Shown: positions 1 to 64,000 of the stretch, piece after piece
Layout: every line of letters starts with the position of its first letter
Numbering within the stretch: the stretch's first letter is position 1
Origin: Eledone cirrhosa
Taxonomy: Eukaryota
Direction: 5' to 3'
Assembly: GCA_964016885.1 (NCBI GenBank)
Contig: OZ024740.1
Coordinates: 339,512,001-339,576,000 of the forward strand
Length of the DNA: 64,000 nt
Program-made: the position numbers and the translations under genes
The notes under the pieces: generated by a model
Seen by the model: the letters and a program-made list of their open reading frames with translations, nothing else
Databases searched by the model: none
Told to the model about the DNA's origin: nothing

Positions 1-1029
1 TTTTAATTACAAGTACAATAAAGTAAAGAGAGAGAGAGATGAGAGAAAAAGTACAATTGATGTCAGTACTGTACTGGTACTCTATTTAATCAATCCTGGC
101 AGAATGAAAGGCTAAGTTGATTTCAGAGCACAGAAAGTCAAAATAAATACTGCAATACATTCCATCCAATGCACTAATAATTCTGCTAACTCATCTTCAA
201 ATACTCAATACTAAAAGTAGAGTATGAGTATACAATATAAATAATGGGTTCTTTTAACAGAATTCATTCTGCTGCAAGCATTCAGACCAGGCCACTAGTT
301 TAAGGATACATTTCTCTTTCCTAGCCACCAGGCTAAGAGATACTTGAAAGATTCTTTTAAGGTTGATAAACAAAATACTAGTCAAGATACAGTGGATTAA
401 CAGTCTTGTTAAAGAATCAGATGGGATACCTAGCCATATCTATTCCAGCTCTGTGCATTCTGAGTTTGAATCCTACTTGCTGTTACCAGAAAAGCTACTG
501 ACAAAAGTTTCAATTGGCAGATAGCATCAGTAATGTAAAGACCATTGGAAACAAAGTATCCTTTGTCTGATCTGATGATCACCTAAAGAGAAGAAGGATA
601 TATCTTTAGTTTCTACAGGAGTTAACATTTTAATAGATTTTTCAGTGGCAGGGGTGAGAGAAATGTCTCAAGAATGTTATGTTAAGGAATTACCATAACA
701 GATAATTATGTAGTCAACTCTTCCCCTTAACTAAACAATAAGTATGTGTGTGTGTGTGTAATTTTAACAGACAGTAGATAATAAACTGTGTAAACGACCT
801 TTACAGGCTCTCAAACTAATGATATTGATACAATTGATATCCTATTTAATCATCAGTATTTTTAAGTCTGCAGGTCGAGCATGGATAAGGGGATTGATTT
901 GCTTATTTATCTATTTATTTTTTAAATGCCATCTGTAATATTAGTGCATACGGTATTCTATGAGTAATACTTTGATCCCACTGGCCCAGTATTCCAGTCA
1001 CAATAATTTTTGAAAATATTAGGGTTGTA

Positions 1030-1350
1030 TATGAAGGCATATATAATATATTTACAAAGTTTTAAACTGTGATCATTATATGTAAAAACACCAAACGTGT
1101 TTCTGGATTTTTATCCATCACCAGTGACGTTCATTTACTTGGTATTGAGACAAGGACGCAAATGAGCATCTTCAACAGATGTTTCATATGCCAAAAAGTA
1201 TATAAGCTATAGCTTATTTTTGTCTTAATATTTTTGTCTGATGATGGATAAAAATCTAGAGACACAGGTTTAATATTCGCACAGCTGCTGAGGTATTTGT
1301 GACATGATCACAGCTGAAAACGATATATTTATTATACATGCCATCATATT
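1030..1350. mobile_element. Old diverged fold-back remnant with two decayed hammerhead motifs
   Basis: Plus CTGATGA-tggataaaaatcta-GAGAC (1238-1263) and minus CTGGTGA-tggataaaaatcca-GAAAC (1091-1124). The flanks are imperfectly inverted. Confidence 0.5.
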
Positions 1351-3054
1351 GGCATGTGCTACTGCTAATTAATACAATGCCTTGCCAGCCCAGTATTTCA
1401 TTGTCACACACTTTTGCTTACTACTGTTAATATTGTATGAATGAGCAATTGTTTTACATCATTACTTTAGTATGAATTCTTCAGTATAGCATTGCCGTGA
1501 TTTTTGTTAAGTTCATGTATGTTATCTTCCTCTTCAGGTTTAATAGGCAAATATTCTTTCAGTGATTTACTAGCTGCATAGATATTGTGGTTGCCAAAGC
1601 CAGTGCTTCTATTCTTAGGGTGCAGGCATCAGAGAGTAGCATTGTTGAACCTTAAAGAATCATAGTTTTATACAAATTTATATAATTAACTTAAATATGT
1701 AATAATTTTCTGTGGTCAATAAATAAATCACTAAACATTTTTACCACTTAGCAGCATTGAGGAAATATCTAAAGAAGTGGAGAGGGTCATATGGTGTTAT
1801 AACCTGTCACATGATTTGTTAGGTGTGAGTGCAAACTATGTAGAGGAAAAGGCAGGTTTAGAAATGTTCTTTGTGTGGTTAAAGCAAATGTTTCAAAAAC
1901 TATGTTAGCTCGCCAAACTGTAAGTTGAAATTATTTTATTTGAGAGAAGGAGCATATATTGTTAAGCTAACCTTGGGTGCTAAACATCCAGGTGCCAGCT
2001 GTGGGAACCAAACATATGGAAGGAAGTCAGAGTTCAAGAATTAAATGAACAAACAAAATTTTGATTTATCTCCAAGAAGTTACTTTTGATTTCACAGGCT
2101 GTGCCATATTTAAATGGTTTTGAACATATCTCCGTTAAAATTGAGTCTAATTCCCCAAACCAGTCCATTCTGTTTATGTTACATTCTTTAAATTACAGTA
2201 GGTTTATAATACTTAAAGAAGTAAGATATATGAGAGAAGTAATAATCTCTATCTGCATGTATGGATAAAGTATTATCGAGCTAGAGGTATGATTTATCTA
2301 CAGTAATATCTCTCTCGATCTAGTTCCCTCTCTCTCTTACTTTCTTTCATGCAATGATCAAAACTCTCAATAAAATTACATAAAAGAGGTTATTTCTTTA
2401 AAATGGGAGTTTCACTTTATTACAGATAATTTTGTAGCTTTTATTATTATATCAGCATTATTGGTAGCAAATGATGAAATATTGAAGAATCTGGCACTGG
2501 CATTCTGGAAACTCCTCTCACTAGTATTGCTTGATGCTATCTCATAAATTAACCTTTCTTTGACAGTTTCTTAACCAATATTCTGATTCAATTTCATAGA
2601 AGTTCTTCTTCATACCTTTTGATGAAGACCATTCTATATCATGCTGGTTGCATGTGCAGGCACACACATGCCCACCCATACATACACACACATATATACA
2701 TACTTATACATATTCACTTCCACCATGCATACACACAAAAACACACACTCACACATACTTATCATTTCCACATCTGCATTGAAGCATACACACATTTCCA
2801 CATGCATACATATTCACACATACTTAGACGTACTTACACTCACTGACGAATTCATACACAATCACATATACCACTAACACACATTATCATAAGCATGCAC
2901 ATAAATATATAATGTATGAGATACATGCTAAATTTTCAGATTTACAATAGACATATTTTTGATATAGTTTAAGCATGAAATACCATAATTTAATTGCATT
3001 GGCTACTACTTTTATTAATATCTATGTATGTGTGTGTATACATATGTATATATA

Positions 3055-3565
3055 CAGATAAATCTACCACTCAATGGTAGGGTCTAAACTGTATAAAGAA
3101 CTCAATGTAATCCGTATGTAGCAAAGTTTAAAATACAAAATTTTTATCAACGATATAATTCAATTGCATAGAGTCAAAATAGAAATATTAAAACAATGAA
3201 ATTAAACACAAAACTGTTAATTCATAGTAAAACACATTATTTTACGATCGTTTCTGGGGGGTAGTTCTCTGTATGTTCATTCAATTATTGATCTATGTAA
3301 AACATATTACAAAATATCATAGTGAGAAAAAAATACATACGTCTTCACTACCCGCCGTCTTCAGAAATAATGATTATTTCTGAAGACGGCGGGTAGTGAA
3401 GACGTATGTATTTTTTTCTCACTATGATATTTTGTAATATGTTTTACATAGATCAATAATTGAATGAACATACAGAGAACTACCCCCCAGAAACGATCGT
3501 AAAATAATGTGTTTTACTATGAATTAACAGTTTTGTGTTTAATTTCATTGTTTTAATATTTCTAT
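3055..3565 (-). mobile_element. Fold-back element, probable Penelope-like pseudo-LTR with inverted copy
   Basis: Perfect palindrome 3179-3371 / 3373-3565 (193-bp arms, 1-nt spacer) with a hammerhead motif in each arm, TA-flanked. Confidence 0.7.
3373..3508 (+). ncRNA. Type I hammerhead ribozyme motif with very long stem II (mirror copy 3236-3371 minus)
   Basis: attattt-CTGAAGA-[c ggcgggtagt...actacccccc a]-GAAAC-gatc-GTA-aaataat. Stem I is 7 bp and perfect, and the stem III loop is palindromic. Confidence 0.75.
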
Positions 3566-3568
3566 ATA

Positions 3569-3726
3569 TCATCATCATCATCATCATCATCGTTTAACGT
3601 CCATCTTCCACGCTTGCATGGGTTTGGACGGGAGTTTTCCCACTTGAGGCAAGAGTGGTTGTCTTGCTCGCATAGGACTGTCTGGCAGGTTTTCTACGGC
3701 TGGATGCCCTTCCTAACACCAACCAC
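3569..3726 (-). mobile_element. RTE family B 3'-end fragment
   Basis: Matches the terminal ~150 nt of 12384-13435. Confidence 0.8.
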
Positions 3727-3727
3727 G

Positions 3728-3779
<52 letters not shown>

Positions 3780-4451
3780 ATCCTGATTTCAGTGCCAAGC
3801 AGTTTTGACTTGTGTGTTATACACACATACACACATATATATATATCATCATCACCATTTGACGTCCATTTTTCCATGCTAGTATGGGTGAACAGGTTGT
3901 CATAGTCCAAGACTTGACAGGTCAGAAAGAGCTCATCTTCATACATTCCATATCTGGCATGGTGTCTATGGCTAGATGCTCTTCATTAGACAACTACTTT
4001 ACAGGTTGTACTCATTGCATTTTATAATGGTACCAGCACAACCACTTTACAGAGTTGACTGCATAAATCTGTTTTATAATTTGTTTAAATAACTAAAAAT
4101 TTCAAAGATTTTTGCTGAAATATCTAAAATAACTAAAATGAGAAAATATGCTTAGATTGAATTATGAAGGACGGTATTATATGAACATTTTAAAATGGGA
4201 TGATCTTGGGTGGGTAGGACTAATGATGGTCTTGGGTGGGCCTAAGGATAGTCTTGGGTGGGGTTAGAGTTGGTTTTGGGTGTTTCAGTAGATGGTTTTG
4301 TGTAGATTGGTATCAAAATTTTTAAGCAAGCAACAAAGCTTCAAGCTGCCAGTAATGTGTTATTCTGGCACCATGTCAGTTTGTCACATTGTCATTTTAT
4401 TATATTGTTTAGCTTTATGACTACAGTGGGCTACTGTGTGTGTGTGTGTGT

Positions 4452-4487
<36 letters not shown>

Positions 4488-4490
4488 TAT

Positions 4491-5168
4491 TCTAAAATAA
4501 ATAGAGAATTTTTTGTCTGAACTTACTTCAATTGAAACGCTCAGTGTTAAATATATTTGTAACATAATATTTTCTCAGCAGATAGACATAGGCCATAGAA
4601 AATCAATTTTTCAGTCAAAATATCATTGACAGATAATTCCATGATCTTTTCCTCTCTGCAGTAATTCCTCCTTTATTTTACTTTTATTCATATTGTCATA
4701 TGTACCAATCCATTAATTAATTTTTTTTATTTAAATTCAAATTTCTTTCATTGTCCATTTATTTTATAGTTTTCTATAAAATAAATATCTTATAGAAAAC
4801 ATTCTATAAAATAAAATTAAAAAACAACACTATCTTGGGTTAGCTTTCTAACAATATATATATTCTATTGATTCTTTCCTGTTTCAAAAGCCATGCTGAA
4901 AAGTAGCTACCTCCACCAATAATATTTCAAACAACCAGAATTGTAGTCTTCTAAATTTTATTACTATTGATGCAACTATGCTTATTGTTAGCAAACTCAA
5001 CCAAACAGTAATAAAATCTGCAGAAATTACACTACAACTATAATAAATACTAGCCAAGATAATTTTCTCCTGTTTTCAGTGATATTCTCTGGCAATGGCC
5101 GACTTTTAAATGATCCATTTGTGTTTATTGATTAAATTTTCAATTGCAGTAATATTTCTTCAGTCTGC
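4491..5168. repeat. Local duplication, copy 1 (copy 2 at 13527-14183)
   Basis: Direct repeat of non-TE-looking sequence with a nearly identical centre and diverged edges. Confidence 0.9.
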
Positions 5169-5401
5169 CGAACACACACACACATGCACACACGTGCAGA
5201 CACACATATATATATGTAATTTTGTGTAGGTAGGGAATAGCTTTTCTTTCAAACATGTTATATCAAAGACACAACTGTGTTAAAGTTTTATGTTTTTTTT
5301 AAAAGATATTTCATATTTCCTTATTAGTTCTTCATGTTTGGTTTGGAAAAATAGTATTTCTAAATCTATTAGCCTGTGATTGTTTTGAGGCCTTCACAGA
5401 C

Positions 5402-6720
5402 TCATCATTATCATCATTGTTTAATGTCCATTTTCCATTATAGCATGGGTTAGACGGATCTTCTAAATAAATGTGTTGGTAGTAATAAAGTGTTGTTCAC
5501 ACAGTGGCAATTGGAGGCAAAGAATGGTAGGAGTACTGGCAAAATTTTCAGAACCAGATTTAAAAAATATGTTCAGTGGTTACATTTACTTGTATAATTT
5601 GGTATGGCTTGGTTTCTACAGCTGGATGCCTTTCATAGCACCAACCACTTTACATAATATACTAGAAGCATGGCTTCTATGGCTGGGCGCCCATCCTAAC
5701 ACCAACCACTTTACAGCATGTACTGGGAGCTTTTTGTAATAACTCCGGCTCTACCAACTTTCTGGGTGGATTGGGTGTTTTTCACTGTGGCACCAGCACT
5801 ACGACTTTACAGGGTGTACTGGATGATTTTCTCATGACACCAGCACAACCTCATTTCGACACTAGCGTACTCAGTGTTTTTGGTCTGGCTGGGGAAGCAC
5901 TAATGGGGGTTGGGACTGGTTGTGGGTCTTTACTGACATTGCACAGCAGGAGTGGGGATTGTTTTATATAGAAATGGCCTTGAAGCAAATGTATGGTGTC
6001 TGACATCATGGAGTGTGCCTGGCTTCCTTTGATGGCTTATATGCTTGTGTGAATGAGGCATTATATACTACATGCAGTGAGGAGGTGTCAGATCATTTTG
6101 TAGTGTAAGTAGTGGGGGAAGGTAGGAAGGAGGAGCAAATGTTTGGCCATAGGTTCAGCTTGCTAAAAGGGAGAAAAAGTGAGAGCTATCAGCATCAGAC
6201 AGTACAGTGAAGGAGCAGCCACCTTTGGGTGGGAGTCAAGTACATGAGCAGGGTGGGGAGACTAGGTGGAGGTGATCAAATTTGCAAGTGGAAAAGACTA
6301 GGTGAGGGGAATAGTTAGTGAGGAAGAGGATAATGGGAGGGGCAGCTTAAGTGTTACATCTTTTTACCTTTCATCCACCCTGTAAGTCTTCTGTAGTATG
6401 TCATATAACCAACCATCTTGATCCTGTTATAGATCATCTCTTCTGTGAGGTCCAACTTTTTAAGGTCAGCCTTTACGTCACCATCCCATATTTTCCCATC
6501 ACATTACCTATGCTGTTTTCTATTCAACCTCCTACATCATACAAACAACCAGCTTGTAGCTACCACTGTCACCTTTCTTCCCATACCATCCTCTCACTAT
6601 TTTCCTCTTCACACTCAAATCATACTCTCTCCTCTTTTGCACATCACACCACTTCTAATCACCCACTATGTTACATTTTCATTGATGATATGGAAAATGC
6701 TTAGAGTGGAAAGATCTCTT
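5402..6720 (-). mobile_element. Old, decayed RTE-type 3' fragment
   Basis: Tail motif at 5402-5460 and gctggatgcc blocks. The minus strand near 6430-6600 gives RTE C-terminal-like residues (WYG..., VKADLKKLDLTEEMI). Confidence 0.55.
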
Positions 6721-7062
6721 TAGCTTTGTAACAGACAAGACAATCTCATTGATTTAACTGTCATAATAAAATGTGTCCAGATAAAATGTAAACAATGTTA
6801 TGTAGAGGACACTTTAGTCATCTCAAAGACTTGACAATTTTTTAGTGCTGGTATTTTGATAATATGTACCCAGTACAATTTCTAAAGAGGTTGGGATTAC
6901 GAAACATCTAAACCCTGTAAAACTTGGAATATGCAAGTAAGGCATGCTTCTCTGACATTTTCTAAAAGAGCAGTAACACCAAATATGAACTGACTTGGAA
7001 TGTAACAACACATCCAACCCATGCTAGCATGGAAGGCAAACCTAAAAAGATAATGATGTTGA

Positions 7063-7111
<49 letters not shown>

Positions 7112-7196
7112 TGCATACAGACACACAAACATATATAAATATGCATACATATATATATGTATGTATATACATATGTATGTATGTACATACATATGT

Positions 7197-7538
7197 ATGT
7201 ATATACATATATGTAAGTATCATCATCATTTTACGTACATTTTTCCCTGCTTGCAAGGGTGGGACGGGAATTGATTCTGGCTTGATTTCTACAGCTGGAT
7301 GCCCTTCCTAACACCAACCTCATTTACAGTTATAGCTGGGTGCTTTTTTTCCATGGCACTCCCATGACCACTTTGCAGTGGAATGATAGGAACCCCAGTC
7401 CCTATCATCTCATTTCTACAGCTGAGTAAACTGGAGCAATGTGAAATAAAGTGTCTTGCTCAAGGAAACAACACATCACCCCGTCTGAGAATTGAACTCA
7501 CAACCTTTCGATTGCAAGGCCAATGCTCTAACCACTAA

Positions 7539-7580
<42 letters not shown>

Positions 7581-7596
7581 CTAAGAACATAGATTT
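7197..7596. repeat. Left copy of ~400-bp direct repeat (putative target-site duplication)
   Basis: By eye identical to 11998-12401 except for 4 nt of (TA)n length. Runs atgtatatacatatatgtaag...actaagaacatagattt. Confidence 0.9.
7219..7539 (-). mobile_element. tRNA-derived SINE with RTE-type 3' tail (inside left repeat)
   Basis: Minus strand: cttagtggttagagc (A box, clipped), gagttcaattctc (B box), central ccttgagcaagacacttt block, tail ggtgttaggaagggcatccagc...(gat)n. Confidence 0.85.
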
Positions 7597-7788
7597 GAAA
7601 GTCAACAGTTGACATAATCTGGTAATCTTGTATCAGTAATGACGGTAATATATATATATATATGTGTGTGTGTGCGTGTAAGTGAGTAGAGTAGCGTGTG
7701 TGTGTGTTTGTTGTGTGTGTGAGTGTTGCTGTGTGCACGCATATGTATGCGTGTGTGTGTATGTCGTACGTATAAGTGTCAATAAGTA

Positions 7789-7824
<36 letters not shown>

Positions 7825-8125
7825 GCGGGGACATAGAAATAATCGGGCTGGATGCCCGATCGCGCAGTTAAACCACTGGGAGTGAAGAACCCCTAGCCCA
7901 TGTCAGGGTATTCTTCTAGGAGAAGGCATCTCAGGAAACTGGGTTAACTCCGATATAAAACCTGCGGCTCAGTAGTTACCGATGATGTTGATCTTTTCTT
8001 CTTTTCGGGTTATAGCTACTGTCGCTCAGAGAGTGGGATTGGTTCAGTGCACAGTCTTTCCTCACTTTAAAAATATTCGTCACGCACAGGCATTGCACGA
8101 GTGCATTAATAATTATTAATAGTGT

Positions 8126-8160
<35 letters not shown>

Positions 8161-8165
8161 TATTA

Positions 8166-8205
<40 letters not shown>

Positions 8206-11200
8206 CCCCAATTCAATGATGTTCCAGAACAATGTAAACGAGATAATTGCCAATTTGGGTTCTGGAACAAAAAAGATCATTGGCAATAAGGGCAGGGGCC
8301 CCAAGTTATCACAACCTGGGCCCGCCCGTCATCGTGCCATTGTAATAGAGCCAAACAGGGCATTTAGTCTTGGCTGCTGGAACGTACGGACGCTGCTTGA
8401 CAGGGATTCTTTGGAGCGTCCTGAACGAAGGACCGCTCTTGTTGCGAAGGAGCTTCGACGTTACGATCTTGACATCGTGGCTTTGTCTGAGACGAGGTTA
8501 GCTGGGGATGGTCATCTTACGGAATTTTGTGGAGAATATACATTCTTCTGGAAAGGAAGAGATGAAGGAACCAGAAGAGAGGCTGGGGTAGGATTTGCTG
8601 TTAAGACTGTACTGGTGAATAAATTGGAAGAATTCCCAGTGGGGATTAGTGAGCGTCTTATGTCCATGAGAGTTCCGCTGGACAAGGGAAGATATGCTAC
8701 CCTGGTGAGTGTGTATGCTCCAACTATGAATTCTGTCGATGAAGAAAAACTGTCCTTTTACCATGCCTTGAAAGGTGTTTTAAGAAATATCCCTCAGGCA
8801 GACAAAGTCATCGTGCTTGGTGACTTTAATGCTAGAGTGGGTAGGGATTTTAACACATGGAATGTAATCGGAAGGCATGGGGTGGGAAAGTGTAACAGCA
8901 ATGGTATGCTCTTGCTGCAGATGTGTGAGGAGCTGGATCTGTGTGTTACCAGCACCATGTTCCAACAAAAGAACAAATTCAAGACCACATGGATGCATCC
9001 TGCATCTAAGGAATGGCATCTTTTGGACTACGTCCTAGTCAGGATGCGTGACAGACAGGATGTGCGGTGTGTTCGTGTTCTTCGTGGAGCTGAGTGCTGG
9101 ACGGACCACCGCCTGGTACGCGCAAAAGTGAATCTAATCACCAAACGTAAAATCCGGGCTCCTGGTGTTACCCTGCCCAAAAGATTGAATGCTGCTCGTC
9201 TTAAGGATAAAAATGTGAAGAGGACATTGGAAGAAGAGATGCAGGCTGCAGATCTTGGTGAGGATTGGCCGACCCTTAAAAAGTCGGTTTATGATGTAGG
9301 CAGACGTGTTCTGGGATTGGTGCAGAGAAAACATCAGGACTGGTTTGATGAGAAAGATGTGCATATAGATGACTTGTTGGCTGATAAGAGGCGCGCTCTG
9401 TCACGCTACTTGACGGCAAGACCACAGGAGAGGAATACGTTGCATGAGGAGCTCAGGGATGTAAAATCACGTGTTAGGCGGAGTCTTTCTCAGATGAAGG
9501 ATCAGTGGTGGAGTGAGAAGGCTGGTGAGGTACAAACTGCGTCTGATTGCAATAACACAAAGCTGTTGTACAGTCTCTTGCGTGAGGTTTATGGACCGTC
9601 TTCTTCTCTGGTGACACCGATTCGCAGCAGGGATGGCAAAGAACTTCTTCGTGACTCACAGGGAATTCTACGAAGGTGGCGGGAGCACTTTGATGATCTT
9701 TTGAATCAGCCGTCTGTCGTCGGTGAAGATTTCCTCAATCTCATTCCGGAAAGTCCTGTGAAAGTAGCTCTCGCAGAGCCTCCGACACTTGTGGAGGTTG
9801 CAGTGGCTATTTCGAAGCTGAACAGTGGAAGATCTCCAGGTATGGATGGCATACATGCTGAGCTCCTACAATATGGTGGTGAGAGACTCCTGCAACATCT
9901 TCACTCTCTGTTTGGAGGGATATGGGCTAATGAATCCGTGCCTGAGGACTGGAGAGATGCAGTAATGGTGGTCTTGTACAAGGGAAAGGGTAACAGGAAT
10001 GATTGTGGGAACTACAGAGGTATATCATTGCTTTCTGTCGTGGGGAAAGTTTTATGTAGGGTGCTTCTGGACCGTCTGCTGACACACATTGCAGATTGTG
10101 TCCTTCCTGAAAGTCAATCTGGTTTTCGTGTTGGACGCGGCACTACTGATATGATCTTCTCAGCTAGACAGCTCCAGGAGAAGTGCATTGAACAGGGCTT
10201 GGATCTGTATCAGGTTTTTGTCGATCTGACAAAGGCTTTCGATACTGTCAACAGAGATGCATTATGGAAGGTTCTCCAGAAACTTGGTTGCCCTGATAAG
10301 TTCCTTGCTTTAGTTAGGTCTTTCCATGACGACATGAAGGCTTGGGTTAATGTCGGAGGTAACATGTCGGAGCCTATCTCAGTAAAAAATGGAGTGAAAC
10401 AGGGGGATATTCCAGCACCGACCCTGTTTGCCATATACTTTGCAATGGTTTTCTGTATTGCATTCAGGAATTGCGAGCATGGTGTTTACATCCGATATCG
10501 GACCTCAGGCAGCATATTTAACATCAGGCGCTTTGCTGCGAAGACAAAGGTATTTACATCAGTCATAAGAGACCTCTTGTATGCAGATGATTGCGATCTT
10601 GTAGCGCACACAGAGAGTGATATGCAGCACATTTTGAATGTATTTTCTGACGCTTGCACTGCCCTGGGTTTGACTGTCAGTCTCAAGAAAACCGTCGTCA
10701 TGTACCAACCTGCACCTGGTAGGCAGTACACTGAACCAAACATCTATGTGTATGGCAAACGACTTGGAGTGGTTGATCAGTTTGTCTACCTGGGAAGCAC
10801 TGTCAATCGATACGGCAACCTTGACAGTGAAATCTCACTTAGGATTAGGAAAGCAAGTGATGCTTTCGGAAAGCTAGAAAGGCGACTCTGGGGTCGGCGA
10901 GACATATGCAGGAGGACAAAGGTAAGGGTGTACAGGGCATGTGTACTCTCTTGTCTTCTTTATGCCTGCGAGACCTGGGTCACATATCGACGCCACCTTA
11001 AGCAATTGGAGCGTTTCCATCAGATGTGTCTCAGACGGATACATGGCGTTCGCTGGAGGGACCACATCAGTGATGTCGAGATTTTGGAAAGCTCTATGTG
11101 TGACAGTATAGAAGCTCTTGTGCTTAAGCAGCGACTCCGTTGGAGTGGTCACCTTGCCAGGATGAAGGATTCTAGAATACCAAAACAACTCTTCTATGGA

Positions 11201-11769
11201 GAGTTGGTTAAAGGAAAACGACCGCCACATAAACCAAAAAAGAGGTATAAGGATTCCTTGAAGGCCTCTCTGAAAGACGCTAACATCTCTGCTGATACAT
11301 GGGAAAATATTGCTGCTGATCGTAATAAATGGAGAAAGACTGTATATGAGGGAAAAGTTGCCTTTGAGGCATCTCGAATCGCACACGAGAAAGTAAAGCG
11401 GGACGTGAGGAAGGGTATTGCTGTTGCACTTCCAGACGGCGAGGGTCCTCCTATGTTTCTGACATGCAGCGTCTGTGCGAGACTCTGCCTAAGCAAAGCT
11501 GGACTCGAAAGTCATCTTCGCAGTCATAAAGTAAGACCAGTGGTTGACTACCAGGCTGCTGTTGGAGATGCTACTCATCATGCTTGCCAAACATGTGGTA
11601 GAGAATGTAAATCAGCAGGAGGACTCAAGCGACATGCAAAAGTACACGAACTCCAACCACAGCCGACTATTCCCAGTAAATGTTTTGGTTGCCGACTCTG
11701 TGCAAGACATTTTGGATCATTGGCTGGGCTAAAAAGCCACATTCGATCGCAGCACTGTTAGTTGCTATC

Positions 11770-11807
<38 letters not shown>

Positions 11808-11886
11808 GCTTATGTGCGTGCGTGTGTGTGTATATATATATGAATATGTATATTATTATTGTTGTTGTCGTTATTATTATTATTGC

Positions 11887-11958
<72 letters not shown>

Positions 11959-11997
11959 TGTGCAATGGCCATACTCGATAACGAGGGGGCAGCCATC
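7597..11997 (+). mobile_element. Near full-length, apparently intact RTE-clade non-LTR retrotransposon (family A)
   Basis: Single long EN-RT ORF with ~620-nt 5' UTR and ~235-nt 3' UTR. It ends in a small hairpin (ctcg-ataa-cgag) plus gcagccatc. The boundaries are defined by flanking ~400-bp direct repeats. Confidence 0.93.
8216..11761 (+). CDS. RTE LINE polyprotein: AP-like endonuclease + reverse transcriptase + 3 C2H2 zinc fingers
   Basis: Uninterrupted 1181-aa ORF. EN motifs WNVRTL, SETR, SVYAP, GDFNA, LDY, TDH. RT motifs NYRGISLL, QSGFR, DLTKAFD, GVKQG, YADD, YLGS. RTE C-terminal LRWSGHLARM...RIPKQLFYGEL. Fingers CSVC..HLRSH, CQTC..HAKVH, CRLC..HIRSQH. Confidence 0.96.
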   Translation: MMFQNNVNEIIANLGSGTKKIIGNKGRGPKLSQPGPARHRAIVIEPNRAFSLGCWNVRTLLDRDSLERPERRTALVAKELRRYDLDIVALSETRLAGDGHLTEFCGEYTFFWKGRDEGTRREAGVGFAVKTVLVNKLEEFPVGISERLMSMRVPLDKGRYATLVSVYAPTMNSVDEEKLSFYHALKGVLRNIPQADKVIVLGDFNARVGRDFNTWNVIGRHGVGKCNSNGMLLLQMCEELDLCVTSTMFQQKNKFKTTWMHPASKEWHLLDYVLVRMRDRQDVRCVRVLRGAECWTDHRLVRAKVNLITKRKIRAPGVTLPKRLNAARLKDKNVKRTLEEEMQAADLGEDWPTLKKSVYDVGRRVLGLVQRKHQDWFDEKDVHIDDLLADKRRALSRYLTARPQERNTLHEELRDVKSRVRRSLSQMKDQWWSEKAGEVQTASDCNNTKLLYSLLREVYGPSSSLVTPIRSRDGKELLRDSQGILRRWREHFDDLLNQPSVVGEDFLNLIPESPVKVALAEPPTLVEVAVAISKLNSGRSPGMDGIHAELLQYGGERLLQHLHSLFGGIWANESVPEDWRDAVMVVLYKGKGNRNDCGNYRGISLLSVVGKVLCRVLLDRLLTHIADCVLPESQSGFRVGRGTTDMIFSARQLQEKCIEQGLDLYQVFVDLTKAFDTVNRDALWKVLQKLGCPDKFLALVRSFHDDMKAWVNVGGNMSEPISVKNGVKQGDIPAPTLFAIYFAMVFCIAFRNCEHGVYIRYRTSGSIFNIRRFAAKTKVFTSVIRDLLYADDCDLVAHTESDMQHILNVFSDACTALGLTVSLKKTVVMYQPAPGRQYTEPNIYVYGKRLGVVDQFVYLGSTVNRYGNLDSEISLRIRKASDAFGKLERRLWGRRDICRRTKVRVYRACVLSCLLYACETWVTYRRHLKQLERFHQMCLRRIHGVRWRDHISDVEILESSMCDSIEALVLKQRLRWSGHLARMKDSRIPKQLFYGELVKGKRPPHKPKKRYKDSLKASLKDANISADTWENIAADRNKWRKTVYEGKVAFEASRIAHEKVKRDVRKGIAVALPDGEGPPMFLTCSVCARLCLSKAGLESHLRSHKVRPVVDYQAAVGDATHHACQTCGRECKSAGGLKRHAKVHELQPQPTIPSKCFGCRLCARHFGSLAGLKSHIRSQHC

Positions 11998-12339
11998 ATG
12001 TATATACATATATGTAAGTATCATCATCATTTTACGTACATTTTTCCCTGCTTGCAAGGGTGGGACGGGAATTGATTCTGGCTTGATTTCTACAGCTGGA
12101 TGCCCTTCCTAACACCAACCTCATTTACAGTTATAGCTGGGTGCTTTTTTTCCATGGCACTCCCATGACCACTTTGCAGTGGAATGATAGGAACCCCAGT
12201 CCCTATCATCTCATTTCTACAGCTGAGTAAACTGGAGCAATGTGAAATAAAGTGTCTTGCTCAAGGAAACAACACATCACCCCGTCTGAGAATTGAACTC
12301 ACAACCTTTCGATTGCAAGGCCAATGCTCTAACCACTAA

Positions 12340-12385
<46 letters not shown>

Positions 12386-12401
12386 CTAAGAACATAGATT
12401 T
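11998..12401. repeat. Right copy of ~400-bp direct repeat (putative target-site duplication)
   Basis: Matches 7197-7596. It continues seamlessly into the older RTE fragment (agattt-tacatgtggccgg), whereas the left copy is cut at agattt. Confidence 0.9.
12020..12340 (-). mobile_element. tRNA-derived SINE (inside right repeat)
   Basis: Identical to 7219-7539. Confidence 0.85.
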
Positions 12402-13435
12402 TACATGTGGCCGGTGTTTTGGGGCAATAAGTAGCAGCAAGTGCCCACAAAATACTAGCTCTTTCAACTGCGCAGAGGGTTCTATAGAAATAGTGGACAG
12501 CTTCCGTTACCTGGGTGACAAAATCAGCAGTGGGGGAGGGTGCTCTGAAAGTACAGTAGCTAGAGTCAGAACTGGGTGGAAAAAATTAAAGGGTTCTCCC
12601 TAAAAATGAAAGGCAGGTTGTACGATGCCTGCATACGAACAGCAATGTTGCATGGCAGTGAGACCTGGGCATTGTGTGCAGAGGATATACGCAGACTAGA
12701 GAGAAACGAAGCTTGCATGCTCCGCTGGATGTGTAATAGTAATATACGTGAACGACAAAGCATAAACGAACTAAGGAAAAAATTAGAAATAAGAGGGATC
12801 AGATGTTGTTTACTAGAGAGAAGGCTACGTTGGTATGGTCACATGATGCGCATGAAGGACGATAGCTGTATAACAAAGTGCAGGGTAATAAAGATAGACG
12901 GTAGCCACGGAATAGGCAGACCCAGAAAAACCTGGGACGAGCTGATAAACTCCGACCTCACACAGTTACACCTCACCAAGACAATGTCACTGGACCGAGA
13001 CCTTTGGCGGTACTCAGTAATAGAGAAGACCCGCCTTACCTAAATACAAAGTAAAACCTACTACAGTCAGTAGGCATCTCTAACAAAATACACCCCCGTC
13101 CCACCACCCCCACCCCATCCGCACCACCCCCTCTATGTAAAGTTATGTTGGTGCCACATCATCCAGGCCAAAACAAATGAGATCGTGTAGGTGTCACGAC
13201 AAAAAAACACACAGTCCACGCTGTAATGTGGCCGTGTAGGCAACACGGTAAAAACCTCCCAGACCCACACTGTAAATGTGGTTGGTGTTAGGAAGGGCAT
13301 CCAACTGTAGAAAACCTGCCAGACAGTCCTATGCGAGCAAGACAATCACTCTTGCCTCAAGTGGGAAAACCCCCGTCCAAACCCATGCAAGCGTGGAACA
13401 CGGACGTTAAACGATGATGATGATGATGATGATGA
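12384..13435 (+). mobile_element. 5'-truncated RTE family B copy
   Basis: ORF fragment ...MLHGSETWAL...RLRWYGHMMRM...GRPRKTW, 3' UTR with ggaagggcatcca motif and (gat)n tail. Confidence 0.9.
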
Positions 13436-13526
13436 TATATATATAAATATTGTTAGAAATGAAATCATAACTATTATTTTCCTGGCTTAGGTAGCTGCTA
13501 TTCATGTTCTATCTATTGTGTTTTAG

Positions 13527-14183
13527 TCTAAAATAAATTGAAAATTATTGTCAGAACTAACTCCACTTGAAACCCTAGGTGTTAAATAAATTTCAATTGT
13601 AATATCATTTTCTCAGCAGATCGACATAGGCCATAGAAAATCAATTTTTCAGTCAAAATATCATTGACAGACAATTCCTTGATCTTTTCCTCTCTGCAGT
13701 AATTCCTCCTCCTCTTCTTATGCTTTACTTTTATTCATTTTGTCATATTTACCAATCCATTAATTAATTTTTTATTTAAATCAAATATTTTATTATCCAT
13801 TTATTTTATAGTTTTCTATAAAATAAAATTAAAAAAACAACACTATCTTGGGTTAGCTTTCTAACAATATATATATATTCTATTGATTCTTTGCTGTTTC
13901 AAAAGCCATGCTGAAAAGTAGCTACCTCCACCAATAATATTTCAAACAACCAGAATTGTAGTCTTCTAAATTTTATTACTATTGGTGCAACTATGCTTAT
14001 TGTTAGCAAACTCAACCAAACAGTAATAAAAGCTGCAGAAATTACACTACAACTATAATAAATACTAGCCAAGATAATTTTCTCCTGTTTTCAGTGATAT
14101 TCTCTGGCAATGGCCGACTTTTAAATGATCCATTTCTGTTTATTGATTTAATGCTCCATTACAGTAAAATTTCTTCAGTTTGG
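13527..14183. repeat. Local duplication, copy 2
   Basis: See 4491-5168. Confidence 0.9.
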
Positions 14184-14232
14184 CTAATACAGATTCTATT
14201 GTGAAATGTCTTTATTACACAAGCTGTGTATG

Positions 14233-14264
<32 letters not shown>

Positions 14265-15936
14265 ATCCTGTGTGTCTAAACTTACAATCATGATATTCTC
14301 AATTGAACTAATATCTTACATTAGACACCTTGTTAATTCTACATTGATTATTTTTACATTAATGTCAACAGTTTAGTTTCAATAAACATAGTTCTTATAT
14401 GGTTCAAATTGTTTCCATGAAAGCTAGTATAGCGCATGTCTCAATTAAAAGACTGAAAACAAGAATATAAAAGATAAACCTAAACCAAACAAAACACTGC
14501 TACATTTTCTTTCCTTTGAAAAAGGGGTCTTAACCACCAAAATATTAGAAAATAGATAAAATTATAAACTGCTGGTTTGTTTTGTTTTATTTTCTCTTAC
14601 TTTACTCTTGTTTTCAATCCTATATTTCACACTAGCTTTTCCATAACAATTCAAACCAGATATTTCACAATACCCATACTAGCATGGAAAATAGACATTC
14701 AAACAGTGGTGGTGGTGGTGATGATGATGTCTCATTAGTAGTATAAACTGGACTAAATAGTGCTTTTACTTTCTAGAAATAGCAAAACTGTACTAAGAGA
14801 ATCAGAATGGTGGACAAAATGCTTTGTGCTAGAGTTCAAATCATGCTGGAGTTGACATTGTTGCTCATAATTTCAAAATGAATAAAATCAATATTCATCA
14901 TATATATAGTATTGATTTAATCAACTATACTCTACCTCTAACTTTGTTTTGCCTTCAGTCAATGTGTAAAATTGATATTAAGAGGGAAAAATTTTAGTTT
15001 CATGTAAGATAGAAAAGAATTTGTTATAGAAGGCTATAATAATGCAGACTGAACATTAAATAGGAAAATTGACAATAACAAAATTATTAAATTTTTCAGA
15101 TATATGTTGTATGTCCATTAAGGTGGCATGCCAAATTTGCTGAGGAGGAATTAATAGAACATATGAGAAGGAGTAAATGTTGAACTGTTGCTTGTGTTCC
15201 ACAAGCCATCATTGTCAGAGAAGAGTGACATATGTGTGAGGGAATTATATCAAGTGTGATGTATGGCAACTATAAGAAGTTAAGAAAACAAGAGAGAGGG
15301 AAAATATTCATTTTCTATAATAACCATATGAGATAATTCAGTCTAAACATTATAAACCAGGAGATTCCACATAAATCTCTTGTTATCTCAGCAAAGCAGC
15401 ACTGCTTCAATCCATCTATCTGAGAAAATGTAATAAAATCATAATCAACCCATAGCCAGTAGTACTGATAATGATAACTTTCATAATTAAACTCTAATGA
15501 GATACATTCAGTCATAGCATTATAAATATCACTAAAGCTAAGTAATGTATAATAACAGTAAAACCTAGACTATAGCAAGTAACAATATAGAAATTGTCAT
15601 CAAAAAGAATCACACCGCTTCAATTAAATTGTAACCATTAATTTTTACTATCGCCATGTAATAGGTTGACGATGCAGCTACTATTAATAGCTACACACAG
15701 AGAAATACTTTTCTAAAATTAGAGTAAAACCAACCATTTATCACCTATTAGTAGCTAATTGGGCTCATTGTTAATCTTTCTTGTGTACATGATAAGCATT
15801 GATAGACGAAATTTAATTAGCAGCAACTACTGTATATTTCTGATTTACAACTACAGCTGAGCTTTGAAAATAGACTAACTTAATTCCATTAATTGAATTA
15901 TGTTGTTGACTAGACTGTAATTTTCTTTCTTTGCAG

Positions 15937-16013
15937 CTACTGTTTATATCAGTAATGGCACCAATATTCTGAAAATAAGAAAAGGGCACAAAAAAGAGAG
16001 CATTTTCTCCCAG
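15937..16013 (+). other. Candidate isolated 77-bp exon
   Basis: ttttctttctttgcag acceptor and cag|gtaaag donor, with one open frame (TVYISNGTNILKIRKGHKKESIFSQ). No recognisable homology. Confidence 0.25.
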
Positions 16014-19000
16014 GTAAAGAACTTAAACTTTATTTTTTTTTATTTACTTAATTATTTGCTTTTTCCTAACACAAAAGAAATGTTTTTATTTTAATTATCA
16101 AATCTCTTTGGTAGCTAAGTTGTCCAACTTTAAATTAAACATCTAACAATCATTGTCAATAATAGTGAGCTGAAACTAATTTTGGCAATTATTTAAATGA
16201 AAGGCAATCCATCACTGCTTAAAACAGTTATGAATGGTCTATTGCATTTCAAAATAATTCAGTTCTTTCCAGGTTTTCTTTATTATTTGTATGTTTAAAG
16301 ATACTGATAGTGCCTATGACTTTTTGTAAATCTTCCAAGACCAGAAAAATTCCTGCCATTTATGCTCTGTGTAAAATGTTGCAAGTTTATCCCTCTCGTT
16401 AAAACATGAGTGGGGAGTCCAGAGCGTCGATATTCTGTACAGGACTGACTGGGTATACTGGGCCAGGGTGAAAAGTACAACATGAGTAGTGAGAGAAAAG
16501 AGACATGTGAATTGTGAATGCCAAAGTAGAGGCAGTGTTAGATCAGCCAGCTCTGTGAAACAAAGATCATTGTAGTAGTAGTAGTGGTAGTAGTTGTAGT
16601 AGTAGTAGTAGTAATGGAAGGGAAAGCTCACATGTAGGCCAGTGGCTGTTGCATGTCTGCGAGTGACTTTATGTCAATTAGCCATGCACCAAACTACCCA
16701 CACCAGTAATACACACCAGTTAGTGTGTTAGAAAATTCTGTTTTATTGATTTTTCTCTTAAATTTGTTTGCTTGTCTCATCCAGTTCAATTTTTCAAAAG
16801 CAACTCCTTCTAAAGTTTTGGTATCTATGAAACATATGATGATAATTCATCTAAACCACTATGTTTTTAAATAAGTTTAATACTTTTTTATTCTTTTACT
16901 GGTTTATGTCATCGGGGCACTGCATTGAATGGCTTTAGTTAATGAATCAATCCTAATAGTAGTCTAGTAGTTATTTTAATGATTTGTAAGTTACAGGGCA
17001 TAGACATATGTTTTCAACAAAAATACAGACATGGATACATATATACACATATCTGATGAGCTTCCACACAGTTTCTGTTTACTAACTTTCACTCACAAGA
17101 TGTTCATCAACCCCTCATCTACAGTAGACACTTGCCCAAGATGACATGCAATGGCACTGAACTTGAAACCACAAGCAAACTTCTTAACCACAAAACCATG
17201 TCTGTGCCTATAGTTTAGGCACCATGATTACTGGGATTTAATTTCCATAAGCAACCATTATTAGTTTACTTTTTATTGAATATATTTTTTTCAATTATTC
17301 TCATCTTAAATTCTTGTTTTACTTCGTAATACAACCTCATTAATAAAGAGAAATATTAAAGATGTTCTTAGTTTTCACCTGATAAACACGAAATCATAAA
17401 TTATAAGAAACAGAGAGAAGGAAGCAATGAGAAAGAGAGTAAAAGTTAATGATTTAAAGTTTCTGAGATGAAATCTCTAGTGTCAAGCATTGAAGATACA
17501 AGGAAGGCTAATGGCAGAACTAGGATTGTTTCATCAAATTAATTATTGCAAAGAATCTCTTGGTAACCAGGAGAAAATTAAAATAAAACAAATGAGGAAA
17601 TTTTATATTCTTTAAATGTGTTTAGATATATTATAAATGAAGATTAATAACCATTATACAACAAACAAACAAAATACATTAATTTCAACTGAAATTTTGA
17701 TGAGGTGAAAATGTTGAGGTTCAGTGAAAAATGAGGATTTTAGAACCAAAAAAATATCAAAGCCTGGCGAAAAAGGATTAGTTTTAAACATGGAAATATA
17801 AAGTAAAACCAACTAGGAACAAATTCTATGAGAAATAGAATCGGTATGAATTTGTAATGAAGCCACAATCATCTCTCATGACAAACGATCAATATTTAAA
17901 TAGTATACTTGTTTTGTAATTAGTCCCAGACTACTTCACAGCTTGAAGACGAGACTTCAGGAGTGAGAAAATTGAGTAGGTATAAATTTAACTGGCAGTA
18001 AGGATCAAGAGAGCAATTTGGCGACATTAATACCAAATTGATTGAAATCAGTAATGGTGTGAAACATTTAAACTTAAATCAATAAAGTGCTATTCTGTTG
18101 CACAAAATGTTGTTTGAAGAGATGTTATGAAATGTGGATAGTAGATTCTGTGCTTCACATTTAGAATAGAAAAAAGAGACAAGAGACAAGCAGAGATCTT
18201 TCTGTCAAAAGATTTTATTGAAGTCTCTTAGGGAGACCTAAATTGTATAAGAGGAAAAAGGTCAGCAGATAGTCTTTTAAAGAGTAATCATTAATGGGTA
18301 CATTAACAAGTATATTGATAGTGTGAGGTTTAGAGGTTTGTCTGTTAAACACATAATCTTTAAGTTGTGAGATCGGTTCGCAGACAGGGTGGTGTGTCTT
18401 TGAGCAGGACACTTTATTTCAGATTGGACCAGTCCAAAAATTAGTACCAGCAGCTGGCAGTTAACTGTCCAATGAACTAGCATCCTGTCTGATCACTTAA
18501 CACACATGAAATTGAGATAAGCTCCTGTCAGATGAGCTTTTAGCCTGAAGAAAGACTTTAAAAGAGTATACATCTAAGATTGATTTTATATCAGACTTTT
18601 CAGTATATTAAAATAGAATAAGAATATTGAGTAGAGATTTTGTGAAGGAAAATATATTCTATGTTTCTGTTTCTTATTCATTGAAGTCTTTTTAGTTATG
18701 ATACTGTAGTTGAGTGCAGTATAGTTTAGTGTTGTAGTTGTGGTGATATTATGTAGTGTTGTAGAGCAATGTGATGTTTTGTTGTAGGACTCTCTTAAGT
18801 AATATAGAGTTATGAGGCAGTACAGTACTATAAAGCGGTTATAGCAGCAGGAAATATAGTATGGTGTATTGCTGTGAGGTTGTGTAGTGTAATGGCATCT
18901 TTATGGTGATGAGCAGTGTAGTGTTGTGGAGACATTGTTGTCAATCATGTTTAAATCTAGATCATCTCTGTTTAAGCTTACCTATGATGTCTGAACCATG

Positions 19001-20494
19001 ATTATCCCATCTTATTTCCAGACAATATATCTACAGCTACCTTATCCAATGTGTTCCTCATTTAAGTTGGTAGTGTCATGTAGTTCAGTGCTGAGCACTA
19101 AGAGTAGTTTTGTGGTATAGAGTGTTTATAGTGTTGGGTAGTGTAGTGTAGTTTAGTTCAGTACTGGGATACTATAGAGTTGTGCTGGAGCAGTTACAGT
19201 AGTGCTGTGATTGAGTGGTTATGGTGTTGAGCAGTGTAGTGCAGTTTAGTGTTGTAAAGACTCCTTCATTGGCTCATGTATGGGTGTGGTGCAATATATA
19301 ACCATAGTTTTCGATAGGGCAAAAATTAAAGAGAAATAGAACCATATTTCAAAGCATGCAAATCATCACATGCTCTGGGCTAAGAATTCCATTGTTTCAT
19401 TAATTATAAAATCCCCTAAGACTGAATTTGGGAATGAAGCTTTGGTTAGGAGATATGTGTTCCCACTTAAAGATGTAAATCTACTGTATTGTCTAAGAAT
19501 ACCTAATAAATGTGGCATTATATCCTTTTTCAAATCTCTTTGTTTATGCATTTGTTATTGAGTATTAAAAGAGGTTAAGAATTTAACTTCCTTTTGATCC
19601 CATTCCTATCTTTGAGCTATCCAATTAATCTGAACAAATGAAAATTCTACTCAACTTGACTCTTGACTTCTAATTAGAACCCAGTATTATTGCTTTTAAT
19701 TAAAGAAAATTTCTAAGGCTTTCTAATTATTTATTGTTAGCCTACGTCCCTTTTATATTATCTTTTCAATGTTAACTTCTTCCCAACCATTCAGCTTTGA
19801 CAATTTCAATCGTTTTAATATGCATGCACAATTCTATATATATTGCCATTATCTTTTAATGTTTGTTCTGTAGTTCTCTAATTGCTCTTCCACTATTACT
19901 TCATCGATGGTTCTTAGAATAAACATTTAAACTATTCCTTGAGTAGTTCCTAATAGAAGAATTACTTACACTACTTTGGTATTTCAGTGATTTAACTTAA
20001 ATTGGCCACCAATCGGATCAAGACAGTTTGCTAATGAATATTCAGTTAACATTCTTCATTTGGTCATACCGTGCCAAACAGATCGACTCTAGTATTTTAG
20101 TGAGCTATGAGATAATTCATGGGTCATTTCAGATGGTTTATGCAATTATTGATAGATCTTCTATTGGTTTCAACATTGAGTATCCAGTTGTTTGATCAAC
20201 TGAAATATTAAACTGCCTGAACCCTCTCTTGGTTCTATGATATGAACCTATTTATTGAAAACCTTCTATCATAATTTTATATATGAATATTTGTTAAATT
20301 AACTTCCAACATCATCTTAATAATGAGAAAGTTAATTTTATTAAATCTTTCTAAATTGTCTATTATTTTTGAAATTATTTAAAAATCATAGGCAGTGTCT
20401 TTCCTTAGAAATATTGTAATGAAAGGGCTAAATTAATATATAAGTGGCTGAGTATTCCACAGATAGAAAGGTTCTATGTGATAAGGCAAGCTCT

Positions 20495-20723
20495 TTAACC
20501 TTTTAGCATTTACATTATTCTATATTTACTATTGTACTTTCACAGTAAACACTTTATCTTACATAACTATCTCACATAATATCAAATCTACGAGATTTTG
20601 ATATTGTTTATTTTGAAAACAATACCTTAACATAAGTATGAGCAGCCAGTTATAGCTGGTTTGAACAGAAAGAGGTGAGAGAATTCTGGCTGGATACAAC
20701 CGGTTTAAATGCTAAAGGGTTAA
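20495..20723 (+). mobile_element. piggyBac-type MITE
   Basis: TTAA-ccttttagcattta ... taaatgctaaaggg-TTAA terminal inverted repeats. A second copy lies at 25344-25557. Confidence 0.75.
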
Positions 20724-23046
20724 ATTACCACACCATTTCTGTCTTCCCAATTTTACTCAGAGGGCTTGGATTGACCTAAGGTTATGATAAAAGACACTTG
20801 CCCAAGATTCTATGCATTAGCATCAAACCAGGAACTTCCTGACTGTGAAGAAAACGTTTTAACCACTCAGCCATGTCTGCATCTATAATCCAATTATTAA
20901 TCCAATTATTTCATTGCTGTCTCTGTCTCTGATATTTACATTGATATAGAAATAGATATTTAAATGTTTATTCTGCTAATCTACAAGACAGTGGTACAAC
21001 ACAGCCATAGAGCAGAATTGGCAGACTACCATTTAATTTTTATTTACATTCCTTAATGTTATGAATTCAAATCTAACAGAGTTTGATGAAATAACTAACA
21101 TATACAAAAATATAGCTGAAGGGTTAAGGATTTCAGTTCACAATCACTTGGTCTCAGGTTCTATCCCCATAGCCTAGCACATTGGGAAAGTGTCTCCTAC
21201 CACATCTTCAGACTGACCAGTATTTTACAAGGGAAATATGGTAGGCAGAAATTGTGCAGAAGCCCATCACATATGTGTATGTGTGTGTGCATATGTGGTT
21301 ATGTGTGTGTATGTGTGTCTTTCATTGGTGTGAATCATTTATTAATCCATTGGAAACCTATAACCAATAATGTTATTGTTCACCAGTTGCAATATGAAAT
21401 AAATAAATTAATAGATACTGGAGTTGATTTAATCAACTGCTTCCTTTCACTAAATTTTGAACCTTGTGGCTATATTAGAAATATGTATTACTTTATCTAT
21501 TTTCTTCCTTTACACTGAGATATAATATTGATCCCTTTCATAGATAGAGGTACAAAATATAGGAAGTAGTTACATTCATCTTTTCTTTGATAGCTTTGTG
21601 GCTCTAATACAACACATATATAGGTTTGTGGTTAGGAAGTTTGATTTGAAACCATGTGTTTCTAGGTTTGATTCTATGGCAACCTTCAAAAGACATTATT
21701 TATCAAACAAAGCAATGGACAACAAGAATTAAAATTACACTGAAAGAAAAAGAAAAAAAGAAAAAAGAAATGCTATGCACATACTACCACATTTACACAC
21801 CACAACAAGAAAAGTTAATGTTATCTTCTAAAACATTTTGAGGCCACCCAAAGCCCTCACCACATTACAGCGAGTGACAGTGAGGCTGAGGCACTTTGAC
21901 AGTTATTTTCCTGATTTTATCATCCAACATCTCACACTTAATAATGGTTTATAATTTAGGCACAAAGCCAGCAATTTGAAGAAATGTAAAGTCAATTAAA
22001 TCAACTCCAACATTTGATTAGTATTTTATTTTATTGACCCCCCCAGAAGAACAAAAAGTAAAGTGGACCTCAGCAGGTTGTGAACTCAAAAGGTAAAGAG
22101 CCAATCAAAATATCTAACAATTCTATCAACCCACTATCTTTTCCATACAATATAATGTCTTTTAAATTGGACATAAGGTTATACATTTTAAAGGAATGGT
22201 ATAGTGAATTAGAATTAGAGAGCAGTATAGTCAATTATGTTAAGCAATGTACTTATGAACACCTGAAAGATGAAAGGCAAATTCTATGCATGTGATAATA
22301 ATGATAGAGTGAAGCAAGGCTGTCAAGATTTATATATAACAGAAGTTCTATTGCTATTGATTTATATCTTTGTTACTGCTATAATTTCCCAAATACTTTA
22401 CACCTGCTTTGTTTGGAATCTAAGGTTTGATTAGCACCTTCATATTAGTTCCCATGAAAGCACTCTCTTAAACAGAGATCCTAAAACCAAAGACTAAAGA
22501 GGTCAAGAGATATCTGTTGGAAGTTCATTGTGTGTGTAGATATCATGTGACCTAAATGGTTTGATATCCTCATCTCTCTCTCCTCTATTATACAAACACA
22601 TATTCTATCTACTACATGTCTCTCTTGTATTTCCTCTCTCTTGATAAACTAAGGCTAGATATGAAATATAGAATATAGTCACTGTTGAAATACTTTGATC
22701 TAACTTGGTGCTAACAACAACTCACATTAGATATTAGGGAATTACATAATTAATTAGAGTGTACGTCATTACCCAAATGAGAGAGATGTAAGTGTTTTGT
22801 TGTTAAATTCTATATTATTACAGACTGGATCTGTGGAAATTGCATATTTTATAAATGTTCTTATTTTTATGAGTATGTTGATGCATAATTTATAGATCAT
22901 TTTATCATCATGTTAGATATTTCGATTATGTCACTGATTTTGCTCAACATTTAAGTTTGTCAGGAGCAGAACACTTGAACTTGTTTCATTACGTTAAAGA
23001 TTTAAATAATCACTTCAATTTTATTTCATTGTTAAGGTTATTTAAA

Positions 23047-23238
23047 TAATTGTTTCTACTTTTTGGCACAAGGCCAGCAATTATCCCAGTGCATTACTGG
23101 TACTTTATTTTATCGACCCCTAAAGGATGAACGGCAAAGTTAACCTCGGCGGGATTTGAACTCAGATCATACAGGGAGGTAACTCTATGCTTCAAAGCAT
23201 GGCGTCCGACCCTCTACCGATACTGCCAATCCACCGCC
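23047..23238 (-). mobile_element. Second tRNA-derived SINE family (Nin-domain-like); best-preserved copy
   Basis: Minus strand A box tggcagtatcggt, B box gagttcaaatccc, core ttgccgttcatcctttaggggtcgataaaataaagtaccag. Decayed relatives lie near 70-190, 23880-24010, 25690-25800, 26630-26760, 27900-28060, 50270-50410 and 57770-57890. Confidence 0.7.
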
Positions 23239-25343
23239 TTTATTATTTAAATAATAAGATCCAAACACATATATAAATGCCATGACAAGCAGAATAATAT
23301 AAGAAAATTAAAAATAAATCTATGTAGGAATAACTAAAGTTTATAAGCCTTGCTGTGAAACTTTAAAAAAATCTAAAAATAATGTTCTTTTTGTACATAA
23401 AAAAAAACATCAAAGATTGTTTTTACAAGTTTCATAGCTAATTGACCAACCATCAAAATACAATTCTTTATATCCTTCAGCCAGATCATCATCATTATCG
23501 TTTAATGTTCATTTTCCATGCTAGCATGGATAGAACAGGTTATCCTGTTGTGAGAAATCCAGGTCAAAGGACTGTTTTGCTTACACAGAACAAATTTTGG
23601 CTTGGTTTCTATGGTTGGATGCCCTTCCTAACACTAACCAGATGTCTTTAAAATGTCATAATGAGGCTTATAAACTGCAGTTATACCTACCTTAAATTTA
23701 TCATAGATTTTCTGATATATGACATATTTCTATTTACCAAATTGAACTAGTAAGGCATTGGTTGGTCTGAAACTATATTATAAAACACATGTACAAGGTG
23801 CCATTCAGTGAAATGAAATCCTGTGAACCTTTTAACAACTTGTCCGTGCCTACATCTATGCCTGTCTTTATGCAAGATTGACAGAATCAGTAAAGTGATA
23901 GACAAAATACCTTGTACTATTTAGTTGTGTCTCTTTACAATCTGAGTTAAAATCTCATCATGGTTGACTTTACCTTTCATCCTTTTTGTTTTGACAAAAT
24001 ATAGTACCTATGAAGAACTTTACTTTACCACAAAATGTGAGGCTTTATTCTAATGTTAGTAATACATATTTTCATTGTTAGTCAAGGCTATATTGAACTT
24101 TTCGCTTTTGAAGTTATAACTAGATCTATAAATAAAATGGTTGTTGTTGTTTAACTATAAGGTGAGCCGTGACTGAGCAAACCAATGATCCTATCTTTTT
24201 CCTATGTGTGGGTAACCTTGGATGACAACATTATCCAATGTGTCCTGTTTTAAGATGGTAGGGCATGATTTTGCATGATTTAGCTGCTATTTCTAGCAAT
24301 TGAGCAATCACATAGCAGAAATGGTACTTTCATTGGTTGGCTTATAAATAAAGGGTTTGTAGAAATAGGTGAAAAGTTCATATTCTCTACAGTTTAGTTT
24401 TCTCCCAGTAACCTTAATATAAATAGTAACTGACATTATCTCTCCTGTTCTTCTTGATCACTTATCATTTCTTCCAAACTCTGTCTATTGGGGATTGGTA
24501 CTTTGATGATAGCAAATTGCTAAATGGAAATAATATAACTTCATTACTTTACTTTCTTTCACAGCTTAAGTACTAATCACACATGTACTCACACACACAC
24601 AAGCCCATGTGTATTTGAACACACACATGTACTCAACACACACAAGCCCATGTGTATTTGAACACACACTTGTACAAATATATAAATAAATAAACACACA
24701 CTCCCTAAAGCCACACTCTTTCTCCTTCCCTATTTCTCATTCTCTTTCTCTCCCTCCTTTCTCTCTCTCCCTATCTCTATATCTCTTTAGCTATCTATCT
24801 GTTTACATAACCAATGCTGTACTGCCCTACTGACCTCATGGCTATAAATACAACATTTCATGAATCTTCAGCAAAGCAAGCTTCTGCATAGTCACTTGAC
24901 CTGCTAAAAACAGCAGACAAATTACCCTCAAATCACACATTACCATCTTTAAAAAGGAAGAACACATTAGATAATATAACCCTAGATATTCTATATCTGT
25001 CTGAGAAGATATATGGTGTGGTCACGTATGGAACACATTGGATACTTTTGATAGATTTGAGCTGGGGTTTAACCATAACAACAATTTCAAGATATAAAAT
25101 AAATGAACTCTTCTTAGATGAGAAGCCACTTCATTTTAGTGAACATTCTCAAATGATCTGTTGCATATATTTCACCACTGAGTGAACTAAGGCAATAAAG
25201 AAATTTAATTATACTTCCCAGATACATAATAAAATTTACCTTCATTGGATTTGAACTTACTGCCCATATATTAGTAGTTGTATACCATCGCTATTCTACC
25301 ACTTCACTTCTACATCATCATTTCTACATGCTTCAAGGAGACT

Positions 25344-25557
25344 TTAACCCTTTAACCCTGGCCATATCCGACCAGAATTCTCTCACCTCTTTCTGTTCAA
25401 ACTAACCACTAATACTGATGTTAAGGTATTGTTCTCAAAATAAATAATATCAAAATCTCATAGATTCTTTGTTATGTGAGATAATTATGTGAGATAAAAC
25501 CTTTGCCACAAAAAATATAATAGTATATATAGAGTAATGTAAATGCTAATGGGTTAA
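25344..25557 (-). mobile_element. piggyBac-type MITE, inverted copy of 20495-20723
   Basis: Shared interior (gaattctctcacctctttctgttcaaac) and TTAA ends. Confidence 0.7.
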
Positions 25558-25885
25558 GGGAGTGTTTATTATATTGTATCTAAAAACTAAAGCTCCAATC
25601 AAATCGAGGGTAAGTGATTATAGATCAGCTTTAGATGGTAATAATGATTTGTACAATTGTTAGATCATTGGACAATTTTATCAGATATATATAGTTATGG
25701 TCTTATGTTCTAAGTTGAAATCACACCATGATCAACTTCACTTTCATTCCTCCATGGTTGATAAAATAAAGTACCAGTCAAGTAGTGGGATCAATTTAAT
25801 CAACTAATAATGATCTCCCTCATTGCTTCAAGCAAAGGACTATAGTAAGAATCCCAAACAAATCTTCTTAGCATTGTTTGAACTT

Positions 25886-26236
25886 TAACACATTGATACC
25901 AAACCACCTGAAACTGCCTCTGGTTCTATGATACTAAATTGTTTTATTTTATAAAGCATTTATATTCATCTGAAAAAACCTTTCATCATAGTTTTATGTA
26001 AAAATGTTTCTTACTTTATGTTCTGAAAAATGAAAAAGGAAGGGTGCCAGTCGTTCAAGAAAACTATTTTCATTGGTTTTCCCATTGCTGCATCATCTGT
26101 TAGTCATAACTTATGACAGAAGTTATGTTCCAAACACCAATTTAATAATGAGAACATTAATTATATTACTAAATGTTTCTAACTTCTTGGTTATTTTCAA
26201 AGTGATTTCATTAGAAATATGGTAATTAAAAGGTTA
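25886..26236. mobile_element. Second decayed TTAA-type MITE family (related copy ~20205-20431)
   Basis: Shared blocks tggttctatgat, ttaataatgagaa and ttagaaatat.gtaat.aaag.g.ta. Confidence 0.4.
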
Positions 26237-27479
26237 TGGGCAGATGAAAGTGTAACTACAGCAGCCACAGTATTCCTGTGAGGAGTGGGGATTACAGCTA
26301 TTATTAGCTTAGAAAGTCATACTGTCAATTGCAAATGCAATTTGCATTAGACATTAGAAGAAGAATCAAATACTGGGGTCAATTCATATTCCTATAATGT
26401 CTCCTAGATCTGATTATTTATTTTTTTTACTAATGTGCATGTGTATGTATGTGTGTGTTGAAAGCGAGAGGGGGGCTGAGAGAGAAAGTGGGAGGGCATA
26501 TTTTTCAAAAGAGAAGCCAGGCCTGAAAGCTTGCAACTGAGTCAATGCTGCTAAAAACATCCTAAGACTAGGTAGTGGTGTTAAAGAAGGCAATGAATTA
26601 AGTTTGCATTCCAAATAGGCCATAGTGGGATTTGAGCTCAAAATACTGGGAGCCAGAACAAATACTGCTAAACATTTCATCCAATGCTCTAAATATTCTG
26701 CCAACCCATCACCCTGGTCCAATACTTTACTTTATTGACCCTGAAAAGATGAAATTTAAAGTTGTTAAAGACTAACTAGGCACTGTAAAGTTCTTGTATG
26801 AAAGGTAGTTGTTTTTAATCTACCTTAAATATACCACAACAAACAAGAGTATTTATGGTAAAGCTTATGAAATAATCTATGATGATAAATGACTGCAATT
26901 TAATTTCTATTTGCTAATGTGTAAATCTACTAGAGTCTAAAGCTGATTTAATCCTACTTAGAGTTCCTAACAAATTTATTAATGGAATAGCTAAAATGGT
27001 AGGATGAAAAAACAACATTGAACCATTGATGTTGTACTAAATATAGAAACCAAAGAAAGCTTCTTCATTAATAATTGACCTTTTGGGCATTAGTTAATAT
27101 TTGATACTTAAGACTTACTACTACTGCTCCACATTCGAAGTGGCTAGAATCCAAGTAAAACACTTCGATAGTTCAATACTTGCTTCAATTTTGTTCACGC
27201 CTATATCTATTTAGTTTCATTTGTTGGCGAGGTTTTGACACGTTTAAAGCACCTGTTGCTATACCATTACTATATGTCTCATATATTTGCACTTATACAT
27301 ACTAACATACACCTATGTATGTGTGTGTATATGATTGTTTACATGCATGTATGTTTGTAAGTGAAAGATAGACGGGAGTAATTATTCATTTTATTTCTCA
27401 TGAAGGGCTGTAAATAATTTACAGTACAAATTAGTTGCATGCAAAGATTTACTACAAGATCTGATAAATAGCTTATGAC

Positions 27480-27900
27480 AATTGATCTATCTTATGATCT
27501 ATAGTATATCTAGAAGTCTGAAATCTCTCTTCTGGCCTGTGATTTATCTTATGACCTGATCTATCTTATAACATGCTCTATCTTATGACTTACGATCTCT
27601 CTTATGACCTATGATCTACCTTATGTTTTGTGATCTAGCTTATCACCTGTGGGCTATTTTATGACTTGCAATTTGTCTTATGACTTACATTTTGTCTAAT
27701 GACTTATGATCTATCTTAATACCTGTAATCTGTCTCATGTCCTGTGATCTATTCTATAGTTAGCAATCTATCTTATTTATAGACTTTCTTATGATCTCTT
27801 ATGACATGATCTATATAATGGCCAGTGATCTGTCTTACGACTTGTTTTCTATCTTATAACCTTTTTGTTATGCTCTATCTTATAACCTCTGACCTATGAT
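27480..27900. repeat. Degenerate ~19-20 bp minisatellite (tgatctatcttatgacc-like)
   Basis: Repeated gatctatcttat motifs. Confidence 0.75.
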
Positions 27901-28249
27901 CCAAGTATGCCACTGCAAGATTTGAACTCCAAATGCAAAGAGCCAGAACAAATACCACAAGGCATCTTGTCTGATACTCCAACACTTCTACTAAAGCACC
28001 ACCCTAAACTGGTATTTTGTTATCAACCTCAAAAGGATGAAAGATAAAGTTGACCTTGGAAGGATTATAGAATCTTTGCTAATTAGTCACATGGACCTTT
28101 GGGGTTGGTGCGGTCTTGAATATTACCTGTATCTTTATTATCATTATTTCCCTTGTCTGCATGAATTGGATGGGTCAATAAAACATGTCTTACTTTTACA
28201 TCCTAGTTTTTCTATGCTTACTACTGCTAGATGCTCTTCCTAATACCAA

Positions 28250-28660
28250 CCACTTAGACTAGCACTACTACTGTACAGGGTGTAACGGGTGTATTTTATC
28301 ATCATCACCTGCACTACTACTTCACAAAGTATAATAGGTGCATTTTATCGTGGCTCCAGCCAACCCAGTATTTTTATTTCACAGACTGTACTGGGTGTAT
28401 TTTATCAAGTCTCTAATACCACAACTTTAGAGAATGTACTGGGTCCTTTTTATCATAACTCCGGTACTACAACTTCACAGACTGTACTTCGTGCATTTTA
28501 TCATGGCACCAGTACTACCATTTCACATAGTGTATTGGGTGCATTTAATCATAACTCCAGTACTACAACTTCACAGACTGTACTTGGTACATTTCATCAT
28601 GGCACTGGCACTACTGTTTCACTTAGTGTACTGAGTGCATTTTATCATGGCACTTGTAGA
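28250..28660. repeat. 48-bp minisatellite (~8 units, 96-bp higher-order pattern)
   Basis: acagactgtact recurs at 28381, 28477 and 28573. The translation shows 16-aa periodicity. Confidence 0.85.
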
Positions 28661-29527
28661 TTTATATGTTAACTGCACCCCTATTCTCCTGTTCCAATCT
28701 GCAATGAACTGTAAAAGCTATGAAAATTACCCTCTACCTCTGATATTACTTCACTTTATTTCACATACAATGATGATGATTTCAGTTTTATTTAAAACTT
28801 ACTTCCTATACATTCACTGTTTTATTGTTGTGTAACCATCTTATTATATATCATAATTGTTTTCTCTGCTGAAAATGTTTGCTAGACAATAAAAGACTAT
28901 TACACAATTTAATCTCCAAAATAATAGAAGGTGATATTTTTCACAACCGATGCACTGATATCAACATCCTTTCAGTTTTTTTTGTAAATCTATTTTTTAT
29001 TTATTTAATATTGATATGGAGTTCTTTTGTATTGTATACATTCATTGGAAGTGAAGCATATGTAATATCTTGATATCTTGCAACAGACCAAACAATACTG
29101 ATGATACAGATGAATGCCATAAAAGTTCATTTTGTTGTTGTTGTTAATGTTCTGACACTATTGTTGTTGTCATAAAGGAAATAGTCTGTTATTTGAGTAG
29201 TGTCACTGACTGATGGTGTTTTATCATATCGGTACGAGATCTTGTTATCTTTTACTTCCACCAAACCAAATGTATTCTTCCACTGCCCATGGCAAAATCA
29301 ATAACTAAGAATAAATGCAGTGACATGCACTAAATTACCAGGTGCACATAGATAGATTTTAATTAATGTGCTCAATTGTGGGTTCAAAGTATCTGGTAGT
29401 TCTCCCTCTGCTTTTCATTTTTTTTTGTTTTTATTTTTGTCTGTACTGATGTTATTGAAATAAAATAATTAAAGAAAAAGTTAATCTACTTTCAGACATT
29501 TCACCACCATGTCTAGTGTTTTATTTA

Positions 29528-29960
29528 GTGGTGGTGGTGGTGGTGGTGGTGGAGATGGTGGTGGTGGAGATGGTGGTGGTGGTGGTGGTGGTGGTAATAG
29601 TGGCAGAAGTTGTGATGATGATAGGACTAGTCACAGTAGTGGTGGTTGTGGTAGCGGCAGTAGTGGTGGGGGTGATGGTGATGGTTTTTGATGTGGTGGT
29701 GGTGGTAGAAGTTGTGATGATGATAGTACTAGTCAGAGTAGTGGTGGTGGTGGTAATGGTGGTGGAGATGGTGGTGGTGGTGGTGGTAGTAGTGGCAGAA
29801 GTTGCGATGATGATAGGACTAGTCACAGTAGTGGTGGTTGTGGTAGCGGCAGTAGTGGTGGGGTGATGGTGGTGGTGGTGGTAGAAGATGTGATGATAGT
29901 AGTTCTAATTGCAGTTGTGATGATCATGGTGATCACGGTGGTTGTTGTGGTGGAGCAGTT
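29528..29960. repeat. (GGT)n low-complexity tract with an internal duplicated block
   Basis: gatgataggactagtcacagtagtggtggttgtggtagcggcagtagtggtggggtgatgg occurs twice. Confidence 0.85.
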
Positions 29961-30486
29961 GTATGTATGGGGTGGGGATAACGGAAGGATTATATCATTT
30001 TAATTTCATGTTATTCACAAAGTGAGACTGATATAGTCATCGTCAAGCCTGCGTATGTGTGCATTTACACACTGTTTTCCATATGTGTGCATGTGTATGT
30101 CTGTATATGTGCATTCACATGCAGCTTGATATACGTGTATACATTTTGATACCACTCCATATGGGCATGAGTGTGTGTTTGTGTGTGTGTATGTGTTTGT
30201 GTGCATTCACATATAGGTTCTATGTGTTTGTACATTCTTATTACTTTGTGTGTATATATATATCCTTGTGTGAGCTTTCCTATATTGCATTGTGTGTGTG
30301 TGTGTGTGCTTTCACATATTACCTCATATATATATATGTGTATGCATCTTTATGAGACTATATACATATATATATCTAAACCCTTGCCAGTAAGGAGAAG
30401 CAGGTGTAAATTGATTTTATATGTATGCGTACATGTCTTTATATATAAATATATATATATAAAGACATGCACATGATATATATATA

Positions 30487-30543
<57 letters not shown>

Positions 30544-30624
30544 TATGTATATTATGTATGAAATAAAGTACCAGTAATGCACTGGGTAATTGCTGGCCTT
30601 GTGCCTAAAGTAGAAACAATTATG

Positions 30625-31723
30625 TATGGGTACATTAAAGATGTAGTGGGATCACAGGTAAACTATCTAAGAACGTAGACTTTATATGTGGCCGATGCTC
30701 GGGTGCAATAAGTAGCAAGTGTCCACAGGATACTAGCCCCTTCTACTGCCCAGATGGTTCTATAGAAATAGTAGACACTTTCTGTTACCTGGGTGACGAA
30801 ATCAGCAGTGGTGGAGGGTGTTCTGAAAGTATAGTAGCCAGAGTCAAAACGGGATGGAAAAGGTTCAGAGAGCTTATACCGCTGTTGGCCACAAAAGGTT
30901 TCTCTCTAAAAATGAAAGGCAGACTGTATGATGCCTGTATACAAACAGCAATGCTACATGGCAGTGAGACATGGGCATTACGTGCAGAGGACCTGCGTTG
31001 ACTGGAGAGGAACGAAGTATGCATGCTCCGCCGGATGTGTAATAGTAATATACGTGAACGGCAAAGTATAAATGAACTAACTGAGAAATTAGGAATAAGA
31101 GGGATCAAATGCTGTTTACTTGAGAGAAGACTACGTTGGTATGGCCACGTGATGCGCATGGAAGACGACAGCTGTATAAAAAAGTGCAGGGCGATTAAAA
31201 TTGATGGTAGTTACGGAGTAGGTAGACCCAGAAAAACCTGGGATGATCTGCTAAATTCCGACCTTACACACTTGCACCTCTCTAAGACAATGTCACTGGA
31301 CCGAGATCTTTGGTGCTACGCAGTAATACAGAAAACCCGCCTTGCCTATGTACAAAGCGAAACCTACAGCCAGTAGGCACCTCTTAACTAAATATACACC
31401 CCAATCTACTACCCCTACCCTATCCTCCCATTCCCACCAACACCACCTCCTCTCTATAAAGTTGGTACCACAAAATCCAGTCCAAATAAATGAGATAAAT
31501 GAGATCGAGATCGAGATTGTGTAGGTAGCACGGTAAAAAGTTCCCAGTTCCACACTGTAAATGTGGTTGGTGTTAGGAAGGGCATCCAGCTGTAGAAAAC
31601 CTGCCAGATAATCCTATATGAGCGAGACACGGTCACCCGACCAACCTTGCCTCAAGTGGGACAACTCCCGTCTAACCCATGCTAGCGTGGAAAGTGGACA
31701 TTAAACGAGGATGATGATGATGA
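30625..31723 (+). mobile_element. 5'-truncated RTE family B copy
   Basis: Colinear with 12384-13435, with frameshifts/stops and a (gat)n tail. Confidence 0.9.
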
Positions 31724-31739
31724 TATATATATATATATA

Positions 31740-32057
31740 TCATCATCATCATCATTTTATGTCCACTTTTCCCTGCTTGCAAGGATGGGACAGGAACTGA
31801 TTCTGGCTTGATTTCTACAGCTGGATGCCCTTCCTAACACCAACCTCATTTACAGTGAGTGCTGGGTGCTTTTTTTCCATGGCACCTCCACGTCCACTTT
31901 GCAGTGGAATGATAGGGACCCCTGTCCTATCATCTCATTTCTACAGCTGTGTAAACTGGAGCAATGTGAAATATAGTGTCTTGCTCAAGGAAACAACACA
32001 TCACCCGGTCTGAGAATTGAACTCACAACCTTTCGATTGCAAGGCCAATGCTCTAAC

Positions 32058-32061
<4 letters not shown>
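31740..32061 (-). mobile_element. tRNA-derived SINE, same family
   Basis: Colinear high similarity to 7219-7539, flanked by (TA)n. Confidence 0.85.
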
Positions 32062-32111
<50 letters not shown>

Positions 32112-32235
32112 AAAAGAATATTAATTTATTTACTTTACCAGTTTCACAGTTGATTTTCAAAAGTAAAATTGAGATGGAGGGTTTGTGTTTCTGTTGGGGT
32201 TTATCTCTGAGACAACAATATATATATATATGTAT

Positions 32236-32400
32236 TCAAGAGGATGCCGAAAAGTTCCTGGCTTTGGGTAAAAGAAAATACAGGAGGATCAGTTAATTAT
32301 GATTTTATTCAACATTTCCCCTCTCAGTTTCACACACTTACTGCAGCGATTCTTCAGAAGAAGCTTGTCATGATGTCTGCATGGGTAAGCTCTGCTTTGG
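32236..32400. mobile_element. Mariner-like transposon terminal fragment
   Basis: gaggatgccgaaaagttcctggct resembles a mariner TIR, followed by ttattcaacat..cccctct..cacacactta.tgcagcg typical of mariner ends (recognition from memory). Confidence 0.45.
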
Positions 32401-32486
32401 TAGAGAAAATGGGCTTGAAACACTTGTTGATGTTGTAGTTTTATACATGCTAACTCGAAAGAGGTGCAGAAACTGCTTCATTATTA

Positions 32487-32628
32487 TTGTGAGAGATAGA
32501 CATAAATATATATGATATCAATGCTGCATCATGTTGTGAGAGATAGACATAAATATATATGATATCAATGCTGCATCATGTTGTGAGAGATAGACATAAA
32601 TATATATGATATCAATGCTGCATCATGT
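32487..32628. repeat. Perfect 47-bp tandem repeat x3
   Basis: gagagatagac at 32491, 32538 and 32585. Confidence 0.95.
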
Positions 32629-32936
32629 TTTAAATGATCAGAATAGTAAGTCTAGAGAGAAAAAAGCTAAGGAAAATAGAATATCCGTCTGAATAGTTGA
32701 GTTTCATACGATTCTGGTAACATATTGGTCATTTCATACCAGATAAATTTTAAGCTAAACTGTAGCACTCACCTTGTCAATATGTACATGCCAATATTCC
32801 TCAAGAATAGTCTTAGTTGACTTTGGTGTCATTTTTGAAATGACAATTGCTTTTGTAAGGTAACAGGTCAGTATGAGGGATACTGAACTCATTAATGATG
32901 GCTTGAAATACCTTTTCCTTCACTCTTATATATATA

Positions 32937-32978
<42 letters not shown>

Positions 32979-33032
32979 AATGATAGATGTTAAATAGTGA
33001 TTATAGTAACACACCACACACACGCACACACC

Positions 33033-33077
<45 letters not shown>

Positions 33078-33485
33078 ATTGGTGGTCTGAAAAAGCAGTA
33101 GATATATGAATGTACGTGTACATTCATATGTCTATCACTATTTCAAGCACCAATATAATTTTGAATTGATGCTGGGCCGGCAACCGCTCTGTATGCAAAT
33201 GAGTTTCAACCACTCATAAACATAGTCGGAATTCTATAAGAATGCAGCTTAGTAAGTTTTAGTAAATGTGGAGGAATATGTTCTCTTGATAACCACTAAT
33301 AAGTGAGAAATTGTGGCATTGTTGATTACTTCCCCCTGCCTTTGCTGAAGGTAGGTGACGTTTGTCATTACCTTTAAATTCATAACAAAAGGCCATGAAA
33401 ATGTTTTTTTAAATAAACATACCGTATATTGTTAAGTATTAAAACCATACATATATATATATATGTGTGTGCATGCGTGTGTGTG

Positions 33486-33685
33486 AGTCCCTGGTTCAAT
33501 CAGGGCTGGCCACAGTAAGTAAGGTACTCAATACATTAGTAGAGTATATACAAAATTTAATATAGAAATGGCTTCTACAGGACTAGAACTGTTTCATTCG
33601 AAGGAAATCATCAGGAAATTTCTTTTGAATGAAACAGTTTTAGTACTGTACAAACCATTTCTATATTAAATTTTGTGTATTTTGT
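33486..33685 (-). mobile_element. Short fold-back Penelope-like remnant
   Basis: Inverted arms around ~33615. Same family as 37675-37878 in the opposite orientation. Confidence 0.6.
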
Positions 33686-34751
33686 GAATATATATATATA
33701 TATATATATATAAGAAAATGTAGGAAACCCAAATGAAGAAAATAGCTGTGACAAATAGTCTATTGCTATAAATGAAAGCTTCAAAAGCTGGCTAAAGTAT
33801 TCTTGTGTCAAAAGGTATTGGGCCAGAGTTTGAGATATGGGGTTTGGTTCTCTATAGTAAGTGCTGTTCACTTTTGTCCATAGGGGTATTTTACTTAATT
33901 TTCTAAGATATTATTTATAGCAATAGACTGTTGTAACACACATTTTCTGCTTTTGGGATTCCTACATGTTCTAAAGAATTTCAAATTACCCAACCGTTTT
34001 CCCTGTAATATATATACATACATATGTGTGTGTATATATATGTATATATATACAAACACAGATTATGTATATGTATACATATATGAATATCATTATATTA
34101 CTGAGTGTCAGGATATGTGTGGGATAGTATGTGATATTGTATGTTTCAAAGTGTAGAGAATAGAATTTCAAAGAATTTCTATCTTCCTAAGCTGACTGGC
34201 CCATTAGAGAAAAGTGTGATACGTAGGGAATTACATCTAACTACACACCACATATAACATATATCTCATAAACATATACACATATATCTCTCCTCCATTG
34301 CGCATCACTTTCCATGTTATAGAAAACCTTTTGTTTGACAGCTGAGTAGTTATTTAATTTATGATATATGTATGTGTTTATATGTATATATATATATGTG
34401 TATGTATGTGTGAATATATATATATGTAGGATATATACATATATCACATACAAATGCACACATACATACAAATACACACACATATATATGTATGTGTGTA
34501 TCATCAATATATATATATTTATATGTATATATGTATATATATATATGTATGTATATATACATGAGTATGTATATATATATATGAGTGTTTATATATATGA
34601 GTGTTTATATATATATGTGTGTATATATATATATTTATATGTATATACATGTATATATTTATATATGTGTGTATATATATGTATATGTATATTTATATAT
34701 GTGTGTGTGTGTATATATATATATGTGAGTGTATATTTATGTGTGTATACC

Positions 34752-34796
<45 letters not shown>

Positions 34797-34918
34797 ATCG
34801 CCTTACCCATGCTAGCATGGAAAATGGACGTTAAACGATGATGATGATGATATTTGTTTATATATGTATATATACATATATATTTATATACATATATATT
34901 TACATATATATTTATATA

Positions 34919-34961
<43 letters not shown>

Positions 34962-35250
34962 TACACACACACACACATACCCGGGTGTGTATGTACTGCT
35001 ATTAGATGTAATTAATATACAGATTTTCAAATATTTTAGCAGAAATCAAATAAGCTTCTCTTTCGGAGTATGGCATATATTTATCAGATAGTGAAGTTAG
35101 CATGATATTGTAGTTCATACTACACACAGACACTCACGCACACATGCATTGAATGCATATGTATATATATAATATAAATACACATATATATATACACACA
35201 TATATACATATACACATATATATATATACACATATATATATATATATAAT

Positions 35251-35589
35251 ATCATCATCATCATCATCATTTCATTTTACGTCCACTTTTTCCCTGCTTG
35301 CAAGGGTGGGACGGGAACTGATTTTGGCTTGATTTCTACAGCTGGATGCCCTTCCTAACACCAACCTCATTTACAGTGAGTGCTGGGTGCTTTTTTGCCG
35401 TGGCACCTCCACGACCACTTTGCAGTGGAATGATATGGACCCCAGTCCCTATCATCTCATCTACAGCTGAGTAAACTGGAGCAATGTGAAATAAAGTGTC
35501 TTGAAAACAAAGAAACAACACATCACCCGGTCTGAGAATTGAACTCACAACCTTTCGATTGCAAGGCCAATGCTCTAACCACTAAGCCA
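35251..35589 (-). mobile_element. tRNA-derived SINE, same family, full length
   Basis: Head tggcttagtggttagagc, B box and (gat)n tail, lying in (TA)n. Confidence 0.85.
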
Positions 35590-37674
35590 TAAATATATAT
35601 AATAAATATACATATATATATATGCACATATATATATATAATATACATATATATATTTATATATATTTATGTGTGTATATATATATGTGTGTATATATAT
35701 ATGTGTGTAAATATATATATACATATATATATTTATTTATTTATTTATTTATTTAATTTTGTATTTTTTATTAAATTTAATTTTAATCCCATTGAAATAA
35801 ATGAATGTTCCAGCATTATCATTAACAATTGCCTTACATATTCCAGAAGCTAGAGGAAAAAATTAAAATAACAACAATAATAATACTTCTAAACTGATAT
35901 CAAGAACAACAACAACAACAACAATAATAACAACAATAAAAATCATGTTGATGACAATGATGATGAGGATGATGATATTCGTTTCAGGCTATATTCTCTT
36001 ATTTTTCTCTTATTAATAATTTACTTTATCACATTATAATTAAATGTGGGATTCCTGTTCTTTTTCTCCCCATTATTAAACAACATACCTGATAACTTTA
36101 ATTATAAAGACGACTTTAATTATAAAGATTGTCAACGGCTGCCTGTTCTGCTTCCTTATTATGCTCACTCTTTAGTTTGCTTAACTGATGAGCAAGATAA
36201 ATGTTTTTTTCAGATTTACAAGTTCTAATAACACTGGGTTGCTTAATCATAGTTTGGGAATGGAAATACTAGTTGCTGCTCAATCTACAAAAATATAATG
36301 AGCCTTCAAATATATGTGCCACTATACATTCTTGTTGATTGGCTATCTACATTATCTACATATATATTAGGACTGGTGCTAACACTAAGGATGGGACGTT
36401 TTGAGAAAATGTTTTACTGCTGGATACTCTTCCTTATGGCAACCCTTGTAATCGCATCTTACAACACACAGGGATACAGTAGATGTGTTTATTCGAAAAA
36501 ATGGAAGCCACCTGATATATTATATAATTAAATAAATATATAATCATTTCCTGTGATCAATCAATATCACTAATTACCTTAACCTCATAGAGGTATGGAA
36601 ATATTGAAAGCTGTGGAGATCATATTGTTATGATCTGTCACATGATTTGGTATGGGTGCATGTGTATTATGTAATGGGCAATGCAGACTAAGCTGTTTTC
36701 TTACTATGATCAATGCAAAAATTGTCAAAAACTAAGTTGGTCAGTTTGCAAAGTGTAGGTTGATATTATTTTATTTGGGGAAATAGATTACATAACTGGA
36801 AGAAGGGGTCACATTATACAAACTATTTAGTTTAGTTTTCAGATTTTTAAGTTCTAATAACTCCGGGTTGCTTAATCACAAGCTTGAAATGGAAATACTA
36901 GTTGCTGTTTATTCCTTGGAAGTGTAATGAGAAATGTAATGTTTGCCATCAACTTGGCACAATGCATTTTTATTGATTACCATCACATTAATGGTTCCCA
37001 ATCTCTCCACTACCATGGCACCCTTTTATATAAATGAAATTTCGACACTCACTACAGTTACTCGCCTCTCAGATCGTTATACAGTGAGAATACTAATCAA
37101 AAATATCAATGGTAGAGATGTGTGTGTAGAATAGCATGTATATGTTGTTTTCAGCAAATTACTTGCAATGTTGAACTTAGCTCACAGACCTCAATCTGAT
37201 CTATACATACATGCAATTATTCCACCATTGTTAGTAGTCTCCATCATAGAAAAATATTGCAACTTCTTTCTTTATATAGACAGACTTTAACAAACCTAGC
37301 CTAATGCCATCATTCTTTCTTTGAAGATATTGTTTATCTGACTACAATAGCAGACATAGTGATGCATAAATATGGAGGGAATGACCGAAGTGTAGGAGTT
37401 TTGATTAGAACTGGGCTATCTATGATTTAAGCCCCAAAGGAGATGTCCTCTTTTTGTTATCAACATATCAGCATTACATTGGTTGGTGGAGTTGTTGGTT
37501 TAGATCTTTTATTTATTTGTTCAAATCCTTATTTCAAAATCAATACGAAAACCAGCAGCAGCTTCGTTGTTGTCAGTTTTACATCCATTTTTTCCACTCC
37601 TAGCATGGATGAAACCTACTTGAGGCAATACTCTAAGGTCAAAGGTCTTTCCTGACACCAACGATATATATATA

Positions 37675-37878
37675 TAATATTTAATATAGAAATGGCTTCA
37701 ATGGCTTCTACAGGACTAGAACTGTTTCATTCAAAAGAAATCATCAGGAATGCCAACTGCTTTCGAATGAAATAGTTCTAGTCCTGTAGAAGCCATTTCT
37801 ATATTAAATATTGTATATACTCTACTATGTATTGAGTACCTTACATACTGTGGTTACCCCAGATTGAACCCAGGATAC
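37675..37878 (+). mobile_element. Short fold-back Penelope-like remnant
   Basis: Inverted arms tatagaaatggcttc...gaagccatttctata, hammerhead motif, attgagtacc sub-terminal motif. Confidence 0.6.
37703..37754 (-). ncRNA. Type I hammerhead ribozyme motif
   Basis: Minus strand ggcattc-CTGATGA-tttcttttgaat-GAAACAG-ttctagtc-CTGTA-gaagcc. Related copies at 33570-33617 (minus) and 38258-38300 (plus, partial). Confidence 0.62.
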
Positions 37879-38110
37879 ACACACACATATATATTAAATC
37901 GTGTGAAACCATTTCACTGGTTTGAGTGCTGATGAAGGTATAGGCAGTTATATTTTATATTTATACCTCAACATCATTTGCATACTCATCTTAGTAATTT
38001 GAAATATTTGACCTTTCTTCTCTTTCCCTTCTTTCCTTTAATATCCAGGAAAAACTTGAACTGTTAAGTTTTTCTTCCTGGTTATGTCAATATTTATAAA
38101 ATAAACTTTG

Positions 38111-38171
38111 TATTTTATCTGATGATGGCGTACCAAAGTTTTGGTACCCTTGAAATATATATAATAGAATA
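38111..38171 (+). ncRNA. Type I hammerhead ribozyme motif
   Basis: tattttat-CTGATGA-[tggc gtaccaaa..tttggtac cctt]-GAAAT-atat-ATA-atagaata. Confidence 0.72.
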
Positions 38172-38316
38172 AATATGGTTTTATAAATATAGTTTCCATT
38201 AATTTAATATCATTGTATATATATATGTATGTATGTATGCATGTATATGATGTATATGATGATTTCTCCCGAATGAAACAGTTCTAGTCCTGTAGAAGCC
38301 ATTTCTATATTAAATA

Positions 38317-38373
<57 letters not shown>

Positions 38374-38529
38374 TAAAATACAAATATTAATAAAATAGAT
38401 GTTCTTTTGATCAATTACATTTTATATTGTATATATATATATACAAGGATCGGAATTAGAGTATTCCGCAGTTCACAGTAATAATAATATTAGCTCAAAG
38501 AAAAACAGAGAATTTTCAACTGAGCTCAA

Positions 38530-38839
38530 ATACAAATATATTACACAGAGAGAAATGTGTTACACAGTGAGATATGTGTAAAGAATTATTACATGAGGGT
38601 TTAACCATTACTGTATGGAAAACAACACCTACAGGTTAGCAATTAAATAGAAAGAACCCTAAGTCAGAATCAAATCTCTGAATTAAAAATCTACTTCGGA
38701 GATTTGATTCTGACTTAGGGTTCTTTCTATTTAATTGCTAACCTGTAGGTGTTGTTTTCCATACAGTAATGGTTACACCCACATTCTTTACACACATCTC
38801 ACTGCGTAATACACTTCTCTCTGTGTAATATATTTGTAT
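38530..38839. repeat. Long inverted repeat (~150-bp arms, 12-nt spacer)
   Basis: The inner ~75 bp are perfectly complementary and the outer part is diverged. Embedded in (TA)n. Confidence 0.85.
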
Positions 38840-38913
38840 GTATATATATATATATGAAAAAGTATGACCCCGACAACAGAGCTCAAGCCATTTCGACGGC
38901 TATTTCTGGACTC

Positions 38914-39530
38914 AAAATAGAACCCTCTGCGCAATTGAAAGAGCTAGTATTTTGTGGGCACTTGCTGCTACTTATTGCACCAGAACACCGGCCACATGTA
39001 AAATCTATGTTCTTAGTTAGCTTACCTGTGATCCCACTACATCTTTTATGCACCCATACTTTGCATTTAGGACATAAAATGGAGTTTCTACCTACGCCTT
39101 TCCTACACACCGAGCACGACCATTTCCCAGAAGGGACCGCCGCCTTGTTTTCTTTCCTACAAACTAGTACTTTGGTCTTAGCCAGGTTAATTTTAAGTCC
39201 TTTTGACTCTAGGCCGTGCTTCCATGTTTGGAATTTCTTCTCTAGCTCGGCCATTGATTCCGCTATGAGTGTCAGGTCGTCTGCGTATAGGAGTTCCCAT
39301 GGGCAGCCTGTCTTGAACTCCTCTGTTATAGCCTGAAGGGCAATAATAAATAGTAGGGGGCTGAGAACAGAGCCCTGATGGACGCCAACTTTTACGCTAA
39401 ACTCTTCACTATATTCGTTGTTAATTCTAACCTTGCTGACTGTTTCTTTATACATGGCTTGTATAGCCCTCACAAGCCATTCGTCAACGCCTAGTTTTCT
39501 AAGAGCCCACCAGATAATGGAGCGGGGGAC
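38914..39530 (-). mobile_element. Internal RTE family B fragment (RT core + PHD-like finger)
   Basis: [48 protein letters not shown]...CGRC. Confidence 0.9.
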
Positions 39531-40642
<1,112 letters not shown>

Positions 40643-42455
40643 TCATCATCATCATCATTTAACGTCTATTTTCCATGCTTGCATGGGTTTATATGGGAAT
40701 TGTTCCACTTGAGACGAGATTGGTTGGCTTGCTCGTATAGGACTGTCTGGCGGGGTTTTCTACGGCTGGATGCCCTTCCTAATACCAACCACATTTACAG
40801 GGTGGACTGGGAGCTTTTTACCGTGTTACCTACACGGCCACATTACAGCTGGATATTGTGCTACCAACATAACTTTACATCGAAAGGGGTGGTGTAGATG
40901 AGGGTAGGGGTAGGAGTAGTGGTATGGGGATGTATTTTGGTTAGGAGGTGCCTACTGACTGTAGGTTTCACTTTGTACCTAGGCAAGGCGGGTCTTCTGT
41001 ATTACTGCGTAGCGCCAAAGATCTTGGTCCAGTGACATTTTCTTGGAGAGGTGTAAGTGTGTAAGATCGGAATTTATCAAGTCATCCCAGGTTTTTCTGG
41101 GTCTGCCTACTCCGTAGCTACCGTCTATTTTTATCGCCCTGCACTTTTTTATACAGCCGTCGTCTTTCATGCGCATCACGTGACCATACCAACGTAGTCT
41201 ACTCTCGAGTAAACAGCATCTGATCCCTCTTATTCCTAATTTCTCACTTAGTTCATTCATGCTTTGCCGCTCACGTATATAACTATTACACATCCAATGG
41301 AGCATGCAAGCTTCGTTCCTCTCCAGTCTGCATAGATACTCTGCACACAATGCACTCAATGCCCAAGTCTCACTGCCATACAACATTGCTGTTCGTTTGC
41401 AGGCATCATACAGTCTGCCTTTTATTTTTAGAGAGAAACCTTTAGCGACCAATAGTGGTATAAGCTCTCTGAACTTTTTCCATCCAGTTCTGACTCTAGC
41501 TACTGTACTTTCAGAGCACCCTCCCCCACTGCTGATTTTGTCACCCAGGTAACGGAAGGTGTCCACTATTTCTATAGAGCCATCTGGGCAATGGAATGAG
41601 CTAGTATTCTGTGGGCACTTGCTACTACTTTTTGCACCTGAGCACCGGCCACATATAGAATCTATATTCTTAGTTAGCTTACGTGTGATCCCACTACATC
41701 TTTTATGCACCCATACTTTGCATTTGGGACATAAAATGGAGTTTCTGCCTACTCTTTCCTACACACTGAGCATGGCCATTTCTCAGAGGGAACCAGTGCC
41801 CTATTTTCCTTCCTACATACTAGAACTTTAGTCTTAGACAAGTTAATTTTAAGGCCTTTTGATTCTAGGCCATGCTTCCATGTTTGGAATTTCTTCTCTA
41901 ATTCAGCCATTGATTCAGCTATGAGCGTTAGATCATCTGCGTATAGAAGTTCCCATGGGCAGTTGGTCTTATACTCCTCAGTTATAGCCTGAAGGGCAAT
42001 AATAAAATGGAGGGGGCTAAGGACGGAGCCCTGATGAACACCAACTTTTAAGCTAAACTCTTCACTATATTTGTTGCTGACTGTTTCTTTATACATGGCT
42101 TGTATAGCTCGCACAAGCCATTCATCAACACCTAGTTTTCTGAGAGCCCACTAGATAATGGGGCTTGGGACTCTGTCAAAGGCTTTCTCCAAGTCAACAA
42201 AAGCTAAGTATAGGGGTTTACTTTTAACTAGGTACTTCTCCTGTAGTTGTCATACAAGGAAAAGAGCATCTGTGGTGCTTTTACCTGACACAAACCCAAA
42301 CTGCATTTCATCTAGATCAATTCGCTCTCTGATTAGTTGCGCTATTACTTTTTCTGTGACCTTCATGACCTAGTCAATTAATTTAATGCCTCTATAGTTT
42401 CCCCTATCTAGGGCATCTGCTTTACCTTTGTAGCAGTTAATGATGATGCTGCTAT
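40643..42455 (-). mobile_element. 5'-truncated, frameshifted RTE family B copy
   Basis: Translated pieces 41749-42114 (YADD) and 40979-41710, followed by the 3' UTR and (gat)n tail. Confidence 0.9.
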
Positions 42456-42474
42456 ATATGTATGTATATATATT

Positions 42475-42506
<32 letters not shown>

Positions 42507-42544
42507 TATGTATATATATTTATATATATATATATACTTATATG

Positions 42545-42583
<39 letters not shown>

Positions 42584-42890
42584 GGTGTTGGATGCTTAAA
42601 GCATCCGTATGCGGTAGACCATAATAGCACTCGATGCTCTCATAGAGCAGAGTATGATATATATGATATATAAGATATATATATATAAATGTGTAGCAGC
42701 AATGACGGTGCCTCAGCATGGCCTCAGCCGGATGGTTACAACAGGTAAAAGAGTAAAAGAGATATGTATTTATATATGTATTTTATATATATGTATTTTC
42801 CTTCCTACATATTTATATATATATGTATTTATATATATAAAGGAGGCACATGGCTTAGTGGTTAGAGCATATATATGTATATTATATATA

Positions 42891-43893
42891 TCATCATCAT
42901 CATCATCATCACCGTTTTACATCCGTTCTTCCACGCTAGCATGGGTTAGACGGGTTGTCCTGTTGTGGGCAGTATCTGGTCGGCTGACCATGCCTTGCTC
43001 ATACAGGAACTGATTTGGCTTGATTTCTACAGCTGGATGCCCTTCCTAACACCAACCTCATTTACAGTGAGTGCTGGCTGCTTTTTCGTGGTGCCTACAC
43101 GTCCACTTTACAGTGTGGGCTGGGTGCTTTTTTGCCGTGGCACCTCCACGACCACATTGCGGTGGGGGCATATTGTCTATATGATTCAGCTTGTACCCAT
43201 GGGAGGTCGGGTACTCTGCATTACTGCATGACGCCAGAGGTCACGGTCGTGTGTCATCACCTTTGAGAGGTGTAATTGGGTATAGTCGGCTTTTATCACC
43301 TCATCCCAGGTCATCTTGGGTCACTCCACTCCGCGGTTTCCATCGACTTCTAGTGCTCTGCACCTTTTTATACAGCTGTCGTCCTTCATATGCATCACAT
43401 GTCCATACCAGCGCAACCGCCTCTCCTGCACACAGCATTTGATTCTTCCTATGCTCAGTCTCTCTCTCAATTCATTTATGCTTTGTCGTTCACGTATATT
43501 ACTGTTACACATCCATCGGAGCATGCAAGCTTCGTTTCTCTCTAATCTACGTAATTCTTCCACCTTCAGTGCCCAGGTCTCACTACCATGCAACATCGCT
43601 GTTCGGATACACGCATCATACAGTCTGCCTTTCATTTTGAGGGAGAAGCCTTTTGCAGCTAGCAGTGGTAGTAGTTCCCTAAACTTCTTCCATCCCGTTC
43701 TTACCCTAGTTATTGTACTTTCTGAACACCCACATCCGCTGCTAATTCGGTCACCTAGGTAGCAGAAGCTGTCTACTGTTTCTACAGAACCCTTCCAGAG
43801 ATTGGTGGTACTTGTTTCCTGTGGCTGTTTGCTGCTTGCTGTCCCAGCACAGCTGCTGCATGTGAAGCCTACATTCTTAATTAAGCTTCCTGT
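42891..43893 (-). mobile_element. 5'-truncated copy of a diverged RTE family B subfamily
   Basis: MLHGSETWALKVEELRRLERNEACMLRWMC. The 3' UTR is variant but the tail motif is the same. Confidence 0.85.
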
Positions 43894-43944
43894 GTATATA
43901 TATATGTGTGTGTATATATATGTATATTTATTATATATATTTAT

Positions 43945-44281
43945 GGCTTAGTGGTTAGAGCATTGGCCTTGCAATCGAAAGGTTGTGAGTTCAATTCTCA
44001 GACCGAGTGATGAGTTGTTTCCTTGAGCAAGACACTTTATTTCACATTGCTCCAGTTTACTCAGCTGTAGAAATGAGATGATAGGGACTGGGGTCCATAT
44101 CATTCCACTGAAAAGTGGTCGTGGAGGTGCCACGGCAAAAAAGCACCCAGCACTCACTGTAAATGAGGTTGGTGTTAGGAAGGGCATCCAGCTGTAGAAA
44201 TCAAGCCAAAATCAGTTCCCGTCCGACCCTTGCAAGCAGGGAAAAAGCAGGCGTAAAATGAAATGATGATGATGATGATGA
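43945..44281 (+). mobile_element. tRNA-derived SINE, same family, full length
   Basis: tggcttagtggttagagcattggcc...gagttcaattctc...ccttgagcaagacacttt...ggaagggcatccagc...(gat)n. Confidence 0.87.
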
Positions 44282-44336
44282 TATATATTTATATATATAT
44301 TTATATATATATGTATTTATATATATATGTATTTAT

Positions 44337-45124
44337 AGGTTTGTTGGTTCACCACTGGATAGAATTGGTCATTCCGTATGGTCAATCTTGATGTAATATT
44401 ATGGAGAGTACTCAACGTAGTGCAGTTCACCCGTCTTCGTTTGTGTAGTTGGTGGTGCTAATATGGAGTTAATTATTGTAAATAAAATGATAGGAGCTGG
44501 ACTGGTGTAAATCCTTGAAAAGTTTATTATACCATGATCATTTCAATGACCGGGTTCCATATGAATCCGTTGATATCATCAGGTTTTCGAAATATAACAA
44601 AGGAATATATAAAATCCATGGGTCCGAAATCAGAGACAGAGAGGACGACTGACCAACTAGCTGCTTTCACCTCGGTCAGTCGCCCTCAAGTGATTGCAAC
44701 TCGGTCTACTAAGCGAAGGCTTATAATGTACTACCACCTCTCCGTCAGAGAATAAAAAAAGAAGAAAGAAAGAAAGAAGGAAAGAAGAAAAGTCAGCGTA
44801 AGGGTCACACTACAGTCATGCTAGAAGACGCCCCGAAAAATGTTATTCCATCTTGATAACTTATCGAGATTCCCTATAATACACTTAAACTTTTTCATAT
44901 AAGACTCTCTCGGTAATTTCATTAAATAATTCTCGCAACACAAACCTTTAATTTTCTATTAATTTTCTAATAATTTAATTTCATCCTATAATTCTTAACA
45001 TAAGTTAACGTTCCAATTTTCTGTTCACACATTAGACCATACAGACACCCATATATATGCGTTTGTTAAAATATGGGTTCTTTGGAATAACATTTTTCGC
45101 GGTGTCTTCTAGCATGACTGTAGT
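44337..45124 (-). mobile_element. Penelope-like remnant with degenerate hammerhead and 42-bp inverted repeat
   Basis: Minus strand CTGATGA...GAAAT-gatc-ATG (44530-44587), ttgagtactc motif at 44406-44415, inverted repeat 44809-44850 / 45082-45124. Confidence 0.5.
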
Positions 45125-45871
45125 CCTCTTTACTGTAGTCCTCTTTACTGATGGCTTATAATTCTCACAACTAGACTCCTATCTCTCCTTCTTGGTTGAT
45201 TTGTACACTTACTTTTGATATATATATATATATTTCTGTTTACCTTTTATACACACACACACACACACACATATATATGGATATATATATGTGTGTGTGT
45301 GTATGTATATATATATATATGTATATGTGTGTGTGTGTGTGTGTGCATGTGTGTATGCATGTATGTATGTATATGGCTATACAGAAACAGAGTGGTGGTG
45401 CTGGTGCTGGTGGTGGTGGTTCCACTAGCTCTAGTGGTGCCACAAGTGATGATGACTATTGTGGAGCCTTAAGTAGAACCTGTCTTCAAATGCAGTTATT
45501 GTCTCTTCAGAATATTAATGGTTTCCTGATTACAATGACCTCTTTATCTTGTAAATATCAACTCTTCTCTATACACTTGTCTCTTTTTAACTTCTCTCTC
45601 TCTCTCCATAAATGTATTTTCTATATGTGTGAACTGTGTAAATGTGTGTTTCTATGTTTCTATATGTCTCTCTATACAGGGTGTGTCTATATGACTGTCC
45701 ATGTATACCATTTGTGTGTGCGTATGTATGTGTGTGTGTGCACTTGGTCATATATCTGTGTGTCTATATTCAGCCTTTTTTTCTATATACATGCATGTGT
45801 TTTTATGTCTGTTTTCCAAATGTGTGTCTATGTGTGTGTGTGTCTCTCTCTCTCTATATATATATATATAT

Positions 45872-46039
45872 AACGAAGGAATTGTGGTAAGGAACCAGAT
45901 GGACCATAACGCACCAGAGTACTCAATACTTAGGGTAGTAGAGTGGGAAATAGGAAATAGGTAGTAGAGTGGGAAATAGGGTCCAGAAATAGCCGTCGAA
46001 ACGGCTTGAGCTCTGCCGTCGGGGTCATACTTTTTCCTG

Positions 46040-46071
<32 letters not shown>

Positions 46072-47063
46072 AGCAGATGGGATATTCAATTACAAATATA
46101 GTTTCCATTTATTTAATATCATTGTATATATATATATATTATTAGGGTAAACATTGATGCAATTCAATTCAAGCACTCGACGTACTTTTTCCACATAGGA
46201 GTGACGGAACAAGGGAACGGATGAAAAACCCAAAAGCACGAACTTCATCCGTTCCCATGTCGATTCAATTTGGATTGCCTCGGAAACAACCTTATTATGT
46301 AACAAGCTGTCTGATGATGTCACGACACTCGCACACAGAACAGTGTGGCCAGTGTCGTCATTGAAATATATATCACAGCATCATTATTATTAAAGGACTT
46401 GAACATCTGAAACTACTTCGCTTTTCCTTATTCGATATTTACTCCGTCACTCCTATGTGGAAAAAGTACGTTGAGTGCTTGAATTGAATTGCATCAATGT
46501 TTACCCTAATAATTAAGCTCCGATTAGTTGAGCGCTCTATGATGTAACCGATATGGTGGAGAAGAGAGGAACCAACCAAGAGCTACCCCGGAAATCCCCT
46601 CTATCATGGGGATGAAAAACCCCTGACACTGGACGGGCGTAATAGTATCTTTCGGCAGGATAAATACGCGGAAACAAAAAATAAAAATAAAAAATAAGAT
46701 AAACCCCTATTTTCCTGCACCAAATCGCTTCTGAACAGAGGCCCCCCTCAATTCAATCTATACATGGACAGATGGACAATCATATGGATCATTTTACATA
46801 TATGTACTCTGTGTTTTTGCATTTATTCACTATTGTCTCTGTTCTTTTCTTTTCTTTTGTGTACTTTTTGTCTGTTTTTCTTTGACTCTGTTCCATGTGA
46901 TGGAGAGTATGACCGTGTAACGGATTGACTAATGCCTTGAACCATGCGGTTTGAGCTCTGCCGTCGGAGTCATCCTTTCTCCTATTACGCACTCTACTAC
47001 CCTAAGTATTGAGTACTCTGGTGCGTTATGGTCTATCTGGTTCCTTACCACAACTCCTCTGTT
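45872..47063. mobile_element. Cluster of nested Penelope-like remnants with two pairs of inverted repeats
   Basis: Inverted repeats 45872-45955 / 46980-47063 and 46141-46208 / 46443-46510, hammerhead at 46306, half hammerhead GAAACGGC..GCCGTC at 45998-46030. Confidence 0.6.
46306..46379 (+). ncRNA. Type I hammerhead ribozyme motif
   Basis: gctgt-CTGATGA-[..acgacact...agtgtcgt..]-GAAAT-atat-ATC-acagc. Confidence 0.8.
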
Positions 47064-50000
47064 ATATATATATATATATATGGTCATGATGGCAACATGA
47101 CAAAAAGCACCCAGTACTTACTGTAAATGTGGTTGGTGTTAGGAAGGGCATCCAGATGTATACACATACATTCACACACACACATTATATTTGTGAGTTA
47201 TGTGTTTGTTATAATGTATACCAATGTGTTTGTGTATGGATGTGTTTTCATGTTTATCCATGTGTGCATGTTTCCATATTGATGTGAGTGTGCTTCCTTG
47301 TGTATCAATGTGTGTGTGTTTCTTTTATTGAACAGTCAGCTGTCTTTAAGTTGATATGAGTCAACTACATGGTGACAGCTATGTATAAAAGAACACCTAA
47401 ATGTTGTGAGTTAACCACATGGAGTTAAGGTGACTGATAAGACATTGGGTCAAAGTAGCTACACGATGTGAAGCAAGTACAAGAAAGAGCATATACACAC
47501 ATTGTGAAGAAACTACACTGAAAACAACCTCTTCATAGTATGAGGAAGTTACATAGAAAAAGCACCTACATGGTGTATCTATATGATTTATTTTAAGCCC
47601 TGTCATGTAATCTACTATTTTAGGATATCTGATATCTAATGTATATAAATATCATATATCATTATTGGTTATTTATTGATTTATGTTAATATCAAGTTTT
47701 CTTCCTCTCACTATGGTGCATTTAATAATTTAACTGTTTTTAATGCCCTGCTGAATGGAGGAATGTTGGTTTTTATTATTGCCAATCTAATATTAAGAGA
47801 ATAATATATCTGATATGTGCTCTTCGGGTGCAAGTATTTTGGTTACTTACATAAAATCCAGTACAAATAACAGTGATTGCAGTTTTTCTCTGTCCTGCTA
47901 TGAATAGAAGTAGCCTGCAGTGATCTATCTACAAGCTTCCATTGACAAAAGCCTCTCTCTCTCCAACAATGACCAGCTATTAGAAAGGAAGTGCTACAAC
48001 TGATCTTTAATCAAACTGAATTGTGTGTGCAAATATCTGTTTCTTACAAGATATTCTCCTCCTCGAGATAATATAAAACTTGAGAGAGAAAGAGAGAGAG
48101 AGAGAAAGTAAGAGAGAGGGAGAGTGAGTGAGTAAGTTTACTAGGTTAGTTTTAAAAAAACAGAAAGAAATACTTTTTTTTATGAAAGGAGTGTTCGAGA
48201 TGTAATTATGATACATGTCAGAAAAGACTGTTTTGTGTGTTTTTATTAATTTTCTTTATAAGGAATTTTCAAATAATAGCCTTTATATTTCTAGCAAAAT
48301 ATGATAATACCCTTAAGATTAATATTTGAAAATAATACACTTATTTTTTTTTTTCTATTACAAAATTATTAAATTATACTAAATTTTTACACATGATTCT
48401 TTATATTTAGTGAAAATTTATTTTCGATATTTTATTTACCATTTTTCATTCAATAAATTTATGCTCTAAAGTGCAATATATATATATATATATATATTTA
48501 ATCTGTTTCTTAATTATATATTTTAGCAGTTCTACTCACAATGTCAATGGCATATCTTCTATCCCTCTATCAGTTCTAGAAACCTCCCTAATAATCTAAA
48601 TAAAATAGTACAATGCTTTCTCTATCAACAAATATACGTATATATTTTATTGAAATAAAAAAATATCTATCTACTCTAAGCCAGCATTGGACAGGAAATG
48701 TTCTATTTATATGCTTTATTGTTGCCAAAATATAAATAACTAGATAAATAAAATGAATGGAAGAAAATATTTTCCATCAATAATTCTCCTGACTTTGTCA
48801 TAACTTGCATCTTTGCCAAATGCATAGACTCTAAAATTAAAAAAATAAATAAATAAAGGTTCATTTGGCATACATCAAACATCCTTTGTCTCATCTAGGC
48901 AGCTGTACATTCTGGTTATTGGCCAAATGCATTGCAGTCTTCCAGTTATTAGCAGGTCAATATTATGCTATTCTGATTTTTAAAATCAACATTTTTCAAA
49001 ATATCTATCCACTGTATATTATACTGTATGATTATTAAATATAAACTAACCTGTTTTCCTCCAAACCTAATCTCATCTCACTGAATACAATACCCAACAA
49101 GTAAACCCTCAATTTACTTTCAATGTATAGAAGAGATTTGAAGCTGATGAATTGGCTGAGTTGTTAGAGTTTAAATGCCTCACATTATATGTTCCAGCTC
49201 TATGGGCTCTGAGTTCAAATTCTGCTGGTCAACTTTGCATTTCATTCTTTTTAGGTTAATTTGTGATATCTCATTAAAACCTTCATATTTTTAGTTCACT
49301 TGTGATAACATTGGTGCCAAGCTATTAATATATTTGCCTGTGCCTTTCTCTTGGACAGCATCAATCACATGGTGGGAGGAAATATGAATGAATGAGTGAC
49401 TGCTGGTCTTGACAAAATTCCTTGCTCAAGATCCATATTTACATGAGGTCTCATGTATGAAAGAGATTCCATTGACAATCTTCTAACATTGACTCCAATC
49501 ATTTATTTCATATCTTGTTTATTTTTTTATTCTTTAAAGCAGTCTATAAAGGGTTAGAGTTTATGCCACAATAAAATGTCTCCAATTTACTATGTAAAGG
49601 GGTTGGTATTAGGTATGGCACCCAGCCATTAGAAACCATGCCAAATATGAAACATAAGAGCAAAACATGATTCCCAAATCAGTCTTGCCTTGGACCATAA
49701 CAACCCATCCAACTCCTGCAAGCATGGAGAGCTACCATTAAATGATGATGGTGATGATGATATTTCTTTTTCACCTTTCCATGTCTGATAAACTGCTGTA
49801 GATGTCTAGGAGATAACTCATTATTTCAGATAACAAGAAGAATGTTTCCTCTTTGAGTTATCAGATAAAGATTGGTAACTCTCATTAGACATACTAACTA
49901 AAGATTAGCAACTCTCAAGAGATACTCTAGCTTAAGATTTTTATCTCCCAGTTATAGAAGCAAAAACTAAAGTTTGTAACTACTGCAGAACACTTCTCTG

Positions 50001-50649
50001 TAGAATGTTATTCTTAAAGTGAAACATTGTTTGCACTATAAAGAGGTTTCAGTTAGTTCATTGTTATATTTTCATGGTTTCCCCCAAGAATAAATATATT
50101 TTCCCAACCTGTCTATCTTATTTTTAAACTATTAATTCTACTGCTGATTCTTAATACTTGGTCTTGTTAATTTTGACAATGAGCATTCAGTTGTTTGATC
50201 AACTGAACATCAAAGTAATGAGTAGAAAACCTTTGATCATAGATCTGCTCAATCAGAAAGATGGCAGAGTTGTTAAGGGCCATCAGGTTAAATATACTTC
50301 AGTATTTGTTCTAATTCACAGTGCTCTGAATTCAAATCCTACCAAAGTCAACTTTGCCTTTCATCCTTTCGGGGATAAATAATGTACCAGTCCTGCACTG
50401 GGGTTGATTCTTTCTTTCTCTGAAAGAAATCAGTTTTGTTTTGGCCTGGTGAGAGATGGGCTCCGCCAGGTTTATAATGCCCAAGACATGATATGTGTCA
50501 GGTCAGCACTTGTATAACTCCATCAGGAGTTAGGAGCCATTAAACTTTACTTGCTCAATCAGAGCTAACGTGGACTGAATAACAATAACATGTAGAACAT
50601 GCTAAATATGTATACATACATACATAAACACATACATTGATGATGATGT

Positions 50650-50684
<35 letters not shown>

Positions 50685-51678
50685 GCTGCAATTCGATTTT
50701 GAGTAATGTCATCATTTGATACTTAAGCAGGAGCATCATGGACGTGGTTTTAATCCTGCTAGGAACTTACCTATGGCCAGCTATACCACGCATTGCAAAA
50801 AATGTCACATATCAAGTGATGCCTGTGCTTGAAGCTTTTTTAAGTGAGGAAAGGCTTTGCACTGGGCCAATCCTACTGAACATCGAATGCATTTACCCAA
50901 AAAGCAGAACATACATGCATGCATACACACATACATAGAGACATACACATATATATGTGCATGTGTGTGTGCACTGATTAACCAGTGCTTTGAAATAAAA
51001 GTACCACGTGATATTTGTTACACCTGAGTTGCACAAATACTCCCTTGTTTTTCCTGATATCAGAAATTTGATGAAACAGTGATTGGCTTGTTTAAAAACC
51101 TGTAACGATCAACTTTATTGTTCACAAAAGTCAAAATAAAATAAAAACCAATAAAATATATAAATACACAAATAAATAATAAAAAATAAACAAACAAATG
51201 ATCAAATAAACAAATAAATAATTGACACAGCTACACTATTGACTGAATAAATCTTTGATCAGATGTCTCTTTATTATAGATCTTCTGCTAAAGTAGACCT
51301 GATTGGGATTACTCAACCATGATTAGACATAGCCAGACAATACGTGATGTAGTTGCTGTTGTTGTTATTTAGCCACTAGGTCAGCCCTGATCAAGCAGCA
51401 AGCCTATGATCAAAGGTGTCTACAGCTTTCTGTGGCATAAGTAGACCACTATAGAGGCAGAAACAGACAAGTGGGAACAGTTATCTGGATTGGTGTGTGT
51501 GTGTGAGAGAGAGAGAGACAGTGTGTATGTGTATGTGTATGAGTGTGTGTGTGAAAGACAGAGAGAGATAGTGTGTGTGTGTAGTTTTTGTGTGTACTGT
51601 GTAAAGTATTGTGTAAGACACATGCACTGTGCATGTGTTGTGTAATGTATGTCTATGTATTATGTGATATGTGTGTGT

Positions 51679-54600
51679 ATCATCATCATCATCATCGTTT
51701 AACGTCCATTTTCCACGCTAGCATGGGTCTGGACGGGAATTGTCCCACTTGAGGCAAGATTGGTTGTCTTGCTCAGGACTGTCTGGCGGGTTTTCTACGG
51801 CTGGATGCCCTTCCTAACACCAACCACATTTACAGTGTGGACTGGGAGGTTTTTACCATGTAACCTACATGGCCACATTACAACGTGGACTGTGTGTTTT
51901 TTTGTCATGACACCTACACGACCTCATTTATTTAGGACTGGATGTTGTGGTACCAACATAGCTTTACATCGAAAGGGCTGGTGTAGATGGCGGTGGGGGT
52001 AGCGTTAGTGGGACGGGGTGTATTTTGGTTAAGAGGTGCCTACTGACTGTAGGTTTCGCTTTGTTCTTAGGCAAGGCGGGTCTTCTGTATTACTATGTAG
52101 TGCCAAAGATCTCGGTCCAGTGACATTGTCTTGGAGAGGTGTAAGTGTGTGAGGTCGGATTTTATCAAGTCGTCCCAGGTTTTTCTGGGTTTGCCTACTC
52201 CGTAGCTACCGTCTATTTTAATCACCCTGCACTTTTTTATACAGCTGTCATCTTTCATGCGCATCATGTGACCATACCAACATAGTCTTCTCTCGAGTAA
52301 ACAGCATCTGATCCCTCTTATTCCTAATTTCTCACTTAGTTCATTTATGCTTTGCCGTTCGCGTATATTACTATTACACATCCAACGGAGCATGCAAACT
52401 TCGTTCCTGTGCAGTCTGCATAGATCCTCTGCACACAAGGCCCATGTCTCACTGCCATGTAACATCGCTGTTCGTATGCAGGCATCATACAGCCTGCATT
52501 TTATTTTTAGAGAGAAACCTTTAGCAGCCAATAGTGGTATAAGCTCTCTGAACTTTTCCTATCCCGTTCTGACTCTAGCTACTGTACTTTCAGAGCACCC
52601 TCCCTCACTGCTGATTTTGTCACCCAGGTAACTGAAGGTGTCCACTATTCCTATAGAACCATTTGGGCAATGGAATGAGCTAGTATTCTGTGGGCATTTG
52701 CTGCTACTTATTGCACCAGAGCACTGGCCACATATAAAATCTATATTCTTAGTTAGCTTACCAGTGATCCCACTACATCTTTTATGCACCCATACTTTGC
52801 ATTTGGGACATAAAATGAAGTTTCTGCCTACTCCTTTCCTACACACTGAGCATGGCCATTTCCAAGATGGGACCAGTGCTCTATTCTCCTTCCTACATAT
52901 TAGGACTTTAGTCTTAGACAAGTTAATTTTAAGGCCTTTTGATTCTAGGCCATGCTTCCATGTTTAGAATTTCTTCTCTAGCTCAGCCATTGATTTGGCT
53001 ATGAGCATTAGATCATCTGCGTATAGAACTTCCCATGGGCAGCCGGTCTTGAACTCCTCCGTTATAGCTTGGAGGGCGATAATAAATAGGAAGGGGCTAA
53101 GGACGAGCCCTGATGAACACCAACTTTTATGCTAAACTCTTCACTATATTCATTCTTAATTCTAACCTCGCTGACTGTTTCTTTATACATGGCTTGTATA
53201 GCTCTCACAAGTCATTCATCTACACCTAGTTTTCTAAGAGCCCACCATATAATGGAGTGGGGGACTCTGTCAAAGGCTTTCTCCAGGTCTACAAAAGCTA
53301 AGTAGATGGGTTTACTTTTAGCTAGGTACTTCTCCTGTAGTTGTCGTACAATGAAAAGAGCGTCTGTGGTACTTTTACCTGACACAAACCCGAACTGCAT
53401 TTCGTCTAGATCAATTCGCTCTCTGATTAGTTGCACTATTACTTTTTCTGTGACCTTCATGACCTGGTCAATTAATTTAATGCCTCTATAGTTTCCCCTA
53501 TCTAGGGCGTCTCCTTTACCCCTGTAGCAGTTAATGATGATGCTGCTATGCCAGTCCTTTGGTACGACCCCATTCTGTATAACTTGGTTTACTATCCGGG
53601 TGACCATAGTGTGTCCCACCGTTCCAGATGCTTTCAGCATTTCAGCAAACTATTTCTGAAGGCCCAGCCGCCTTGACCGTCTTCATATCATTGATTGCCT
53701 TACTTATTATACTACCTTCAACTTGCATGCTGGTTTCTCTATTGGATCAATGTGGGGGAGGCTGTCTTTCTCCCATTTATTCTCCTCATTTAGTAGCCTT
53801 TCGTAGTGACACTCCCAAGCTACCTTCTTATCAGCATCAGTGATGGCAAGTACACCATCATCATTATGGACACACTTCTCCCCAACAATATCACGGTTCT
53901 CCTTGACACATTGTCTAGCAATCTTGAACACCTCACGTTTTTGGTCCTCGCATTGTAGAACATGCTTGAACTTTCTTTCCTCTGCTTCCCTTCTTGCGAA
54001 GTACACATATCTCCTAGCTTCCCTCCTGGCCACTTGATAGTCTTTTCTACTTCCCCCATCCCGCCATGCTTTTCAAGCCTGCTTTTTGGCCTTGATCGAC
54101 TCCTCCACCTTACTGTTCCACCACCAAGTTACTGTCCTCCTGCCTATAGGTCTGCTCCAGCCACAGATGTCATGTGTCACCTTCAGCAGGTTAGCTTTCA
54201 GGAATTCCCTCTGTTTTTCTATATTCTACGACTCTAATTGCTCTTCCTTACTGTCAAAAGCATCAAGTAATATGCTTTTAAGTTTATTACTGGCTGTGGG
54301 GTCCTTTAACTTCCATATTTTTATGCTAAGGATAGTCCTCCTCTGTTGTCGAATACGTCTCGTCCTGACTATGAGGTCGCTAACTATGAGGCTATGTTGG
54401 GAGGTTCATTCTTCATGGGGTGAGATTTAGTGTTTACAACGGACACTCTGTCACGTCTTCTGGTAAGGATATAATCTATCTGACTGGCGTGTTCCCCTAA
54501 TCTATAGGTGATCAAGTGATTGTCTCGTTTTTTGAAGTTTGTGTTACAGATAGTTAAATTATTTGCATCATAGAATTCCAGGATTCTGGAGCCTTCCTCA

Positions 54601-55370
54601 TTTCTAGTAGCAAACCCATAGCCTCCATGGATTCCATCATAGCCATCACAGTGTTGTCCAACGAGACCATTTACGTCACCAGCAATAATTATATAGTCAC
54701 TGTCGGTTATTTGGGAGGTAATGAGCATTAACGACTCATAGAATCTGTCTTTTATAATGCCAGGCCGTCCGGATTGGGGTGCATACGCAGATATTATTGT
54801 CACAGTAGTTCTATTGAGGACAAGTCTTATTTTAATTATTCTGTCGTTCACTCTATTTACATCTATTATCTTATCTACCCATTTTTCTGCTAGCATGATT
54901 TCTACTCCACCCAGCCCATTGTCATTTCCCACCCAGAAAAGCTTATAGCATCGTTTTTTACCCACAATGAATCTAGCAGACCCACCCTCCATCTGGTCTC
55001 TTGAATACAGCAAACATCAACCTCCTTACATCAACCTCCTTATATCAACCTCCTTACATCAACCTCGTTAGAGCAACCTTTTAAGGTACCTACACTCATG
55101 GTGCCAACTCTGAAGTTTTTGATTGCGTTTGGTGGGTGGGAAGGACAGGACGCAGGGAGGGGTGAGGGGGATGGGGCTATGTTAGCTGTCCGCGGCCTAA
55201 ATAAAGAGGAGGAGTCCTTGCATTCTCGTCCGGCAGCATGAGGTGAATTTGTCTTTATCTTTGGCATTGTCACTGAGTGTCCAGATTTTTTCAGACTCTC
55301 CAGAATTCCATAGTCCATCCAGCATATCGAAAGGCAACCAGATCTAAACTTAAGAAGTGATAACAAAGGC
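51679..55370 (-). pseudogene. Near full-length, multiply frameshifted RTE family B element (EN + RT + PHD-like finger)
   Basis: Successive ORF fragments: EN (SAYAPQ, GDVNG, QIDYIL; 54384-55013), linker, RT (NYRGIKL, DLEKAFD; 53212-53640), finger (52559-52921), C-terminus (52067-52531), then (gat)n tail. The 5' UTR may extend to ~56017. Confidence 0.9.
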
Positions 55371-56018
55371 CGCTGACTTATGATTGGTCCAAATAATAAT
55401 GGTGGTGAGTGGGGGTGAGAGGGAGGGATCTGGAGTAGTTAGCGAGAAGGTTATAAAATAAAATCCACGAAATTTTGGCCATCATTGAACGAGTAATAAG
55501 GGAAGAATTATGGGATTTTAAAATACAAGAAGATTATTCTGAACGATCAGACAGAATTATCGAATAGCATTGAAAAAGAAAAGGTCGTATTCTGGACGAT
55601 ATGATACAGATAGATGAATGGACCAGGTAAACATGGAGAGACGAGAAAATAGGAATTCGTACATTACATTTCACAGAAGAGCAAGCGAGCGATGTAGCCA
55701 AGAATATGGGTCGACAAATTCTGAGTTTCGTACCCCGCAACACTTTATTTTATATTTGAAGAGAGAGGGGATGGGATTGAGAGAGAGCTAGCAGGCATGT
55801 ATACAATGTATGGGGGGGGGGGGAGAATAGTAGGGAGCACGAAGGTTATTTTATAAAATCCTAGAATTTCGACCATATTTAAACGAGCAAGGAGGTTATT
55901 TTATAAAAATAAAAATCGAGAGAAGTTTATATAATAAAATCCACGAATTTTTGGCCATAATTGGACGAGCATATAACTAGGGTAATTAGCGAGAAAGTTA
56001 TAAAATCAAATCCACGTG

Positions 56019-56060
<42 letters not shown>

Positions 56061-56717
56061 CATTGTGGGAGGACATTGTGGAAGGTACATGTGTGAGAAA
56101 TGCATTGTGTAAAGTTGTGTATATATATATGTGTGTGTTATGTATGTCTATTTTATGATACCTGTGCATTTCACAATGACTGTGTATAGTGTTGTTGTTC
56201 TGTTGTATGAAAGTGTTTTGTGATGAATATGTGCTGGCCAGTATGTTTGTGTAATGTATAATGTATGACATGTGGGCATATATGAAGTGTGTCGTGTGAG
56301 TTATTTATGTATGTGTATACTGCATGTCTACATTGTGTCAAGAGTTTATGTTGCCCAATGCAACATGTGTATGTATTCTGTGATGGGTGTAAATATATGC
56401 ATGCTATGCGAAGAATTTACCTTTTATAAGTATCTCTCTCTCTCTCTCTGTTTTGGTCTTGTATACTATTTCAGTATCATGTGCAACAGTATTTTGGCAT
56501 AAATCTCCTGTTGGAAACCTTATCCCCCATTTCTAGTACAGAATTACATAACATCACTATCTGATCTTTGGGAATCTTTAGTATATTTCTTACCTTAATG
56601 GATCAGATATCCTGTCTGGATTTCTCTTCTATCAAGTCCCATTCTCAAGCAAAAATTTGCCAGAATCCTTAAGGTAATCGATAGCATGTAACTGATATCT
56701 ATAAAGATAAATTGCAA

Positions 56718-56765
<48 letters not shown>

Positions 56766-57071
56766 TATTATTTTGAACAGTATATAATGGAAGAAAGCAT
56801 TACCTTCTCATATAGATACATAAATAGATACATATGTATTATTATTCTATACTTTTCCCCTTCTTTGGTATTTAGGGAACTATCAAGGTGAAAGACATTC
56901 AAAATTACAAATAGAAACATGTATACATATATTTATATATATATATATGTATATACACATATTTATATATATGTATATATACAATTCAATATATGAGAGG
57001 GATGAACACCAATACAAGTATACATGTGTTTGAATTGTAAATATATATATATATATTTACAATTCGAACAC

Positions 57072-57120
<49 letters not shown>

Positions 57121-57944
57121 TATGTATATATATATATATATAAATATATGTATATATATATATATATATATATAAATATATACACACACACACACACACA
57201 CATATATATATCATCATCATTTAACATCCATTCTCCCTGCTTGCCACAGTGTATGTATATGTATAGGCACACACACATATATGTATATAGAAAGGAGAGA
57301 GAGAGAGATGTATAGCAAGGAATAAGCAGGAGCTTGTCAACAATACATTGAAACAGTGAATAGTTATCACTTTATACCAATTTTCCTCGTTATTCAATTC
57401 AGTCATGTAGTTCCCAACCAACCCTAAGGGGATAAAAAAAAATTTCTTCCCCTTCTCCAGAATCTATTTTTCGGAAAATTTAATTCCCTAACATTTGCTT
57501 TCACTAAAGGATAAAAATTACAAAAAAACAAAAACAAGGAAAGGAAATTGTAATATCATTGTCATCATTATCAACTCCTTAGTGTTTCTATACTGGAATG
57601 GGCTTTTGAGGCAGTGTTTTGTGACCAGATGCTCTTCCTGGTGCCAACTCTTTCCATTGATTCTCACATCACATATACATATGATGTACCTATTCTAAAA
57701 CTTGGACACACAATGATAGCTGTGCTACACAAGGACAACTTGTTTATATAATACTCATGTATAAGCTACTAAGAGTGTTGGATTATATGCCTTATAATAT
57801 GTTTTATCTCAGTGTGCTCTGAGTTCAAATCCTGCTATGGTTAACTTTGCCTGTCATAATTTCAAGATTGATAAAACAGTCCAGTACCTGGACTGTTTCT
57901 TCTTCTATATCTTTTTATGTCTTTCTCTCTCTCACTGTCGCTCC

Positions 57945-57981
<37 letters not shown>

Positions 57982-58727
57982 AGAAAATGGTTGTAGTCAG
58001 ATCTGGAGATGGATGGACTCAGCTATGTTTAAAATGCCCATCACATACCATGTATCAGGACAGTGCCCGTGCGACTACATCAGGAGTTAGGGCTGGCTCT
58101 TCCCTTTCCATATTCATGTACACATCCAAGTCACACATCCATTTTACATCCGACATTTCCAATGTACCATATATCTTAAATTGCATTGTTGTAGGCCCAG
58201 CAGAGAAGTCATATGCTGAATTTTATGCATAATTTCATTGTAAAAATGCAACTTAGACATAAGTATATACTGTAAATAGTATATATAATATGCTACCGTG
58301 GAAGATGGACGTTAAACGACAATGATCATGTTGAATAATTTATGTAAAATAATTAATGTTATATATGTAGACATGTACCCAAACTTCTTAACCAAAGAAC
58401 TATAAAAGAATACAGCAGCTATATAATTGATAACATATCTCTCATACTATATCTATAGCATAATATATATATACTCATAAACACATACAGGTACATATAT
58501 ATGTATTTGTGAGTATATATGTGTGTTTGTGTGTGTGTAAATAATGATGATGATGAATTCATATAATCCATCCATGTTCCAATGTTTCTGCATTTTTTTA
58601 ATATAAGCAGAATCTAGATAGTTAATTTGAAATGTGTGCGTATTCCATATGAGCATGTAACTGCATACATATCTGACATATTGGATTTATTCATATAGAA
58701 CATATATATATGTATGTATGCAATTAA

Positions 58728-58796
<69 letters not shown>

Positions 58797-61700
58797 TATA
58801 TGTATGTATGTATATGTATGTATTTATGTATAGGTATGCATATATATGTATTTATGTATATGTATGCATATATATGTATATATGTATATGTATTCATATA
58901 TATGTATGTATATACATATATGCATTAATATATATGTGTATGTATATATATATATACATGTATGTATTTATATTTATGTATATATATGTATGTAATGAAA
59001 ACACATTCTTATCGTGTATTTTCTCCTCTCTATATTATATGTATGTATATATATATATTTATATGCATATATATGTGTGTATATATATATATGTAAGTGT
59101 ATGTATAAATGCATATATATATATGATTAATTGGAAACAAATATGTGTATGTACATTCATTTCATACATGTATTTATGTGTGTTTTTGTAAGTTCATACA
59201 AGAAATTACTTAAACACCAATATTCAAATACTTTTATTATTTAAGCAAATATCTATGAATTTATTTAATTTCTTTAAAAAAGGATGTTATTTTCTCATCA
59301 TCGGTGCTACTAAGCATCAGATCTGACATTTTGAAACTAAAGAAATCATAAATATATCACTGATAATTCAATTCTAGTGTTTGTTTTTTTAAATTCACAT
59401 GAATTTGAATTGTGGAGGTAACTGAATGTAGTGGTGGTGGTGTTGGGCGAGGAAGGAGGTGGAGAAGAAGAAGACAAAGATGAAGAAGATATAATAATTA
59501 ATGGGGGTGGGGAATAAACATTGACTACAACATTTCAAATGAAAAGCAAGCAAGCTTATCGAAATTCTAGGATTTAAATTGCGAAGGAAATGAAATTTAA
59601 GAAAAATATAACACTATTGAATTTAGCAAATGGAATCTTCTAACAAATTTGCTATAGATTTCCTGTGAACATAGAATCAAATTGGAGCTTATCATATTTA
59701 GGATGGGAAGAATTTTAGCTGATATCTCATGATAATTGGCAAAATGAACCGTGTCATTCCTGAGGCTTTTATAAACAAATCAACCTATGGCATCTTCATC
59801 TTAGATTCAGATTTCCTTCCTTGTGTTTTTGTATTATGGTTGGTGATTGCACATAATTCACACATGATTTTAGCTGGAAATATGTGAACACTCACACATA
59901 CACACACACATATATATAGATATATATTTATGCAAAAATAATTACACACAAATAGAAAGCATTGTCATGCCCAGACTCATAATGACACATACACACACAC
60001 ACATAAACTCACTGCCTTTTTATAGCATGATCACTCAATCTCAGTTTCTTTAATGTCATATCCCAACACAAACACACATACACTCACTCTCACAATGACA
60101 CACACGCGTAAACATAGATTCAAACACACACACACATACACATATTGGACGTACATAGTCTGTCTGTCTGTCTCTTTGGCTTTCTCCTCCCCTCTCCCTT
60201 ACCTTCCTTTGAAATGGATCTCCAGCAGTTTCAATGATGAGCATTGAGCATTCAATAAATAGAACAACTTGTTCATGAAATGAACCTGTAAATGGCTGAG
60301 TATTTCACAGACACATGTAATTTTAAGGTAATTCTTAGTGAGATTCAGTGTGACACAATGTGTAACATAGCTGATCCATTGAATTATGGTTCAGCTCATC
60401 TGACGGACTTCCAAACAGTTTCTATCTACCTAATTACACTCACAAGGCATGGGTCAACCTAAGCTAAGGTAAATGATACTTGCTCAAGATATCACATAAT
60501 GGGATCGAACTTGGTACCAAATGATTGTAAGGCAAACTTTGCCACCATTCAGTTATGCTGTGTCCACTACCTACCTTCTTTTACTTCTACATATAATCAC
60601 ACTGTCATAAACACTGTCACATATAACTGTTCTATCATTAATACATACAATTAAACATACATTGTTGACTGGTGGTAAGTTCATACTGAGCTATCTTTCT
60701 GAAGAAGGTTCAATTTAAAATTGGTCTCTCTTACCCTTGAGCAATATATATTACAATATATATATGTGTTTGTACAACATTATTTTTCTGGTACTGGGTA
60801 ATTTCTGGCCTTGTGCCAATAGTAGAAACAATTATTTTTTTCTGGCATTCTTTTACTGTATTCCGTTTGTAGTTAAAAATTGAATTGGTTATTCAAATTT
60901 CAAATAAATTTCTCTATTTTAATTATACTCTACTTGCTATATAAACAAGCTAACATAAATTAGTTTATTTTAACTGCTCCATCTCTCTCTCAACATTCTA
61001 CCTTCGTTTCTTTTATTTTATATTCTTTTATTGACAGCTTACACTAAGCTAGTCCCTTTTCTTTCTCTTTTCACCCTGAACCTGTCGATATGATATTCTT
61101 CCTACCACATAATACATCCATTTTGATCTATGTTTCCTTCTGTCTTGCATCTTCTGTTCTCCCCACCCCCTCTCTCTCTCTCTCTCTCTGTTTAAATTAT
61201 TCAATAGTAAACCTCCAAACACTGACATCTTTGATGGACAGTGAAATATGTTATAACACATCAGATACTATTTTAAATATAGAGAATATATATTTTATAT
61301 ATATTCTCTGTATTCTATATACTAAAGAATCTTCACAACTCTTTATCATAGTTACTATAGCTGTATGCCTTTCCTAATACCATCCACCTTACAGAGTGTA
61401 CTGGAGACATTTTATCAGTGCTAGTGTTAGAGAGATTTTTTCTAAATAAATAAAGCAAATCAATATATAACCACAAAATTTAGACTTCAAGTATATCCAC
61501 TTAATGTTAATTACCAATAATTTGTTTACTGAACATGTTTGTTTGTATATTTGGCTAATAATTATTTCTTTAATGATTGATGATCTGTGACAACTTTCAG
61601 GTTTGTTTTAATAACAAGACAACTACAACTCAAACTGTCTGCTCACATCTAACTAAAAATCTTGCTGCAAATGACAAGCAATGTTCTAATATTCACTAGT

Positions 61701-62157
61701 TAATCAAACTGTTAAAAGAAGAGAATCTTAATTAGGCCAGTATGTTTGATATATAAGTAGAACTTATCAATAAATAGAGAAGTGTCATGTTTCTGCTATT
61801 TCCTAATCTTCTTAAAAGTTTCAAATTAACAACACTGTTAAATAATAACACTTATCATTGATACTACTTAATCATTCATTCCAAGAGAATATATTTTCTT
61901 TTGACACATGCCACAACATGCTAATGGTAATAATGTTCAATTGAAGTAGTAGTTTCCTTATACTTTTCTTTCTTTTATTTAAAAGTTCTTTTCCTTCCAT
62001 TCATAAATTGCTGCCACATTTTACTTGACATCCAAGCAAGTTTCATTACTGCTACACAAAGTAATTAATGGCTTTAAATTTTTATTTTATTTCTTTGTGT
62101 ATGAGTGTGTTTTTAAATTTCTAAATTTCTCTTCTGATAGCACACACACATATAATT

Positions 62158-62665
62158 ATCATCATCATCGTTTAACGTCCATCTTCTACGCTTCCATGGG
62201 TTTGGACGGGAGTTTTCCCACTTGAGGCAAGATTGGTTGTGCTGCTCGTATAGGACTGTCTGGCAGGTTTTCTACGGCTGGATGCCCTTCCTAACACCAA
62301 CCACATTTACAGTGTGGACTGGGAGGTTTTGACCGTGTTACCTACACGGCCACATTACAGCGTGGACTGTGTGTTTTTTTGTCATGACACCTACACGACC
62401 TATATATATATATATACCTTTTACATATATATATAACGAAAGAATTGTGGTAAGGAACCAGATGGACCATAACGCACCAGAGTACTCAATACTTAGGGTA
62501 GTATATATATATATAAGATAATAGACGTAAATAGAGTGAACGACAGAATAAGACAGACAGCCAGTCCTATACGAGCAAGACAACCAATCTTGCCTCACGT
62601 GGGACAATTCCCATCCAAACCTATGCAAGCGTGGAAGATGGACGTTAAATGATGATAATGATGAT
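62158..62665. mobile_element. Two oppositely oriented RTE family B 3'-end fragments (62158-62400 minus; 62560-62665 plus) around a Penelope-like end
   Basis: Both match the family B 3' UTR and tail. Confidence 0.75.
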
Positions 62666-62854
62666 GCTATATATATATTATATATATATATACATTTTAT
62701 TATATAATATATATTATATAACATCATATATATATATATATATATTTATTTATTAAAATAACAGATTAAAGTTTAAGCAAAGAATTGCTTTCACCCTTTG
62801 GATTTTAGTCTTCAAATTTATTATTATTACTGTGTGTGTGTGTGTGTGTGTGTG

Positions 62855-62907
<53 letters not shown>

Positions 62908-62911
<4 letters not shown>

Positions 62912-63349
62912 AAGTTTTATTTAAAATTGTTGGGTTACAACAAGTAAATATTTTATAACTGATATAAAGCACTCGACAAGTTTTGGAGTAGATATACGAT
63001 ATTAAACAAATGGAAACTATATTTATAAAACCATATTTATTTCATTATACATATTTCGGGGATACCATATTAAAAATATGGCATGCCTTCTTCAGATAAA
63101 ATACAATATATAAACAGTTTTATAAATAACTTTGACGTACCATAAATATTGAGCAACCGTTATGTAGGAAACCGGCTTCCTACATAACAGTTGCTCAATA
63201 TTTATGGTACGTCAAAATTATTTATAAAACTGTTTATATATTGTATTTTATCTGAAGAAGGCATGCCATATTTTTAATATGGTATCCCCGAAATATGTAT
63301 AATGAAATAAATATGGTTTTATAAATATAGTTTCCATTTGTTTAATATC

Positions 63350-63355
<6 letters not shown>
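62908..63355 (-). mobile_element. Fold-back element, probable Penelope-like pseudo-LTR with inverted copy
   Basis: Near-perfect palindrome 62992-63355 centred at 63173/4 (~180-bp arms, 2 mismatches seen plus one at the centre), with a hammerhead in each arm, in (TA)n. Confidence 0.7.
63244..63309 (+). ncRNA. Type I hammerhead ribozyme motif (mirror copy 63038-63103 minus)
   Basis: tattttat-CTGAAGA-[aggc atgccatat..atatggtat ccc c]-GAAAT-atgt-ATA-atgaaata. Same family as 38111 but with a different stem II. Confidence 0.72.
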
Positions 63356-63447
<92 letters not shown>

Positions 63448-63494
63448 GATATTAAACAAATGGAAACTATATTTATAAAACCATATTTATTTCA

Positions 63495-63830
63495 TGGCTT
63501 AGTGGTTAGAGCATTGGCCTTGCAATCGAAAGGTTGTGAGTTCAATTCTCAGACCGGGTGGTGAGTTGTTTCCTTGAGCAAGACACTTTATTTCACATTG
63601 CTCCAGTTTACTCAGCTGTATAAATGAGATGATAGGGACTGGGATCCATATCATTCCACTGCAAAAGTGGTCGTGGAGGTGCCATGGCAAAAAAGCACCC
63701 AGCACTCACTGTAAATGAGGTTGGTGTTAGGAAGGGCATCCAGCTGTAGAAATCAAGCCAGAATCAGTTCCCATCCCACCCTTGCAAGCAGGGAAAAGCG
63801 GACGCAAAATGAAATGAAATGATAAATGAT
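63495..63830 (+). mobile_element. tRNA-derived SINE, same family, full length
   Basis: Colinear with 43945-44281. Confidence 0.85.
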
Positions 63831-64000
63831 ATTTATATTTATATGTTATATATTTATATACTATATATTTATATATATTATATATATACATTATATAATA
63901 TAATATATATTATATAACATATATCATATATATATATAGGATAACAAATTATCATTATAGGTAATCCAGTTAGAGGTTGTGAGTACTCCGTATTGAGGAT

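What the first reader, a model, noticed from the sequence alone, without database searches (positions are those of the whole stretch)
7197..12401. Intact RTE LINE flanked by a ~400-bp direct repeat: giant target-site duplication
Seen: 7197-7596 and 11998-12401 are identical except for 4 nt of (TA)n and abut the element exactly. The repeat is a composite of microsatellite, SINE, (TA)n and the first ~18 nt of an unrelated RTE-B fragment. Only the right copy continues into that fragment, so the repeat is pre-existing host sequence rather than an LTR or two independent SINE insertions. Known: LINE TSDs are usually <20 bp, though C. elegans RTE-1 was described with TSDs of roughly 200 bp (from memory). 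Inference: second-strand cleavage occurred ~400 bp from the first nick, so this LINE duplicates sizeable host segments on insertion. Recombination between the repeats could excise it precisely as a circle.
Basis: partly seen in the sequence, partly recalled or inferred. Interest (0 to 1): 0.75.

Follow-up and report, generated by a model that had tools for sequence, protein, structure and literature searches.

The report
LINE with rare 400-bp target duplication
A young jumping gene (a LINE) sits exactly between two matching 400-base copies of host DNA that were likely made when it inserted; only 3 of 87 sister copies examined show a clear duplication over 100 bases, so this is likely the rare long tail of a known process, and the copies also differ mostly by A-to-G changes that likely record RNA editing.

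Summary
The repeat is real: 7197-7596 equals 11998-12401 except (TA)20 versus (TA)22, with no substitution. It is host DNA. None of 89 sister loci carries it, the left copy continues a host microsatellite, and only the right copy continues an older RT fragment. It is very likely a 398-400 bp target-site duplication (TSD). The element has a whole ORF but lacks the first ~955 of 5,360 bases, so it is not full-length. Long TSDs are a minority in this family. It inserts at ATGT/ATAT microsatellites, and the median exact junction overlap is 14 nt (71 copies). Six of 87 copies have resolved TSDs of 47-401 bp, three of them over 100 bp. Many copies sit in long microsatellites where TSD length cannot be read. 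TSDs over 100 bp are published for L1. The empty allele and excision circles could not be tested. A side result is stronger: 111 of 180 variable ORF sites among 90 young copies are sense-strand A>G (10 are T>C), with 5'-G depletion, likely ADAR edits copied into DNA. The scan already noted long LINE TSDs in other genomes and ADAR-type scars elsewhere in this genome.

The parts
7065..7212 (.). Host AT/ATGT microsatellite; the first nick lies inside it, at the ATGT that starts the repeat (7197)
   Evidence: all 88 copies with a 3' end run into ATGT (44), ATAT (38) or ATCA (6)
7197..7596 (+). Left copy of the target-site duplication (398-400 bp)
   Evidence: last 2 nt are microhomology with the element
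7222..7539 (-). SINE-like dispersed repeat inside the left copy; tRNA-like head read by eye at about 7490-7538 on the minus strand
7578..7596 (+). First 19 nt of an older RT fragment, cut off by the insertion
7597..11997 (+). Young RTE-type LINE, 5'-truncated at about position 955 of 5,360; no poly(A) tail
8216..11761 (+). Single uninterrupted ORF, 1,181 aa: APE endonuclease, reverse transcriptase (YADD at 789), three C2H2 fingers; 9 differences from the family majority, all A>G (6 change the residue)
11998..12401 (+). Right copy of the target-site duplication (402-404 bp, two extra TA units)
12383..13450 (+). Older RT fragment of another family, continuous only behind the right copy
   Evidence: 77-85% to three other window copies

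Best explanation
The 400-bp repeat is likely a true target-site duplication, made during one recent insertion of a 5'-truncated RTE-type LINE, and is likely a rare long outcome for a family whose measurable duplications are mostly short. Shown: both junctions are exact, the repeat starts on the family's ATGT/ATAT target, it is host DNA, and its end shares 2 nt with the truncated element. Inferred: the element's endonuclease nicked the bottom strand in the microsatellite at 7197 and primed reverse transcription, which stopped ~955 nt short of the 5' end. The cDNA was then joined through the 2-nt match to a top-strand end ~400 bp downstream. That end came either from a distant second nick followed by unwinding and fill-in (my preference, about 55:45) or from break-induced copying from the reciprocal end. 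The two (TA)n tracts later slipped or were mis-read by 4 nt.
For: No substitution between the two copies, against 6-7% divergence among the window's other SINE copies. Host continuity on both outer sides. The repeat begins with ATGT, as do 44 of 88 3' junctions. No sister locus holds the repeat at above 94% or next to its element (which examined 73 of the 89 loci). Six of 87 sister copies with both ends show the same geometry, starting at the 3' junction and ending at the 5' junction: 47, 51, 54, 163, 184 and 387/401 bp. All 7 long cases are 5'-truncated and 5 of 7 have 1-2 nt microhomology. The left flank has one near-identical place among the 40 of 229 candidates scored. Precedent: TSDs over 100 bp in up to 10% of L1 inserts in HeLa cells and in most inserts in NER-deficient cells (PMC5223499, passages).
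Against: No empty allele and no spanning read were seen. Sampling is not random (best 40 hits of three searches, about 1,000 candidates each for the short queries). 26 of 72 loci have more than 100 nt of microsatellite on both sides, where a long TSD cannot be read, so 3 of 87 is a lower bound. Flanks were 1.2-7 kb (10 loci extended by 10 kb on each side), so larger duplications could be missed. In a null of mismatched flank pairs, 8 of 150 shared 10 or more non-repeat bases, up to 549, through common repeats. The link with truncation is not significant (0 of 18 full-length versus 7 of 70, p = 0.34).
Confidence: 0.85

Rival explanations
1. The family routinely makes long TSDs, hidden in most copies because they lie in long microsatellites.
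For: 4 of 88 copies have resolved TSDs over 100 bp; 26 of 72 loci cannot be resolved; several have exact overlaps of 54-68 nt in mixed microsatellites.
Against: 50 of 71 copies have an exact overlap of 20 nt or less, median 14; 21 of 72 have a microsatellite of 40 nt or less on one side and no shared unique flank.
Confidence: 0.12
2. A tandem duplication of the 400 bp existed first, or arose later by unequal exchange, and the LINE lies at its junction.
For: Nested and tandem contexts exist in the family: L037 lies in a ~4.8-kb tandem array and L062 between two 98%-identical short elements.
Against: It needs a blunt insertion exactly at the junction with no short TSD of its own, and none is seen. 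The unit starts on the family's target motif, and six other loci have the same geometry.
Confidence: 0.06
3. Assembly artefact from joining filled and empty haplotypes or from a mis-join at the repeat.
For: The window is full of microsatellites, and the two (TA)n tracts differ by 4 nt.
Against: Base-exact junctions with a 2-nt microhomology, a start on the target motif, and repeated geometry at other loci.
Confidence: 0.05
4. Side result, rival to ADAR editing: the sense-strand A>G excess comes from G:T misincorporation during second-strand DNA synthesis, or from mosaic assembly of near-identical copies.
For: New A>G changes are rare per copy (45 singletons in 73 copies), a rate that polymerase error could give (my estimate). 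Octopus hyper-edited sites are reported to have a weak 3'-G preference (20-25%) and to favour 3' A (PMC5625713, passages), whereas here 3' G is 56 of 111 and 3' A is depleted (19 versus 32 expected).
Against: A>G 111 versus T>C 10 sites (p = 5e-22); 5' G 15 of 111 versus 35 expected (p = 2e-5), the shared ADAR mark in PMC5625713. Neighbouring A pairs change together in the same copies (752/753, 1424/1425). The pattern held in a separate set of 16 loci (31 new A>G sites, 1 T>C). Assembly errors should not respect the element's strand.
Confidence: 0.25

Closest known systems
Long TSDs of human L1 insertions (PMC5223499, passages; PMC4245944, passages; bioRxiv 10.1101/2024.12.14.628481, passages)
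   Same: Duplications of hundreds of bp that start at the endonuclease site, in a minority of inserts (10% or less in HeLa); explained by a distal second nick or by break-induced replication; microhomology at truncated 5' junctions.
   Different: Those are engineered inserts in cultured cells; these are natural, assembled RTE-type copies in an invertebrate genome, primed at AT microsatellites and without a poly(A) tail.
RTE-clade LINEs (PMC6007223, PMC4245944, PMC1291365, PMC2887409; passages)
   Same: Single APE-RT ORF, microsatellite-like 3' end that matches the TSD start, typical TSD 10-12 bp.
   Different: A tail of 47-400 bp TSDs. The survey in PMC6007223 searched only 10-49 bp and so could not see it. 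The ~200-bp repeat of the first C. elegans RTE-1 copy is recalled only.
RTE-2_OV of Octopus vulgaris (PMC9115989, passages)
   Same: Single ORF with EN, RT and C2H2 finger; a microsatellite starts at the ORF end.
   Different: ORF 1,109 aa versus 1,181 aa. One of two published primers matches the window with 3 mismatches and the other not at all, so this is a related but different family. 'Target site' does not occur in its main text.
HERV-K (HML-2) long TSDs (PMC5488345, abstract and outline)
   Same: Germline insertions with 111- and 250-bp TSDs; the 250-bp one was shown against the pre-integration site.
   Different: Integrase-based LTR element.

Membership tests
Target-site duplication | Direct repeat abutting both element ends | tested here: met
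Target-site duplication | Sequence is host-derived and not part of other element copies | tested here: met
   (73 of 89 loci examined directly); searches show other junctions in the remaining 16
Target-site duplication | Starts at the element's preferred nick or priming site | tested here: met
   ATGT start; 82 of 88 junctions begin ATGT or ATAT
Target-site duplication | Single copy in the empty allele | tested here: inconclusive
   no second haplotype among the scored hits; public contigs are cut at the junction repeats
RTE-clade LINE | One long ORF with APE endonuclease and RT, no large ORF1 | tested here: met
   (window copy; the missing 955 nt were not scanned for ORFs)
RTE-clade LINE | 3' end in short AT-rich repeats, no poly(A) | tested here: met
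   the 3' UTR (236 nt here, ~300 nt longer in a sub-variant) is longer than the very short UTRs described
RTE-clade LINE | RT groups with named RTE references in a tree | not tested
   one search gave 1,786 relatives, and none of the 120 listed carries a clade name; no reference set was available
LTR retroelement (repeat as LTR) | Same terminal repeat on sister copies | tested here: not met
ADAR A-to-I edits fixed in DNA | Strand-specific A>G excess | tested here: met
   111 versus 10 T>C sites
ADAR A-to-I edits fixed in DNA | 5' G depletion | tested here: met
   15 of 111, 35 expected
ADAR A-to-I edits fixed in DNA | 3' neighbour as reported for octopus hyper-edited sites (A favoured, weak G) | tested here: not met
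   3' G 56 of 111, 3' A 19 versus PMC5625713; the pattern fits the G-preferring group instead
ADAR A-to-I edits fixed in DNA | Inosine at these sites in the element's RNA | not testable with these tools
   no run on record as RNA was returned

The most novel reading that the evidence does not exclude
This is a currently expanding, coding-competent LINE family whose main source of new heritable variation is ADAR editing of its own RNA. About 60% of variable ORF sites are site-recurrent A>G, two thirds of them recoding, and they are written into the germline at retrotransposition and passed on by daughter source copies. The same family duplicates up to 400 bp of host DNA in a few percent of insertions.
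Probability: 0.6. Interest if true: 0.7.

Novelty: new member of a known kind. Interest (0 to 1): 0.4.

Why it matters
The TSD alone matters modestly. It shows that the long-TSD tail known from L1 cell assays also occurs in natural RTE-type copies (at least 3 of 87 over 100 bp), that surveys capped at 49 bp miss it, and that such insertions copy small host elements. The side result matters more. If A-to-I editing supplies most new mutations in an active LINE, RNA editing shapes a retrotransposon's protein evolution, genomic copies record germline editing, and divergence-based ages of such copies are inflated.

Tried and rejected
Empty allele: public contigs were laid twice. The flank 5800-7034 is present in X5-X7 with 0-3 differences, but both junctions fall in skipped repeats, so there is no verdict. 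A genome search with the left flank found no second haplotype among 40 of 229 candidates scored. False long TSDs rejected: L037 (tandem array of ~4.8 kb), L062 (two short elements with about 10 substitutions), L014 and L064 (26-31 mismatches, not abutting), and L072, L004, L036, L069 (low identity or far from the junctions). A second-nick motif at the far ends of the 7 long TSDs: no common motif seen by eye. Link between long TSDs and an ORF allele: position 2711 G in 5 of 7 versus 27 of 80 (p = 0.095) and position 737 G in 2 of 5 versus 3 of 64 (p = 0.04); four sites were tested after the fact, so this is not accepted. Fixed A>G bias against older copies: 8 of 25 differences versus 4 T>C, weak. 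Rfam on the window's 5' region and on a full-length 5' UTR: only microsatellite-driven hits below gathering scores, no ribozyme. NCBIfam added nothing. One search scores exact overlaps only and so misses the window's own TSD; one search is the indel-tolerant test. L062 was dropped because BLAST had picked a nested older copy; it is included correctly. L060 and L074 were dropped from TSD counts because their 3' end is interrupted.

Full report
Observation. The two repeats match exactly over 7197-7579/11998-12380 and 7540-7596/12345-12401, and differ only by two TA units. Between them lies one ORF of 1,181 aa (8216-11761) with an APE endonuclease, a reverse transcriptase and three C2H2 fingers, with the expected motifs present. 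The repeat starts inside a host microsatellite (7065-7212). Its 318-bp SINE-like core is 100% identical between the two copies but only 93-94% identical to the 4 other long copies in the window. Its last 19 nt align with four other RT fragments in the window, and only the right copy continues into that fragment. The genome is 3.0 Gb; that it is an octopus is my inference from the repeat landscape and the wording of earlier scan notes, and I did not check it.

The family. Three searches of the own genome (40 scored of 3,142, 1,052 and 1,037 candidates) gave 89 other near-identical copies, fetched as 10-kb stretches (one of 8.4 kb), ten of them extended by 10 kb on each side. The full element is 5,360 bp; 18 of 88 copies reach its 5' end, 8 of 90 have 5' inversions, and the window copy starts at about position 955. 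It is therefore 5'-truncated with a whole ORF, and whether it keeps a promoter is unknown. The junction has a 2-nt microhomology. All 88 copies with a readable 3' end pass directly into ATGT (44), ATAT (38) or ATCA (6). Two copies had no 3' end in the stretch and were left out.

TSD lengths. Among 71 sister copies, the exact suffix-prefix overlap at the junctions has a median of 14 nt: 50 are 20 nt or less, 13 are 21-40, 7 are 41-100 and 1 is longer. In pure repeats these values are ambiguous, and 26 of 72 loci have more than 100 nt of microsatellite on both sides. Duplications resolved by non-repeat sequence and abutting both junctions occur in 6 of 87 sister copies: L075 47, L017 51, L105 54, L104 163, L032 184 and L095 387/401 bp. 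L095 has 2 substitutions and microsatellite slips, and its far end lies in a repeat. All seven long cases, the window included, are 5'-truncated (p = 0.34), and five have 1-2 nt of microhomology. Look-alikes caused by nested elements or tandem arrays were rejected because they carry many mismatches or do not abut. The null shows that such shared repeats also occur between unrelated loci (8 of 150 pairs).

Mechanism. Shown: geometry, target motif, host origin and microhomology. Inferred from established target-primed reverse transcription: a first nick in the microsatellite, premature 5' joining, and a top-strand end 400 bp away. PMC5223499 (passages) reports TSDs over 100 bp in at most 10% of HeLa L1 inserts and in 57-91% of inserts in NER-deficient lines, and proposes a distal unrelated nick. 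bioRxiv 10.1101/2024.12.14.628481 (passages; its supplements are closed and may hold more cases) treats 1-10 kb tandem duplications as large TSDs made by break-induced replication. Sequence cannot separate the two routes. PMC4245944 and PMC6007223 (passages) give the RTE peak as 10-12 bp; the latter searched only 10-49 bp and found such TSDs in 30 of 53 C. elegans RTE-1 copies. PMC5488345 (abstract and outline) gives 111- and 250-bp germline TSDs for HERV-K. PMC1291365, PMC2887409 and PMC1852546 (passages) report 10-20 bp RTE TSDs. The 200-bp RTE-1 repeat is recalled; searches and the look-up did not confirm it. Precise loss of the element by recombination between the repeats is plausible from general knowledge, but a circle is untested.

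What could not be shown. No empty allele or spanning read: the public contigs cover the left flank but are cut at the junction repeats, and no second haplotype appeared.

Side result. The window copy differs from the family majority at 9 ORF positions, all A>G on the sense strand, 6 of them recoding. Over 90 young copies, polarised with older nested copies where possible, 111 of 180 variable sites are A>G, against 14 G>A, 14 C>T, 10 T>C and 31 transversions (p = 5e-22 for A>G versus T>C). 5' G is depleted (15 versus 35 expected) and 3' G is enriched (56 versus 30); 74 of the 111 recode. The last 16 loci repeat the pattern on their own (31 new A>G sites, 1 T>C). Shared sites are mostly incompatible with one tree (129 of 144 overlapping pairs; independence would give 143 +/- 8), which fits recurrent hotspots but also gene conversion or mosaic assembly. 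Illumina-type contigs show A at several positions where all sampled copies have G, but the fixed bias against older copies is weak (8 of 25). Against ADAR: PMC5625713 (passages) reports 5'-G depletion in all species but a weak 3'-G preference for octopus hyper-edited sites, no RNA was examined, and polymerase error in second-strand synthesis is not excluded. PMC9068888 (passages) suggests editing as a defence against transposons. Three literature searches (listings only, apart from PMC5625713) showed no paper on edits fixed in LINE copies, but most subscription papers are not searched. I found this pattern before looking at earlier notes. The scan has five notes on hyper-edited RTE copies in this genome; what this adds is low-level, site-recurrent change across intact, recently inserted copies.

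Verdict. A real and clean long TSD, a new member of a known kind, and a minority outcome in its family as far as can be measured. The scan noted similar single cases in other genomes. Interest 0.4, of which the editing signature supplies a good part.

Noticed in passing
window 8216-11761 and loci L001-L039, L060-L109: Sense-strand A>G changes make up 111 of 180 variable ORF sites among 90 young copies, with 5'-G depletion and 3'-G enrichment; likely ADAR edits copied into DNA.
   Followed up: partly
L095 (G000:C2:71169466-71179465), L032, L104: Further long TSDs of 387/401, 184 and 163 bp on 5'-truncated copies.
   Followed up: yes
L001, L002, L009, L010, L023, L039, L092, L107 (also L106): 5' inversions of twin-priming type in 8 of 90 copies; PMC4245944 saw most 5' inversions with human L1.
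   Followed up: no
L061, L067, L073, L076, L078, L081-L083, L087-L089, L093, L100-L103, L105-L108, L036: A sub-variant whose 3' UTR is about 270-350 nt longer, with the same terminal motif.
   Followed up: no
L062, L031, L068, L089, L098 flanks: A ~600-bp short element with an RTE-like 3' end lies in the same ATGT microsatellites, often next to this LINE; two copies 98% alike flank L062.
   Followed up: partly
L060 and L074: Both 3' UTRs are interrupted at the same repeat tract by near-identical sequence of another element: either a chimeric source copy or a repeated insertion site.
   Followed up: no
L037 (G000:C1:309580428-309610427): A copy inserted in a tandem array of ~4.8-kb units that are 95-97% identical.
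   Followed up: partly
window 4481-5176 and 13517-14191: A direct repeat of ~700 bp, 87% overall and 95.5% over 378 bp, on either side of the locus; no other copy in the window.
   Followed up: no
window 27523-27752, 28378-28648, 32487-32629: Tandem arrays with 19-, 48- and 47-bp units.
   Followed up: no
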